Positions 1 to 64,000 of a stretch of 64,000 nucleotides of DNA are shown piece after piece. Under the pieces are notes generated by a model. The model saw only the letters and a list, made by a program, of their open reading frames with translations. It had not been told where the DNA came from and searched no databases. A program made the translations under genes and the position numbers. Origin of the DNA: Mobula hypostoma (lineage: Eukaryota); NCBI RefSeq assembly GCF_963921235.1, contig NC_086097.1, positions 166,472,001-166,536,000 of the forward strand. The letters are read 5' to 3'. How positions within the stretch are numbered: the stretch's first letter is position 1; each line of letters opens with the position of its first letter.

Positions 1-385
1 ATGATAATATAATATAAGTACATATTTTAATGTCATATTTTCTGCATATACCCAACTTTGTTTACAGATTAGACAAAATCACTAAACAAAGTATTACATA
101 CACCCTTGGAGGTCGACTGGGGGTGGGGGATATGGGGTTTTGGGGGGGGGGTGCGGAGGCGCTACCTCCCTGAAATGGTGGTGCTACCTCCCTGAAATGA
201 GTTTTTGCAGGCTGGGATGTCTGCTATAGAAAAGAGTACAGTCAAGGTTTCGTTCTGAGACAGCTGACTTTAAAATCTTTTTGCAGGCATGTGAGGGAAA
301 AAGATTTGTGAAAACAAATGTCATCCCTTTACTGTCAGAAAGGTGAACAAAAACATCGCAGACCACTTGAAGAAATACTTTATAA

Positions 386-1130
386 ATGCAAAAGTTTCAG
401 CAGAAGCTGGAAATCTTGAGCAGCACACAGAAAATACTGGAGGAACTCAAAAAGTCAGGCAGCATAAGACATCAGACCATAAGATATAGGAGTAGAATGA
501 GGCTATTTGGCCCATCAATTCTGCTCCATCATTCAATCATGGCTGATTTATTATCCCTCTCAAGCCCAGTTCTCCTGCCTTCTCCCCTTAACTTTGTTGC
601 CCTTACTAATAAAGAAACTATCAAACTCTACTTTAAATATATCCAATAACTTAGCTTCCACAGCTGACTGTGGCAATAAATTCCACGGATTCATCACCCT
701 CTGGGTACTTCTCCTTGTCCACTTCTTCTAGAGTTTTCAATATTTGATACAGTTCAATGAAATCCCTCTCATTTGTCTAAGCTCCAGTGAGTACAGGGCA
801 ATCAAATGGTCCTCATAAGATTGATGTTTCGGGCCAAGACCTTTCATCAGACATGCGAAGAAGCCAGAACAAGATGGTGGGGTGTGGGGAAGGAGTACAA
901 GCTGATAGGTGATAGGTGAGACCAGGTGAGAGGGAAGGTGGTTGGATGGGGTGTATGAATAATGTAGCTGGGAGAGAATAGGTGGAAGAGGTAAAGAACT
1001 GAAAAAGGAGGAATCTAATAGAAGAAGACAGTAGACCATGGGAGAAAGGGAAGAAGGAGAGGAACCAGAGGGAGATGATGGGCAGGTGAAGGGAAGAGAA
1101 AGGGCGAGAGTGGAACAAGAATAAGGAATG
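386..1130 (-). mobile_element. Decayed Penelope-like element 3' region, interrupted by a CR1 fragment and cut by an LTR element
   Basis: PLE terminal motif (gctggaaatcttgagcagcacacagaaaatactggaggaactc) at 386-463. Hammerhead remnant at about 821-852 (minus strand ctgatgaaaggtcttggcccgaaacatc). The purine-rich tract is like those in the PLE copies at 20945 and 23477. Confidence 0.7.
463..818 (-). mobile_element. CR1 LINE 3' end fragment
   Basis: Tail (cataaga)n and 3' UTR similar to the other CR1 copies (28880, 57842); C-terminal peptide LIALYSLELRQMRG. Confidence 0.75.
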
Positions 1131-1134
1131 CAAT

Positions 1135-1794
1135 TGTAGCCCCACTGGCCACCTTCAGGGTCGCTCGGCTCGCTGTCGTCTAGGGAAACAACCCTCGGCC
1201 CCGCCAAACTGGGTAATTAGTTTGTGTAGATGCTGTGTGATGTACCCCACCCTGCCCAAATAACAGACAATACACCAGATACGATTAAATGATTTACAGT
1301 TTACAGATATTACTGGAACTATATAATTGATAGAGAATAAAATATAAAAGGAAAATAAAAGGTGCCACACTTATCAAAGTTCAATCTCTTTGTGCACAAA
1401 ACAGTTGGAGCTCAAGAACCTTCTTCTTCACCCTGTGACCCCTCGGACCACCTCGACCAGCCGCCTGGGACCAACAACGATGGTCGACCAGACGCTCCAC
1501 ACGAGTCCATCTCTGTCTCCTCGCCAAACGCCCTCCTCGGGGTCCGACCCCGTTAGCGGACATCACAGCACCTGGTCCATCCTCTGTCTCACTCTCCCGC
1601 CTTCTCCCCCAAAAATCCGCGCATACAAATCTCCCAGATACACCAAAAGCATAACAACTATCCCAGTTGGTTAATAGCACCCTGCTGTCTGTATTAACCC
1701 AAGCAAATGTCTAGCTAGAGGTTTTCTCAGCATTTAACATAACAAAGAAGCCATTTTAATTAGCCTACGCAGTAAAAGACGAAACCCTCTTACA
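1135..1794 (-). mobile_element. 3' LTR of a Gypsy-type retrotransposon (660 bp)
   Basis: Minus strand starts TGTAAG (1794) and ends GCTACA (1135). It is immediately preceded on the minus strand by a polypurine tract tggtggagggagag (1808-1795). Confidence 0.85.
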
Positions 1795-3705
1795 CTCTCC
1801 CTCCACCAAATAAAGTCATGTCTTCATGACTTCTAAATAACTCGCCAACCAGTCTTGCAGACACACAACACACACATACACAGATACACACAGTGACAGT
1901 GCTCCCCAAACAGTGGACCTTACGCCTGTCCCACGGGCGCTACATAGGCCAACCTATCTGGGAGCTTCTTAACCCTCCAAGACCTCCGTACCCCCTCACC
2001 TAAACCCAAAAGGCTCAGACACTACTAGGGATACCTCGGGCCTGCTTGCCAACTCCTCTCTCACTCAGGCCACCACTACAGCTCGGAGCCCCCTGTCCCG
2101 TGTCCGGAGCCCCGCCTCTCCTCCTTCCTGATTCTGCCATAACTCAGACTGCCCACAGCTGGCCCTCCCCACTACACCTGACTCAGTGGGAGAAGGGCCA
2201 AAGGTCTCTTCATCAATCATGGGGAAGTTAGCGAAAGGCAGCATGTACCATATGTGCAGCACATCATCCTTCGAATCCGTATTCTTCCTCATTCCCTCGT
2301 TTGGTAGATGCTGTTTAAGTTTCTCCAAACTGAAACATTTAGCCGGGGCTACCCCTTCAGCCTCCTGCAGTCGAGACGTCAGCTTCTTCGGGGACTCCTT
2401 CAACTCTCGCCACAGCCTCAGCAGTTCTGACTCAGGGTTCTTGGCCATCTCAATCTGGGACGCAGTTACCCCACCAGCTTCTTCCACCCTGACCTGAAAA
2501 GCAGCAGTTAAAGAATGTTCAGCCTCCGGTTTTTACTTCCTGATGACGTCTTCCAGGTGAACGTTCAGTTTTTCCACTTCATTTAAACTGTCAGTAGTCA
2601 TCTTCAGGCTCCTTTCAAGCGTCCGTCTCCCCTTTCCGAGATCTGTCCTCCATTTCTTCACCTCCTCGGGAGTGTAGTGAAACTCCCCTCCCTGGGCTCT
2701 CGGTTTTCTGTTGGCCTTAGTCAGAACACTTCCTTGATCTTCCCCAACTTGTAAGTCTTCCAATCTTTTCTGAATCGACGTCTTGAGTTTCCACTGATCC
2801 CTTCAAAGGTGGTCATTGTTTCTGCTCGCTGGATTAATTCATCAGTACATGACCGCAGTGTCGGCTTAGAATTCTGTTGCTCCTTCTCCACGTTGACGAG
2901 CGTGAATTCCAAGTCTGCAATGGTCATTCCACAAGTGTGGCACTCAGTCTCCGGCTGGCATTTCTGAGCACTCAGTTCAGCAGTGCAAATCCCCTCTCTC
3001 CCCTGTGTCTCATTCAGATTGACAACCTGGGTTTCCATCCCCAGGTCCACCACCATCTGTTCCAACAACAGGAAGTTCAACTGGTATCTCGGGTCATTTT
3101 TCTCACATTGCACCAAACTCCTCCGGCCAAAAAATCCTCCACATTTGACACTTCGCTTCTGTCGCCCGGGCTCAGTCACTCACCTCGCTTCATAGTCCCC
3201 CAGGCGAATCCAAGCTCTAGACGGTCATCCACATACGCCAAAACTCCACACACCTTCACTTCCCCCATGGTCTTCCTCATGCCCTGCGGGAAGGATGCAA
3301 GGGCTCCGGATATGCCCTTGGGCATCTTTTCGGATCGGAAGAATCCTAGGGAACTAATAACGGCCGTCTTCGGCTCAACAGCCGCACTCCTTGGGATCTG
3401 GCAACATCCACTCCTCAGATGCAGCACATTAAACCACGTCGCATAATCCACACACACGCTGCCTCCATCTTCCACTGCGCCAGGGTCCAGTTGCCACGAC
3501 CGCGGTCTTCAGCGGTCAACTCCCCTCCCTCGTGGTGGTCCGGAGCATCTACTAAGAGGGTCTCACCCTCAGCTACTTTCCCCAGACCGTACCACCACTG
3601 GGATTCGCTTAAATTCGGTACCGGATTTAAGGCTGCTACACACGTCCTCAGAAGCAACTCGACATGCTGGGTGCCCAGACAGTGCCCCCATGAACTCCAC
3701 AATGC
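1795..3705 (-). mobile_element. Gypsy internal region: deleted RT, captured myosin segment and pol C-terminal tail; 5' truncated
   Basis: RT motifs in ORF 3176-3475 ([37 protein letters not shown] at 3235-3224). Gypsy pol C-terminal motif EGVRRSWRVKKLPDRLAY at about 1995-1944, followed by PPT and LTR. Confidence 0.85.
2296..3180 (-). pseudogene. Processed, internally deleted sarcomeric myosin heavy chain rod fragment (MYH16-like) inside the Gypsy element
   Basis: Consecutive peptides [102 protein letters not shown] and [24 protein letters not shown] follow the order of the myosin II S2/LMM rod as recalled. No introns; frameshift and stops present. Confidence 0.82.
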
Positions 3706-4010
3706 ATAATAATAGTGAAAAACTGTGAATTACTGTAAGTATATATATTAAGTAGTTAAATTAAATAAGTAGTGCAAAAGTAGAAAAAAAAAGTAGTGAG
3801 GTAGTGTTCATGAGTTCAATGTCCATACAGAAATCATATGGCAGATGGGAAGAAGCTGTTCCAGAATCGCTGAGTGTGTGCCTTCATGCTTCTGTAGCAT
3901 GAGAACAAGACATGACCTGGGTGATGGAGGGGCTCAATGATGGACACAGCCTTTTTGAACCATCACTCCTTGAAGATGTCCTGGATACAACAGAGGCTAG
4001 TGCTCGTGAT
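3706..4010 (-). mobile_element. Rex1/Babar-type LINE 3' fragment
   Basis: Similar to the 3' part of the copy at 4672-6090 (gtgaggtagtgttc...gaagaagctgttcc). Confidence 0.7.
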
Positions 4011-4019
4011 GGAGAATAC

Positions 4020-4450
4020 AAATAATATTCCAGAATTGGCAGGGTCCATCAGGTCTAGGGAAACAAAGAAACTGAAGAGTATGTGTTAGTTGGAAAAAGA
4101 TGTTAGGGAAATCAATGGAAATGAAGGCTGATAAATCCTCAAGGCCCGATAATCTGTGCCTCAAAATACTTAAAGAAGCAACTCCAAAAATAGTAGACAC
4201 ACTGGTTGTTATTTACCACCTTTCTTTGGTCTCTGCTTCAATGGAGGGTAGTATCACTATTTACAAAAGGGGAAGAAGGAAAACAAATACTTAAGGCGGG
4301 TTGGCCTGATATCAGTAGTGGGCCATTATAAAACATGCACGCAGTACTTGGAGAGCAGTCACAAGGTCAGTCAATGTGAACATGGATTTAAGGAAGAAAG
4401 GTTATGCTTGACAAATTTCTTTGAACCTTTTAAGGATATCAGCAGTAGTT
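4020..4450 (+). mobile_element. Decayed CR1 LINE ORF2 fragment
   Basis: Peptide DKSSRPDNLCLKILKE (the CR1 KSPGPD..PRVLKE motif) and a downstream QHGF..CLTN-like segment. Confidence 0.6.
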
Positions 4451-4671
4451 CAAATGTCTAATTTCTGAGGTGGCAGAACTGATGAATAAAGAAAAATCCA
4501 GATGTTTCACCATATGTTCACTAGAGTTTGGATTATTGAGAGTGCATATCAAAGTTCAAAGTAAATTTATTATTAAAGTATGTCATCATATACATCCCTG
4601 ATATTCATTTTCTTGTGGGCATTCACTGTAAGTACAAAGAAACAAAAAACAAACAAAATAATAATAATAAA

Positions 4672-6090
4672 TTCAGAATCAGAATCAGGTTTATTAACAC
4701 CAGCATGTTGTAAAATTTGTTAGCTTAGCAACAGCAGTTCAATGCAATACGTAAAATAGAAGAAAGACAGAAATAATAAATAAATAAGTAAATCAATTAC
4801 AGTATACATATATTGAATAGATTAAAAAATGCAAAAAACAGACAAATATATATTAAAAAAGTGAGGTAGTGTTCAGGGGTTCAATGTCCATTTAGGAATT
4901 CGATGGCAGAGGGGAAGAAGTTGTTCCTGAATCACTGAGTGTGTGCCCTCAGGCTTCTGTATCTCCTACCTGATGGTAACAGTAAGAAAAGGGCATGCCC
5001 TGGGTGCTGGAGATCCTTAATAATGGACACTGCCTTTCTGAGACACCGCTCCTTGAAGGTGTCCTAGGTACTTTGTAGGCTAGTACCCAAGATGGAACTG
5101 ATTAAATTTACAACCCTCTGCAGCTTCTTTCAGTCGTATGCAGAAGCCCCTATCCCCATACCAACATGATGCAGTCTGTCAGAATGCTCTCCACGGTACA
5201 TCTATAGAAGTTCTTGAGTGTAGTTGTTGACATGCCAATCCTTTTCAAACTCCTAATAAAGTATAGTCGCTGCCTTGCCTTCTTTATAACTGCATCGATA
5301 TGTTGGGACCAGGTTAGGTCCTCAGAGATCTTGACACCCAGGAACTTGAAACTGCTCACACTCTCCACTTCTGACCCCTCTATGAGGATTGGTATGTGTT
5401 CCTTTGTCTCATCCTTCCTGAAGTCCACCATCAGATCTTTCGTCTTACTGATGTTGAGTGCCAGGTTGTTTCTGCGACACCACTCCACTAGTCGGTATAT
5501 CTCGCTCCTGTATGTCCTTTAATCTCCATCTGAGATTTTACCAACAGCGGTTGTATGATCAGCAAATTTATAAATGGTACTTGAGCTATGCCTAGCCACA
5601 CAGTCATGGGTATATAGAGAGTAGAGCAGTGGGCTAAGCACACCCCCCCGAGGTGCACCAGTGTTGATCGTCAGCGAAGAGGAGATGTCATCACCAATCC
5701 GCACAGATTGTGGTCTTCCAGTTAGGAAGTTGAGGATACAATTGTAGAGGGAGGTATAGAGGTCCAGGTTCTGCAACTTTTTGGGAATTGTAGGAATGAT
5801 AGTATTAAATGCTGAGCTATAGTTGATGAACAGCATCCTGACATAAGTGTTTGTGTTGTCCAGGTGGTCTAAAGCCATGTGAAGAGCATTTAAGATTGCA
5901 TCTTCTGTTGACCTATTGCGGCGATAGGCAAATTGCAATGGGTCCAGGTCCTTGCGAAAGCAGGAATTCAGTCTAGTCATGACCAAACTCTCAAAGCATT
6001 TCATCACTGTAGATGTGAGTGCTACTGGGCGATAGTCATTAAGGCAGCTCACATTATTTTTCTTAGGCACTGGCATAATTGTTGCCTTGA
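4672..6090 (-). mobile_element. Rex1/Babar-type LINE, 5' truncated, with RT domain
   Basis: ORFs 5519-6076 ([48 protein letters not shown]) and 5150-5488 (FKFLGV.ISEDLTW, KKARQRLYF). The (ttctga)n tail is at 4672-4688. Confidence 0.9.
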
Positions 6091-6149
6091 AATTATTGTT
6101 ATAGTTGAGGGGTAATAACAGACTTGAAATTATTGTTATAGTTGAGGAT

Positions 6150-6575
6150 TAATAACTGTTCCTGAACCGGGAGGGTGTAGGTCCTGAGACTCCTGTACTT
6201 CCTTCCTGATGACGGCAGCAAGAAGCGAGCATGGCCTGGAAAGTGTGGGTCCTTGAAGAAGGACGATGCTTTCCTGCATTACCACTCCATGTAGGTATGC
6301 CCAATGGTGGAGAGGGCTCTATCCATGATGGATTGAGCTAGATCCACTACTTTTTGTAGACTTTTCCATTTAAGGGCATGATGCAACCAGTCAATATACA
6401 CTACACAACACACCTATAGGCTTGTCAAAGTTTTAGGTGCCATGCCGAATCTTCACAAATTTCTGCAAGAGTAGAAGAGTTGCTGTGTTTTCTTCATAAT
6501 GACACTTACGTGCTGGACCCAAGACAAATACTGCAAAATGATTACACTGATGAGTTTAAAGTTGCTGACCCTTCT
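6150..6575 (-). mobile_element. Older Rex1/Babar-type LINE fragment
   Basis: Degenerate similarity to the C-terminal coding part of 4672-6090. Confidence 0.6.
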
Positions 6576-6579
6576 TTCT

Positions 6580-7282
6580 AGGATCACTAGATTCCGGAAT
6601 TGTTTCAAAGGACCAGAAAATCGCAAATGTCACTCCACTCTTTAAAAAGAGAGCAAGACAAAAGAAAGGAAATTATTAGGGTGGTTATCCTGACTTCAGT
6701 GCTTGGGTAGATGTTGTAGTCCATTATTAAAGATGGGTTTTGGGGTATTTGGGGGCCTTTGTCAAGGTGTCGTACATGAGGCTGCTCAACAAGATAAGAG
6801 TCTACTGTATTACAGAAAAGATACTAGTATGATGGACAATTGCCTGTTTGGCAGTAGGCAAAAATTGCAAATAAAGGTTGGCTAGTGCTCTTCTGCTGGG
6901 GTTGATATTGGGACCACTTCTTTTACACTAAATTTCAATGAATTGGATGACATAATTGATGATGTTACGTGGGCACGTGGCGAAGTGGTTAAGGCATTGG
7001 ACTAGCTACCTGAAGGTCATGAGTTCGGGCCCCAGCCAAGGGAACGTGTTGTGTCCTTGAGCAAGGCACTTAATCGCACGTTGCTCTGTATGGGTCCTAA
7101 TGCCCTTCCCTTGGACAACATTGGTGATGTGGAGAGGGGGAGACTTGCAGCATGGGCAACTGCTGGTCTTCCATACAACCTTGCCCAGGCCTGCGCCCTG
7201 GAGAGTGAAGACTTTCCAGGCGCAGATCCATGGTCTTGCAAGACTAACGGATGCCTTTAGTTGATGACTCTGTGGCCAAGTT
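6580..7282 (+). mobile_element. Decayed CR1 RT fragment split by a SINE
   Basis: gcaaatgtcactccactctttaaaaag...ctgacttcagtg matches the CR1 copy at 33725-33850; it resumes after the SINE (ttgatgactctgtggccaagttt). Confidence 0.6.
6969..7259 (+). mobile_element. tRNA-derived SINE
   Basis: Pol III A box (tggcgaagtgg) and B box (gagttcgggcc) followed by tgtccttgagcaaggcacttaa; the head is shared with the SINE at 56775-57072. Confidence 0.8.
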
Positions 7283-7922
7283 TGAATTGACTTTATTTCT
7301 TACATCATTCACATAGATGAGGAGTAAAAATCTTTATTTTATTTCTCCATCTAAATGTACCATGTACAATCATAGTAATTTATAATAAATAGAATAGTCA
7401 ATGTAATATAGAATACACTGAAATCAACGTGAGTTCATCATTCTGATGGCCTGGTGGAAGAAGCTGTCCTGGAGCCTGTTGGTCCTGGCTTTTATGCTGC
7501 AGTACCACTTCCTGATGGTAGCAGCTGGAATAGATTGTGGCTGGGATGACTTGAGTCCCCAATGATTCTTCGGGCCCTTTTTATACACCGGTCCTTGTAA
7601 ATGTCCTGAATCATGGGAAGTTGACAACTACAGATGTGCTGGGCTGTCCGCACCACTCTCTGCAGAGTCTTGCAATTAAGGGAGGTACAGTTCCCATGCC
7701 AGGCAGTGATGCAGCCAGTCAGGATGCTCTCAATTGTGCCCTTGTAGAAAGTTCTTAGGATTTTGGGGCCCATACCAATCTTTCTCCACCGTCTGATGTG
7801 AAGAAGGCGCTGTTCTGCCTTTTTCACCACACAGTTGGTGTGTACAAATCACATGAGGTCCTCGGTGATGTGGATGTCGAGGAACTTGAAGCTGTTTACC
7901 CTCTCAACCCCAGATCCATTGA
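7283..7922 (-). mobile_element. Rex1/Babar-type LINE 3' fragment
   Basis: ORF 7492-7830 (KKAEQRL, FYKGTIESILTGCITAWHGNC, LQRVVRTAQHI, HPSHNLFQLLPSG). Confidence 0.82.
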
Positions 7923-7924
7923 TA

Positions 7925-8226
7925 TCAATACAAAGTTTGCAGGCAATACAAAGATAGGTGGAGAGGAAGGTAGTGTTGAGGAAGCAGAGAGTCTGCAGAA
8001 GGACTTACACAAATTGGGAGAATGAGCAAAGCAGATGGAATATAGTGTGGGAAAGTGTTTGGTCATGCACTTTGTAGATGGAATAAAGGTATAGACTATT
8101 TTCTAAATGGGGAGAAAATTCAAAAACCTGAGGTGCAGAAGGACTTGGGAGTCCTAAAAGTTAACTTGCAGGTTGAGATGGTGGTAAAGAAAGCAAATGC
8201 AATGTTAGCATTCCTTTCAAGAGGAC
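7925..8226 (+). mobile_element. CR1 RT C-terminal fragment
   Basis: KFAGNTKIGG (degenerate FADDTK), LQKDL, QKDLGVL, VKKANAMLAF. Confidence 0.72.
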
Positions 8227-9173
8227 TCGCACACAGAACACAGAGTCCGGACCCCTCCTTGGGTACAGGACATAGGGCCGGAACTCACACACAGAACAGA
8301 GAGCCGGGATCCCTCCTTGGGTACAGGACATAGGGCTGGGACTCATGACCCTCCGCGGGGCAACGACAAGAAGGCCTGACTTACCCCACGGAGGCGAGGA
8401 CCACACAAGAGAAGACAAGACATGTCCCCCTGCAGAGCAACGGCAAGGTGGCCTGACTTACCCCATGGAGGCAAGGACAAGACAAGACAAGACCAATACA
8501 AATGAACACCGGGCAGTACCTATCTAGCTCTGGTGATGGAACTAGGCCGAAGTGCAGGCGGGGGCTGCAGACGAGGACTAGAGGCGAGAGGGGCAGAGAA
8601 GGGATTCAGACAAGGGTGTAGGACAGGAATCACAGACCGCCAGGGCCAGGACTTGACTCAGAACTGGGAAGCCACCAGGGCCAGGTCTTGACTTGGTGCT
8701 TGAATGCCGCCAGGGCCAGGACTTGACTTGGTGCTAGAATGCCGCCGGAGCCAGGACTTGACTTGGAGCCTCTGGGTAGTGGTGAGCTCTCGACTCTGCC
8801 CGGGAACAGTAGACAGCGCTTCTTGATTCCTTCCGGCGGGTTAACTGACGGACCTACCTCGGTGAGGAAACTTTGCAGGCTCGCTTTGGCGAGGTAACTG
8901 GACAGGGTTGCTCCGGTGAGGAGAGGCGAATTACCGGCACTCGCTTCGGCAGAGACTAGGCTCGCTCCGGCTAGATGACATCGGCACACCGTGACTTTGC
9001 AGACACTCCCGTGCCGAACGGCTGAAAACCGGAGACTATAAACTACCGGTTCAGCTGAGCGTTAATTGCCTCTAATCACCAAAGTCGAGGGACACAGGAA
9101 AACAGGGAATCAATGGTCCGGATCGTTACATAAACAAGGTAAATTTAAAGGGACCCCGATCCGGACCATGACA
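8227..9173 (-). mobile_element. Probable LTR fragment rich in internal tandem repeats
   Basis: Minus strand begins TGTCATGG at 9173. GC-rich, with about 57-bp units twice at 8228-8343 and gccagggccaggacttgact-type units about four times at 8638-8768. The other end was not found. Confidence 0.5.
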
Positions 9174-9399
9174 TATATGCATTCACCCTTTCTACACCCC
9201 TCATAAACCTCCATAAGATCACCCTCAACCTCTTATGTTCTGAGGAAAAATGTAAAGTTATAGAGAAAGACCAGCAAAAGGATGCTGAATGTGGAAAGAT
9301 TGGCCATGATCAGTACAAGGGGCCAAATGGCCAAGTCCTTTATTTTCTACGTTTCTAAATACTTGCACATGAATCTCCTGGCCTCCACATATTCATGTT

Positions 9400-9865
9400 A
9401 TGAAGAAAAAGGCATGCCAGTGGCAGTACTTCATTAGGAGTTTGAGGAGATCTGGTATGTCACCAAAGTCTCTATCAACTTTCTATACATGTAGATGCAC
9501 GGTGGAGAATATTTTGTCTGGTGCATGACTGCCTGCTATGGAGGCTCCAAAATGCAGGATCAAAAGAGGCTGCAGAGGGTTATAGACTCAATCAGTTCCA
9601 TCATGGCTACAAGCCTCCCCACCATCGAGGGCATCTTCAAGAGCTGGTGCCTCAAGAAGGTGGCATCCATCATTAAGGACCTTTATCGTCACGGTCTTGC
9701 CGCTTCTCAATACTACCATCAGGTAGGACATAAAGGTGCCTGAAGACTCGCATTCAACATTTTAGGAGCAGCTTCTACCCCTCCACCAACAAATTTCTGA
9801 ATGGTCCATGTACACTACCTTGCTATTATTTTGTGCTATTTACTTATTTATCGTTTATAAGTTTG
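9400..9865 (+). mobile_element. Rex1/Babar-type LINE 3' fragment
   Basis: CMTACYGG...KRLQRV...SLPTIEGIF...CLKKVASIIKD in ORF 9495-9743. Confidence 0.7.
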
Positions 9866-9897
9866 CATCGTGGAAGCAGATCCTCAGCTTCAGTGAA

Positions 9898-10235
9898 TGT
9901 GACAGAGGTCACCTAGTGCGAGTAAGCACAATAACTATTTATTTACAAACAATAGTGAAACGGTCATCCAAGCGTCTAAGTCAAATAAGTTCTAATCTGC
10001 AATACACTTTCCCAATGGTTCCTTAGCCCTGGTCACAATCCTGCCAGATGGGAACCCCTAGCAACAGAGCATCAGGCACACACTATTCTTATAACCCTTG
10101 GGAGCAGAAAGCTGGAAGCCGGTGCCATGTTGCGAAAGCCAGCCAATGGAGAGAGCTGCTACATCCTTCAAATGGGCCAATCAGCGGCAGGCACAGCGGA
10201 AGCAGATTTTGGCTGCAGTTAACTTAACCATTACT
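9898..10235 (-). mobile_element. 3' LTR of an endogenous retrovirus (about 340 bp)
   Basis: Minus strand order: CCAAT elements (about 10180 and 10145), TATA-like ttataag (about 10088-10094), AATAAA (about 9945), terminal ...GTCACA at 9898. It lies just downstream of the env remnant. The 5' TG is not intact. Confidence 0.68.
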
Positions 10236-10277
10236 TACCATCCCTCAAAAGACATGACCTTCAGGCTTGTATTACCC

Positions 10278-11040
10278 TCACAAACACCACACTATACTAC
10301 ATGTGAAGTGCAAAACTATGATACCCAGTACAAAAAGCCCAATAGTCACTACCCAGTGTGCTACAGTTGTCCACCAACCTCCTGGTGCCCCAAAACACCA
10401 CCAGCTTCCCCCTGGAATGTAACAGCAATGGAACTGGTTCGCCACTTTATTAATCTTATTCACCGACTGTTGGAGGTGATCAATCAGGTGAGTGATGTTC
10501 CCCTATGCATCAGGAATGTTGTGAAGCATGCTTGACGGTTAACAGCACAAGTAACACCATTCTCTGTGGGCAGGCCACCCAATTCTGCAAGGTAACTATA
10601 CTAGCCATACCATACTGGAGAAAGGCTATTATCCAAAACCTTAAACACGAGGAAATCTGCAGGTGCTGGAAATTCAAGCAACACACACAAAATGCTGGTG
10701 CAACACAGCAGGCCAGACAGCATCCTTGGGAAGAAGCACAGTCGACATTTCGGGCCGAGACCCTTTGTCACGAAGGGTCTCGACCCGAAACATCGACTGT
10801 GCTTCTTCCTATGGATGCTGTCTGGCCTGCTGCATTCCACTATCCAAAACCTTTCTGCCTCTGTGATAATCCTCTTACAACGCTGACCATCATGGTCAGC
10901 GTGTTCATCCAGGGGACTGGGATGGTGTTGTAGGGTATTGTAATTGGTGGAAACAGACATAATTCACAACCACCGACATTGAGTTGGGGTTCACTGATGT
11001 GATGCTGAAAACTCACCTTTAACAGACTTTTGGACACCAA
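10278..11040 (-). pseudogene. env: Retroviral envelope (gamma-type TM) remnant
   Basis: After removing the 10643-10853 insertion: furin site RCKR (10882-10871), fusion peptide IITEAERFWIIAFLQYGMA, ISD-like VTLQNWVA (10596-10573), ENGVTCAVNRQACF (degenerate CX6CC), IPD..NITHLI, Trp-rich membrane-proximal region and hydrophobic anchor WVVTIGLFVLGIIVL. Confidence 0.78.
10643..10840. mobile_element. Fold-back mini Penelope-like insertion with 13-bp TSD
   Basis: TSD tatccaaaacctt at 10630-10642 and 10841-10853. Inverted arms 10706-10768 and 10770-10832 (63 bp, 6 mismatches), with the axis inside the hammerhead core. Confidence 0.87.
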
Positions 11041-11049
11041 ACAGTTGCT

Positions 11050-12995
11050 CTCCTTGCCTGGCCCTGGCTATGCTAAGTTGTTAGAGCAAATGGACCTCAT
11101 GCCCTCTCTCCTGGAAAGTCACCATCAGTGATTTATTTTTAAAGAACTCTCCATGCATGCTAAGAAGTGCCAACCACCTTACAGCTTCGACAGTGCCGGC
11201 TCATCGGGACATTGGGAGTCTGTGAACGCCGTGGGTTCCAGCTGCCAGGGCTGTCTACTGTTCATTACAGACACCCTTTCAGGGCGATGCTTTCTATGTG
11301 ACATGGGTGCTCGAGTGAATGTGCTGCCAGATGAAACCTCGCTGGAAGCCACCAATAGCAGCAAGATCCAGACTTATGGGACACGACAGATGACACTCTG
11401 CTTCAGTGGGTGACGGATCACATAAGCCTTTGTTTTTGGCTAAAGTGGTTAGACCTCTGCTCAGTGCAGATTTCCTGCCAAGGACTATTAGTCAGTCTTA
11501 ACAACTGACAGCTTATGGATGTTAACGACTTTGGGTTGTTGCCTTGCTCCCCCAGTAATGACTCTGTCAAGCGCGTGCACCACTGTATGTAAGTGTACTT
11601 GACTGCTGGGTGCATTTTCAAACCTCACCAAGACCACATTCTCCACTACAGTCACAAAACATGGGATCAAACGCCACAGTTCTACAATCGGACCACCAGT
11701 CCATGCCTGTGCAAGTAGACTGGACCCAGAAAAGCTGGCGACCGCAAAGGCTGGGTTTGCCAACATGGAAGGACTTGGCATTGTATACCAGTCGAGCAGC
11801 CCCAGGGCTTTGCCCCTCTATATAGTCCAGTGGTGGTTGTCGAATCTTTCACGAGATCACCACCGCTATTATTACCCGGTTTCACACATCCAAGACTTTT
11901 CAGCACATTTAGCTGGAAAGTTAATTTTTTCCAAAGTTGATCTGGTTAGGGGCTATCAGTTAGGGGCTTGGAGGACATGCCCAAAGCAGCTGTGACAACC
12001 CCACTGGCTTTTCTGAGTTTCTGCGCATACCGTTTGGGCTGAAAAATGCAGCACAGACCTTCCAACGGCTGATAGACTCTGTATGAAAAAGCTGAAGGTT
12101 TTCTTTTTGTTTACAGAGATGACATACTTGTCACTAGTGCATCCCCATTCAAACACGTATCTCATCTCTGCATATTTTTCAATCACTTAAACCAACAAGC
12201 GTTGATTTATAACTCTGCTAAATGCCCATTTGGGTTGTCAACTATTGACTTTCTAAGCCAGCACATCTCCACAGAAGGTGCGAAACCCCTTTGATCAGAA
12301 GTAGCCGCTTTGATGGTTTTCCCACCGCCTCGCACTATTAAAAACCTATAAGGGTATTTGGGCATGGTGAGTTTCTATCACCACTTCATTCCATGAGTTT
12401 CTGAGCTTCTGTTACCTAAAGGCAAACACCTAATCAAGTGCTTGACTGGTCAATGGACATGATCAGGGCATTTGATAATACCAAACAAGCTCCTTCCAAC
12501 GCAACCCTACTGGAGCCCAATTACGACTGACGCTTCAGACTATGCTGTGGGTGCTGTGCTCATCAGAGGCATGTGGCAGCCGCTCTCCTTCTTCAGACAG
12601 TAGCTCCACCACCCCCGGCGAAAGGAAGTTTACTGTGAGCTTCTTGGCTGTTTGCCATCTTTATTTTCTTCTTGAGGGCGGCCATTTCCCAGTGCTCATT
12701 GACCACACACCCCTTGTGCATGTGATGGCCAAAATATCAGACCCCTGGTCCACCTGGCCTACATATCCAAGTTCATAACTGATACACAGGATATCAAGAG
12801 GAAAAATAATGTGGTTGATTGCCTGTAACCGCCAGCCACTGAGGCCATACATATAGACATGGACTATGCCGGCATGGCAGCTGACCAAGCTACTGACCCA
12901 GAGGAAGCGCAGTCACGGGCCTGCGGATGGCTGACATTACGCTCGGCAAAGCTGGTCACCTCACCTGGTCATCCTCACCCCATAGTGCCCACAAA
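11050..12995 (+). mobile_element. Decayed Gypsy gag-pol (protease, RT, RNase H), no LTRs seen
   Basis: Protease LFITDTLSGRCFLCDMGARVNVLP; RT YPVSHIQDFSAHLAGKLIFSKVDLVRGY and PFGLKNAAQTFQRL; RNase H TDASDYAVG and DHTPL; many frameshifts. Confidence 0.87.
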
Positions 12996-13717
12996 CTTCA
13001 AATCACAAAGTTATACCTATTTTTATGTCTTGCACTGTACTGGCACAGCAAAACAACAAGCTTCATGGCAGATGCCAGTGATGATAGACCTGCTTCTGAA
13101 ATCTGATGAACTTGATAGAAAGGAAGGTTGCTCAGTTGCCTAGGGTTCTGCCATGCCTTTTACCATGATGTAAGACACGACTAATGTCTTACTTAGCACA
13201 TCCAGTGACAGCACCATCTGCATTTTGCTCAGGATTATAAATGTTTCAGTGAAGACACAAAGCCTGACTACCTAGCAGATAACTTCCAGCACCATATATG
13301 AGCATTTGAGAGTCACACTAGGCATATCTTGGCATTTTAAAAATTTATGGCTGACCACACTCAGAATGTGGTTCAAATGAAGTCAGACTACTTACTGGAG
13401 TTTCAGTCAAATTCCAAATCTGCTTCTTGAAATACACAACATATTTCACATTGACACATGTTCAGCAGAAACAGAAAAATGGCAGAGGAAATATAATGAG
13501 CTGGCAGGAGACTTGGTTGAAGTTGGAATCAGGCAAGTCATCTCATTGAAGTCAGTAGCAAAGATTTTTTCCCCCCGAAACCAACACTTAATCAAACTGA
13601 CAGCTGATTTTCTATGAAAAAAAACAACATGGTCCTTCCTAGCGTGTGGCACCAGACAGTCAGCTATATTTGTCTGGCGCGTAGTGTCAAGATTGGTCTC
13701 CTTTCAGATTAACCGGG

Positions 13718-13905
13718 TCATGACATGAACGTTCCTGACTCAACCCTTGTTTTTTTACAAGGCCGAGTGGCTAGCTTGATTCTCCGCCCAGCACGGATGG
13801 AAAGCGTGGTCGGGGGTGGGGGGGGGGGGTGGCTCGACTTGGATTCAAACTCGGGAGCCTTCGCTCCGAAGTCCGGCGCTGATGCCACTGCACCACCAGC
13901 CAGCC
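13718..13905 (-). mobile_element. tRNA-derived SINE (short or truncated)
   Basis: Minus strand ggctggctggtggtgcagtggcatcagcgccggac...gagtttgaatcc carries A and B boxes. Confidence 0.7.
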
Positions 13906-14019
13906 AACAACATGGGACTGGCATGTGAGTTAAAAAAGAGGATTAAAAACAGAGTGATAATAATACTCAGTAAGGTCAGGCATTTTTTGCTAGTGAAAAA
14001 CTATTAACTTTAAACATTA

Positions 14020-14187
14020 TACGAGGAAATCTGCAGATGCTAGAAATTCAAGCAACACACACAAAAAATAAATGCTAGTGAACGCAGCAGGTCGGGCAGC
14101 ATCTATAGGAAGAGGTACAGTCAACGTTTCGGGCTGGGACCCTACATCAGGACTAACTGAAAGAAGATATAATAAGAGATTTGAATG
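14020..14187 (-). mobile_element. Penelope-like 3' terminal fragment with mutated hammerhead
   Basis: acgaggaaatctgcagatgc...agtcaacgtttcgggctgggaccctacatcaggact; homologous to 20945-21110. Confidence 0.82.
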
Positions 14188-14194
14188 TGGATAA

Positions 14195-14828
14195 ACTTTT
14201 CCCTCGGGAGGAGAGAGAGCAGCGCGTTGCGCGTGCGCAGCCCTCCGGTGAAAAATGATATCGTATCCGTTAAATAGGGGCCGTGGACAATTTCTGATTT
14301 GATGGAGATGGACGTGAAAGCACAGAGGAACATCTGGAAAAATTTCTGAAACACCAGTTCACTGCTGTTGTTACTGCGTGATTGGGAATCTTTTGGAGGG
14401 AAGGCCTCAAAATCCCCGGCTTTGCCTGCTGTTGGTGACTGAGATTCAGGTTGAATCATTTGGATAGAGATGGCGCTCAGTACTCGGTGTCGGGAGAGCT
14501 GATCGGAGGCTCGAAGTTTTCAGATGACTCAGAGTTGGACCGTGGTCGGGTATGGCAGGGAGAGTTTTTCTTCCTTCTCCCGTCTGCATGAGATGTGGGA
14601 CATTTGAGTGACTATGAACTTTTTACTGTGCTCAGGGACTTCTTCATCAAGTTATGGTATTGTTGCAGTGTTGTAACTATATGTTATAATTATGTGGTTT
14701 TGTTAGTTTTTTCAGTCTTGGTCTGTCCTGCGTTTTGTGATATCACACCGGAGGAAATATTGTATCATTTCTTAATGCATGCATTACTAAATGACAATAA
14801 TAGAGGACTGCGTGTCTTCATAATCTAA
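14195..14828 (+). mobile_element. Non-coding, non-autonomous retroposon with Rex1-like 3' tail
   Basis: CpG-rich head and no recognisable ORF. The 3' end ccggaggaaatattgtatcatttc...atgacaataa...taatctaa resembles the Rex-type 3' UTR at 27930-28000. Confidence 0.5.
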
Positions 14829-15084
14829 CTTTAAACATTAAGTAGTGATGAAATTCTGCTGCATGGTCAATAACTTGAATGGATTCTGACTATCTTCCAG
14901 CTGATGATACCTGATGTGCTGAGTTTTTCCAACATTTTCTGTTTTAACAACAAGCCATTTTCTGGAGAAACTATGGGAGGAATGGAATTCTCGAATTTTC
15001 AGTTCAAAACATCAGTCTTGTTCGTTGCTCCAGATTCTATCATCCGCAGAATTAGAATCAAGTTTATTATCACTCATTTATATA

Positions 15085-16694
15085 CAGGTTTCCCCCGCCA
15101 TCCGAAGGTAGAGCATTCCTATGAAATGGTTCGTAAGCCGAAATGTCGTAAAGCGAAGAAGCAATTACCATTTATTTATATGGGAAAATTTTGTGAGCGT
15201 TCGCAGGCCCAAAAATAATCTAACAAATCATGCCAAATAACACGTAAAACCTAAAATAACAGTAACATATAGTAAAAGCAGGAATGATATGGTAAATACA
15301 CAGCCCATATAAAGTAGAAATACTTCTCTACAACGATTGCCTGCACAGATCTCTGTAGCGAAAATCTCACGCAAGCGCTCTCGGCAGAAAATCTCACACA
15401 AGCGCTGTTGGCATAAACGCGCTCTCCAGTAACCTTTAAGCTATGAAGCTGCCAAATCTACCAAATAACACATAAAAATACACAGTCTATATAAAGTAGA
15501 AATAATGTATGTACAGTGTAGTATCACTTACGGAATCAGGAAGACAACTTGCCGAGTAAACTGATGATGGTGTGTTAGACTAAGTCGTCGCAGGCTGGGT
15601 AGTGCAGTGGAGCCCACCCTCTGGGCCGCTGACCCAATACATTGCCGCGAAGAACACAGCAGTAGCCGGGAGGCACACAGCACATCTTTAAGAAAAAAGC
15701 CGAAATAAACATGCTAATTAATTAGGTGCCGCCGACACGTAATTGTCGGCCTAGATCAGAGACGACGCAATCGGAAATCGGCACTGATCTGGGCTGACAA
15801 TTACGTGTCGGTTGCACCTAATTAATTAGCTTGTTTATTTCAGCTTTTTTCTTAAAGATGTGCTGTGTGCCTCCCGGCTACTGCTGCATTCTCCGCGAAT
15901 CGATACAGTACCTGTCCGGGGCCCGGGTGTTGGGGTGGTGGGACACGGGGGTGTCATCTCATCATCGATCCCGGCAGACAGCTCATCTTCTCCTATGACT
16001 GCCCGCCTCGATGTTGAAGATTGAGGTTCGTCGTCTGCTGTGGCTGATGTGGAGGACTTGCTTGACTGCTGAGCCTTGCGCATTTTTCTATCATACAGTT
16101 GTTTGTAAGGACTCAAACCATCCTGCAAATATCCCCTAAACCTACATACCCTTTCAAAATTAAAGTCGTACTCTATCATTGCAGCGAAAATCTCACGCAG
16201 TCACTTTCAGTCCGTTCGCTACTGCATTCAGTTTTGATTGTTATCCTTTCCTCTTCCAATTGCATCAGCTCTTCATCTATCAGTTCTTGGTCATGGGATG
16301 CCAAGACCTCTTCAACATCATCTTCGTCAGCTTCCACAAGCCAAACTCACTTTGTCCTTGCTTCGTTCACCACGATCAAAACGCTTAATTATGTCTAGTT
16401 TTACCCTAAATGTAACACCCTTACGAGATCTTTTAGGCTTTTCCAATACCTCAGAACTCATCTTGCTAACGGCTGCTAACAGGCACGTGTTTAAGCAATG
16501 CTGTTCCGAATCCGGGGGCAGAGCGGCTGCTCAGGACGCGAGCTGCCTTTTATCGCGTGCCGATTTTTTATCGCGCGTTGCCTTTCTTTGTAACAGTGAA
16601 AACACCTTCTGAAAGTGAAAACAGGGTACTAATGTAGGTCTTTTGTAACAGTGAGGTTTCGTAAAGCGAATGTTCGAAAAGCGGGGGACACCTG
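15085..16694 (-). mobile_element. Tigger/pogo-type DNA transposon, internally deleted
   Basis: TIRs caggtttcccccgccatccgaa and reverse-complemented caggtgtcccccgcttttcgaa, TA duplication at 15083-84 and 16695-96, transposase C-terminal remnant on the minus strand (ORF 15835-16179). Confidence 0.9.
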
Positions 16695-16843
16695 TAGTAT
16701 GAAGTTTGCTGTTTTCACCAGCAAAGACAGAAACAGTCTTTTGATTTTCCTTTTATGATTCTATTACATATTATAATCTAAAGTTTTTGCTCTGCTGTTC
16801 TTCATGGATGTCACTTTTTCTCTTGAGTATTTTCAGTGATGTT

Positions 16844-16961
16844 AACAACAGGAATTCTGCAGATGCTGGAAATTCAAGCAACACACATCAAAGTTGCTGG
16901 TGAATGCAGCAGGCCAGGCAGCATCTCTAGGAAGAGGTACAGTCGACGTTTCAGGCTGAGA
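16844..16961 (-). mobile_element. Penelope-like 3' terminal fragment
   Basis: Nearly identical to 20946-21064; it ends inside hammerhead stem II. Confidence 0.85.
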
Positions 16962-17184
16962 CTAGACAGGCAATGTGCATGTCCATTTGATCTGCCCACA
17001 GTACATACATGAATTTTTGCTGCCTCCTCAATACCCATTATTAAGATTAACTGTACTTTCCCTAGCTTTGCACTGTATTTGTCCACCCACACTGCCCTTT
17101 CCATGTGACATCATGCAACACTATATTCTGCATTCTGACTTCCTTTTTCTTTTTGATGTAATTATGGGATGACTTGCCTGGATA

Positions 17185-18072
17185 GTTTTGAGGAAATAGA
17201 GAGTCTATGGAAAGATTAATACAGATTAGGAGAATGGGCAAAGAAATGGCTGATGAAATACAGAGTCAGGAAGTGTGTTGTCATGCACTTTAGTAGAAGA
17301 AATGAAAGGGTTGACTATTTTCTAAATGGAGTGAAAATACAAAAAAGCTGAGGTTCAAAATGACTTGGGAGTACTTGTGCAGGATTGCCTAAAATTTAAT
17401 TTGCAGGTTGAGTCTGCGATGAGGAAGGCAATGTGATGTTAGCATTCATTTCAGGAAGACTAGAATATAAAAGCAAGGACGTAATGTTAAGATTTTATGA
17501 AACACCGTTAAGGCCTCATTTGAAGTATTTTGAGCAATCTTGAGTCCCTTATCTTGGATGTGCTGAAACTGGAAAGGGTTCAAAGGAGATTCACAAAAAT
17601 GATTTAAAAATTTAATGGCTTGTTATATGAAGAGCGTTTGATGGCTCTGGGCCTATATTCACTGGAATTTATAAGAATGAGAGGTGTCCTAATAGAATCC
17701 TGTGGAACTGTGAAAGGCCTTGATGGAGAGGATGTGGAGGGGATGTTTCTTTTGGTGGGAGAGTCCAAGACTAGAAGACACAACCTCAGAATAGAAGGGC
17801 TTCCTTTTAGAAGGAGATGAAGAGGAATTTCTTTAGCCAGAGAGTGGTGTGTCTGTGGATTTCTTTGCCACAGGCAGCTGTGGAGGTCAAGTCTTTATGT
17901 ATATTTAAGGGAGAAGTTAATAGATTCTTGATTGTCCGGGGTATGATGGGATACAGAAAGAAGGCAGGAGACTGGGGCTGAGAGGAAATTTGGATTAGCC
18001 ATGATGAGTTAGCAGAGCAGACTCAATGGGTGAAATGGCCTAATTCTGCTCCTATATCTTATGGCCTTATAT
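17185..18072 (+). mobile_element. CR1 LINE 3' portion
   Basis: YEERLMALGLYSLEFIRMRG...TRRHNLRI, with a CR1 3' UTR ending cttatggccttatatgg. Confidence 0.85.
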
Positions 18073-18479
18073 GGAATAGGAAATCTTGGCTGGGCTGATG
18101 AGGAGAAGAGTGATCAGTCTGACTGCAGCAGTAGGAGGAAATAATGTGAGGGATTACAAACTAAAAAAGGGAAGCAGTGCAGAAAAGAACAGAAGATTCT
18201 AATTCGTTTATTGGATATACACCAGGGGTGCAATAAAATTCCTTGCTTATGTGAAGCTTGCAGATTACAAAGCATCATGATAATAATAAATGCAATAAAT
18301 ACAGCAATGAGTGCAAAGTAACACATTGGTTCAATCGGCGTAGAGTAATCAGAAGAAGTGCAAGAAGAAATATAAGTGACAATAATGGAATAATTGAGAG
18401 GGACTATTAAGAGTTTGAGAATGTAGTTGAAAATTTGAAGAAGGGGATGTGAAAGAGGTGATAGGTTCAGAAAGAGACA

Positions 18480-18685
18480 CAAGAGGTTTTGGATGCTGGA
18501 AAATGGAGCAACACACAAAATGCTGGAAAGTCTTGGCAAGATAGGCAAAATCTATCGACTGAAATGAACAGCTGACATTTCAGGTCAAGACCTTGCATAA
18601 GGACTCAACAAAAATCAGTCCAGGTGAAAAATCTTGACTGAAAACATTGACTGTTTATTTCCCCCTATAGATACTGCCTGAACGG
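18480..18685. mobile_element. Old fold-back Penelope-like fragment
   Basis: Inverted degenerate hammerhead remnants cagctgacatttcaggtcaagaccttgcataaggact and agtccaggtgaaaaatcttgactgaaaacattgactg. Confidence 0.55.
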
Positions 18686-20944
18686 CCAATCAGTTTGTAA
18701 ATCTGATAGCAGCGAGAAAGAATTTGTTCTTGAGTCTGGTTGCCTGGGCTTTCAAAATCCTGTACCTTCTTCCACAGGGTGTGACAGAGAAAAGAGAATG
18801 GCCAGGGTGGCAGGCATCATTGTTAATCTTCAGGAAGCAATGCAAAAAAGAAAGACTAGTATTTTAGTAGACTTTCACATTCCTTTAAGGATGACCCAGT
18901 CAATTGAGCTTCTGTGCAAGTTGAACATGTGGTGTTGCAGTCCAATTTGTCAATTGTGACATTAAATCAGGCTCACATGATGACTGACATGATAATCCAT
19001 CAACTCAAAGGACTTTTGGTGTATGAGATCCTCAGACATTCCAGCACACTTCCTAACATGGCATATGGTGTGAATCATGTTGCAAATAAAATGCCAAGAA
19101 TGACAAATTGGCTGGCCCAATACAAGCTAAGTTGGCTCCATAGAAAATGCTGGAAGCCTAGAGTATTTTCAGATCCAAGTTCAAAAGAGGACTACATAAA
19201 TTGATATCCACTCACAGGCATCCTTGACCACACTACAAATGACTAATCATAACAGAATAAACTATGCATGATGGAGTGGTGGAGTTCTGGACCAAACACC
19301 CATTGTTTGATTAATGATTCTTCTGCATTCTGAAGCCTTTTCATTAAAAATCTACATCTCTGAATAGCAAAAAGAGCTTCCTACCTCATATATTTCTAGT
19401 AAGTCATTTTAAAACATATCTGTAAGCTGTTTGGGTGGTGTGATGGATCAAACTGCTTGCATTCCCTATTTCAATGGTACACTCATTCTTTTCCATTGTC
19501 AACCTGTATATGAACTACAGCATCAATGGAGCTAACCCAAGGCAATGATTCACACTCAAACTGACCTCCATGTTTGAAAATTGTTGTGTATGTGACCTGG
19601 TTACACAACAATGCTATTAATAAAAACGCTGGAGACAGGAGCTGAGGTTCATGGTTCCTTACTGGCAGAAACCAAACTCGGCACACATGAACAGGTCAAT
19701 ACACGCCTAACAGCACATGCTCAATACGTGCCTAATAGCGCAAGCAACGACGTGTCCCTACAACATAAAGTAGTCCCTTATTATACAGTAGGCCATACAG
19801 TACAACAACATTTTTAAATAATCATTGCAAGAATCACTTCAGAATCAACTTTACATAACTAAAAACAGATCTAAGATTTCACATGTGAAATGCCAGAGAA
19901 AATAAATAGCATTGTACAGATGAAAGCATGAGTGAACATGGAACATAAAATATAGCAAACCTGCCACACAAAACAGGCCCTTTGGCCCACAATGCTGTGC
20001 CAAACATGTACTTACTTTAGAAATTATCTAGGGTCATGTTTGTCTTGATGCTGGGTTTCAACCCGAAACGTCAACAAATCCTTTCCTCCTGGAGATGCTG
20101 CTCAATCCACAGAGATCCTCCAGCAGATTGTTTGTTGTATGGATGAAAATTGTTTTGAGATAGCATTAACCAATTTTGAATGTTTCGGGGACAGTTAGCT
20201 CCAGCACTTACATCATAAGGACACTTTGTTTAACCTAATGCTATTATTACAGTGTTCAGCTCCCCTCAATTAGCATCAATTGCAGTGTAACACCCACAAT
20301 TTGCTTCTGGCAAGATTCTGCTGACTAGAGCAGCAGAAAAATCTGTCCCTTAACATTATATTTAAGATAATTGAGGCTTATGTTCTTCACTACTGTTTAC
20401 ATGTAAATACCACTGCAATTTCAGTCAAGGGTCGATAACTCTCTTGTGGGAGAATCCAAAAATTGGGTCATAGTTTAAAAATGAAATATTACCCATTTAA
20501 GATGGGAATGAGTCTTGTTATTTTTTTTCTCTTAGAGGGTCAGAGGTCCTTCAAAATCTCTTGTTCAAGGAGAAAAGCAAGCAGAGTACTTTAATATTAT
20601 GAAAGCAGAAGTAGATAGATACTTGATAAGTAAGCAGATGACTAGTTACCATGGAGAAAGAATTGCAGAATTGTGATTACAATTGGATCTGCCCTGACTT
20701 TATTAAAGGCAGAACAGTGCGGGTAGCTTGCTCCTGCTCTTAACTTGTATGTTTGTATAAAATCCAAGAGTTACAAGCAGAGCAATTTTACAAAACTGAG
20801 TCTGCACTAGTTGGCTTATGAAACATCACAGGACTCCTATTCTTGCATGGTAAGATGTGAACTAAAGCTGCAAAATATCATTTTGTTTGTATAAGTACCT
20901 TTTTACAGGTTACTTTGAATAAAAATGAACAAAGAATAAAGGGT

Positions 20945-21855
20945 AAACAACAGGAATTCTGCAGATGCTGGAAATTCAAGCAACATACATCAAAGTTGCT
21001 GGTGAACGCAGCAGGCCAAGCAGCATCTATAGGAAGAGGCGCAGTCGACGTTTCAGGCCGAGACCCTTCGTCAGGACTAACTGAAGGAAGAGTGAGTAAG
21101 GGATTTGAAAGCTGGAGGAGGAGGGGGAGATGCAAAATGATAGGAGAAGACAGGAGGGGGAGGGATAGAGCCGAGAGCTGGACAGGTGATTGGCAAAAGG
21201 GGATACGAGAGGATCATGGGACAGGAGGTCCGGGAAGAAAGACAAGGGGGGGGGTGACCCAGAGGATGGGCAAGAGGTATATTCAGAGGCACAGAGGGAG
21301 AAAAAGGAGAGTGAGAGAAAGAATGTGTGCATAAAAATGAGTAACAGATGGGGTACGAGGGGGAGGTGGGGCCTTAGCGGAAGTTAGAGAAGTCGATGTT
21401 CATGCCATCAGGTTGGAGGCTACCTAGACGGAATATAAGGTGTTGTTCCTCCAACCTGAGTGTGGCTTCATCTTTACAGTAGAGGAGGCCGTGGCTAGAC
21501 ATGTCAGAATGGGAATGGGATGTGGAATTAAAATGTGTGGCCACTGGGAGATCCTGCTTTCTCTGGCGGACAGAGCGCAGATGTTCAGCAAAGCGGTCTC
21601 CCAGTCTGCGTCGGGTCTCACCAATATATAAAAGGCCACATCGGGAGCACCGGACGCAGTATATCACCCCAGTCGACTCACAGGTGAAGTGATGCCTCAC
21701 CTGGAAGGACTGTTTGGGGCCCTGAATGGTGGTAAGGGAGGAAGTGTAAGGGCAGGTGTAGCACTTGTTCCGCTTACACGGATAAGTGCCAGGAGGGAGA
21801 TCAGTGGGGAGGGATGGGGGGGACGAATGGACAAGGGAGTTGTGTAGGGAGCGAT
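20945..21855 (-). mobile_element. Penelope-like element, 5' truncated, with GIY-YIG endonuclease and 3' repeat
   Basis: ORF 21374-21898 FTCESTGVIYCVRCSRCGLLYIGETRRRLGDRFAEHLRSV...QPDGMN. 14-bp TSD aaagaataaagggt at 20931-20944 and 21878-21891. Confidence 0.93.
21043..21078 (-). ncRNA. Minimal type I hammerhead ribozyme motif in PLE 3' repeat
   Basis: Minus strand AGUC-CUGACGA-AGGGUCUCGGCCU-GAAAC-GUC/GACU: stem I AGUC/GACU, intact CUGANGA and GAAA boxes, GUC triplet. Predicted cleavage between 21047 and 21046. Confidence 0.78.
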
Positions 21856-21939
21856 AATAAAGGGTAATAAGGATAATAAAGAATAAAGGGTCATTCATTC
21901 AGGGTTAATTGTTGATGGAAAATGAAACAAGAGGTTTTA

Positions 21940-22332
21940 CAAACAAGAGAAAATCTGTAGATGCTGGAAATCCAAGCAACACTCACAAACTGCAGGAGGA
22001 ACTCAGCAGGCCAAGCGGCATCTATGGAGAAAGTACAGTCGATGTTTTGGGCTGAGACCCTTCAGCAGGACAGCAGAGATCACAAAGGGGGAGCAGTGAG
22101 AGAGGGTTTCACTGAACTCCTATCAAAGGGGCAAGATTTAAACCTCTTCAGAGTAGGCATCCTCTGAAAAGACCTCACAGCATAGTAATCCAATAACAAA
22201 CAAGAGAAAATCTGCAGGTGCTGGAAATCCAAGAAACACACATAATATGCTGGAGGAACTCAACAGGCCAGGGAACATCTATGGAAAAAAGTACAGTCGA
22301 CGTTTTGGGTCGAGATCCTTTAGCAGAACTGG
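21940..22332 (-). mobile_element. Two short Penelope-like 3' fragments (21940-22070 and 22195-22332)
   Basis: aacaagagaaaatctg(t/c)ag(a/g)tgctggaaatccaag...cagtcga(t/c)gttttggg occurs twice; both copies end just past the hammerhead motif. Confidence 0.72.
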
Positions 22333-23476
22333 TTTTATAACTTTTTATTTGTCCTTTTCCCCTCTTTTTTATTCCTCTTTCTGTACTAATTTTACTTTGA
22401 ATTAACTCAGGTTAACATACTTCTTCCTGCTTCATTCCAGCAAATTTTCAATATGACTGGATAAATGTTTTTTCCATTGTTTGAGCTGTTGAGTCCACTT
22501 ACAGATTCAGCCAGTAGCTGTGTGTTGTCCACGTGTTCTCAGGCCACTGTGTTTTGAATGAGGACACAGCTATAATGAACATGTTGGAATCAGTTCATGA
22601 ATATCTAGCATGTAGTCAGTAGCATGTAGTCTTACTTCACTTCCTCCAGAATTCTGGAAATTATTTTATTTTGAAAATCTGTGCTGTGAATTAAATGCTG
22701 GCCACATTTCCTGCTCAGGGAGTTTACTGTGGTCTTCATCACTGCTATCTACATCAAGGGTACTAACACCAAGGGTGCAGTGGCAAAGCTTTACAGTATC
22801 AACAGCTCTCCACAAAACAAGCATCTGGACAGTCTCTTCATAATTGCAGGAGACCCAATGCTATACAACAGTTCATGTGTTAAAGATCAAAAAACAATTC
22901 CTTAGTAGCAATGCATCCACAATACTTTCTTTGAATTACATATACCCTTCATACCTCCTGGCTTTGCACCGACACCAGATACCCAAGTGAATTTAATCAG
23001 CATTGTCTGATCTTTCCATTATCTGTGATTTATAGCGGAGTTAAGATGGCGCTAAACGGCGACTCCTTTGCTTGCATCTTCAGAAACAGCTCTATTTCCA
23101 TCTTTAACATCTTTATTTTTCCCTTTCAGGGTTCTTTTGATTCTTCAGTTCTTTGCGGAAATGGGACCTGTTCTTGGGGTTTCAGGACCCGCCGATGCTC
23201 GGCATGTCAAGGGTGAGGCCTGAGAGGCGGCCTAGTGTTCGGAAGCCTAAGATCTCATGGCTCTGGAGATGGGCGGATCGAGGGTCGTTGTCATGGCAGG
23301 AGACTCGTGTGTTGTCGGGGAGGCTGGAAGATCTTTCACTGTGGACCTGAAGACCCTTTGCGATCTTTGGGCACAGAGCTCGTAAAAAGCGACGAAACAG
23401 ACTGTTTAACATCGTAAACCAGCAGGTTGTTGTTATATCTCCCGCTCACTGTGAAAATGGGGGACACCTCCCTCTC

Positions 23477-24266
23477 ACATAAAAGTTGCTGGTGAACGCA
23501 GCAGGCCAGGCAGCATCTCTAGGAAGAGGTGCATTCGACGTTTCAGGCCGAGACCCTTCGTCAGGACTAACTGAAGGAAGAGTGAGTAAGGGATTTGAAA
23601 GTTGGAGGGGGAGGGGGAGATCCAAAATGATAGGAGAAGACAGGAGGGGGAGGGATGGAGCCAAGAGCTGGACAGGTGATAGGCAAAAGGGATACGAGAG
23701 GATCATGGGACAGGAGGTCCGGGAAGAAAGACAAGGAAGGGGAGGACCCAGAGGATGGGCAAGGGGTATATTCAGAGAGACAGAGGGAGAAAAAGGAGAG
23801 TGAGAGAAAGAATGAGTGTATAAAAATAAGTAACAGATGGGGTACGAGGGGGAGGTGGGGCCTTAGCGGAAGTTAGAGAAGTCGATGTTCATGCCATCAG
23901 GTTGGAGGCTACCCAGACGGAATATAAGGTGTTGTTCCTCCAACCTGAGTGTGGCTTCATCTTTACAGTAGAGGAGGCCGTGGATAGACATGTCAGAATG
24001 GGAATGGGATGTGGAATTAAATGTGTGGCCACTGGGAGATCCTGCTTTCTCTGGCGGACAGAGCGTAGGTGTTCAGCAAAGCGGTCTCCCAGTCTGCGTT
24101 GGGTCTCGCCAATATATAAAAGGCCACATCGGGAGCACCGGACGCAGTATATCACCCCAGCCGACTCACAGGTGAAGTGTTGCCTCACCTGGAAGGACTG
24201 TTTGGGGCCCTGAATGGTGGTAAGGGAGGAAGTGTAAGGACATGTGTAGCACTTTTTCCACTTACA
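23477..24266 (-). mobile_element. Penelope-like element copy with GIY-YIG (frameshifted)
   Basis: Highly similar to 20985-21780; ORF 23889-24188 GVIYCVRCSRCGLLYIGET. Confidence 0.93.
23533..23568 (-). ncRNA. Hammerhead ribozyme motif with one stem I mismatch
   Basis: Minus strand AGUC-CUGACGA-AGGGUCUCGGCCU-GAAAC-GUC/GAAU. Confidence 0.62.
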
Positions 24267-24600
24267 ACACCTTCTCTCTTATTAGGAAGAGAGAGAACCT
24301 GTGGGTTGCAGAATGCCAGATGAATTGTGATAGTCTTTGGGGTAACTGCAAGGTCTGTGTCTTTGCTATCACTTAGCTCACACTTGTGCTGGGTAGTGGG
24401 TGCACTTTTTTGTTTTGCGGGTGGGGGGAGGGGAGGATTGTTGCTCGTCGCCACTTACGCATGGGACAGGGGAGTGGGGAGGAACTTTGGGGTTCTCACA
24501 TTTAACTGTCGTTCATCCTTCGGGGCACTTCGCTGTTTTTGTGGATGCTTTGTGAAGAAAAAAACATTTCAGGATGTATATTGTATACATTTCTCTGACA

Positions 24601-24990
24601 TGCAAGTACAGCGGGCAGTGAAGAAAGCTAATGGCATGCTGGCCTTCATAACAAGGGGAATTGAGTATAAGAGCAAAGAAGTCCTTCTGCAGTTGTACAG
24701 GACCCTGGTGAGACCACACCTGGAGTACTGTGTGCAGTCTTGGTCTCCAAATTTGAGGAAGGACATTCTTGCTATTGAGGGAGTGCAGCGTAGGTTCACA
24801 AGGTTAATTCCCGGAATGGCAGGACTGTCATATGTTGAAAGATCGGAGCGACTGGGCTTGTATACTCTGGAATTTGCAGGAACTGGATACTGATTGTGGA
24901 TGATCAGCCATGATCACAGTGAATGGCGGTGCAGGCTCGAAAGGCTGATTGGCCTACTCCTGCACCTATTGTCTATTGTCTATTGTCTAT
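24601..24990 (+). mobile_element. CR1 3' fragment with internal deletion
   Basis: VKKANGMLAFI...LVRPHLEYCVQSWSP...EGVQRRFTRLIPG, then a jump to the 3' UTR and (ctattgt)n tail. Confidence 0.87.
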
Positions 24991-25382
24991 TAAATTGAAC
25001 CTTTGCACCTTAGGAACCCATTTTTGAGAGCTGCATTTTAAATTTAATCTACAGTCCGTATTCAGATTTGAAAAATGGCGGTTGAAGTTATTTGTTATAT
25101 GTGCTAACCCCAAAAATGCCTGAACAGTCCCACCACTTTGCCCTCCTGGACATAAATTAATTTGTATCAGGAATGGCCAACCTCAATAGGGCAGAAAAAA
25201 ATACCCTACCTCAGAATCTCCCGCCCCGGCAGTCCTCTTCCACCTGTCCCACACACCTCCTGTGGCATTCCACCTTTACCATTCCCACGTTCTTTGCTCC
25301 TGCCAGATTTACAAACTTGCTCTCTGCTCCATGTTGACAAATACAGTACTGTGCAAAGTTTCAGGCACCCTGGCTATATATA

Positions 25383-26857
25383 TTGTTTAAAAAGGGTTCC
25401 AAGACTAAACTTAGCAATTATTTGTTTAAAAAGGGTTCTAAGACTAAACCTAGCAATTATCGGCCAGTGAGTTTGACGTCAGTGGTGGGTAAATTGATGG
25501 AAAGTATTCTTAGAGATGGTATATATAATTATCTGGATAGACAGGGTCTGATTAGGAACAGTCAACATGGATTTGTGCATGGAAGTTCATGTTTGACAAA
25601 TCTTATTGAATTTTTTGAAGAGGTTACGAGGAAAGTTGACGAGGGTAAAGCGGTGGATGTTGTCTATATGGACTTCAGTAAGGCCTTTGACAAGGTCCCA
25701 CATGGAAGGTTGGTTAGGAAGGTTCAATCGTTAGGTATTAATATTGAAGTAGTAAAATGTATTCAGCAGTGGCTGGATGGGAGACGCCAGAGAGTGGTGG
25801 AGGATAACTGTTTGTCAGATTGGAGGCCGGTGACTAGTGGTGTGCCTCAGGGATCTGTACTGGGTCCAATGTTATTTGTCATATACATTAATGATCTGGA
25901 AGATGGGGTGATAAATTGGATGAGTAAGTATGCAGATGATACTAAGATAGGTGGAGTTGTGGATAATGAAGTAGGTTTTCAAAGCTTGCAGAGAGATTTA
26001 GGCCAGTTAGAAGAGTGGGCTGAAAGATGGCAGATGGAGTTTAATGCTGATACATGTGAGGTGCTACATGTTGGTAGGACTAATCAAAATAGGACATACA
26101 TGGTAAATGGTAGGGCATTGAAGAATGCAGTAGAACAGAGAGATCTAGGAATAATGGTGCATAGTTCCCTGAAGGTGGAATCTCATGGGGATAGGGTGGT
26201 GAAGAAAGCTTTTGGTATGCTAGCCTTTATAAATCAGAGCATTGATCATAGGAGTTAGGATGTAATGCTGAAATTATACAAGGCATTGGTGAGGCCAAAT
26301 TTGGAGTATTGTGTACAGTTTTGGTCACCAAATTCTAGGAAAGATGTCAACAAAATAGAGAGAGTACAGAAAAGATTTACTGGAATGTTACCTGGGTTTC
26401 ATCACCTCAGTTACAGAGAAAGGTTGAAGAAGTTGGGTCTTTATTCTTTGGAATGTAGAAGGGTGAGGGGGGACTTGATAGAGGTCTTTAAAATTATGAG
26501 GGGGATAGATAGAGTTAACGTGGATAGGCTTTTTTCCATTGAGAGTGGGGGAGATTCAAACAAGAAGACATGGGTTGAGAATTAGAGGACAAAAGTTTAG
26601 GGGTAACATGAGGGGGAGCTTCTTTACTCAGAAAGTGGTAGCTGTGTGGAACGAGCTTCCAGCGGAAGTGGTTGAGGCAGGTCCTATGTTGTCGTTTAAA
26701 GTTAAATTGGATAGATATATGGACAGGAAAGGAATGGAGGGTTATGGGCTGAGTGCAGGTTGGTGGGACTAGGTGAGAGTAAGAGTTCGGGGCGGACTAG
26801 AAGGGCCGAGATGGCCTGTTTCTGTGCTGTATTTGTTATATAGTTATATGGTTATAT
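25383..26857 (+). mobile_element. CR1 LINE, 5' truncated, near-intact RT
   Basis: ORF 25383-26258 (NYRPVSLTS, QHGF, MDFSKAFDKVPH, GVPQGSVLGP, YADD) and ORF 26265-26585; (ggttatat)n-like tail. Confidence 0.93.
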
Positions 26858-28002
26858 GTCAGAATGCTGTTTCTGGACTTCAGCTCAGCATTCAGGTCCC
26901 ACAGACCTTAATGAACCAACCCCTTCTCCTCAGTTGAAAAACGCCACTGTGCAACTTGGTGTTACATTTCTCAGTGAACAGATCTCAGATAGTCGAGATG
27001 CATAACTGCTCCTTCATCTCCATTATTCTCAATACCGGTGGCCCCCAGGGCTGTACACTGAGCCCACTGCTGTGCACTCTGCTCACACATGACTGTATAG
27101 CCAAACACCCGAGGAATCACATTGTCAAATTCGTCAATGATACAACATTGGTGTGGCTCATTTCCAATGAGGAGATAGCCTATAGAGAGGAGGTGGAAGT
27201 GCTCAAGGTTTTTTACCAGGCAAATAACCTCTTCCTCAATGTCAACAAGACAAAGGAGGTACTTACTGACTTTGAAATGACTCGCACTACTCACACCCCT
27301 CTTTATATTGGCAACACAGCAGTGGAAACTGCAAGCAGTTTCAAAGTGCAGGAAACTGGTCCCAGAACACATCCCACACAATCCAGCAAGCTTACCAATG
27401 CCTCTAGTTTCTGAGGAGGCTGAAACGAACTGGACTATGCACATCAATACTGACGACCTTCTACAGATGCACAGTAAAGCGCATTCTAACATGCTCCATC
27501 GTTATGTGGTACAGAAACTGCACTGTGGTGGACAGGAGTGCTCTACAATAGATAGTCAAAACTCCCAATGCATCACCAGCACCAGACTACCTGCTGGAAA
27601 AAGGCTGATAGCATCATGAAAGATCCCACCCACCCTGTTCATGTACTGTTTGTCCCACTCCCCTCAGGGAGGAGTCTATGTAACATTCACACCAGGACCG
27701 TCAGACTCAAAAACAGTTACTTTCCCTAAACAGCAAGACTGATCAACACCTTCACCCATTAACCCACCCCCACACATCCCCAACCGCACTACTTTATAAT
27801 TTATTGTCAGAGTCACTTTATATGCGGACACTCCAGTGCCTAGTGTCACTTTATGGACATACAATCAATTTACGTATTTATACTTACTTGCGTTTTTTAT
27901 TATTGTGTTCTTTATCTTATTGTGCATCAGATCCTGGAGTAACAATTATTTCATTCTCCTTTACAGTTGTGTTCTGGAAATTACATTAAACAATTTTGAA
28001 CT
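26858..28002 (+). mobile_element. Rex1/Babar-type LINE, decayed RT to 3' end
   Basis: LNTGGPQGCTLSPLLCTLLTHDC...VKFVNDTT...LNVNKTKE; 3' UTR ending ttaaacaattttgaactt. Confidence 0.85.
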
Positions 28003-28192
28003 TTACATCTCAAGGAAGAGAACAACACTTTCAAATCTCTTACTAGCTCTTCCTTCAGTTAGTCCTGACGAAGGGTCTCGGCCCAAAATGTCAACTGTAC
28101 CTCTTCCTAGAGATGCTGCCTGGCCTGCTGTGTTCACCAGCAACTTTGATGTGTGTTGCTTGAAATTCCAGCATCTGCAGATTTCCTTGTGT
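28003..28192 (+). mobile_element. Penelope-like 3' fragment with CpG-decayed hammerhead
   Basis: agtcctgacgaagggtctcggcccaaaatgtcaact at 28061-28096 (GAAAC changed to AAAAT). Confidence 0.82.
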
Positions 28193-28879
28193 TAATGTTG
28201 CAGTTCAATGCTTTTGGAACTGGTGGAGTAGAAAAAGCAGACTTTGAAGTAATCCATTGGCTGTAAGTTCCTATGAAGTGTCCAGAAATCATAAGGGTTG
28301 CCAGTTAAATGCATGTTCTAGCTTTGTGATCAAGAATGCAAGCAGTATAGGAGAACATATAATTACAGTTATGTCAAACACTCGCTGATTTTTGTTTTGG
28401 CTCCATGGTGAAGTTCATAAGAAGTAATTATACAAAATGTAATCTCTTTAATTTGTACCATAAAAGCTTATTTACAAAGTATTATAATATAACCTTTCAG
28501 CAGCAAGTACTTTTCCATATATTTCCAAAATGCACTATAATTTTGTTCATTGTACCCTTGCATAGTGTAGAATGACTTTGTGCAGCTATTCAAAGCTAGT
28601 GAGCAAGTTGCTTGCACGAAGTCAGAGCAGTGTAAAGTAACAACTGTACCTGCTTCCTTAAGGCCCTGTCAGGAAACAGTTGTTTGCTTTTTCTCTTACA
28701 ATGTGTTAACCAACATAGCAGTAGGTGGTAACTCGAACCCTGAAATTTAGTGAAGGTGGGTCAGGTGAACACAGACTATCTCATACCCATCCACTTTTTC
28801 TTTTAACAGCTGGGAAGAGAGGCAGGTGAGTTATCTACTCCCAGGAAGTGGGTCAGTAAATAAAACCATTTAAAATTGA

Positions 28880-29860
28880 CCGTAAGATATAGGAGCAGAA
28901 TTAAGCTATTTAGCCCATCAAGTCTGCTCCACCATTTCATCATGGCTGGTCCATTTTTCTTCTCAGCCCCAATTTCTTGCTTTCCCCCTATATCCCTTCA
29001 TCAAGAATTTATCAACTTCTACCTTCAATATACATAAAGACTTGGCCTCCACAGCTGCCTGTGGCAAAGAATTCCACAGATTCCCCGCTCTCTGGCAAAA
29101 GAAATTCCTCCTCATCTCTATTCTAAAAGGACACCCCTCTATTCTGAGGCTGTGTCCTCTGGTCTCAGTTACTCTCCCACCATAGGAAACATTCTCTCCA
29201 TGTCCACTCTATCAAGGCCTTTCACCATTCACTAGGTTTTAATTAGATCATCCTTCATTCTAATAAATCCCAGTAAATACAAGCCCAAAGCCATCAAATG
29301 TTCTTCATGTGACAAGCCATTTAATCTTTGGATCATTTTCATGAACCTCCTTTGAACCCTCTCCAGTTTCAGCACATCCTTTAGGTAAGGAGCCTCACCA
29401 GTGCTTTATAAAGTCTCAACATTACATCCTTGCTTTTATATTCTAGTCCTCTTGAAATTAATGCTAACATCATATTTGCCTTCCTCACTACAGTTTCAAC
29501 CTGCCTTTAGGGAATCCTGCACAAGGACTCCCAAATCCCATTGGACCTCAGCATTTTGTATTTTTTCTCTATTTAGAAAATAGTCAACTCTTTCATTTCT
29601 CCTATCAGAGTGCATAATCATAAACTTCCTGACACTGTATTCCATCTGCCACTTCTTTGTCCATTCTACTAATTTGTTTAAGTCCTTCTGTACCCTCCCT
29701 ATTTCCTCAAAACTACCTGCCCCTCCAGCTATCTTCATTTTGTCTGGAAACTTTGCAACAAAGCCATCACTTAAATCATTGACATATAACTGAAAAAGAA
29801 TCATCCTAACCCAGACCTCTATGGAACACCACTAGTCACCAACAGCCAGTCAGAAAGAGC
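28880..29860 (-). mobile_element. CR1 LINE 3' portion
   Basis: ORF 29496-29804 (YVNDL, KFPDKMKI, KKWQMEY, DLGVLV); CR1 tail at 28880. Confidence 0.85.
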
Positions 29861-30573
29861 TCTCAGAGAACTAGAAAAAGCAGAGAAATAGAACTGCTTG
29901 TCTTTGCCTCAGCTGCATTTCTAATTTTAATTCTTTGTTATGCTGAACTCTCAGGCCTTGAGGTTGGAGTTGAATTTCTAGAGAAGTACTACAAACTGTA
30001 GATCACTAGTGGATCTTGAAACTCAAAGGCATGGGCAGAACATTCTCATTCTTGACATTCAAAACTAAATTATGGGAATGAAAACTGGAAATACTTCAAA
30101 AAGACAACCAATCAGAAGTAAAAGGTAAGTTCCCTTATAGTACTTTCTTAATGAATTCACTGAAATGTTAATTAGGTCATTGAAGTACTTACTAGGCCTT
30201 TCATTAATATGAGACCTTGACCTAATTAGAAATATTGTGAACTGTATATATTTATTACATAGATTTAATAAACCTTACTACATGGTGAACATTAAGATCT
30301 CTGTGCAGGTTAGCAAAACCCACAGGCTGGACTTGAATTCAGTTGCTTAAGTTAAAGCAACATTGGACCTTCAATGTTACATCTGATGTTATCATCAGTC
30401 ACTGTAGATCAGTTAAGGTACAGTTATGATAAAACCTAATCTGCATTGTCAAACCTTTTAGAAAATGCTCCCTTCGTGAAGCAGGGTAGCCTAGTGAACA
30501 CCATCCACACAATCGCAGTGGAAAGTGTTATCAGCAGATATTATAATTTTTTTAAATTGAGAGATGACACATT

Positions 30574-31245
30574 TGTATTGGAGGGGTTGTGACTTTCACG
30601 TGACTGCACTGCTCATTGCTTGGTCGAAAGACACGCCACCTACCAATCAAGATTTGACCCCTCCTCACCTATCAATTCACACCTAGCCATTGGCCCCTTT
30701 AATTAGCCTTGTACTTGGCCTTTGTAAACAGCTTAACTCTGCTGGCACCGAGCCATTGGCTCCCCCTGTGAATTACCTGGGTGGGACCCTCCAGCCCTGC
30801 TGCACTATAAAAGGGTGCCACGTGTGCTGGACCCTCTCTCTCTTTGCCATCCGAGGGATCACCCTGCTTCACTCCAGGCTGAGAACCATGGAACAGCGCT
30901 GGAGAAATTATTGGTGAGTTGTGCATTGAATAGGGTTGAGAGCATTGGTTATTGTCCCTAAAAGCAGAGAACGGTGTCTGCACAGAGTCAAGGGGTAGCG
31001 GGTATCGTATAGACTTTTCCCTTGGTTGTGCGTGTGTGTGTGTACTTTGTTCCCACGCGATTTTCCCACATTCATTATTAATTGTCCGCGTGTGTTTTAT
31101 TGCCGATCTGACTACTGTAAATTGTATTCGTGTTGCTTTTGTTGCCATTTTCCCATGTTTGCCTTCTGTAAATAAAATCCTTTACTACCAAGACTCTGTG
31201 TCCAAAGTCCTTGCCTTTGAAACCTACTGAATCTGTTTCACCACA
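30574..31245 (+). mobile_element. Probable solo LTR
   Basis: TG start, CCAAT (about 30643), ctataaaa (about 30805), AATAAA (31171), CA end. No TSD confirmed. Confidence 0.55.
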
Positions 31246-31440
31246 ACCGATGGCAGCTTGTTCCACTCTCTCACCACCCTCTGAGTGAAGTATCCCCTCA
31301 TGTTCCCCTCAAACATTTCACCTTTCACTCTTAACCCATGACCTCTGGTTCTAGTCTCACGCAACCTCAGTTGAAAACGCTTGCTTGCACGTACCCTATC
31401 TATACCCATCATTATTTTGTATACCTCTATCAAATAGGTT
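31246..31440 (-). mobile_element. CR1 C-terminal fragment
   Basis: LIEVYKIMMGIDRV...TRTRGHGL...FTQRVVREWNKLP. Confidence 0.75.
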
Positions 31441-32239
31441 CCTATTGCTGAGCTGTGAACTGCTTTTAATTGAAAACCAGACAATGCTGATTAACATTCA
31501 TTTTGAATGTTGTAGTATGAGCAAAGTCATCTGAGAGATGCAGCTGGTAAATATGAAGTAGTCTTTTATTCAACAAAATGAGACACAGCAGGCATCATAT
31601 CAAGACCCTTTCAGAGGAAGAGGCTTGTTTGACTCGCATGATATTTTATACGCTAAAGATCAAAGGGCAATTCGATACTTACAAGGTAGTTACAATGCTT
31701 CCTTTGAATGATATACAACTTTCACACCTCCTTCGCATCTACAGGGCCATAAGCATGAAGCAAGACATTTTACCTGCTTAGAAAGAAAATTCACATTTGT
31801 TGCAGATTTACAGCTGAACATCACCAAATTATCAAGATCATATTTCAAACTACAAACTTTGGTAATTTCTCCCCCTCTGATGAACCAGAATACTGGACGA
31901 TATTGCACAGATTCATACCCTCTGGATGAAGAAATTCCTCTTCTCAGTTTTAAAGTGGTGTCCCTTTAATTTACAGAGATATAAGAGAGAACTGAAGCAA
32001 AAACTTAGGAACGCAAAAAGGGAACATAAAGTGCCATTGGCAAATGCAATTAAAGAAAAACACAAAACTTTAATAATTATATTGGAAACGAAAGGGCCGC
32101 AAGGTTCCCTCCAGGCCAGTTGGTATCTATATGAGGAACCAGGGGATCTGAGTGGGGCCCTAAATGAATTTTTTCCTTAGTATTCATTAAGAAGGATGTG
32201 GAAGATGAAGAGTTAGGGGAGGGATGCACTGATCAAAGA

Positions 32240-34675
32240 GAGCGTGCAACAGAGATCATAGGAAGGACAGGCAGGAGATGAGGCATAATCACAGCCAGTG
32301 GGATGATTTACAACAGAAAGCAACAAATACTGGACTGAAAGTGTTATATTTGAATGCACGCAACATGAGAAATAAAATGGACGATCTTGAAATTCAGCCA
32401 CAGATTGGCAAGTATGACATTGTGGCCATCTCTGAAGCTTGGCTGAAGAATGGCTGCCATTGGGAGCTGAACATCCAAGGATTTACAGTGAGTTGGAAAG
32501 ACAGGTTAGTAGGCAGAGGGGGTGTTGTGGCTCTGTTTATAAGAACTAATATTAAATCATTAGAAAGGGATGACATAGGATCAGAACATGTGGAGTCTCT
32601 ATGGGTTGAGTTAAGAAATGGCAGGTGTAAAAGGACACTAATGGCAGTTGTATACAGGCCTCCAAACAGCAGCCGGGATGTGGATTACAAATTACAGCAG
32701 GAGATAGAAAAGGTGTGTCAGAAAGGTAAGGTCATGATAATTGTTGGGGATTTTAACATGACAGTGGATTGGGAAAATCAGGCCAGTACTGGACCTCAAG
32801 AGAGAATTTGTGGAATCTCTAAGGGGTGGATTTTTAGAACAGCTTGTTGTTGAGCCCACTAGGGGATCGGCTGTGCCTGATCAGGTGTTGTGCAATGATC
32901 CAGAGGTGATAAAAGAGCTTAAGGTTAAGGAACCCTTAGGGAACCATGATCACAATATGATCCAGTTCACTTTGAAATTTGAGAAGGAGAAACTAAATTC
33001 CAATGTATCAGTATTTCAGTGGAATAAAGGAAACTACAATGGCATGAGTGGGAACTGGTCAAAGTTGACTGTAAAGGGACACTAGCAGGAAGGACAGCAG
33101 AGCAGCAGTGGCTGGAGTTTCTATGAAAAATGAGGGAAGTGTAAGACATATATTCCTAATAAGAAGAAATTTTCGAATGGAAGAAGGACACTACCGTGGC
33201 TGACAAGTGAAGTCAAAGCCAAAGTAAAAGCAAAAGAGAGGACATACAAGGAAGCCAAAGCGAGTGGGAAGATAAAGGATTGGGAAGCTCTTAAGAACTT
33301 GCAGAAGGAAACTAAGAAGGTCATTAGGAAGGAAAAGATGAATTATGAAAGGAAGCTGGTGACTAATATCAAAGAAGATACTAAAAGCTTTTTTAAGTAT
33401 ATAAAGGGTAAAAGAGTTGAGAGTAGATACAAGACCAATAGAAAATGACACTGGAGATATTGTAATGAGAGACGCAGAGATGGTAGAGGAACTGAATGCG
33501 TAATTTGCATCAGTCTTCACAGTGGAAGACACCTGCAGTATACCGGACATTCAAGAGTGTCAGGGAAGTGAAGTATGTGCAGTGAAAATTGCGATGAGAA
33601 GTTGCTCAGGATACTTAATGGTCTGAGGGTGGATAAATCTCCTGGACAAGATGGAATGCATCCTCGGGTTCTGAAGGAAATAGTCTGAGAGATTGCAGAG
33701 GCAGTAACAATGATCTTTCAATAATTGATAGATTCTGGCATCGTACCGGCTGACTGGAACATTACAAATCTTACTCAACTATTTAAGAAGGGTGGGAGGC
33801 AGCAGAAAAGAAACTATAGACCTGTTAGCCTGACATCAGTGGTTGGGAAGTTGTTGGAATCGATTGTTAGGGGTAAGATTATGGAATACCTGGAGGCACA
33901 TGACAAGATAGGCCAAAGCCAGCATGGTTTCCTGAAAGTAAAATCCTGCTTGACTAAACTAACTTACTGCAATGTTTTGAGGAAATTACAAGCAGGGTAG
34001 ACAAAGGAAGTGTAGCAGATGTGGTGTACTTGGATTTTCAGAAGGCCTTTGACAAGGTGCCGCATATGAGGCTGCTTACCAAGATAAGAGCCCAAGGAAT
34101 TACAAGGAAATTACTAACATGGGTGGAGCATTGGCTGATCGGCAGAAAACAAAGTGGGAATAAAGGATCCTAATCTGGCTGGCTGCCAGTTACCAGTAGA
34201 ATCCCACAGGGGTCGGTGTTGGGACCACTGCTTCTTACAATGTATGTCCATGATTTGGACTATGGGATTAATAGATTTGTGGCTAAACTTGCCGATGATA
34301 CAAAGATAGTTGCAGGAGCAGATAGTGTTGAGGAAACAGAGAGCCTGCAGAGAGACTTAGATAGTTTAGGGGAATGGGCAAAGAAGTGGTAAATGAAATA
34401 CAAAGTTGGCAAGTGTATGGCCATGCACTTTGGTGGAAGAAATAAACGGGTAGACTAATATTTAAATGGGGAAAGAATTCAAAATGCAGAGATGCAAAGG
34501 GACTTGGGAATCCTTGTGCACGATACCCTAAAGGTTAACCTCCAGGTTAAGTCGGTGGTGAAGAAGGCAAATGCAATGTTGGCATTCATTTCTAGAGGTA
34601 TAGAATATCAGAGCAGGGATGTGATGTTGAGGCTCTAAAATGCACTTATGAGACCACACTTGGAGAATTGTGTGG
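32240..34675 (+). mobile_element. CR1 LINE ORF2 pseudogene (APE endonuclease and RT)
   Basis: APE motifs YLNARNMRNK, DIVAISEAWL, GGVVAL, VYRPPN, IIVGDFN, DHNMI; RT motifs NYRPVSLTS, QHGF, DFQKAFDKVPH, PQGSVLGP, ADDTK; multiple stops and frameshifts. Confidence 0.93.
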
Positions 34676-35754
34676 AACATGTCTTTACGAAGAGACATGG
34701 AATGTTAAAGAGGTTGGCATATATTTAAGTGGATAAATCCATTGAGTGTGACAGGATATGTGCAAGGATACCGTAGGAAGCAAAAGAGGTCTGATCAAAA
34801 TTGGTAAATCTTTGGATGATGAACCAAAATGCTGCAGGACATTGGATGGGCAAATATTGTTCCTTATTCAAAATGTGCAGTAAGAATAAGCCAGAGACCC
34901 TTACATCAATAGTAAAGAAGTTGCTAAAGGACAGAATATGTTTTCATTTGGAAAGTCAGAGGCTGATTAGGGTGAGTCACAAGGGATGTATTTCAGGAGT
35001 TATAGGGTAGAGGTAAAAGCCAGTTAATGTAAATGCTAATACCCAACAGACAGTAGATGCTGTAATCTGGAGTGACATAATGTGCTGGAGGAACTCAATG
35101 GGTCAGGAGCATGTATGGAAGTGAGTGCTTAGATAAAGGTATTGGCCTGAAATGAGCAATGAAAACCAGTCTTCAGGAATTAAGAATGGTTCACAATTTA
35201 ACTTCAACTGATTAGGATTAGGATTTGGGACATTCTACAAGTGAAACTACGCAGGGAAGTGCAGGTGATGAGTGTGCATGCTAATTGGTGGCCCTTAAAG
35301 GCTTCAGGATGAGTTCAGGGAAAGCATTAAGTAGCTATCTCCCATGTTAATGCGTTGTATTAGGCATTCCTCTGCCAGGTAATGCACAGTTCAAGAAAGG
35401 TCTGTTTTGTCACTTAATATTCTGGCATGCTGTATATTCAGGGAGCCATCTCTTAACACTGCAGTAAGGAGATGTATTTTAGGTGTCTGGAGTTTGGTAT
35501 TGGGCCAGTTACCAGCAATGAATGGCCCAAAGAGCTCTGTTGGGTGGAATGTGCTACCATTGTAAATATGTAATTCTGCAAAATTAACTTTCTACATTCA
35601 AAACGTTAAGGTTAAGTGGATAATTATATTCATTGAAGCTAGTTAATTGTTTATTGCTATCTTTGGTTATAAAAAAGTATAACGTATGTGAGAAGGGAAC
35701 TAGATTCTCTCCAGCAGATCTACTAAGTTAAATAAAGACTTTTACGTCTCCAGA

Positions 35755-36778
35755 CATCATATCCATCAGCACAGGTATATCACAGGCTGTGTACTTAGCC
35801 CCCTGCTCTCCTTGCTTTACACTTATCCCTGTGTGGCTGAGCACAGCTCCAATGCTATATTTATATTTGCTGACAACACCACCGTCGTAGGCCAAATCAG
35901 AAGTGGTGATGAATCAGCATATACGAGGAAGATTGAAAATCTGGCTGAGAACAACAACCTCTCAATCAATGTCAGCAAGACCAAGGAGCTGATTATTGGC
36001 TTCAAGAGGAGGAAATCAGAGGTCCATGAGCTAGTCCTCATCCAGGTACAGAAGTAGAGGGGGTCAGCAACTTTCAGCACTGCAGTGCTATTACTTCAGA
36101 GAACCTGTCCTGGGGCCTGTATGCAAGTGTAATTATGAAGAAAGCACAGCAGTGCCTCTACTTCCTTAAGAGTTTGCAAAGACGCAGCATTTAAAATTTT
36201 GACAAACTTCTATAGATGTGTGGTGGAGTGTATATGCCATTGAACGGGAAATCCAACGATAAGTAGTGAATATGGCCCAGTCCATTGTGGGTAAAGCCCT
36301 CCCCATCACTGAGCACATCTACACGGAGCACTGTCACAGATAGCAGCATCCATTATCAGGGAACCCACCATCCAGCTCATTCTCTCTTCTCACTGCTGCC
36401 ATTAGGAAGAAGGTACGAGGCTTCAGGACTTACACCACCAGGCCCGGGAACAGTTACTACTCCTCAGTCGTCAGGCTCCTGAACCAATGGGGATAACTTC
36501 ACTCGCTCTGTCACTGATATGTTCCCACAACATATGGACTTACTTTCAAGGGCTCGTCATTTCAGGTTCTCAATGTTTATTGGTTATTTATTATTATTAT
36601 TATTTATTTTTCTTTCTTTTTGCATTTGCACAATTTGGTGCCTTTTGCATATTGGTTGTCCACCTTGTTGCTGTGGTCTTTTATTAATTCTAATACGGTT
36701 ATTGGATTTATTGAGTATGGTCACAAGAAAATGAATCACAGGGGCTTATATGTACTTTGATAAGAAATTTACTTTAAA
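35755..36778 (+). mobile_element. Rex1/Babar-type LINE 3' half
   Basis: LYTYPCVAEHSSNAIFIFADNTTVVG...NVSKTKELI; Rex-type 3' UTR. Confidence 0.83.
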
Positions 36779-37615
36779 CAATTTTGCTTCTGTGTGGTTC
36801 AGTCATGATGGGCCAAGGGGCCTCATGGTTTTGCCTAACTTGGCTTTCTAAACACAGCAGTTGCCACCTGTAAGATCAAACAATGTAAGTTCAGCTTCCA
36901 ACTATATCCTCTGTTTGGATTCTTATCATAAAAGGAAGCCAGTCTTCAGTTCTTCATATGTAAATGGGAAGCAATAATCAGTTTGAAGTTAAAACACAGT
37001 GTGGCAAACAAGCTCTGTCTATGGAGCAGATTGCCAGCACACAACATCTGTTTTATAGCTGAAGAGAAGCAGTATAAGATGATGGGTTATATAATTTGGC
37101 CTGTTTCAAACAGACAAGCTGGCTAAATTGCTTACTGTAGATCAAGGAGGCTTGCTAACCAGATGTAGCATATCAAATAACTGTTCTACTAATAAGTTGG
37201 GAGTCTTATGTACTCACGGAAGTTGGCTTCACAGCATTAGTTGTGGCTAGGAGAGATCTATGTATTTAAGAAGGTTTTAGACTGTTCGCATAAAAGGGGT
37301 ATCTGAGGAAATACCACTCCTGTGTAAAGTCACCGAAGTGGCAAAGAAACCATAAAGATAGAGACAGTTCAGGCTTATTAGGAATGGGGTAAGGAACGTC
37401 ACGAATGAAACATGGGGTGAACAAGAATCCATTTCTCTGGCTTTGATATCTGCAACAGCTGATTCATTTGTCTGCATTGTTGGTGTGTTATTTTAGAATA
37501 TAGGCATTGTACCTGTGTTTTGGAAATGCTTTATGTTTTAGAAATTGTATGTGTTTATGCAGACGATACCACCCTAATAGCAAGTGCTGCAGAAGACCTA
37601 CAAATCCTCCAAGAC

Positions 37616-38389
37616 CAGGGGTCCCCAACCTTTTTTGCACCGCGGACTGGTTTAATATTGACAATATTCTTGCGGACCGGCCAACCGGGGGTTGGTGGGG
37701 GGGCGGGGTGTTCAAGTAGGGCTAAACTCACCTCAACATGTCTTTTACAGTTAGGTTTGCCAACTTTCTCACTCCCAAATAAGGAACAAAAGCAGCAGTC
37801 AAATCCCGGGACACTTGTTTACCCCGAGAAAGACCACCATGACCATGAAGCCTTGTGCGGGCACTTGTGTGCGCATGTGCGAGTGACGTGCGCATGTGCG
37901 TACGTGCCGATTTTTTTTCCACAAATCGGTTTTGGCTTAACCTTCCCGACTACACTGTACATACATTTCTACTTTATATAGGCTGTATATTTATCATATC
38001 ATTCCTGCTTTTACTATATGTTAATGTTATTTTAGGTTTTATGTGTTATTTGGTATGATTTGTTAGGTTATTTTTCGGGTCTGAGAACGCTCAAAAACTT
38101 TTCCCATATAAATTAATGGTAATTGCTTCTTCGTTTTACGCCATTTCGGCACGAAAGGTTTCATTGGAACGTTCTACCTTAGCAGGGGAAATACGGGACA
38201 AACCAATTTAGCCCAATATACGGGATGTCCCGGCAAATACGGGACAGTTGGCAACCCTATGTTCAAGTTCAACAGTGCGTGACAGGGAATGAGGAGAGGT
38301 GCAGCTGACTCATATCGTTTCCTCGCGGCCTGGTAGCACATGCTTTGCGGCCTGGTACCGGTCCACAGCCCGGTGGTTGGGGACCACTG
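37616..38389. mobile_element. hAT (Charlie-type) non-autonomous element
   Basis: TIRs caggggtccccaacc and ggttggggaccactg; 8-bp TSD tccaagac (37608-37615) and tcctagac (38390-38397). Confidence 0.87.
37717..38259. mobile_element. Nested TAGGG-ended hAT-type element
   Basis: Ends TAGGG...CCCTA with a perfect 8-bp TSD tgttcaag at 37709-37716 and 38260-38267; aaatacgggac subterminal repeats. Confidence 0.78.
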
Positions 38390-39493
38390 TCCTAGACAAA
38401 GTAATACAAACAAGTGCAGATTTTGGTCTAACCATCAAATGTTTAAAAAAACCCAAATGTATGGTAATATCAAAACAGCAGGATACTCCCAACTGCCAAT
38501 TGTACATCAGTAACCAAGAGATTGAACAAATGACCAGCTTTAATCACCTTGGTGGCTTTATATCACAAGATGCTAGAAGTAAAGTAGAAATAAAAAGAAT
38601 TGTCATTGCCAAAACCAACTTCCAAAAAATGAAACCCATTTTTACCAACAGACATCTCTATGACAACAAAGCTGAGGCTACTGAAATGTTACATCTGGTC
38701 AATCTTGCTGTATGCTTCTGAAACATGGACTGTAACACCAGAACTCCAAAGAAACTTAGAAGCAACAGAAACGTGGTTTCTTAGAATGCAGAAAATATCA
38801 TATAGAGATAGGGTAACTAATGAGACAGTACTCCAACATACCCATACAAAAAGATCTTTAATAAGAACATTAAATGAGAGGAAACTTAAATTCCTGGGCC
38901 ATGTCATCAGAAAGGGAGAAATAGAATGCCTTACATTACAAGGCCATATGCCTGGGAAACACGGAAGAGGAAGACAAAGAAGAAAATTATGGACACTGTG
39001 AAAGAACTAACAGATCAAAGTGTGCGAGATATCATTGACGCTGCGAGTGATCTTTTGATGTGGAGAGCTATGATCGCCCAAGCATGTAACACGCAAGGCA
39101 CATGAAGAAGATGATGTGTTTAGGAAATGGTTTGTGTTTTGGAAATAGTTTATAAGATAGAGATCCTTTGTGAGTTTTAAATGTGTTATAAGAATATGGT
39201 TTGGGTTTAAACATACTGTATATCACTGAACATAACTGAACTGTGTTTTAAACTACTTTTTAGCTGAAGTATCTTCCCCTTGATAGGGAGAGGGGACCCA
39301 CCACTCAAATAGCAGGTATTAGCAGCTAAACTCACCCTGGAGAATAAACAGGGAAGGGAACTAGACTTTGAAGATAGGGTAGTTACAGAATAATCTCCCT
39401 TTAGTGAGAGTACTCTTGGCTATTTATATCCGATAGGACTTAAAGTCCTCATTTGAATTTAGAACTTCACGGTCAGCAAACCTTATATATTGT

Positions 39494-40750
39494 ACAGTCA
39501 ACATAGATTTGTGCGTGGAAGGTTATGTTTGACAAATCTTATTGAATTTTTTGATGAGGTTACTAAGAAAGTTGACAAGGGCAAAACGATGGATGTTGTC
39601 TATATGGACTTCAGTAAGGCCTTTGACAAGGTTCCACACGGAAGGTTGGTTAGGAAGGTTCAATCGTTAGGCATTAATATGGAAGTAGTAAAATGGATTC
39701 AGCAGTGGCTAGATGGGAGACGCCAGAGAGTAGTGGTGGATAACTGTGTCAGATTGGAGACGGTGTGTAGCGGTGTGCCTCAGGGATCTGTACTGGGTCC
39801 AATGTTGTTTGTAATATATATTAATGATCTGGATGATGGGGTGGTAAATTGGATGAGTAAGTATGCAGATGATACTAAGATAGGTGGAGTTGTGGATGAA
39901 GAGGTAGGTTTTCAAAACTTGCAGAGAGATTTAGAACAGTTAGAAGAGTGGGCTGCAAGATGGCAGATGGAGTTTAATGCTGAAAAATGTGAGGTGCTAC
40001 ATTTTGGTAGAACTAATCAAAATAGGACATACATGGTAAATGGTAGGGCATTGAAGAATACTGTAGAACAGAGGGATCTAGGAATAATGGTGCATAGTTC
40101 TCTGAAGATGGAATCTCATGTGGATAGGGTAGTGAAGAAAGCTTTTGGTTTACTGGCCTTTATTAATCAGAGCATTGAGTATTAATAAGGCCAAACCTGG
40201 AGTATTGTGTACAGTTCTGGCCACCCAATTATAGGAAAGATGTCAATAAAATTGAGAGAGTACAGAGGAGGTTTACTAAAATGTTGCCTGGGTTTCATCT
40301 CCTAAGTTACAGAGAAAGGTTGAACAAGTTAGGTCTTTATTCTTTGGAGCGTAGAAGGTTGAGGGGGGACTTGATAGAGGTGTTTAAAATTATGAGGGGG
40401 ATTGATACAGTTGACGTGGTTAGACTTCTTCCATTGAGAGTGGGGAAGATTCAAAGAGGACATGGGTAGAGAGTTAGAGGACAAAAGTTTAGGAGTAACA
40501 TGAGGGGGAACTTCTTTACTCAGAGAGTGGTAGCTGTGCGGAATGAGCTTCCAGCAGAAGTGGTTGAGGCAGGTCCTATGTTGTCGTTTAAAGTTAAATT
40601 GGATAGATATATGGACAGGAAAGGAATGGAGGGTTATGAGCTGAGTGCAGGTCGGTGGGACTAGGATAGGGCAAGAGTTCAGCACGGACTAGAAAGGCCG
40701 AGATGGCCTGTTTCCGTGCTGTAATTGTTGTATGGTTATACAGTTATACA
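39494..40750 (+). mobile_element. CR1 LINE, 5' truncated, same subfamily as 25383-26857
   Basis: ORF 39490-40185 with DFSKAFDKVPH, GVPQGSVLGP and YADD; near-identical 3' UTR. Confidence 0.93.
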
Positions 40751-41520
40751 GTTCAGTAAATCACAACAGATGCTGCCTGACCAGCTGAGTTTCTCCAGAA
40801 CTTTGTGTGTTCATGCATATAGGAACCTATCCATTGTGCAACACTCATTGATACTTTAGGAACGTTGAAACTAGACACAGGATGTGGGACATTGTGTTTG
40901 CATCATTGTAACTGCACAGGGTGAATCAGTAAATGCCTGGATCTGCAGGGAGCAAACTGCAACAAGTAAAACATGCACTGTCATCATCTAACTCCTTACA
41001 ACCTCCTACCTTATTGTTTACCTGCACTGCACTTGCTCTGTAGTTGTTACATTTAATTCTGCATTGTTGTTTTACCTTGTTCTACCACCATGCACTGTGT
41101 ATTGATTTTATCTGTGCAAGTATGCAAGATAACCTTATCACTGCACTGCAGTACGAGCAACAAATATCAACCAATTCCAATTCCAATGCCAGCAAATGTT
41201 AATACTAATTGATCCTTGTTGAAACCCTCAGGTGAGATCAGGGAAGAGGCTTTCTGTATAAATATGTAATTAAAGACACGTCCCTGCTAGTTAACACATA
41301 ATTCAAGACATTTGTATATTCAATGTTGTTGTAAGAGGTGGATGCGTTGTGGAACCTATTGTCCAGGGCTGCATCTTAAATTTAATCTACGGTCCATGTT
41401 CAGGTCTAAAGATTGGTTGCTGAAGTTAATATTTTGCTATAAAACTTAACTCCAGAATACTCTCTAACAGTCCCTCCGCTTGGCCCTCCTGAACAAAAAT
41501 AAATTTGTACCAGGAGTTCC

Positions 41521-41865
41521 TTGTTATGTCTCCCCTCTCACTGTGAAATGGAGACATCTCTTTTTCCCTATTAAAGAGAGAGCCTGTGGTATGTCAAATA
41601 CAGGGTGAATGAGTAATCTTTGGGGGACTACAAGTCTGTCTTATTGATGCTTTGCTTCATACTTGAGTGCTTGGTGGGGGGAGGTCATTGCCTTGCTACT
41701 GCTTATGCGTGGGAGGGGGCTGGGGGGCTTTGGGGTTCTAATATTTAACTGACATTCATCCTTTGGGGTTCTGTTTTCATGGATGTTCGCAAAGAAAAAG
41801 AATTTCAGGGTTTATATTATATACAGTTCTCTGACATTAAATATACCTATTGAAACCTATTGAAA
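41521..41865 (+). mobile_element. 5' truncated copy of the non-coding retroposon at 23025-25010
   Basis: ttgttatgtctcccctctcactgtgaaatgg...ctctgacattaaa, with (cctattgaaa)x2 tail. Confidence 0.62.
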
Positions 41866-43027
41866 AGCCAACCTTAAGGAGAATCTACTCAAATAGGTCA
41901 ACAAAAATGCCCTGCCTTGGATCCCCCCTCATTACTCTGTGCATTTACATCTACATGATCATCACTAATAGCTACCTACAAGGCATTACACAGAGAGATT
42001 GTTCCAGAAGTTTGACCAACTGTCTTTAAAATGCATTGTTGTCATTCATATACCTGTTGTCTCTTTCCCTGCCGGGCAAATGCAGTTTAATCACATTCTT
42101 CACCCCTTCATTCTCTGACAGTTAAAGATCTATAGTGGCTACTAGTAGTAACTCTTTCTTTCCAGGGGCACCAGCAAGGTAAACATATCAGGTTCACTGG
42201 CCCTCACATCGATGTACAAGCGGGGTTGGGGTGGTCTCTATTAGTGTGGCTGCAAGGATCTCACCCTGCTGGCATCCACTTCTGAACTGTAGTCGATCAC
42301 CACCACGCCGAGTCTGCACACAGACACAAGTGTCATTTGTTAAAGTACCACCTGTGATCATATCCATCTGGGAGCAAACCCTGCCTTTTCAGGCAGCACC
42401 CTCACCATGACTTGGTCACCTGGCTGTGGGAGGTCTACCTCCTTTCTCTCGGGCTCTCTCTCTGACCAGCAATCTGTCATTCAATTCCTCTGTGTTACCC
42501 TGGTTACTGTGGTCCTTCACATCTCCATGTAATCTTACTAAATTAGCATTTGTAGTTTCTTTCTGTACACTTGCAATTTCTGTTCTTCCACTGCCCTCCT
42601 CGCACTAAAGACTGCCCACTTGTTCCCTTTCCGCTGAGCCTTTACTTTAATCATTGCTCCCTCCTCAGGTAACTGCACTAATTCAAGCAGCTCCTGACTG
42701 CGCTTGGCCTCTCTCCTTGGGACCCCCTGATATGATTCCCACACATCGCCCTGTCTCTCCTCCCTGTTAGAGCCTGCTGTCTCTCTGTGGGCCATGTTAG
42801 ATGTTTTGTGGGTCACACATGTTCACTGTCCCTGTCTTGTCCATGTTATTTCTCCTTTCCCTGAGTCTGTGATAGCACCTGCCTTACTCAGTGTGTCTAT
42901 CCTCAGGTTAGTACTTTCATTACCCAAAAATCTACAGGAAGTTGAACTCCCTCAATCTTGAGTATCTTGTATTGACTTCTCTTGCCCTTTTTTTTTTCAC
43001 CTCCTGCACTGGTAACCTAAATTGCCT

Positions 43028-43395
43028 CTACAGATCAGTTATCGATACTGACGACTCCGTGTCCATTAACGTTTCACATTGCTGCCCCCCTAATAAACCT
43101 CTTGTGTATATCCATGGATGACCACCACTGTCAACAGAGGCTGTCATCAGCCATTTGTCTGACCTCACCAGCTCTATAATCTGGTCGGCAGTCAAATCAG
43201 AAAGGAAGGGCACTGCTGTGGATTCTGCCTGCTTTAGTGAGTGATTTTAAAACTTTCCTGTTTCTAGGACATTGCCTCTAACCATGGCCTGAGAGGCCAC
43301 AGCTGTAACAAATCATCTCCTTTATTCCCCCATGTCTATTCCAGCAGTTCCTTGCTATGTGCCCCAGCTACTGACCCACAAAGCAAGTTCTCTGA
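43028..43395 (-). mobile_element. Old LTR-retroelement gag-protease remnant (element probably spans about 41350-43900)
   Basis: One frame reads RTCFVGQ*LGHIARNCW...EMICYSCGLSGHG*RQCP (two CCHC knuckles), followed by the retropepsin-like CETLMDTESSVSI. Confidence 0.7.
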
Positions 43396-44035
43396 TGTCA
43401 TAGTAGCTACATTCGCTACAGCCATGTTACAACTTGGCTTCCTTCTCCTCTAGTCCATTTCACTGGCCCATGATACTTTTCCCAAATCTAAAACTTCCTA
43501 GTGAGTGAGTTCAGGTCTTCCTTCAGCATTTTCAGGAAGACTGAGTCATTCCTCCCTGGATTATCCATCCATGAATACTCCTCATGCACTCAGTATTTAT
43601 GGTCTGCAGGCTCATCAGCTCTCTAAACCACTGACATTATTGTTCCCAAGTTACTCTCGCCTCACCACAGTCGCTGCCTCACTTCCCTTTTAAAGAAGTC
43701 ATATCTCTCTTCATTGCTTACATTCCCAGTAGCTGCCCATGTATAACCAGCACTCCCTGGACCATACTGTCCCACATTCACTTATACCAGCACATGTATA
43801 TCTTTGGGGTGCATCTGGTGAATTTCAACCATTTCCTAGAGCTTGCATCAGAATTTCCGCATTCCTGCAGGCAACCTCAAGAGAGGGCAACTCTGACAAA
43901 ATGCTCTGCTTTTCCCGACGGTGAAGGGCTTATGGATTGGTGTAAACAAAGTTAAAGGCCTGCTCGGGTCATCAGGGTTCTTGTCCTGATGTTGCTTGAC
44001 CTCAGACAGTGCCATCCCGACAGATGGTGCTATGC

Positions 44036-45300
44036 TGCTGATCTATTGCCACAGTAGGTCAATGGCAAACGCAATCTCAATGGCTCTCCACACGGCCTTA
44101 GACCACCTGGACAACACAAACACCTATGTCAGAATGCGGTTCATTGACTATAGCACAGCATTTAACACCATCATTCTCACAATTCTCATTGAGAAGTGCA
44201 GAACCTGGGCTTCTGTACCACCTTTTGCAAATAGATCCTTGACTTCCTAACTGGAAGACCACAACCTGTGCGGATTGGTGATAACGTATCCTCCTCATTG
44301 ACAATCAACACTGCTGCACCTCGGGTGTGTGCTTAGCCCACTGCTCTACTCTCTATACCCATGACTGTGTGGCTAGGAATAGCTCAAATACTACCTATGA
44401 GTTTGCTGAGGATACAACCACTGTTGGTAGAATCTCAGATGGAGACGAGAGGGCGTACAGGAGTGAGATATGCCAACTGGTGGAGTGCTGTCACAGCAAC
44501 AACCTTGCACTCAACGTCAGTGAGATGAAAGAGCTGATTGTGGACTTCAGGAAGGGTAAGACAAAGGAGCACATACCAATCCTCATAGAGGGATCAGAAG
44601 TGGAGAGTGTGAGCAGTTTCAAGTTCCTGGGTGTCAAGATCTCTGAGGATCTAACCTAGTCCCAACATATTGATGCAGTTATAAAGAAGGCAAGATAGCG
44701 TCTATAGTTCATTAGGAGTTTGAAGAGATTTGGAATGTCAACAAATACACTCAAACTTCTATAGTTGTACTGTGGAGAGCATTCTGACAGGCTGCATCAC
44801 TGTCTGGTATGGGGGGACTACAGCACAGGACCAGAAGAAGCTGCAGAGGGTTGTAAATTTAGTCAGCTCCATTCTGGGTACTAGCCTACAAAGTACGCAG
44901 GACATCTTCAAGGAGCGGTGTCTCAGAAAGGCAGTGTCCATTATTAAGGACCTCCAGCACCTAGGGCATGCCCTTTTTTCACTGTTACCATCAGGTAGGA
45001 GGTACAGAAGCCTGAAGGCACCCACTTAGCAATTCAGGAACAGCTTCTTCCCCTCTGCCATCCGATTCCTAAATGGACATTGAACCTGTGAACACTACTG
45101 CGCTTTTTAAATATACAGTATATTACTTCTGCTTTTTGCATGATTTTTATCTATTCAATTACATATACTGTAATTGATTTACTTATTTCTCATTATTTTA
45201 TTTTTTTCTTCTATATTATGTATTGCATTGAACTGCTGCTGCTAAGTTAACAAATTTCACGACACATGCCAGTGATAATAAACCTGATTCTGATTCTGAT
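44036..45300 (+). mobile_element. Rex1/Babar-type LINE, same subfamily as 4672-6090
   Basis: [37 protein letters not shown]; (ttctga)n tail at about 45283-45299. Confidence 0.9.
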
Positions 45301-45719
45301 ATCTGGGGATAACCTCTCCCTTAAAATCTCCACACTAATTCCCACATTTTGTAAAATATAAATAATGGATAAAAATTAAACAAAACACAGTTTAAACTGC
45401 AATGTACTTTGCAAGCTGCCACTTGTGAGTCTGAACTCATAATGCCTGTTGTATTCCTTGTATCTAACTGTTACATCAAAGTTACAGATGTATTGTTAAA
45501 ACATGCACACACTTGCAGAAGCATATACTAAAATACAGTTCCCGGAATGAGTATGAACGCCCCACTCGCATCCCGAACCTAAATGGCCAAGCTTCGCAAC
45601 TAGTGGTCCCGTCTCAACAAATTAACACACAAACTTTAGTCTCTTACCTAAACACACCGGCACACGCACACTCCACACTCTGTGCTAAATGAGGGCTATA
45701 TAGTAGAATGGCCTTCATT

Positions 45720-45852
45720 TTCAGTCCTGAAAAGTGTCTCAGCCCGAAATATCAACTGTTTATTATTTTCCATACATGCTGCCTAACTTGCTGAGTTCCT
45801 CCAGCATTTTGTGTTGCTTTGGATTTTCAGTATCTGCAGAATCCCTTGTGTT
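45720..45852 (+). mobile_element. Penelope-like 3' fragment
   Basis: cagtcctgaaaagtgtctcagcccgaaatatcaactg...gagttcctccagcattttgtg...tctgcaga. Confidence 0.7.
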
Positions 45853-48370
45853 TATATGATCCTTGCTTTATGAATTGTGCTCTATTTGAGTTGAATGATA
45901 GCAAAAAAATGCTTTGGGATGTGCTCAGCACCTTTCAGAATCAGGTTATTCATGAGCTGGTTTATTGTCACTGTCTTATATGACGTGAAAGTTGTTGTTT
46001 TGTCGCAACAGTGGAGTGCAGGTTCATAAAATTACCAAAAAAATTAAAATTAAATAGAGCAAAAATAGGAATAAAGAGTTCATAGAGTAATGTTCATCTG
46101 AAGATTCACTTTCTCTGCACCCCACTACCCTCTGCTTTACTATAGGAGAGGCCAGACAACATTGGATAATATCTAAAAAGCTGTTATATTAATTTTGTCA
46201 TGGTTTGAAGCTTATTATTTGTGCCACTATAAGGTAGTCTCTGTCAGTGATTCAATAATTTTCAATGGAAAAGAAACGGCAAAATGCTTTATTAAGAGAT
46301 GGAAAAATTATTAATATTGGAAAGTGATAGCAGTTATTCCATTCATAGCCACGGGGTAGTGTAGGCTCAACCAAATTTAATTGGATGCCACTTACTGGGG
46401 TGGCCGAGTGGTGTAGGAGAGAATACTACTGTCAAAATGCTCCAGCAGCCTGGATCCATTCTCAGTCTCTGATGCTGTTTGTGTAGAGTTTGTACACATG
46501 GTTTTTACCTGGGTGCTCCTATTCTAAAGACATGCAGTCTGGTAGATTTAATAACAATCATCAATTACCCTTGTATAGGTTGGTGAAAGATGAATCCGGG
46601 TGGAGTTAATGGGCTGGTGAGAGACGTTAAGTTATAGGAAAATATGTGGGGGAATAAGATAGATGAATTTGTGCTGAAGGCTTGAGTGGACTTAGTGTAA
46701 CAAGTGACCTCCTGTGTTGTGAGAAATTAGAATATTAGCAGTTCTGTGAAAGAAAATATTTAAAACTTTGATATCATCCCCTCACAACAATGCTCCATTT
46801 CAAACTCTGGTTTAATTCTGCTGCATAATTACTCATGTTTTATAGTCAAATATGTCAGCTTACGGAAAAGAAAGTCCCATAAACAGTATAGGAATTGCAG
46901 ACAACCCAGTGTGTTAAAATCATGAATGGGCATGCATATACCAGAGGATAACAAACACTTACATGAACTCTAGTGGATAGAATGCCTAGCTGTTGGGATT
47001 TGCTTGTGAAAAGCCTTAGCTGCTAACACTAACTCAAATGAGTCAATGGATATGACCACATTGTAACATCATCAGGAGGTAAATGGGAAATAGTCCAGTT
47101 ACAGCTCCAGGTACACAGGTTTGATCCTGACTTTAGGTGCAGCCTGCGGGTGCTTTGCACATTCTCCACAAGATTCTTCGCACTTCCTCATTGTGATGCC
47201 AAAGATGAGCTTATAGGTCAGGTGTGGGTGTGGGGGGCAAACCTTTTGGAGAATGTGCCCAATTAGCGATAATCTAAAAAATTCTCTCATGTCATGATAA
47301 TTTTTAGTGGAGATGATCATTAATGAAGTAGTAACAACAATAATGGACTTTTAAAGGAAAAAGGATGAGTCCTGTTGCTTGGGTGTATTCATTGTTTTCC
47401 TATTAATAAAGGTATAACAGAGACAGATTGAAATGAACAAAACAATTTTAAAAACTTGTTAAAAAATCATCAGTATTAATCTTTTAAAAAAACAATTGAA
47501 TAATGACATCACTCCTAAACTGTAACTGTTTGTTATCTAAATACCGTTGTGGTCTGCAAGAATTTTAAAACGTATCATCCAATGCCACATGTTCTTGTAA
47601 CCGATGGCTGGTGACAAGTCGGCGTGAGTAATTTCCTGTGAAAACATCTCTCTGCTTCTGGGTTGTGAATAGTCAATCACTGCTTCATTTGGCAGTAAAG
47701 GTAATCATTATGTATCATTTTATTATGGGTGAGGTTAAAAGAATCGATCAGAGCACAGCATGCCGCATACCAACAAAAATATTTTTGCTGCCCCTTTGCA
47801 GAATAATTAGATTTTGTACATTGCTCTTTAAGTTAATGGCAGAAAGAATCAAAGGGGAGCTGATGGATAAGTGTAAGAGACAATCCTCCGCAAGGGTGGG
47901 TATGGGAGAAATAGGATTGCTTCCCAGGAGCCAATGAGCCAAATTCCTGTCTTCTGTGTCATTAGAACTATAAATTCATATTTATATAATCAATGTAGCA
48001 GGGAGGAGCTTGGATGGGAAACTGGAAAACTGCCAATCCCTCATTTTATGCTAAAATGTGAGATAGGATTTTTCAAAGAAAACAGGACATTATCCAGTAA
48101 CAGCCATATCAGATTAGTTCAAGTTCACCATTTAACTCTTTGTTCAAGGAAGAGTGGTAGACATGGGGTGTGGCTGCAGTTGGAGAGTTGTGGAAGGTCT
48201 CAGATTTTTAAAAACTTGATTCATATGCCATCCCAGTAGTGTCACTGATTCCAGAAGAATTCATTTGCGTCAGTGGAATCAATGGGCACATTCCAGGTGG
48301 GAAAAAAATATCCACACTGATTATTTATTATTTGTTTTTTGTATTTGTACAGTTTGTCTTTTGTACATTT

Positions 48371-50816
48371 CACTGATTCTTGAGACTTCGGCGAAAACAT
48401 GTCCCACTAAGAAAAGTGCTAATTGCATTGAAAATGAATAACATTTTCTTTATTTAAAATAATCGGGGTTGATCATCTGAGGGTCTTTTGCACAAATGCA
48501 ACACTTTTTCTTGTGCTTGTTTTTAATTTTATAAATTATATGATTATATGATAGCCCAGTACCCACAAAATCAGTTGTCCTCGGACAAGAGATTATCATT
48601 TCAATTTGATAAAAGTGTGAAAAAACCAAAATGTGTCCCAAGTTTTTGTCAACACCATCAAATATTTATATATAAAAAAAACAAGAAAATCAGTGGTCAA
48701 CTATATTCCTGAGGACCCCTTTCCACTCTGCACATCTGCTAAATGCAACAAGTCAAACAAGCTCCTGTAAGTTTGCTATTTTTTCAATATTTTTACATAT
48801 TTATTGATGTTGCTGCTGTCACAACCATGATGTGTCAACACTGTATCTTTTGTATAGAAAGAATTATTTTAAATTATGACATAAATTTATGCATTTTAAG
48901 TAGAGGCCAGAGGCAGCTAGCAACAGAGGGAACAAGATGGCTCCTGTATACAACTCATGCGTGTCATGTAAAAAGGTGTGTTTTTGTCACCACTGTCAGA
49001 CATTAACACCCTCAGGTTTTCTGTCTGACGGTGGTGACACATAGTTTGACGGTGTTGACAAAAACATCCAAATCATTCTCAGTGGAGGCTTGAATATAAT
49101 TTATGATTGCAATAAATAGTAATATGGCTTGTAATGTTTCATTAGCCTCTTTATTTATAATATACATAATTTTCCCTTTATTTCTTCCACACACAGGCAT
49201 ACAATATTTCCTTACTATATGTATCCCCAATGACTAAAACCATAAATGAATTTAGTTGCACCATTTCATAATCATTTTATAAAATTTCACCAAATTAAAT
49301 ATAATTAAATTCATAGTAATTTTGCACAATTTCATAGTAATTCCATTAAATTCTGACCTTCCTTTTATGTATTTTAGGAAGTTATAGCTAAGCAGCAGCT
49401 ATCAGTGGAGGAAAGGAGAAGAAACAGGGAATACCAAAAAAAGTGGAGAGAGAAAATATATAGTGAACCAGAGTTAAAGGAGGAATACCTGAGAAAGGAA
49501 AAGCAAAAATGGAAGAAGAGGGTAGAGGATGGGAAGATAAAAACGATCAGTGATTTGAATGAAAGGGAAAAGAGGAGTAAGAGAAAGGCATAGAAATATA
49601 GACAGCAAGAGTTGAGAGAGCATAAGAGAAAGCGGATGTAGGAAATGGAGCAGGAACCCCAGAGTGGTCCTGATGGGACTATGACAGATATATCTGCTGG
49701 TGTCATTAATTGTGGAGATTGGCTTGCACTCATTTATGACCAAAATTGGTGGTTAGCGAAGGCTGTAACTGTGGTTGCTCATCAAGATGTTCAAGTGGAG
49801 TTTTTCCACCCTCATGAACCCAACACGCGCTTCCATCCGAAACCAGGTGGAAAGGATATGTGCTTCATACTATTTGAAGATATTCTGGTCAAACTGATGG
49901 AGCCATCATCACCAGGTCAGGCAAGCAGGAGAACTACCACCTGTCTGCTGAAGTTATGGACTTCATAGAGGAGGAGCATATTAATCGTCTACTTCCTGAT
50001 AAAGCTGACTGAACGTTTTCAAAGATTTTCAAGCCCAGAAATGGATGGAAGTTTTTTTAGTTCCTGGTTTGTTTTCTGATGTTTATGCTTAAACATTGCA
50101 GTTGTACTGTAGTTTTTATTTTGCTGTTTACAGTTGTTGGTAATATTTACAGAAGGATAAAATGTACATGACAAATTGTTATTTGTTGTACCAAATTGTT
50201 AAATAAAGTTGTTAAGCAAGGAAGCATTGACTTGAGTGGTGAAAAGGTTGAAATTGTTTGTTGTAATTGGGCCACTGCCACCACCGTCAGGTCGCAGTCA
50301 CCACTGTCAGATGGAATTTTCTTTGTTTTAAATTAATATGCTTACAATCTGTTCCTCTAAAACAGTTGATTTATTAAAGCGATCGTCTCTTTAAAAATAA
50401 GTGTTTTATGTTCAAAATTGTTATTTTGTATATTTAATGCTAATGATAAAAGTTGCATGATGGAAGAGTTTTTAAAGGAGTACACGTGAAATAGTATAAA
50501 AAATGAACAAAAGTGGATATTCAACATCTAACAGCATATGTGCTTACCTATTGTGTAGACAATGATTTAAAAACTCTAAATCTATGCAAGACTAAATAAA
50601 TAGGAATAATTAGCTTTTTATTGTGTCTGACACTGTTGGCAAAAACTAATGACAGGAAAAACACATTTTATGAAAAAATTACAAAATCAGGTTGCACTGA
50701 AATATTGCTTGATTGCTGAGACCTTGTTCTATAAAAATATAAGTTTAGATTTAACATTTAAATTTTTTTCTTTTCAAAATTAAAACGGGGGTTACCCAAA
50801 TTCTCAAGAATCAGTG
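48371..50816 (+). mobile_element. Non-autonomous DNA transposon with CACTG termini and 4-bp TSD (Chapaev/CMC-like ends; superfamily unresolved)
   Basis: Perfect 15-bp TIR cactgattcttgaga / tctcaagaatcagtg; TSD ATTT (48367-70 and 50817-20); it interrupts a Rex-type 3' UTR; coding remnants at 49378-49990. Confidence 0.82.
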
Positions 50817-52139
50817 ATTTGTTGCTTGTCAGTCTGTATTTGTGTGTGGTTTTTCATTGATCATATTGTATTTCTTTATTGTACTGTTAATTCTGGCAAG
50901 AAAATGAATCTCAGGGTAGTACACATGTAATATGCAACCTTGATAATACATTTACTGTGAATTGTGGGCGACTACTTCTTACAAGGAAATAAGTAATTTT
51001 CTGCAGAGGAAGTAGGTGCAATAACAATATTTAAAAGGCATTTGGACAAGTACAAGGATAAGGAAGATTTAGAGGCATAGTGGCCAAAGACTTGCAATTG
51101 GAACTAGCTTAGATGAGATGTGTTGGGCTGAGGGGCCTGTTTGTAGGTTGCATCACTCAGGACTCTGTGACTCTCGATGTAGACTTGATAATACAACTGT
51201 AATTGACATGAAATTACAGAACCATCCAATGGTTGATCTATAAAGAATAGTAGCATAAAACTGAACATTTTCCTTCTGTTAAATTGAAAATAAGTAAGGT
51301 ACTTTACAGGATTAATGAGATTAAATTTCAAGGGATGCAAGTGCAGAAAAACAAGAGGAATAGGCTTAAGGTCAAGAAGTACAATTTAGAAGAGATATCA
51401 TTAAATATTTCTTTACACACTGAGCAACTATTAACTGGAATGTATTGCTAGAAATAATCATTGAGTCCAGATCATTTGAAAGATACCAGGCATTAGACTG
51501 AAGAGAGAGTAAGTTTTGCACTCTGTAGAGATGGGATCAAATAACCTGAGCACTGAAATAAAATCCTATGAATGACTTTGCTGGAAGTTTGCTCAAATTT
51601 CTGTTCCTTTTAACTGGTCTTTAGCAACGTATTTACTAATTCCACGCACATATATATCTGACTCCAGTTGTCATATTTGGCATGTCTTGTTGACACTTGT
51701 AATGGACAAATAGTATTTCTCTTGGAGACCAAATCTTCCATGTTAATTGAAAAATGCAATACGGACTTTGCAAGTATAGAAGCCTGCGATGGAATGTTTC
51801 ACAAGCTGCAAAACTTAGTACACTTTTTGTCAGGTAAATTGTTATATTTTAGTATTTCAGCCACCAAATTTAGAAATTCCACACTTCATACAACAAATCA
51901 CATTACACTATTGTGAATATTGATCATTTTATAAATGTATTGTAGTGTAGCTGAGCATTACACTGCTATAAGTAAATACAAATGATCAATGTTTATACTG
52001 AGTTAGTTAGTGGCCTTTAGTGTCTACCAGCTCTTCATCTATTGTCCTTCATCAATTTATGTAGTTGTTTAGGTGCTTATAAATAATTCTTCCCCAGTTC
52101 CCTCTAAACTACTTGCTCTCCTCCTTAAATCTATGTCCC

Positions 52140-52720
52140 CTGGTATTAGCCACCTCCACACTGGGAACATTTTTTCCTACCTACCCTGTCTATACTTACA
52201 ATTTGGTACACCTTTATCAAAATCCTCCTCAGACTTCTCTGCTCTAAGGGAAGCAAGCATAGCTTATCCAGCCTCTCCTATTAACTGAAAAGTTCCACCA
52301 AAGGCAACATCCTGGTGAATCTCCTCTGCACCCTCCTTTTGCAGTCATAGCTTTCCTACAATATGGTGGCCAGAACTACATACAATATTCACTGTGGCTT
52401 AAGCAATGTTTTATAAAGTTGTATGAAGACTAACCTTGTACTTGTATTCTACACCCAGGCTAATGTCAACATCCATGGCTTCTCCACTGCCCTATCTACC
52501 TGTGCTGACACCTTTCTTATAGCAAGATCCTACTGTTTCTACGTACTCCCTTGGATCCTATATTTCATGATTTATCCCCTACATTTACTTGATTTCAGCG
52601 CTGGGCAAATTGCAAGACATATTCATGAGAATTAAATTCCATTACTTTGCGCAGTTTACCAGCGGATCATTCTGCAGTCTGTCTACTGTCCCCATCATCA
52701 CCTATTTTGTGTCATCTGTT
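52140..52720 (-). mobile_element. Old CR1 fragment
   Basis: Degenerate match to the CR1 C-terminal region (catcctggtgaatctcctctgcaccctc, ggccagaactacatacaatattc). Confidence 0.62.
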
Positions 52721-52734
52721 AACTTACAATTGTA

Positions 52735-53430
52735 TTTCCTCAAAGTCAAGTTTATTGTCATGTGCGCAGGTGCATCGAAAAGCTTTTTGTTGTGCAAAGT
52801 GGTCATAGTGTTGTGAAACTGAGTTAGTGGTTAGAGTTGTGTTGATTGTTTCGAGAATCAAATCACTGAAGGGAAGTAGTTGTTCTTGAATCCAATGGTG
52901 TGGAACTTCAGGCTTCTGTACCTCCTACTCATTAGTAGTTGTGAGAAGATGACATGGCCTGGATATTGGGGATCTCAGATTATAGCTGTTGCCTTTTTGA
53001 GGCAGTACCTCATGAAAATGCTTCAGGTTGTAGGGCAGAATGTGCCCGGGATGTATTTGGCTGATTCCATTACTCTCTGCATCTTATGTTCTTCTGCAAT
53101 CAGACTGCCATACCAGACCATGATGCAACCACAGGACACTTTCCACAGTACATCTGCAGAAGTTTGTTAGTGTTTGCTGACTTGCTGAGTTTCCTTAACC
53201 TTCTAATAAAAGTGGTGTGCCTTTCTTGCGATTGCATTTATGTGCTGGACCCAGGACATTTTATCAGATATTTTAAAGCCAAGGAATTTAATGCTGCTGA
53301 CCCTCTCCACCACTGATCATCTATGCAGGCTGGCACATGTTTGCCAAACTTCCCTTTCCTGAAATCAACAAACAATTCTTTAGTTTTACTGATGCTGAAT
53401 GAGACGTTGTTTTTGTGGCTCCTACATTGA
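52735..53430 (-). mobile_element. Old Rex1/Babar-type fragment
   Basis: SISKTKELFVDFRK; caaagtcaagtttattgtc tail. Confidence 0.65.
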
Positions 53431-54756
53431 CATTCATGCTGTTGATGTATACAACAAACAACCATTTAAACTGTTAAAACTTTAGGATTGTTTGTAATTA
53501 AAAGGTCTATATTTTGTTTGCCAGCTATACAAGAAGACCATTTGTAAAGTTGTAAAGCAGCTACGGAAGAAATTAACAGTGAAATGGAGCCACCTAGTGT
53601 TTGTTGAGATCAAAACATTTTCTGCAATATGAGCATTGGAACAAGTTTTACACACCATTGTACAAACCCAAGCAACAATTGTTTCCATCTATATTTCTTT
53701 ATGATAACTATTTATGTCAGAATATGACTTAAGAAGGAAAGTTCTTTTTGCAGTCACAAGAACTGCAGATGCTGGAATCTGGAGCAACAATTTGTTGGAG
53801 GAACTCAGCAGGTTGACCAGCCTTTGTTTGGTGGGGTAGGGAGGGGAACTAGGATAAAGGACTGTTAGGCAGATTCATGATCTGCAACGATGACAGTTCC
53901 TTTCTCCCTACAGATACTCTCGATCCACTACGTTCTTCCAACAGACTGTTTGTAAGCTTCTGTCATCAGGATAACATTTGATTTTTTTACTGGAATTGTA
54001 CTATTGGGAGTTGACATGAATCTTGAGGGCTGAATGGACAGTTTCAGTCTTGTAATAAGTAAGTCAGTCATACTACTTAAGTCTTCCTTATCTCTTATCT
54101 TCTTCCTATCATTCTAATCATTACTTTTATGGCAACAATTTGGACATTGTCTGTTTTTGAGAAGTACTCAAAGTAGGAATAACAGGTTAAATTATGAAGA
54201 AAGATGTCTTCATTGCTTTGAGAATAGAAGAAGAGATCAGCCAAGAGGGGCAGTTGAAAGGAAAAAGACATTCTAGGCTCCCGCATACTCCCGAACAAAA
54301 GAACTGAAAGTAGATGATCAGTATGATATCAGGAAAGACCACTTAACACAAAGAATGGTAAAAATCTAGAATTTATTTCCTTACAAGATGCTGAGGTAAG
54401 AGATTCAACTGAAAAGCAAAATGCTGCAGATACCAGAATTCTGAAATAAAAACAGGAACTGCTTAAAAACTAAGCAGCTTAGTGCAGCATCTACAAAGGA
54501 AGAAATAGAGCTAATGATTCAGGCTGATGACCTTGATTTCGACATAGGTAGGTTTGTGTCACACTAGCAGAAACAGAACCCAGATGAATTGATCGAAGTA
54601 AGTCAACACAGACATGAGAAGCAGATTTAATGAACGGCTAATCATTACTTGACAATGTCCAAACTTTTCTACTGTATTCTCATGCAGATCTTTAATCTAC
54701 ATTATTATTTCCATTTGTATTTAAATATCCCTTTCATCGAGTTCATTTTTTAAATT

Positions 54757-55630
54757 TCAAAATAAACTTTATTCAGAAAATGCAATAAAATCAGTATATT
54801 TTTTATCACATTCATAGTGTCATCAAGCCATTATAAGTATTTATTTTATTAACAAAATAAATTTTATTCACAACAATTTACAAGAATAAAACATTCAATG
54901 CCTTTACATTCTTCACAGACCTGGTCAATACTTTCCATAGTGCTGCCACTCATGAAGGGTCTCGGCCTGAAACGTCGCCTGTACCTCTTCCTAGAGATGT
55001 TGCCTGGCCTGCTGCGTTCACCAGCAACTTTGATGTGTGTTACTACCATAACTGAGGAGCTTTCTCACCCACCCGGCCCCTCCATCTCCAGCAGAAGAAG
55101 AACCCTAAACTGTGGTCGTTCCCCACCAAGCCTTTGTGGTGGCTGTGCCAAGATTCAGTGTGTCCCTCAGCTTGGAACATGCCAGTCGGCAGCATTCTGC
55201 CACAGACATCTCGATACGCTGGTAGACCAACAAGTCCCAGGCTGACCAAAGAGCACCTTTCACTGAGTTGATGATCTGCCAGCAGCACCTGATGTTTGTT
55301 TCCATGTGCATCCCAAGGAGCAACCCGTAGATCAGAGAATCCTCTGCTTGGGATGAAATGTGACACTGGCCCTTTCATCTTCCTCCACACCTTCTTTGCA
55401 AACCCAGTGTGCAAAGAGATGAGTTACTGTTTCATCTCCATTGTAGTCATCCCGTGGACAGCATGTTGTATGGCTGATGCTCTGAGCACACAGTAAGGAC
55501 CTGACTGAGAGGGCCTCTCTCATCGTCAGTCAGGGTTGGTCTTGGTGCCTGTTGGTAAGACCTGGCGATGAAGCAAAGCCGAATGCATTGACCACTTGGA
55601 ACCCTGGAACTGATGCCAATCGGCTGGTGT
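54757..55630 (-). mobile_element. L1/Tx1-like LINE 3' end, with a PLE fragment at about 54949-55041
   Basis: C-terminal zinc-finger-like CPRDDYNGDETVTHL and IINSVKGALWSA..LLVYQ...CCRLA; AATAAA-containing tail on the minus strand. Confidence 0.72.
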
Positions 55631-56331
55631 TAAGTAAGCATATCCTAGACTTGTGCAGACTCACCTGAAATTTAGGAAGATCCAAGTAATAAATTTCAAC
55701 AGATCTATATTCAGTTCCAACATTTATCCAAAGCTGGACAATTCAGGATTTTCCAGTCTTAATTCAGGAATTCACTCTGTAATCCAGGTTAGGAGACAAA
55801 TTTGGAGATTGGTGAACAACATTTTTACACACTTTGTTTTAGTGAGCTTCACTTTCATTTTATAAGTACTTACAACAATTTTAATAGTTTTAAAGTATCT
55901 CTGGTCAGAAACACATCCTTGCTTCTGTTAAGAGGAAAGGTCAACCTTGTCGTCTTGTCAGTGCGTTCGTGTCCTGAGGTCTACCTAACTAGTAGCTTTT
56001 CTGGAACTACCACAGTGGAGATTCAGCTGATTTTGGCCAACCTATGTGAAAGAGGGCAGGAACATCAAGTGGTGAGTCTGTGCAACAAGTTTTGTTTAAC
56101 CCCTTGTTAACTTGACCCATTTAGTTTACTGAGAGCAGGATGGCTGAAAGCAGCCAAAGACAAAAGGAATACTTTTGTTTTCATTTGCACTTAGATTTTA
56201 TTTTAATAATAGATAGTTGTTCTCTTTCAGAACCTTTGTGTTAGTCACTATTAAACATATTCTTGTCACTCATGATTCACAACTGTCCCACAGTTGGGCT
56301 TCCATTTACAAAACAAATTCCCTACAATTAA

Positions 56332-56545
56332 AGTTGCTGGTGAACGCAGCAGGCCAAGCAGCATCTATAGGAAGAGGCGCAGTCGACGTTTCAGGCCGAG
56401 ACCCTTCGTCAGGACTGACGAAGGGTCTCGGCCTGAAACGTCGACTGCGCCTCTTCCTATAGATGCTGCTTGGCCTGCTGCGTTCACCAGCAACTTTGAT
56501 GTGTGTTGCTTGAATTTCCAGCACCTGCAGAATTCCTGTTGTTTG
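56332..56545. mobile_element. Fold-back mini Penelope-like insertion with 14-bp TSD
   Basis: TSD ttccctacaattaa at 56318-56331 and 56546-56559. Perfect 83-bp inverted arms 56330-56412 and 56415-56497 with a 2-nt spacer. Confidence 0.92.
56381..56416 (-). ncRNA. Minimal hammerhead ribozyme motif (complete on minus strand; the plus-strand copy 56415-56446 lacks the 5' strand of stem I)
   Basis: Identical to the motif at 21043-21078. Confidence 0.75.
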
Positions 56546-56774
56546 TTCCCTACAATTAACCCCACTTCAAGCCCCTATTCAACCACTCTCATATTTATGC
56601 CAAGTGCTTAAAGCCCTTCTCTGTCATCAAAGTGATAACATTAAGACCGAGGTAACAGGGTGTTTTTAAAAAAAAACTAGAATCACAAACGACTACATAA
56701 ATTTCAGAGACCTTAATAAGCAGTAAAATTATGGCACAGCATTTGGAATAACACGAGGTGGTGACTTTCTGAAA

Positions 56775-57072
56775 CTTTTTAAAGTTAAAGTCTGTCCCGA
56801 GCCTTGTGGCCCATCAGGCTGGTGCTTATGCCGGTTTCTGTGGCGTGAAGCGGCTGAGAGTACGAGACTACCCCCCCCCCACCAGATAGGACGCCAGTCT
56901 ATCGCAAGGTTGACCCCCAGCATTTGCCGGTACCCATTTTCAGCTGGGTGGACTGGAGAATTGTGTGGTTAAGTGCCTTGCTCAAAGACACAACATGCTG
57001 CCTTGGTCGAGACTCGAACCCACAACCTTCAGATCGTGAGTCCAACGCCCTAACCACTTGGCCACGCGCCAC
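56775..57072 (-). mobile_element. tRNA-derived SINE, full length, with Meta-like central domain
   Basis: A box tggccaagtgg, B box ggttcgagtc, central ttgagcaaggcacttaacc...cacccagctgaaaatgggtacc; 11-bp TSD actttctgaaa at 56764-56774 and 57073-57083. Confidence 0.87.
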
Positions 57073-57114
57073 ACTTTCTGAAATTTCATGTTCAGTATTT
57101 CTCGTGTGGCCTTA

Positions 57115-57819
57115 AGGCTGATTTATACTTGTGCGTCAAATGTATGCCGTAGGTACGGCGTAGCCCCGGACCCTACGCTGCAGCCTAACGCGCACTTCTC
57201 CCAAAATGTAACTACACGTGGCAGCATCGCAGACCGCAACAACTGTGATTGGTCCGCTTGGTAGCATCGCATTTCCTCCTACGCTGCAATAGCTTGTCAT
57301 TCGGCGACTGGCAATGCTGTCCATCACGCTTTAGACCTCCAAAATTATGGAGGACCCTGTGCTTGACGCCAGTTTGTAGCTAACTGCTACAGCCTGTGGA
57401 CCTCCACCTGAAGCTAAAACTCGAATGGTGATTGCCAGTCTCTGAGTATACTGTGCGTACACTGATGCGAAATAAATGGTTGGAGACGATGAACCAAATC
57501 ATCAAATCTACCTGCCGACATCCGAAAATATTTGAAGTGCATTTCCTCGTCCATATCTCTCAGTGGTCGGACAAGCACAGAAAATTCACCCTCCTTCAGT
57601 TTCAGTCGCCATTGTTTGAAATTTGAGTTTCTTCGTGTTGAGTGTTAACACAAAGAAACTCAACACAATGGCATAGAAACCCCACCGCCAACTAGGGTTT
57701 TGGTGGTGAATTGCAGAGCAATGCAGACACACCAACGCACAAATATAAATGCTCACAACGGCGTAGCCCACTTGCGTAGGCTGTGGCGTAAGTTAGTATG
57801 CACAAGTATAAATCGGCCT
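57115..57819 (-). mobile_element. PIF/Harbinger deletion derivative
   Basis: TIR aggctgatttatacttgtgc / gcacaagtataaatcggcct, TTA TSD (57112-14 and 57820-22). Minus-strand transposase N-terminal remnant [37 protein letters not shown]. Confidence 0.88.
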
Positions 57820-57841
57820 TTAATGGTGACAATGGTGCTTT

Positions 57842-58575
57842 AGACCATAAAACCGTAAGATATAGGAGCAGAATTAAGCCACTTCATCATGACTGATCCA
57901 ATTTTCCTCTCAGCCCCAATCTCCTGCCTTCTCCCCATAACCCTTCATGCCCTGACCAATCATAAATCTATCATTCTCTGCCTTAAATATACATAAAGAC
58001 TTGGCCTCCACAGCTGCCTGTGGCAAAGAATTTCACCAATTCATCATCCTCCGGCTAAAGAAATTCCTCCTCATCTCCGTTCTAAAAGGATGCCCCTCTA
58101 TCTGAGGCTGTGTCCTCTGGTCTTAGACTCTCCCACCGTAGGGAACATCCTCCCCGCATCCACTCTATCAACGTCTTTCACCACTCGATAGGTTTCAATG
58201 AGGTCACCCCTCACTCTTCTGAATTCTAGTGAATACAGGCCCAGAGCCATCAGATGCTCTTCATATGACAAGCCTTTCAATCCTGGAAACATTTCCGTGA
58301 ACCTCCTTTGAACCCTCTCCAGTTTTAGCACATCCTTTCTAAGATAAGGGGCCTAGACCTGCTCACAATACACCAAGTGAGGCCTCCCCAGTGCTTTATA
58401 AAGTTTCAGCATTACATCCTTGCTTTTATATTCTAGTCCTCTTGAAATTAATGCTAATATTGCATTTGCCTTCCTCACCACAGACACAACCTGCAATTAA
58501 ACTTTAGGGAATCCTGCACAAGAACTCCCAAGTCCCTTTGCACCTAAGTTTTTTGTATTTTGTCTCCATTTAGAT
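57842..58575 (-). mobile_element. CR1 LINE 3' portion, same subfamily as 28880-29860 and 17185-18072
   Basis: ORF 58098-58331 LERVQRRFTEMFPGLKGLSYEE...TRGHSL. Confidence 0.87.
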
Positions 58576-59989
58576 AACATTCTGTTTTAATTTAAATGCA
58601 AATTTACATTTTCCAGTTACTAATCAACTTGTTAGAGGAAACAATTTCAACTTTGTTGTTCTATCAACCACCCTAATATTTCAAATGCATTTAATAATTT
58701 TCTATTTATTCTCTTCTAAGTAGGACTATCCCAGCTCTCATTCACTCACTAACAATTAACCTAATTTATAACTTATCTCTATAGTCACATTAGACTTACC
58801 CGATCAGAAATATCCCCCTCCCCTATTCTCCCTGCTGCCAAATCATCTCTGTTCATTTCCTCCTATAGATACTCTGACCCACCAAGCTCCTCCAGCAGTT
58901 TCTGTATTTCCTCCGATTTCAGCATTTGCAGTCCCTGTGTCTCTCTTTTGCTACCTTCTTGTTCTGAGAAAGGGTTTTTTGACCTGAAACATTATCTGTT
59001 ACCCTACCCACAGATGTAGTCTGATCTGCTGAGTGTTTTCTGTTTTATTTTAGAACTTGAAAGGGGCTTTGGGGGCAAAAAAAAAATACCCAGGCTATGA
59101 CAGGAAGAAACATAGAAACAGAAGATGAATTATTCTCCGTGGGCACATAACTCCCTTCAGCATTTGAGACAATGTACTAATTCAAAGATGTTTATCTCCT
59201 TTCTCAAAATGCACGGGGAATAGAAAACAACTCTTCTCCGCAGGTTGTTGAAATATCCATTATGCATTTGGAAATATAGTAAACAGCCAATGCAGTATGA
59301 CACAAGTAATAAAGGAGCAGAGAAGCAGAAATCTGCAAATAAAAGCAACACAATAATAGAAACAGTCCATTGAATGAAGTCAGATAATGGGCTTGTTATC
59401 ATTAATTATATTTCAGATCCTAGAAACAGCGTTTAACATATCATTAATATATCAGTATTAACATATAATCCTTCTCCAAAGTTAGAATTTTAGGTGAGAG
59501 GGGCAACAATGTGCAGGAAAGGTTTTTTTTTACACAGAGAGTGATAGTTGCCTGGAACATGCTGCTGGGAAGTGGTGGAAACGGACACAATAGTATCATC
59601 TAAGAGTTTGTTCAGACATACATGTGAATATGCTGAAAATGGAAGGATATGGACTAGGTGCAGGCAGAGAGACTTAAGTTAACTTGGCATTGTGTTCAGT
59701 GCTGACACTGTGTGGTGAAGCTGGTGAAGAGCTTTACTTTGTGCACTTACCCATGTGTAAAAGATGTCACTCTTTTATATATAAAAGACCCTGCATGGAA
59801 TGTTTATTTCCTTCGTTCCCCTTTCCATGTAAAAATAAAATGCTATAATATTGCATACCAACTCAGTAGTAACCTTTTATTTTTTCCATCGCATCCCCAG
59901 TCTTTTCATGATAAACAATGTTTTAATATTCTCCAGTTTAGGAATTACTATTATCTCTAAGAGAATTATGGGTTCATTTTAGTTTGACT

Positions 59990-60630
59990 TATCTCCATGG
60001 ATCACATCAGAAACAGATAAGTGTCTGAAAGCATTTTCGGAGAAGTTCTGCAGATCACCAGAGGCCTTTCAAAATGGGAAACGTGCCATCCAAAACGGCA
60101 GCATTTCATTAAACAGATCTGGCATATGGAGAAATCGTGTGGGAGCTAGAAGCAGTTTCGTGGTTGCTGTACTGAAAAGGATCATAAGCAAACCCCCACC
60201 CCCACCCCAGGTCAAAGATGTTCCCATCCACAGGTTTTATTTCCTTCATCTTTAGGTGATTATCAAGTCTGAGGTTGAAGTTGCAGGTCCATTTTTCAGG
60301 AGTTATAATCAGTGGTGGAAAACAGGGTGAGGGATGGAAATAATGTGCAGGCTGAGAAGGAGCTACTTGCTGTGATCTTTGGACTGGAAAAGCTTTGCTA
60401 ATTCACATGAGGGAGATCTGTATCATCCAGAGCCACTCAGACGTAAGGCTTTTGTAAACAATCCAGCACAAAGGAGGTTGCAGGAAATGCTTACAATGGC
60501 AAAGGCATACACTGTAAAGATTTGGTATGGACCAAGAAAAGATGTCGATATGGAAGACACACTTAACTGAGCCTATTTCAAGAGCAGAAGGGATGCCATG
60601 GATTCTAAACTTGAGAGGATTAACATGTAA
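59990..60630 (+). mobile_element. Ancient Gypsy RNase H remnant
   Basis: EKELLAVIFGLEK at about 60354-60392, followed by RRLQEML...Y...YGPRKD..MEDTL. Confidence 0.55.
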
Positions 60631-60837
60631 GATATATTCATAGAGTCAGACATAGAGATATGGCATGAAAACAGGCCCTTCAACCCACTGTCTGGTTTGA
60701 TCATCAACAGCACATTTACACTAATCCTACATTAATACAATGTTTCATTCTCCCTGCATTCTCATCAAACTCCTCCCAGGTTCAACAACTCATCAGGCTA
60801 AGTTACAGCAGTTATTTAACCTACCAAGCCACACATC

Positions 60838-61570
60838 ATAGAAATAGAGCACTTCAGCACAGTACAGGCTCTTCGGCCCACAATGGTGTGCCAACCTGTA
60901 AACCTACTCCAAGATCAATCTAATGCTTCCCTCCAACATAATCCTCCATTTTTTGTTCATACAAGTGCCTACATAAGAGTTTCTTAAATCTGCCTAATAT
61001 ATCTTCCTCTACCACACCAGGCAGCACATTCCACACACCCACCTCTCTCTCTGTTTTTAGGAAAAAAACCTACCTCAGACATCCCCCTATACTTTCCTCT
61101 AATCAGCGTAAAATTATGTCCTCTTGTATTAGCATTTCCACCCCTGGGAAAAGGTGCTGGCTGCCCACTCTATCCATGCCATTTTTCATTGTATATACCT
61201 CTATCATGTCACATCTCATTCTTCTTCACTCCAAAGAGAATAGCCCTAGCTCACTCAGCCTAGCCTCATACAACATGCTCTCAATCCAAGCAGTATCCTG
61301 GTAAATTTCCTCTGCACCACCTCTAAAGCTTCCACATCCTTCCTTTAAAGAAGCAAATAGAACAAACACAATATTCTCAAGTATGGTCTAACCAGAGATT
61401 TACAGAGCTGCAACATTATCTCATGGCTCTTGAACTGATTCCTTAACTAATGAAAGTTAACACACCATATTCCTTCTTAACCACTCTATCAACTTGTGCG
61501 GCAACTTTGAGGGATCTATGGGCATGGACCCCAGGATCCCTCTATTCCTCCACAATGCTAAGAATCAAAT
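60838..61570 (-). mobile_element. Decayed CR1 3' portion
   Basis: CR1 tail catagaaatagagc and degenerate C-terminal coding sequence. Confidence 0.7.
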
Positions 61571-62689
61571 TATCCAATGACCATTCACATCCTTCTGAGG
61601 TTGGAAAATCCAAAGAACTGTAGCTGTCTGCATGAGAAAATGCCTGATTATTGCAATTCCGACAGAGACCAGCAAACAGTAACAGTTGATTCTGAAATGT
61701 AATTTACTGACCAACACTGGGTTCCCAAAATAGACTTGAAACCGAGCACTACTAGGGGAGGAGATTATTAGATGGACTGAAGAAAAGATTCAAGGGTACA
61801 AAGACTCTCTGAAGTCCCTGGTCTGTTATTGTACAAAATGGAGAAACAGCATTTCGGGTGGTATTGAGGGTCTTGAGTCCATGCATCAGGAGCATGACAG
61901 AAGCAATTTGAAGGTGGCAGGAGTACATCATCTCACAAAATTAACCACCCACCCACCATTTGTGTCACTCCCTGTTCCACCTGGGGAGAAGTCTGCAGTT
62001 CTTAAATTACCTCAGAATCTATAAAAACAAAATGGAAAAGTCATGAGAATCACAAAAGAAAATTTGCAAATGCTAGAAATCTGAAATAAAACCAGAAAAG
62101 GCTAGAAAAACTTGGCAAATAGGAGAGTACCTGTGGAAAGAGAAAGAGTTAATATTTCAGGTTTGGGACTCTATATCAGAACTGATTAAAGTCATCTTTG
62201 ATCCAGGGTACCTAATTACTCCAAGAATCTTGGCAATTTTAAGTACTTTCAAAATCATGGCTCTATATCTATGTCTGAAGATCTTTTAATTGAATCAATC
62301 TATTCCTCTTTCCTTCCTTCAAGAATTATTTTCTTCAACTAATTGGTTTAAGTTCCACAGTGTTTTCAATTAAATGACTCAAATAATGAAGAACTGCTTT
62401 GTAAAATAATCTTCCCATTTTTCCAAATAACTTGAAAAGAGGTTTGTGTTTCTTGTCAAAAGATAGTGGAAAAGCTGCCAATTGCTATTGTCAATTTTTA
62501 TGAGTAGATCAAAACTAATGCAATATATCACATGGAAATTAATACAGTGCTGGAATACTGTGCAGGGCAGCCAATATCTAAATTAAATGAGATTAAGACT
62601 GCAAGTAGGGCCTTTGAATAGAACATTTACTCAAGTTCCCTTAGTTTTTAGTTAGGTGAAAGATGTATGAACTGCAAATATAAATATAG

Positions 62690-63600
62690 GTTTAAGGTGA
62701 GCGCGGACAATTTCTTCACACACAGCATGGTGCATTTACAGAATGAGTTGCCAGAGGAAATGATTGAGGCAGGAACAATGATAGCATTGGGAAGACACTT
62801 ACTTGGACAGTTACATGGATAGGAAATGTTTAGAGGGATGTGGACCAAGTGCAGAGAAATAGCAGTAGTTTAGATGGAAATCTTAGTCAGCATGGAGGAG
62901 ATGGACTAAAGGGCTCTTTTCCATGCTGTATTACTCTGTGACTTGATGACTCTATGATGACCTAATAGTCCCATGCCTCTGAGTATGGAGTTGAAGCTGG
63001 AAAAGTCTGAAGGTTGAAATTGAAGATGGAGTACGGGATTGAAGGCAGGATCCTTAATAGTGCGGAGGAACAGAGGGACCTTGTGGACCCCATGCACAGA
63101 TCCCATGAAGCTGTTGCACACGTTGATAGGGTGATTAAAAAGGCGGTGCAGTTTCTGTGCCATACAATGATGCAGATTGTTAGGATGCTGCCTACTGTGC
63201 ATCTGTAAAATGCCATGATTACCGATGTACATAGTCCAGCTCTCTACTGTGCATCTGTAGAATGACGTGAGTATAGATGTGCATAGTCCAGCTCACTTCA
63301 GCCTCCTCAGAAAGTGGAGGCATTGGTTAGCATCCCTGGTTGTGCAGAATGTCTTCAGGGACCATGGGCAGTTGTGTGAGATATGCACTCCCAGGAGTTT
63401 GAAACTGCACACTGTTTCAAACTCCTTTATTAGTTGAGGAATTGAGTTCAAGAACCGTGAGGTAATGTTGCAGATCTATAAACCTCTGGTTACAGCACAC
63501 TTGGAGTATTGTGTTTCAGTGTTGGTCACTTTATTATAGGAAGGATGAGAAAGCTTTAGAGAGGGTACAGAGGAGATTAATTAATATGCTTCCTGGATTA
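62690..63600. mobile_element. Patchwork of short CR1 (plus) and Rex1-type (minus) fragments
   Basis: CR1 3' UTR at 62690-62960, EQRDL..VDRVIKKA at 63010-63145, FYRCTVGSILT on minus at 63145-63420, HLEYCV-like at 63425-63600. Confidence 0.6.
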
Positions 63601-63604
63601 GAAT

Positions 63605-64000
63605 GAGAATTACAATCACAATCAGGTTTATTATCACTGGCATATGTAGTGAAATTTGTTTACTTCGAGGCAGCAGTATAATGCTGTACATGATGATACA
63701 GAAAAAAATAAGTCAATTACAGTAAGTATGTATGTATATTAAATAGTTAAATTAAAAATAGTTCAGAAATAGAAATAATATTTTAAAAAAAGTGAGGTAG
63801 CGATCATGGGTTCAATGTCCAAATAGAATTCGGATGGCGGAGGGGAAGAAGCTATTCCTGAGTTTCTCAATGTGCGCCTGTAGGCTTCTGTTATCTCCTT
63901 CCTGATGTTAATAATGAGAAAAGGGCATGCTCTGGGTGATGGGAATCCTTAATAATGGACGCTGCCTTTCTGAGGGACCACTCCATGAAGATGTCTTGGA
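63605..64000 (-). mobile_element. Rex1/Babar-type LINE 3' end running off the window
   Basis: Similar to 4672-5060 (aatcaggtttattatcactggc...ggggaagaagctattcctga). Confidence 0.82.

Follow-up and report, generated by a model that had tools for sequence, protein, structure and literature searches.

A truncated chimeric element in the window

The window analysed here is a 64,000-nucleotide stretch of the Mobula hypostoma genome. Near its beginning lies a dead, 5′-truncated member of a family of Gypsy-type LTR elements that carry coding sequence of a myosin heavy chain. Read along the minus strand, on which all of its features lie, the order of parts is: reverse transcriptase (RT) remnant, short RNase H remnant, coiled-coil coding stretch, pol tail, purine tract and LTR. 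The element is flanked by a target-site duplication, ATTG, whose left copy (3700–3703) sits within a LINE 3′ tail and whose four bases are repeated at the LTR end (right copy, 1131–1134); the empty insertion site corresponds to an intact LINE tail elsewhere in the window (45214–45229, 1 mismatch). LINEs are abundant in this genome. Homology to other copies ends at or just short of 3699 on this side; the element begins at 3699, and not at 3705, where a reading of this DNA made from sequence alone (the sequence-only reading) had placed the start of the element. The truncated 5′ end (3444–3699) starts at an internal TG and contains remnants of the protease–RT linker and of the RT N-terminus, as aligned with older copies. 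Next comes the RT remnant proper (3183–3443), of which 3443–3270 is 80% identical to an RVT_1-positive frame of the older copy L055; the YVDD motif reported by the sequence-only reading is evident in the translation at 3235–3224. The RNase H remnant (3052–3121) shows 72% identity to the corresponding region of L055 and L056, and matches to PF17917/PF17919 are found in L053. The 5′ LTR and ~900 bp of gag-protease are missing from the window copy (other copies extend that far past ~3699): integrase may have acted on an internal end, or a deletion may have extended from the LTR’s first TG to the TG at 3699, and both events would account equally for the sequence. None of the four window frames that we tested has a Pfam match, because the window copy alone is too decayed.

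The myosin piece spans 3051–2295 (~755 bp). It had been drawn at 3180–2296 (~880 bp); the 3′ boundary was correct, since junction alignments place it at a GAGG (2298–2295), but the 5′ start was not. In alignments with older copies, the interval 3120–3046 falls in RNase H (PF17917, RT_RNaseH, in L053), and the ‘EKND’ of this region, once listed as a myosin motif, has to be reassigned with it. The first myosin segment (2874–3051) comprises bases 51–228 of a 228-nt donor exon from the S2 region (137/178 identical to donor exon L065; the donor gene is described below). The second (2487–2873) represents the next exons, of 105, 87, 146 and part of 91 nt, these sizes and the assignment itself being taken from the host’s spliced MYH16 map (16 exons on contig C36; 58–67% identity) and not from donor exons; it has a 27-nt deletion inside and a 126-nt deletion at its end, and it crosses an exon junction at map position 813. 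The third (2395–2486) joins the end of a donor 87-nt exon to the start of a 246-nt exon (31/32 and 53/60 identical); the two abut at 2455/2454, where a 2.7-kb intron of the gene is missing. The fourth (2295–2394) follows a 624-nt deletion and contains the last bases of a 197-nt exon and a 133-nt exon (72/89 identical to donor exon L067), which abut at 2390/2389, where a 24-kb intron is missing; these two joins bear out the claim that the piece has no introns. It is followed, in frame, by the Gypsy pol C-terminal tail (2065–2294; 77% identical to the myosin-free relative L059), with the stop at 2067–2065 in the translation. The polypurine tract (1795–1812) stands immediately 5′ of the TG of the 3′ LTR (1135–1794; 660 bp, TG..CA), both as first described; in 19 of 20 refetched copies this LTR has a 5′ counterpart.

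The resemblance to the myosin II rod was upheld by several comparisons. All 11 PDB matches of 2727–3176 are myosin heavy chains (best E 9e-5), as are the best 11 of 16 PDB matches of 2290–2790 (best E 3e-5); the sole full-length protein among the six hits of a large protein search is a skate myosin-16-like protein; and the DNA alignment with the host’s spliced MYH16 scores 142, versus 24–28 for five shuffles. The similarity to myosin heavy chain S2/LMM is collinear, so the rod peptides do occur in order, but the piece is not the continuous mRNA insert that had been envisaged: in MYH16 exon coordinates, 27, 126 and 624 nt are missing internally. Exon skipping was rejected as the cause of these deletions: their ends do not fall on exon ends. 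The less deleted copy L056 crosses eight exon junctions of the MYH16 map without introns (57–69% identity), which proves an mRNA source.

Donor gene, parent element and capture junctions

A search with one conserved exon as query (16 candidates, all scored) recovered 12 sarcomeric myosin genes. The donor gene lies on contig C68, at about 14.48–14.71 Mb, and bears introns, including one of 44 kb upstream of the exon at the 5′ junction. Six donor exons were fetched; all are open and bounded by AG/GT, and those examined cover 5 of the 12 captured exons. Identity between insert and donor exons averages 90.8% in five of six older copies (the sixth is without those exons) and 81.8% in 21 of 21 copies of the window’s subfamily. 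The ray MYH16 on contig C36, at 55–56% DNA identity to the insert, was rejected as donor: the C68 exons reach 82–91%. The odd residues of the insert occur in the donor itself, so much of the insert’s apparent decay is native to the donor, and the strong protein-level decay remarked upon earlier is in part the donor’s own divergence.

On the evidence of its exons, the donor is a divergent MYH16-like gene that this genome carries in addition to MYH16. It resembles the MYH16 (superfast myosin) clade in exon sizes (exact in five of five donor exons tested), in diagnostic rod motifs common to both and in grouping with that clade at bootstrap 100; PF01576 matches to the donor exons are weak. Unlike members of that clade, it falls outside the crown group of sampled jawed-vertebrate MYH16, again at bootstrap 100: a tree built from 296 residues places it as sister to every sampled MYH16, with bootstrap 100 at both nodes (MYH7B and MYH15 are absent from our donor trees), and it is 59% identical to ray MYH16. 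The suggestion that the insert is closest to MYH16 thus holds as regards its affinity, but the source is a separate paralogue, not inside the MYH16 clade, and the ray has its own MYH16 on C36. In a single-exon tree the donor groups with teleost exon look-alikes (support 84), one of which is annotated as a putative MYH16 in Sinocyclocheilus; a cluster-representative search with the 228-nt exon (114 hits, 10 inspected) found no shark or ray orthologue. The donor resembles an overlooked myosin lineage. A foreign origin of the myosin, with the element moving horizontally between species, is scarcely credible: older copies match any vertebrate MYH16 at 51–58%, and bony-fish MYH16 proteins (52–58%) at least as well as ray MYH16, but the intron-bearing gene in the same genome is 88–92% identical to those copies, and the donor exons refute the idea.

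The parent element can be described from its relatives. When the RNase H part was used as query, 40 places were obtained: 5 continue into myosin, and 35 end near the same base. Each of four myosin-free relatives sampled from these places has RNase H, a linker of ~40–55 nt and the pol tail, in frame where intact. Neither these four nor any chimeric copy has an integrase, and the ~55-nt linker gives way to myosin in the older chimeras. The myosin had been said to replace RNase H and integrase; only the linker was replaced, and the myosin-free parent, judged from these relatives, had evidently lost integrase before capture. Nor was RNase H lost through capture: a further deletion, later and in the window’s subfamily, took the RNase H end together with the original 5′ junction. 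The order gag, protease, RT, RNase H is present (PF14893 PNMA, PF00078 and PF17917 in L055/L053), the protease being recognized by eye from a motif AILD, with no Pfam match. A primer-site pattern, which we take to be that of tRNA-Pro, was matched in two of six copies tested, and a similar stretch is visible in most.

Both capture junctions show microsimilarity. At the 5′ junction, 10 of the 11 bases that open the donor exon are matched in the parent (12 of 13 when the AG of the intron is included); 11-nt matches with at most one mismatch occur in 7 of 161,973 position pairs. At the 3′ junction four bases are exactly common (10/12 when extended). The reading frame is kept across both junctions, and the captured span would be ~1.6 kb if donor exon sizes follow those of MYH16. 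The exon joins and this microsimilarity agree with the earlier proposal that a spliced muscle myosin mRNA was captured by template switching; the anatomy of the junctions is read directly from the alignments, and the switching is our interpretation of it. We consider it almost certain that a defective Gypsy-type element captured a spliced myosin mRNA and was then amplified. The steps may have been as follows: integrase was lost by an in-frame deletion in a non-autonomous element; the RNA of that element was co-packaged with the mRNA of the divergent MYH16-like gene; RT from a putative helper element jumped to the mRNA at the 11-nt near-match at the start of the S2 exon; and it would have returned to the element ~1.6 kb further on, at a short near-match, replacing the linker.

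A very improbable alternative is read-through transduction, in which an element in the upstream intron was spliced into the myosin exon, and one later switch restored the 3′ end. The 5′ junction does coincide with the first base of a donor exon; this position is accounted for by the 10 of the first 11 exon bases that the relatives share, and myosin-free relatives have no GT where the donor site would be needed. The notion that LINE machinery made a retrocopy which afterwards inserted into a dead Gypsy element, raised in the sequence-only reading as a single retrocopy with its own duplication and poly(A), has a LINE-rich genome in its favour and can be dismissed, being refuted by the junction alignments: they show neither poly(A) nor a separate target duplication at the insert ends, the piece is internal to the mRNA, element bases were replaced and not interrupted, microsimilarity occurs at both ends, and hundreds of copies have paired LTRs.

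Copy number, age and deletion series

A 901-bp region of the element had 859 candidates in the 3.48-Gb genome; the 40 that were scored, the window included, are all 91–100% identical over this query. A subfamily-specific 22-base pattern occurs at 386 places with at most two mismatches (control, 0); of 30 known copies it would detect 26, and correction for this raises the count to ~445. The window’s subfamily is present at no fewer than 386, about 400, places, which agrees with the earlier proposal of a later, non-autonomous spread. Twenty of 30 loci were refetched at 6 kb: full copies are ~4.2 kb with two LTRs (pair present in 19/20), and 11 of the 20 have a perfect 4-bp target duplication. 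LTR–LTR divergence (K2P) is 0.058–0.095 with a median of 0.069 (19 pairs), and this narrow range indicates one burst. At an elasmobranch rate of 0.5–1e-9 per site per year, the burst would be some 35–70 million years old. For related copies, Mobula birostris, Mobula hypostoma, Hypanus sabinus and Hemitrygon akajei all have annotated protein predictions; that from Hemitrygon has the junction of the 624-nt deletion, so that the capture, given vertical inheritance, is older than the divergence of these rays.

The family comprises nested subfamilies marked by later deletions of 624, 105, 126, 27 and 837 nt, ancestral states being inferred from sharing among copies and not from a family consensus. 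The 624-nt deletion joins GAGGAG to GAGGAG; the conserved-exon search (16 candidates) found no intronless copy of the exon that it removed. The chimera retains LTRs, primer site and purine tract, and would have been open to further copying by putative helpers, during which more switches between the repetitive heptad codons may have produced the nested deletions and several subfamilies, until the window’s subfamily burst to its ~400 copies. Template switching between codon-periodic repeats favours in-frame deletions even without selection, which counts against taking them as a sign that the frame was selected. A-to-I hypermutation was rejected: there is no A>G excess, and G>A and C>T lead.

The open frame and its possible upkeep

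Another observation to emerge from the copies is that their coding frame stayed open while the encoded protein changed. Across the 642 codons of the pol frame in 20 copies we counted 57 stops, 28 of them of CpG type, of which the most widely shared occurs in 7 of 20 copies; no position is a stop in at least 15 of the 20, compared with 36 and 40 such positions in the other two frames. When stop positions were placed against two natural database proteins, none was common to more than 8 of 30 copies. The stem leading to the window’s subfamily is ~0.14 substitutions per site, an approximate length obtained by distance subtraction and not from a tree. Post-insertion decay predicts 11 stops on this stem (P 2e-5), or 5.6 without CpG events (P 4e-3); under a simple mutation model for 825 codons the expectation is 13. 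Among size-consistent stem deletions (judged against at least two older copies, read by eye), 11 of 12 are multiples of three; the twelfth, of 274–277 nt, lies beside small indels of older copies. Private indels of at least 6 nt are multiples of three in 8 of 21 cases. Selection of the older copies was by their protein score against myosin, a criterion biased towards open frames in that set, and frame-keeping is not universal: the older copies L055 and L056 share a break in the RNase H frame.

Constraint on the protein is not apparent. Between old and young copies dN/dS is 0.84 for gag, 0.80 for protease, 0.74 for RT/RNase H, 0.64 for myosin and 1.23 for the tail, and among decaying young copies the respective values are 0.67, 0.53, 0.59, 0.67 and 0.84 (all without transition-bias correction); the old-versus-young values are at the neutral baseline, not below that of the decaying young copies. 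Changes between insert and donor number 19, 26 and 21 at the three codon positions: flat, or highest at position 2. The dN/dS and codon-position tests thus detected no purifying selection on the captured myosin protein. Gag has lost 36, 45, 15, 75 and 21 nt. A single gag–pol ORF was considered and rejected, as it holds in only 2 of 20 young copies; the offset is −1 in most, and since gag and pol are then in different frames, the pol frame is translated only with a −1 shift. A heptamer, GGGAAAC, is in frameshift phase in 14 of 20 young and three of five old copies, and only a weak hairpin (z −1.5 to −1.8) follows it. This 7-mer may survive in phase by chance.

An open frame that is kept while dN/dS is neutral leads us to infer selection for translatability of the RNA, and we think that the frame was probably kept by selection. 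In the source lineage the gag frame and the pol–myosin–tail frame would have stayed free of stops, a pattern that the statistics above make visible, as the encoded sequence drifted freely; translation through the frame, and not its protein, would be what was selected, with the myosin sequence serving as stop-free filler. According to a review (PMC10141005), nonsense-mediated decay (NMD) targets retroviral RNAs whose 3′ regions are long, and ribosomes that frameshift clear UPF1 from viral RNA. Ribosomes that travel to near the 3′ LTR could, as the most likely benefit, shield the genomic RNA from NMD; as the reason for frame-keeping we put NMD escape forward tentatively, at slightly less than an even chance. 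A sense-strand captured piece that is in frame at both ends would follow from such protective translation. Taken as a whole, the account (capture, amplification, and selection for an open frame, likely via NMD escape) strikes us as highly probable.

Two other explanations accept the same capture and amplification. One, which we judge unlikely yet the stronger of the two, is that the frame was kept for delivery of the RNA to particles in cis, or for a residual Gag or Gag–Pol–myosin role. Consistent with it, the gag and pol frames are both open, the offset with its slippery heptamer persists, and public annotation predicts proteins of 313–450 aa from related copies; against it stand the losses from gag and its dN/dS (0.84 against a neutral 0.67), the myosin values (0.64 against 0.67) and the donor changes, flat or highest at position 2. 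The other, less likely again, is that the open frame is a by-product: codon-periodic microhomology gives in-frame deletions, and the lack of stops reflects luck or an overestimated stem. Every myosin deletion examined does join repeated Glu/Leu codons, L055 and L056 have their common frame break, and the most cautious expectation is only 5.6 stops; but even that estimate gives P of about 0.004, the myosin part by itself differs from the donor by 18%, compared with 3.7% for post-insertion decay, and long private indels are in frame in only 8 of 21 cases. Selection for an open, translatable frame remains the reading that we prefer.

Defective retroviruses that transduce oncogenes carry host coding sequence in frame with element ORFs and depend on helpers, and there the captured protein is selected. 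The analogy drawn with them in the sequence-only reading holds for the recombination step but not beyond: the captured peptide of the ray element is without amino-acid constraint and drifts neutrally, and we see no sign of an envelope or of infection. Closer precedents are the LTR-mediated animal retrocopies formed by double template switching that Tan et al. 2016 describe (PMC5131818): an intronless, partial, spliced mRNA replaces part of the element’s ORF, with microsimilarity at both switch points and in sense orientation, and the product can serve as a non-autonomous element. Among those considered here, the cases are young, with secondary copying noted for few, whereas in the ray element one subfamily alone numbers ~400 copies, nested deletions define several subfamilies, two ray families are represented, and the frame is kept without protein constraint. 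Maize Bs1, as described in two sources (PMC5131818, PMC13317346), is likewise a non-autonomous LTR element with pieces of spliced host genes and switch points common to all copies; unlike the ray element, which is from a vertebrate, has one donor and hundreds of copies and lacks amino-acid constraint, it numbers 1–5 copies, drew on three donor genes and has been proposed to make a functional hybrid protein, so that the ray copy number is about a hundredfold that given there for Bs1. The capture of FAM8A1 by HERV-K, as mentioned by Tan et al., also involved a vertebrate LTR element, a host mRNA and microsimilarity, but in the retrovirus class and not in Gypsy, and yielded an untranscribed pseudogene (PMC5131818). 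The capture mechanism is already known from Tan et al. 2016 and Bs1, and what would be new is the large amplification, the nested deletions and the open-frame pattern. Literature on LTR gene capture, MYH16 and ray genomes yielded no description of the element; supplements of Tan et al. 2016 and repeat databases may hold comparable cases.

It is conceivable, and we rate it somewhat below an even chance, that vertebrate non-autonomous LTR elements are selected for an open frame as such against NMD; that this rule filters which mRNAs can be captured (sense, in frame, stop-free); that a passenger can thereby reach hundreds of copies; and that the donor lineage is ancient and shared by rays and teleosts. 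If so, stingrays and devil rays would have held a standing pool of transcribable and translatable chimeric ORFs for tens of millions of years. A single vertebrate genome allows the parent element, the donor gene, the two junctions and the deletion series all to be read, and an open frame without a constrained protein offers a natural experiment, for which endogenous copies suffice, on why dead retroelements keep ORFs.

In sequencing-run data, 20 of 24 rows, from six studies, contain part of the stretch, with no RNA run listed as containing it, and contigs of four sequencing runs, their type guessed and strand and level not readable, cover 29–30 of 30 bins. Public ray genomes label copies of the family as myosin, MYH16 and even GSTT2 isoform proteins.

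Donor gene and myosin-free relatives

The donor of the captured myosin sequence is a divergent MYH16-like gene on contig C68 of the ray genome (G000:C68:14480496-14707477; exon loci L063-L068), to which the MYH16 clade is sister; teleosts contain look-alikes of its exons (P0225, P0227 and P0301). This gene may represent an ancient myosin lineage that has so far been overlooked. Its introns are very large, and a cluster of eight other myosin genes lies ~0.6 Mb away. We also find that the myosin-free Gypsy family without integrase (L059-L062, plus matches to the RNase H part) is itself abundant: in a genome search with that part, 35 of 40 scored places end at the junction base. The family has PNMA-like gag relatives.

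Structure, variation and annotation of element copies

The window copy has one LTR, starts at an internal TG and is flanked on both sides by a 4-bp duplication (window 3699-3703 and 1131-1134), a configuration that possibly reflects aberrant integration. LTR pieces, extra or inverted, adjoin some other copies (L035:872-1509; L026; L007:3615-3678). In sequencing runs X9, X13 and X15, a variant at window 2860-2983 skips 122 bases with two letters between (net 120); this variant, a further in-frame subfamily, matches the shorter proteins P0001 and P0342. From the donor to the older myosin-bearing copies (L053-L058), the changes are mostly G>A (60/161), probably through CpG decay.

Public annotation names element copies (P0001-P0005, P0226, P0341-P0343) ‘myosin heavy chain, skeletal muscle-like’; ‘putative uncharacterized protein MYH16’ and ‘glutathione S-transferase theta-2 isoform X1’ also occur. 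P0342 is entirely element-derived; P0005 mixes element sequence with unrelated exons. A 54-aa JGI protein, P0340, was placed in the P0001 cluster although no likeness is visible, and its membership is probably a clustering artefact.

Other repeats in the window

Window 4650-6300 contains a minus-strand LINE whose RT frame is almost open, with related copies at 44043-45115, 9522-9701 and 63767-63998. Two direct duplications, 88–96% identical (range over both pairs), are spaced 2.49 kb (20987-21778 / 23477-24266) and 13.9 kb (25558-26856 / 39494-40748) apart. An inverted repeat at 15646-15897 has 120-nt arms, 91% complementary, separated by a 12-nt gap.

Follow-up and report, generated by a model that had tools for sequence, protein, structure and literature searches.

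The 214-nt insert at 56318-56559 is best read as a recent, lineage-specific insertion of a very abundant PLE of the Neptune/Nematis type, in its smallest head-to-head form, which we infer to have arisen by the joining of two cDNAs; to this reading we assign a probability of about 0.68. All coordinates refer to the window, i.e., the whole 64-kb stretch of DNA that was analyzed.

Architecture of the Insert

Based on sequence comparison, the insert is composed of two 5′-truncated PLE 3′ ends placed head to head, with a tail on one of them only. Its arms (56330-56412 and 56415-56497) are exact reverse complements, matching at 83/83 positions across a GA spacer; the palindrome scan returns an inverted-repeat match of 86 nt at 99%, in which perfect pairing stops after 83. 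The insert, 214 nt between the TSDs, is bounded by the 14-bp TSD TTCCCTACAATTAA at 56318-56331 and 56546-56559, which cannot be extended on either side, and this 14-mer has two occurrences in the 64-kb window, both of them flanking the insert. The last two bases of the left TSD copy (AA, 56330-56331) are also the first two bases of the left arm and thus form a microhomology with it, and the right copy (56546-56559) is a sequence match to the left one. At the empty site, as seen in runs X5 and X9, the TSD is present in a single copy.

Next to the left TSD copy lies the inverted PLE arm without a tail (56332-56416, minus strand), which is identical at 87/87 positions to 20992-21078 of the PLE copy at 20945-21078. 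With positions numbered from C3 of the hammerhead core as +1, its outer (3′) end lies at +83 to +85, neither of the usual family ends, and its inner (5′) end lies at -2 to -4. The direct arm (56415-56545, plus strand) is 5′-truncated at +1 to +3, reaches the long 3′ end of the family, and is identical to the 20945 copy at 128/130 positions, tail included. The axis (56413-56416) consists of the GA spacer, native to the inverted arm, and a 2-nt microhomology (CT/AG) common to both arms, while the 35-nt tail (56511-56545, plus strand) belongs to the direct arm only and fills the interval between two common family 3′ ends. The orientation of the endonuclease ORF in the 20945 copy identifies the right arm as the sense PLE 3′ end and the left arm as the inverted copy. 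The region 56300-56580 is predicted to fold at -196 kcal/mol (z = -23), with 0/200 shuffles equally stable. The exact 83-bp arms, the GA spacer, the 14-bp TSD, the 214-bp insert length and the near-exact match to the PLE at 20945-21078 had been described in the sequence-only reading of this DNA, and all were verified.

Parent Family and Its 3′ Ends

The reference copy of the parent family (20945-21898, minus strand) comprises the GIY-YIG endonuclease end with a CX4CXXC linker (21374-21898), a pyrimidine-rich 3′ UTR, the hammerhead and the tail, and the insert is 98-100% identical to its 3′ end. The ORF at 21374-21898 (minus) matches PF01541 with E = 2.5e-4 and 21.7 bits, just below the cut-off of 22.6, and its linker, CKRNKCYTC, fits the CX2-5CXXC definition. 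Such a linker upstream of GIY-YIG defines the Neptune/Nematis type in the relevant part of PMC8557442. On the strength of the linker and the GIY-YIG match, the parent is classified as an endonuclease-bearing PLE of this type.

Within the 64 kb, 29 stretches match the 3′-end profile of the family. Both long copies in the window are 5′-truncated within or near the endonuclease, the RT region lying outside the window. These copies, 20945-21898 and 23477-24266 (both minus), are 95.6% identical over 792 nt and 1.6 kb apart, and the latter ends at +88 without a tail. Older hammerhead-bearing ends also occur as direct-orientation pairs at 21941-22331 (minus) and 58849-59034 (plus); the members of the pair near 22 kb are about 257 nt apart, a retrozyme-like layout that could form a dimer.

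Contigs from four of 24 sequencing runs were aligned on 55800-57100; of the four, X1 is the run of the best-matching organism and may be the sample the window came from. Contigs of other copies exit the element at 56510/11 and 56545, where they pile up, the pile at 56545 being present in all four runs; the loose ends in X1 amount to 132 contigs at 56511 and 142 at 56545, and X5 is similar. The copy at 54948-55044 in the window ends at the short 3′ site. The one-sided tail of the insert is thus bounded by two family-wide 3′ ends, as in inverted-pLTR insertions, and its 35 nt lie within the 30-40-bp range of PLE tails, whereas the left arm starts 13 nt inside the shorter family 3′ end. At contig depth, another high-copy repeat is apparent at 56768-57075, with a tRNA-like end on the minus strand, which we take to be SINE-like. 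In the portions of the published work drawn on here, a 30-40-bp tail at one end is a PLE signature (PMC3846280, PMC11167929), which in PAc is linked to two internal RT start sites (Frangieh et al., PMC11167929).

Hammerhead Motifs

The minimal-hammerhead pattern matches both strands of the palindrome. On the minus strand, pattern and fold both indicate a minimal type-I hammerhead (56381-56416) with stem I AGUC/GACU, CUGACGA, stem II, GAAA and a palindromic ACGU in place of stem III; its activity is predicted, with a cut between 56385 and 56384. On the plus strand, a second core (56415-56446) matches the pattern without the 5′ strand of stem I, which is broken (AGGA/GACU), and its predicted cut lies at 56442/56443. 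The pattern search therefore agrees with the earlier description of a catalytic core on each strand with stem I complete on the minus strand only. By pattern, the minus-strand motif shows the CUGANGA core, GAAA, NUH site and helix I of min-HHRs, together with a palindromic 15.2-16.2 (ACGU) and an extra base before helix II, namely an unpaired A in the predicted stem II fold.

The conserved G10.1-C11.1 pair is absent, and stem II closes with G.U (or A-U). The youngest subfamily (56434, 56393, 21055) has G.U at this position; older copies, e.g., 10643 and 28065, retain the C. The spread of the G.U subfamily would be in line with cleavage being dispensable. In Rfam, no family reached the gathering score anywhere in the 64-kb window, and no hammerhead-family match was present in 56250-56650, even below threshold; the best below-threshold matches in that region are miRNA hairpin models, which were dismissed as generic hairpin matches.

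The insert had been called ribozyme-centered, a term that holds by position; however, the axis lies 28 nt upstream of the predicted cleavage site, at a point where a pyrimidine tract also ends. An axis at the ribozyme cut was dismissed on this distance of 28 nt and because, among the best 15 of 331 head-to-head joints described below, an end at the cut occurs in 1/15.

Proposed Mechanism of Formation

In the two-cDNA mechanism, the GIY-YIG nuclease of the element would cut both target strands 14 bp apart. The nick in the bottom strand would prime a cDNA at the usual long start, +131, to give the arm with the tail, and the nick in the top strand would prime a second cDNA internally, at +83 to +85, via the 2-nt microhomology AA. 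Synthesis of both cDNAs would halt at the hammerhead 5′ edge; annealing of the cDNA 3′ termini (...AG and ...CT) through 2 nt, followed by fill-in, would then generate the palindrome inside one TSD. As both arms extend across the cut site, the RNA serving as template would have been uncleaved. The hairpin would be a by-product of insertion.

Priming on the target is consistent with the 14-bp TSD and with the microhomology at the left outer end of the insert. As far as the published texts are drawn on here, PAc nicks and extends both target strands, with a predicted protein dimer and mainly uncleaved RNA as the template (PMC11167929), and twin priming predicts microhomology at the outer and inversion junctions (PMC2912911). 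Against the two-cDNA model, the arms of the insert overlap by 83 nt, whereas the overlaps reported for L1 twin priming are only 1-10 bp (PMC11702581, in part). Because of this overlap, either two RNAs or strand displacement would be needed, and identical arms cannot distinguish between the two.

The preferred stop is most simply attributed to the enzyme entering the pyrimidine tract, in which the RNA:DNA hybrid would weaken, with an RNA 5′ end at that point as the alternative. Per 10 nt, the hybrid energy is -10 to -11 kcal/mol from -40 to -1 versus mostly -13 to -16 from 0 to +79, and the pyrimidine share is 0.79 upstream of the hammerhead 5′ edge and 0.58 downstream. However, equally weak hybrid windows also occur at +40 and +80, which counts against a stop caused by hybrid weakness, and two copies in the window end upstream at -37 and -42, which counts against a sharp stop. 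If the ribozyme fold caused the stall, ends would be expected 3′ of it, a pattern that is not seen. A short intron ending at helix I, in the manner of D. virilis Penelope, was also rejected: acceptor-like letters are present, but a donor of the form GTRAG, GTAA or GTGA was not found in the 3′ UTR (21400-20945). In the covered parts of the reports on D. virilis Penelope, a 75-nt intron follows 46 nt after the start (PMC2377424), and the end of this intron abuts helix I (PMC4209133).

Alternatively, an antisense RNA or cDNA could have served as a free template, its 3′ end folding back and being extended to a hairpin, which was then integrated and trimmed by a nuclease at one end, leaving a one-sided tail. 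Such self-priming has been proposed for exactly this kind of head-to-head palindrome (Arkhipova et al. 2013, in the part of PMC3846280 concerned). It predicts a spacer with antisense-arm polarity, which is what is observed; a single template suffices and fits the 83/83 identity of the arms, and a weak natural hairpin (UCAG...CUGA) spans -10 to +4. However, that hairpin would leave a 6-nt spacer, GACTAA, instead of GA, and its stability does not exceed that of shuffles (z = -0.28 as RNA and -0.04 as DNA); priming at the actual junction would depend on 2 bp closing a 2-nt loop, and the clean TSD with its left outer microhomology fits target priming instead. We consider this route unlikely. Snap-back of a cDNA still attached to the target was dismissed for the 56318-56559 copy on polarity and loop size. 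Snap-back would assign the loop to the arm that starts normally, whereas GA is native to the tail-less arm, and it fails since this arm is unable to template the extra 48 nt. Self-annealing would require a 2-nt loop at the axis of the insert and a 1-nt loop at 10769.

Recurrence and Clustering of Junctions

Among 12 copies in the window tested for an inverted partner, four beat all 200 shuffles and three are clear fold-backs (at 56415, 10770 and 18481-18686), which differ in spacer, outer ends and age. The second, older head-to-head pair (10643-10840) has arms that are 87% alike, a 13-bp TSD, TATCCAAAACCTT, and a tail on one arm; its axis lies inside CUGA, with inner ends at about +2/+3 and +4/+5. 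The third pair (18481-18686) is much older, with nhmmer E-values of 5.8e-26 and 1.3e-7 for its arms and an arm-to-arm score of 42, above all 200 shuffles; both of its inner ends lie at AGTCC with 11 nt between them, and it has no clear TSD. This fold-back had not been mentioned in the sequence-only reading. At 28028, an inverted match of 15 nt exceeded the shuffles (26 vs 24), yet was excluded from the fold-back count. An unrelated palindrome at 15646-15897, with 120-nt arms that are 91% complementary and 12 nt apart, gave no hammerhead-family match. The head-to-head core pattern has 17 matches in metagenome contigs, none of them hammerhead-family (best nhmmer E 0.41), and 0 matches in viral contigs.

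Contigs of other copies contain 331 head-to-head joints. The best 15 of the 331, chosen by support and thus non-random, all run antisense then sense and represent 15 different junctions with 0-4 shared letters. The longer arms of these 15 end at -4, -4, -4, -3, -2, -2, -2, -2, -1, +1, +3, +8, +9, +12 and +19, i.e., 11/15 within -4 to +3, for which a uniform null of 0.13 each gives a binomial probability of 1.4e-7; excluding three rows at the edge of the reference, 8/12 lie within this interval (1.1e-5). Because selection of the rows was by support and the reference hides any ends upstream of -4, these figures indicate enrichment relative to +4 to +110 but do not establish a sharp peak. Of the 14 arms measured in the window, 10 end between -13 and +11, and the others at -704, -42, -37 and +47; in older copies, divergence of the upstream sequence may give the impression of an end at the hammerhead. 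The earlier suggestion that junctions favor the hammerhead 5′ edge is borne out by both sets of ends. Richness in microhomology was dismissed as the cause of the clustering, as partners at these positions were no richer than elsewhere. The accumulation of head-to-head joins at the start of the ribozyme motif is the mildly new point of this analysis; it was not found in print in the literature listings searched.

Among the best 15 of 331, several joints have 3-10 times single-copy depth and are common to X1 and X5, which may reflect hot spots or limited copying of fold-backs. The deepest joins 56384 to 56417 and reaches roughly 10-fold single-copy depth in X1; one of its arms ends at +29 to +25, and it carries a 4-nt microhomology. 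With the predicted cut at +28/+29, this range takes in the position at which the 3′ cleavage product would begin, and the microhomology explains the joint equally well.

The clustering also allows a more speculative reading, which we regard as doubtful, namely that the PLE RT makes a strong stop. The RNA would begin or be blocked at the hammerhead 5′ edge, so that initiation at +96 or +131 would give a run-off cDNA of 100-135 nt, and the dimer-forming hammerhead, rather than cutting, would hold two RNAs together within the particle so that each target nick has its own. Analogous to retroviral strong-stop DNA and the dimeric genome, such a process would be compatible with the ends of 11/15 joints (best 15 of 331) and 10/14 window arms near that edge and with the 83-nt overlap of the arms of the insert. 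It would also agree with the letters from -10 to -1, which contain short motifs that we take to be Inr-like (TCAGTT, TTAGTC) or splice-acceptor-like. If the reading were true, a single intermediate would have three outcomes, namely solo ends, head-to-head palindromes and pseudo-LTRs. No statement of this reading was found in the literature listings searched.

The sequence-only reading had further proposed a recurrent class of ribozyme-centered fold-back elements, and one could envisage a non-autonomous fold-back unit that spreads by being copied to new sites. The axes of the three fold-backs in the 64 kb lie within about 10 nt of each other, and the multi-copy junctions common to two organisms would agree with such copying. 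However, the three cases in the window differ in spacer, outer ends and age, there are 331 distinct joints, the best 15 of which are all different, and the arms track the young autonomous copy (87/87 and 128/130) and not the older fold-backs. The comparison of junctions thus yields differences in 3/3 window cases and in the best 15 of 331 joints, with some joints in multiple copies; copies with the exact junction of the insert are collinear with the reference and hence outside this count. A self-copying unit is improbable in our view. The recurrence of head-to-head copies (3/12 window copies tested, 331 joints) stands, whereas a separate class is not supported, as junctions and outer ends vary and the layout is the published PLE pattern.

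As an object, the insert is ordinary, being one of very many copies; its value lies in being a clean specimen. A set of young, TSD-flanked head-to-head insertions lets junctions, microhomologies and arm pairs be counted. Such counts could decide between the preferred joining of two cDNAs and self-priming, and on a fixed RT stop at the ribozyme.

Hairpin RNA and Host Context

Head-to-head PLE insertions seed the genome with perfect dsRNA hairpins. If the insert is transcribed, the duplex is predicted to outcompete the hammerhead, as forcing the hammerhead fold would cost 58 kcal/mol in the hairpin versus 9 in the native copy; the predicted energies thus favor the earlier proposal that the hairpin would mask the ribozyme. 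Furthermore, a minimal hammerhead needs a direct partner to act as a dimer, as stated in the part of PMC4209133 used here. Conditional on transcription, use of the hairpin by Dicer or ADAR is plausible, with the siRNAs from inverted Penelope regions in Drosophila as a precedent (PMC3681739, in part). Run X15, which is RNA by guess, has no cover of 55844-56283 and is uninformative on expression.

No host gene was identified around the insertion site by homology and Pfam searches. Three candidate host-gene matches proved to be repeat-summed artefacts or unrelated, and a Pfam scan of 86/127 ORFs of at least 55 aa in 42000-64000 gave one weak match (E 0.0026, below the cut-off). An exon-like frame is present at 55934-56110 (plus), 245 nt left of the insertion. 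In organism B, 4/4 substitutions in 55934-56071 lie at third codon positions and are silent, the frame having been fixed beforehand; however, the GT at 56072 is changed in organism B, which counts against the exon-like frame. No homolog of the 46-58-aa frame at 55934 was found. If the exon is real, the hairpin would sit in an intron or 3′ UTR.

Retention of the hairpin for silencing of the PLE family, via siRNA or editing, appears very improbable. An 83-bp perfect duplex would form from either strand, siRNAs match inverted Penelope regions in transgenic Drosophila, and the lack of a break at the TSD in X1 suggests that both haplotypes carry the insert in that sample. However, the insertion arose after lineages differing by about 2% in the flank had split, the siRNAs did not silence Penelope efficiently according to the same portion of PMC3681739, and the vicinity is without an identified host gene. 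Since such hairpins arise routinely, one more is unlikely to matter.

Reality and Age of the Insertion

Two X1 contigs, 55800-56352 and 56519-56803, have 0 differences from the window at depths of 16.7 and 18.3, respectively, and cover both outer junctions. Among the matches listed, no contig spans the axis; as the X1 contigs run from unique flank into oppositely oriented arms, the inversion must lie inside. The empty site was observed in two related organisms. In X5 (organism B), a 1278-nt contig joins 56317 directly to 56546, with one TSD copy and 12 differences in 518 nt of flank, and in X9 (organism C), a contig joins 56327 to 56557, again with one TSD copy. The insertion is young, given these empty sites, and it postdates a split of about 2% flank divergence. 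The youth of the insertion and its derivation from the neighboring PLE family, both claimed from the sequence, are thus upheld by the empty sites in X5 and X9 and by the near-identity to the 20945 copy. An assembly artefact at a palindrome-prone repeat is scarcely credible, for although none of the contigs listed crosses the axis and X1 is possibly the source sample, independent contigs enter the antisense arm on the left and leave the sense tail on the right with 0 differences, and two other organisms carry, as a single copy at the empty site, the same 14 bp as the TSD.

Comparison with Known Systems

The comparisons below refer to the portions of the cited sources covered here. Non-LTR retrozymes (bioRxiv 10.64898/2026.07.22.740005) are likewise short non-coding hammerhead units derived from PLE terminal repeats. 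However, retrozymes are direct tandem units, each with a complete hammerhead and capable of forming an active dimer, whereas the units of the insert are inverted, their motifs are masked, and one is without helix I.

The min-HHRs of metazoan PLEs (Cervera and De la Pena 2014, PMC4209133) likewise have a 4-bp helix I, an extra base before helix II, no helix III and a palindromic 15.2-16.2. In contrast to these motifs, the insert has a short helix II closing with G.U and one core without helix I, and its activity is predicted. Close dual hammerheads on opposite strands have been reported in Schistosoma (PMC4209133); the cores are 2 nt apart in the insert, as opposed to about 100-700 bp in those dual motifs.

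Analogous to the proposed mechanism, L1 twin priming (Kojima 2010, PMC2912911; PMC11702581) involves a second internal cDNA primed from the other target end, with microhomology at both junctions and an intact TSD. However, L1 inversions cover adjacent parts of the RNA, with an overlap or gap of 1-10 bp, whereas the same 83 nt are copied twice in the insert. In PAc (Poseidon of Anolis carolinensis, in vitro, Frangieh et al. 2024, PMC11167929), two RT starts about 100-150 nt downstream of the hammerhead define the tail, as they appear to do here, and the nicking and extension of both strands with uncleaved RNA is likewise proposed for the insert. The two systems differ in that the family described here has the CX2-5CXXC linker of Neptune/Nematis and one arm starts at neither usual site; head-to-head products are absent from the covered text of the PAc study.

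The closest layout is that of PLE insertions such as Pen2a_Av of Adineta vaga (PMC3846280, PMC8557442), in which an inverted 5′-truncated copy lies head to head with a direct one across a junction palindrome. In such insertions, one TSD likewise surrounds the whole, a 30-40-bp tail is present at one end, and the inverted arm is shorter than the direct one. The association of the junction with the hammerhead 5′ edge is a feature of the insert on which the covered text of both papers is silent. PLE insertions typically combine an inverted pLTR with a palindromic junction, one TSD and a tail at one end (PMC3846280, PMC8557442), and the insert agrees with this structure in having head-to-head 5′-truncated copies inside one TSD. 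In contrast to Pen2a_Av-type insertions, however, it is without an ORF, its arms are cut to 85 and 131 nt, and the whole of it is palindrome; the 56318-56559 insert is thus the smallest form of the published PLE insertion layout.
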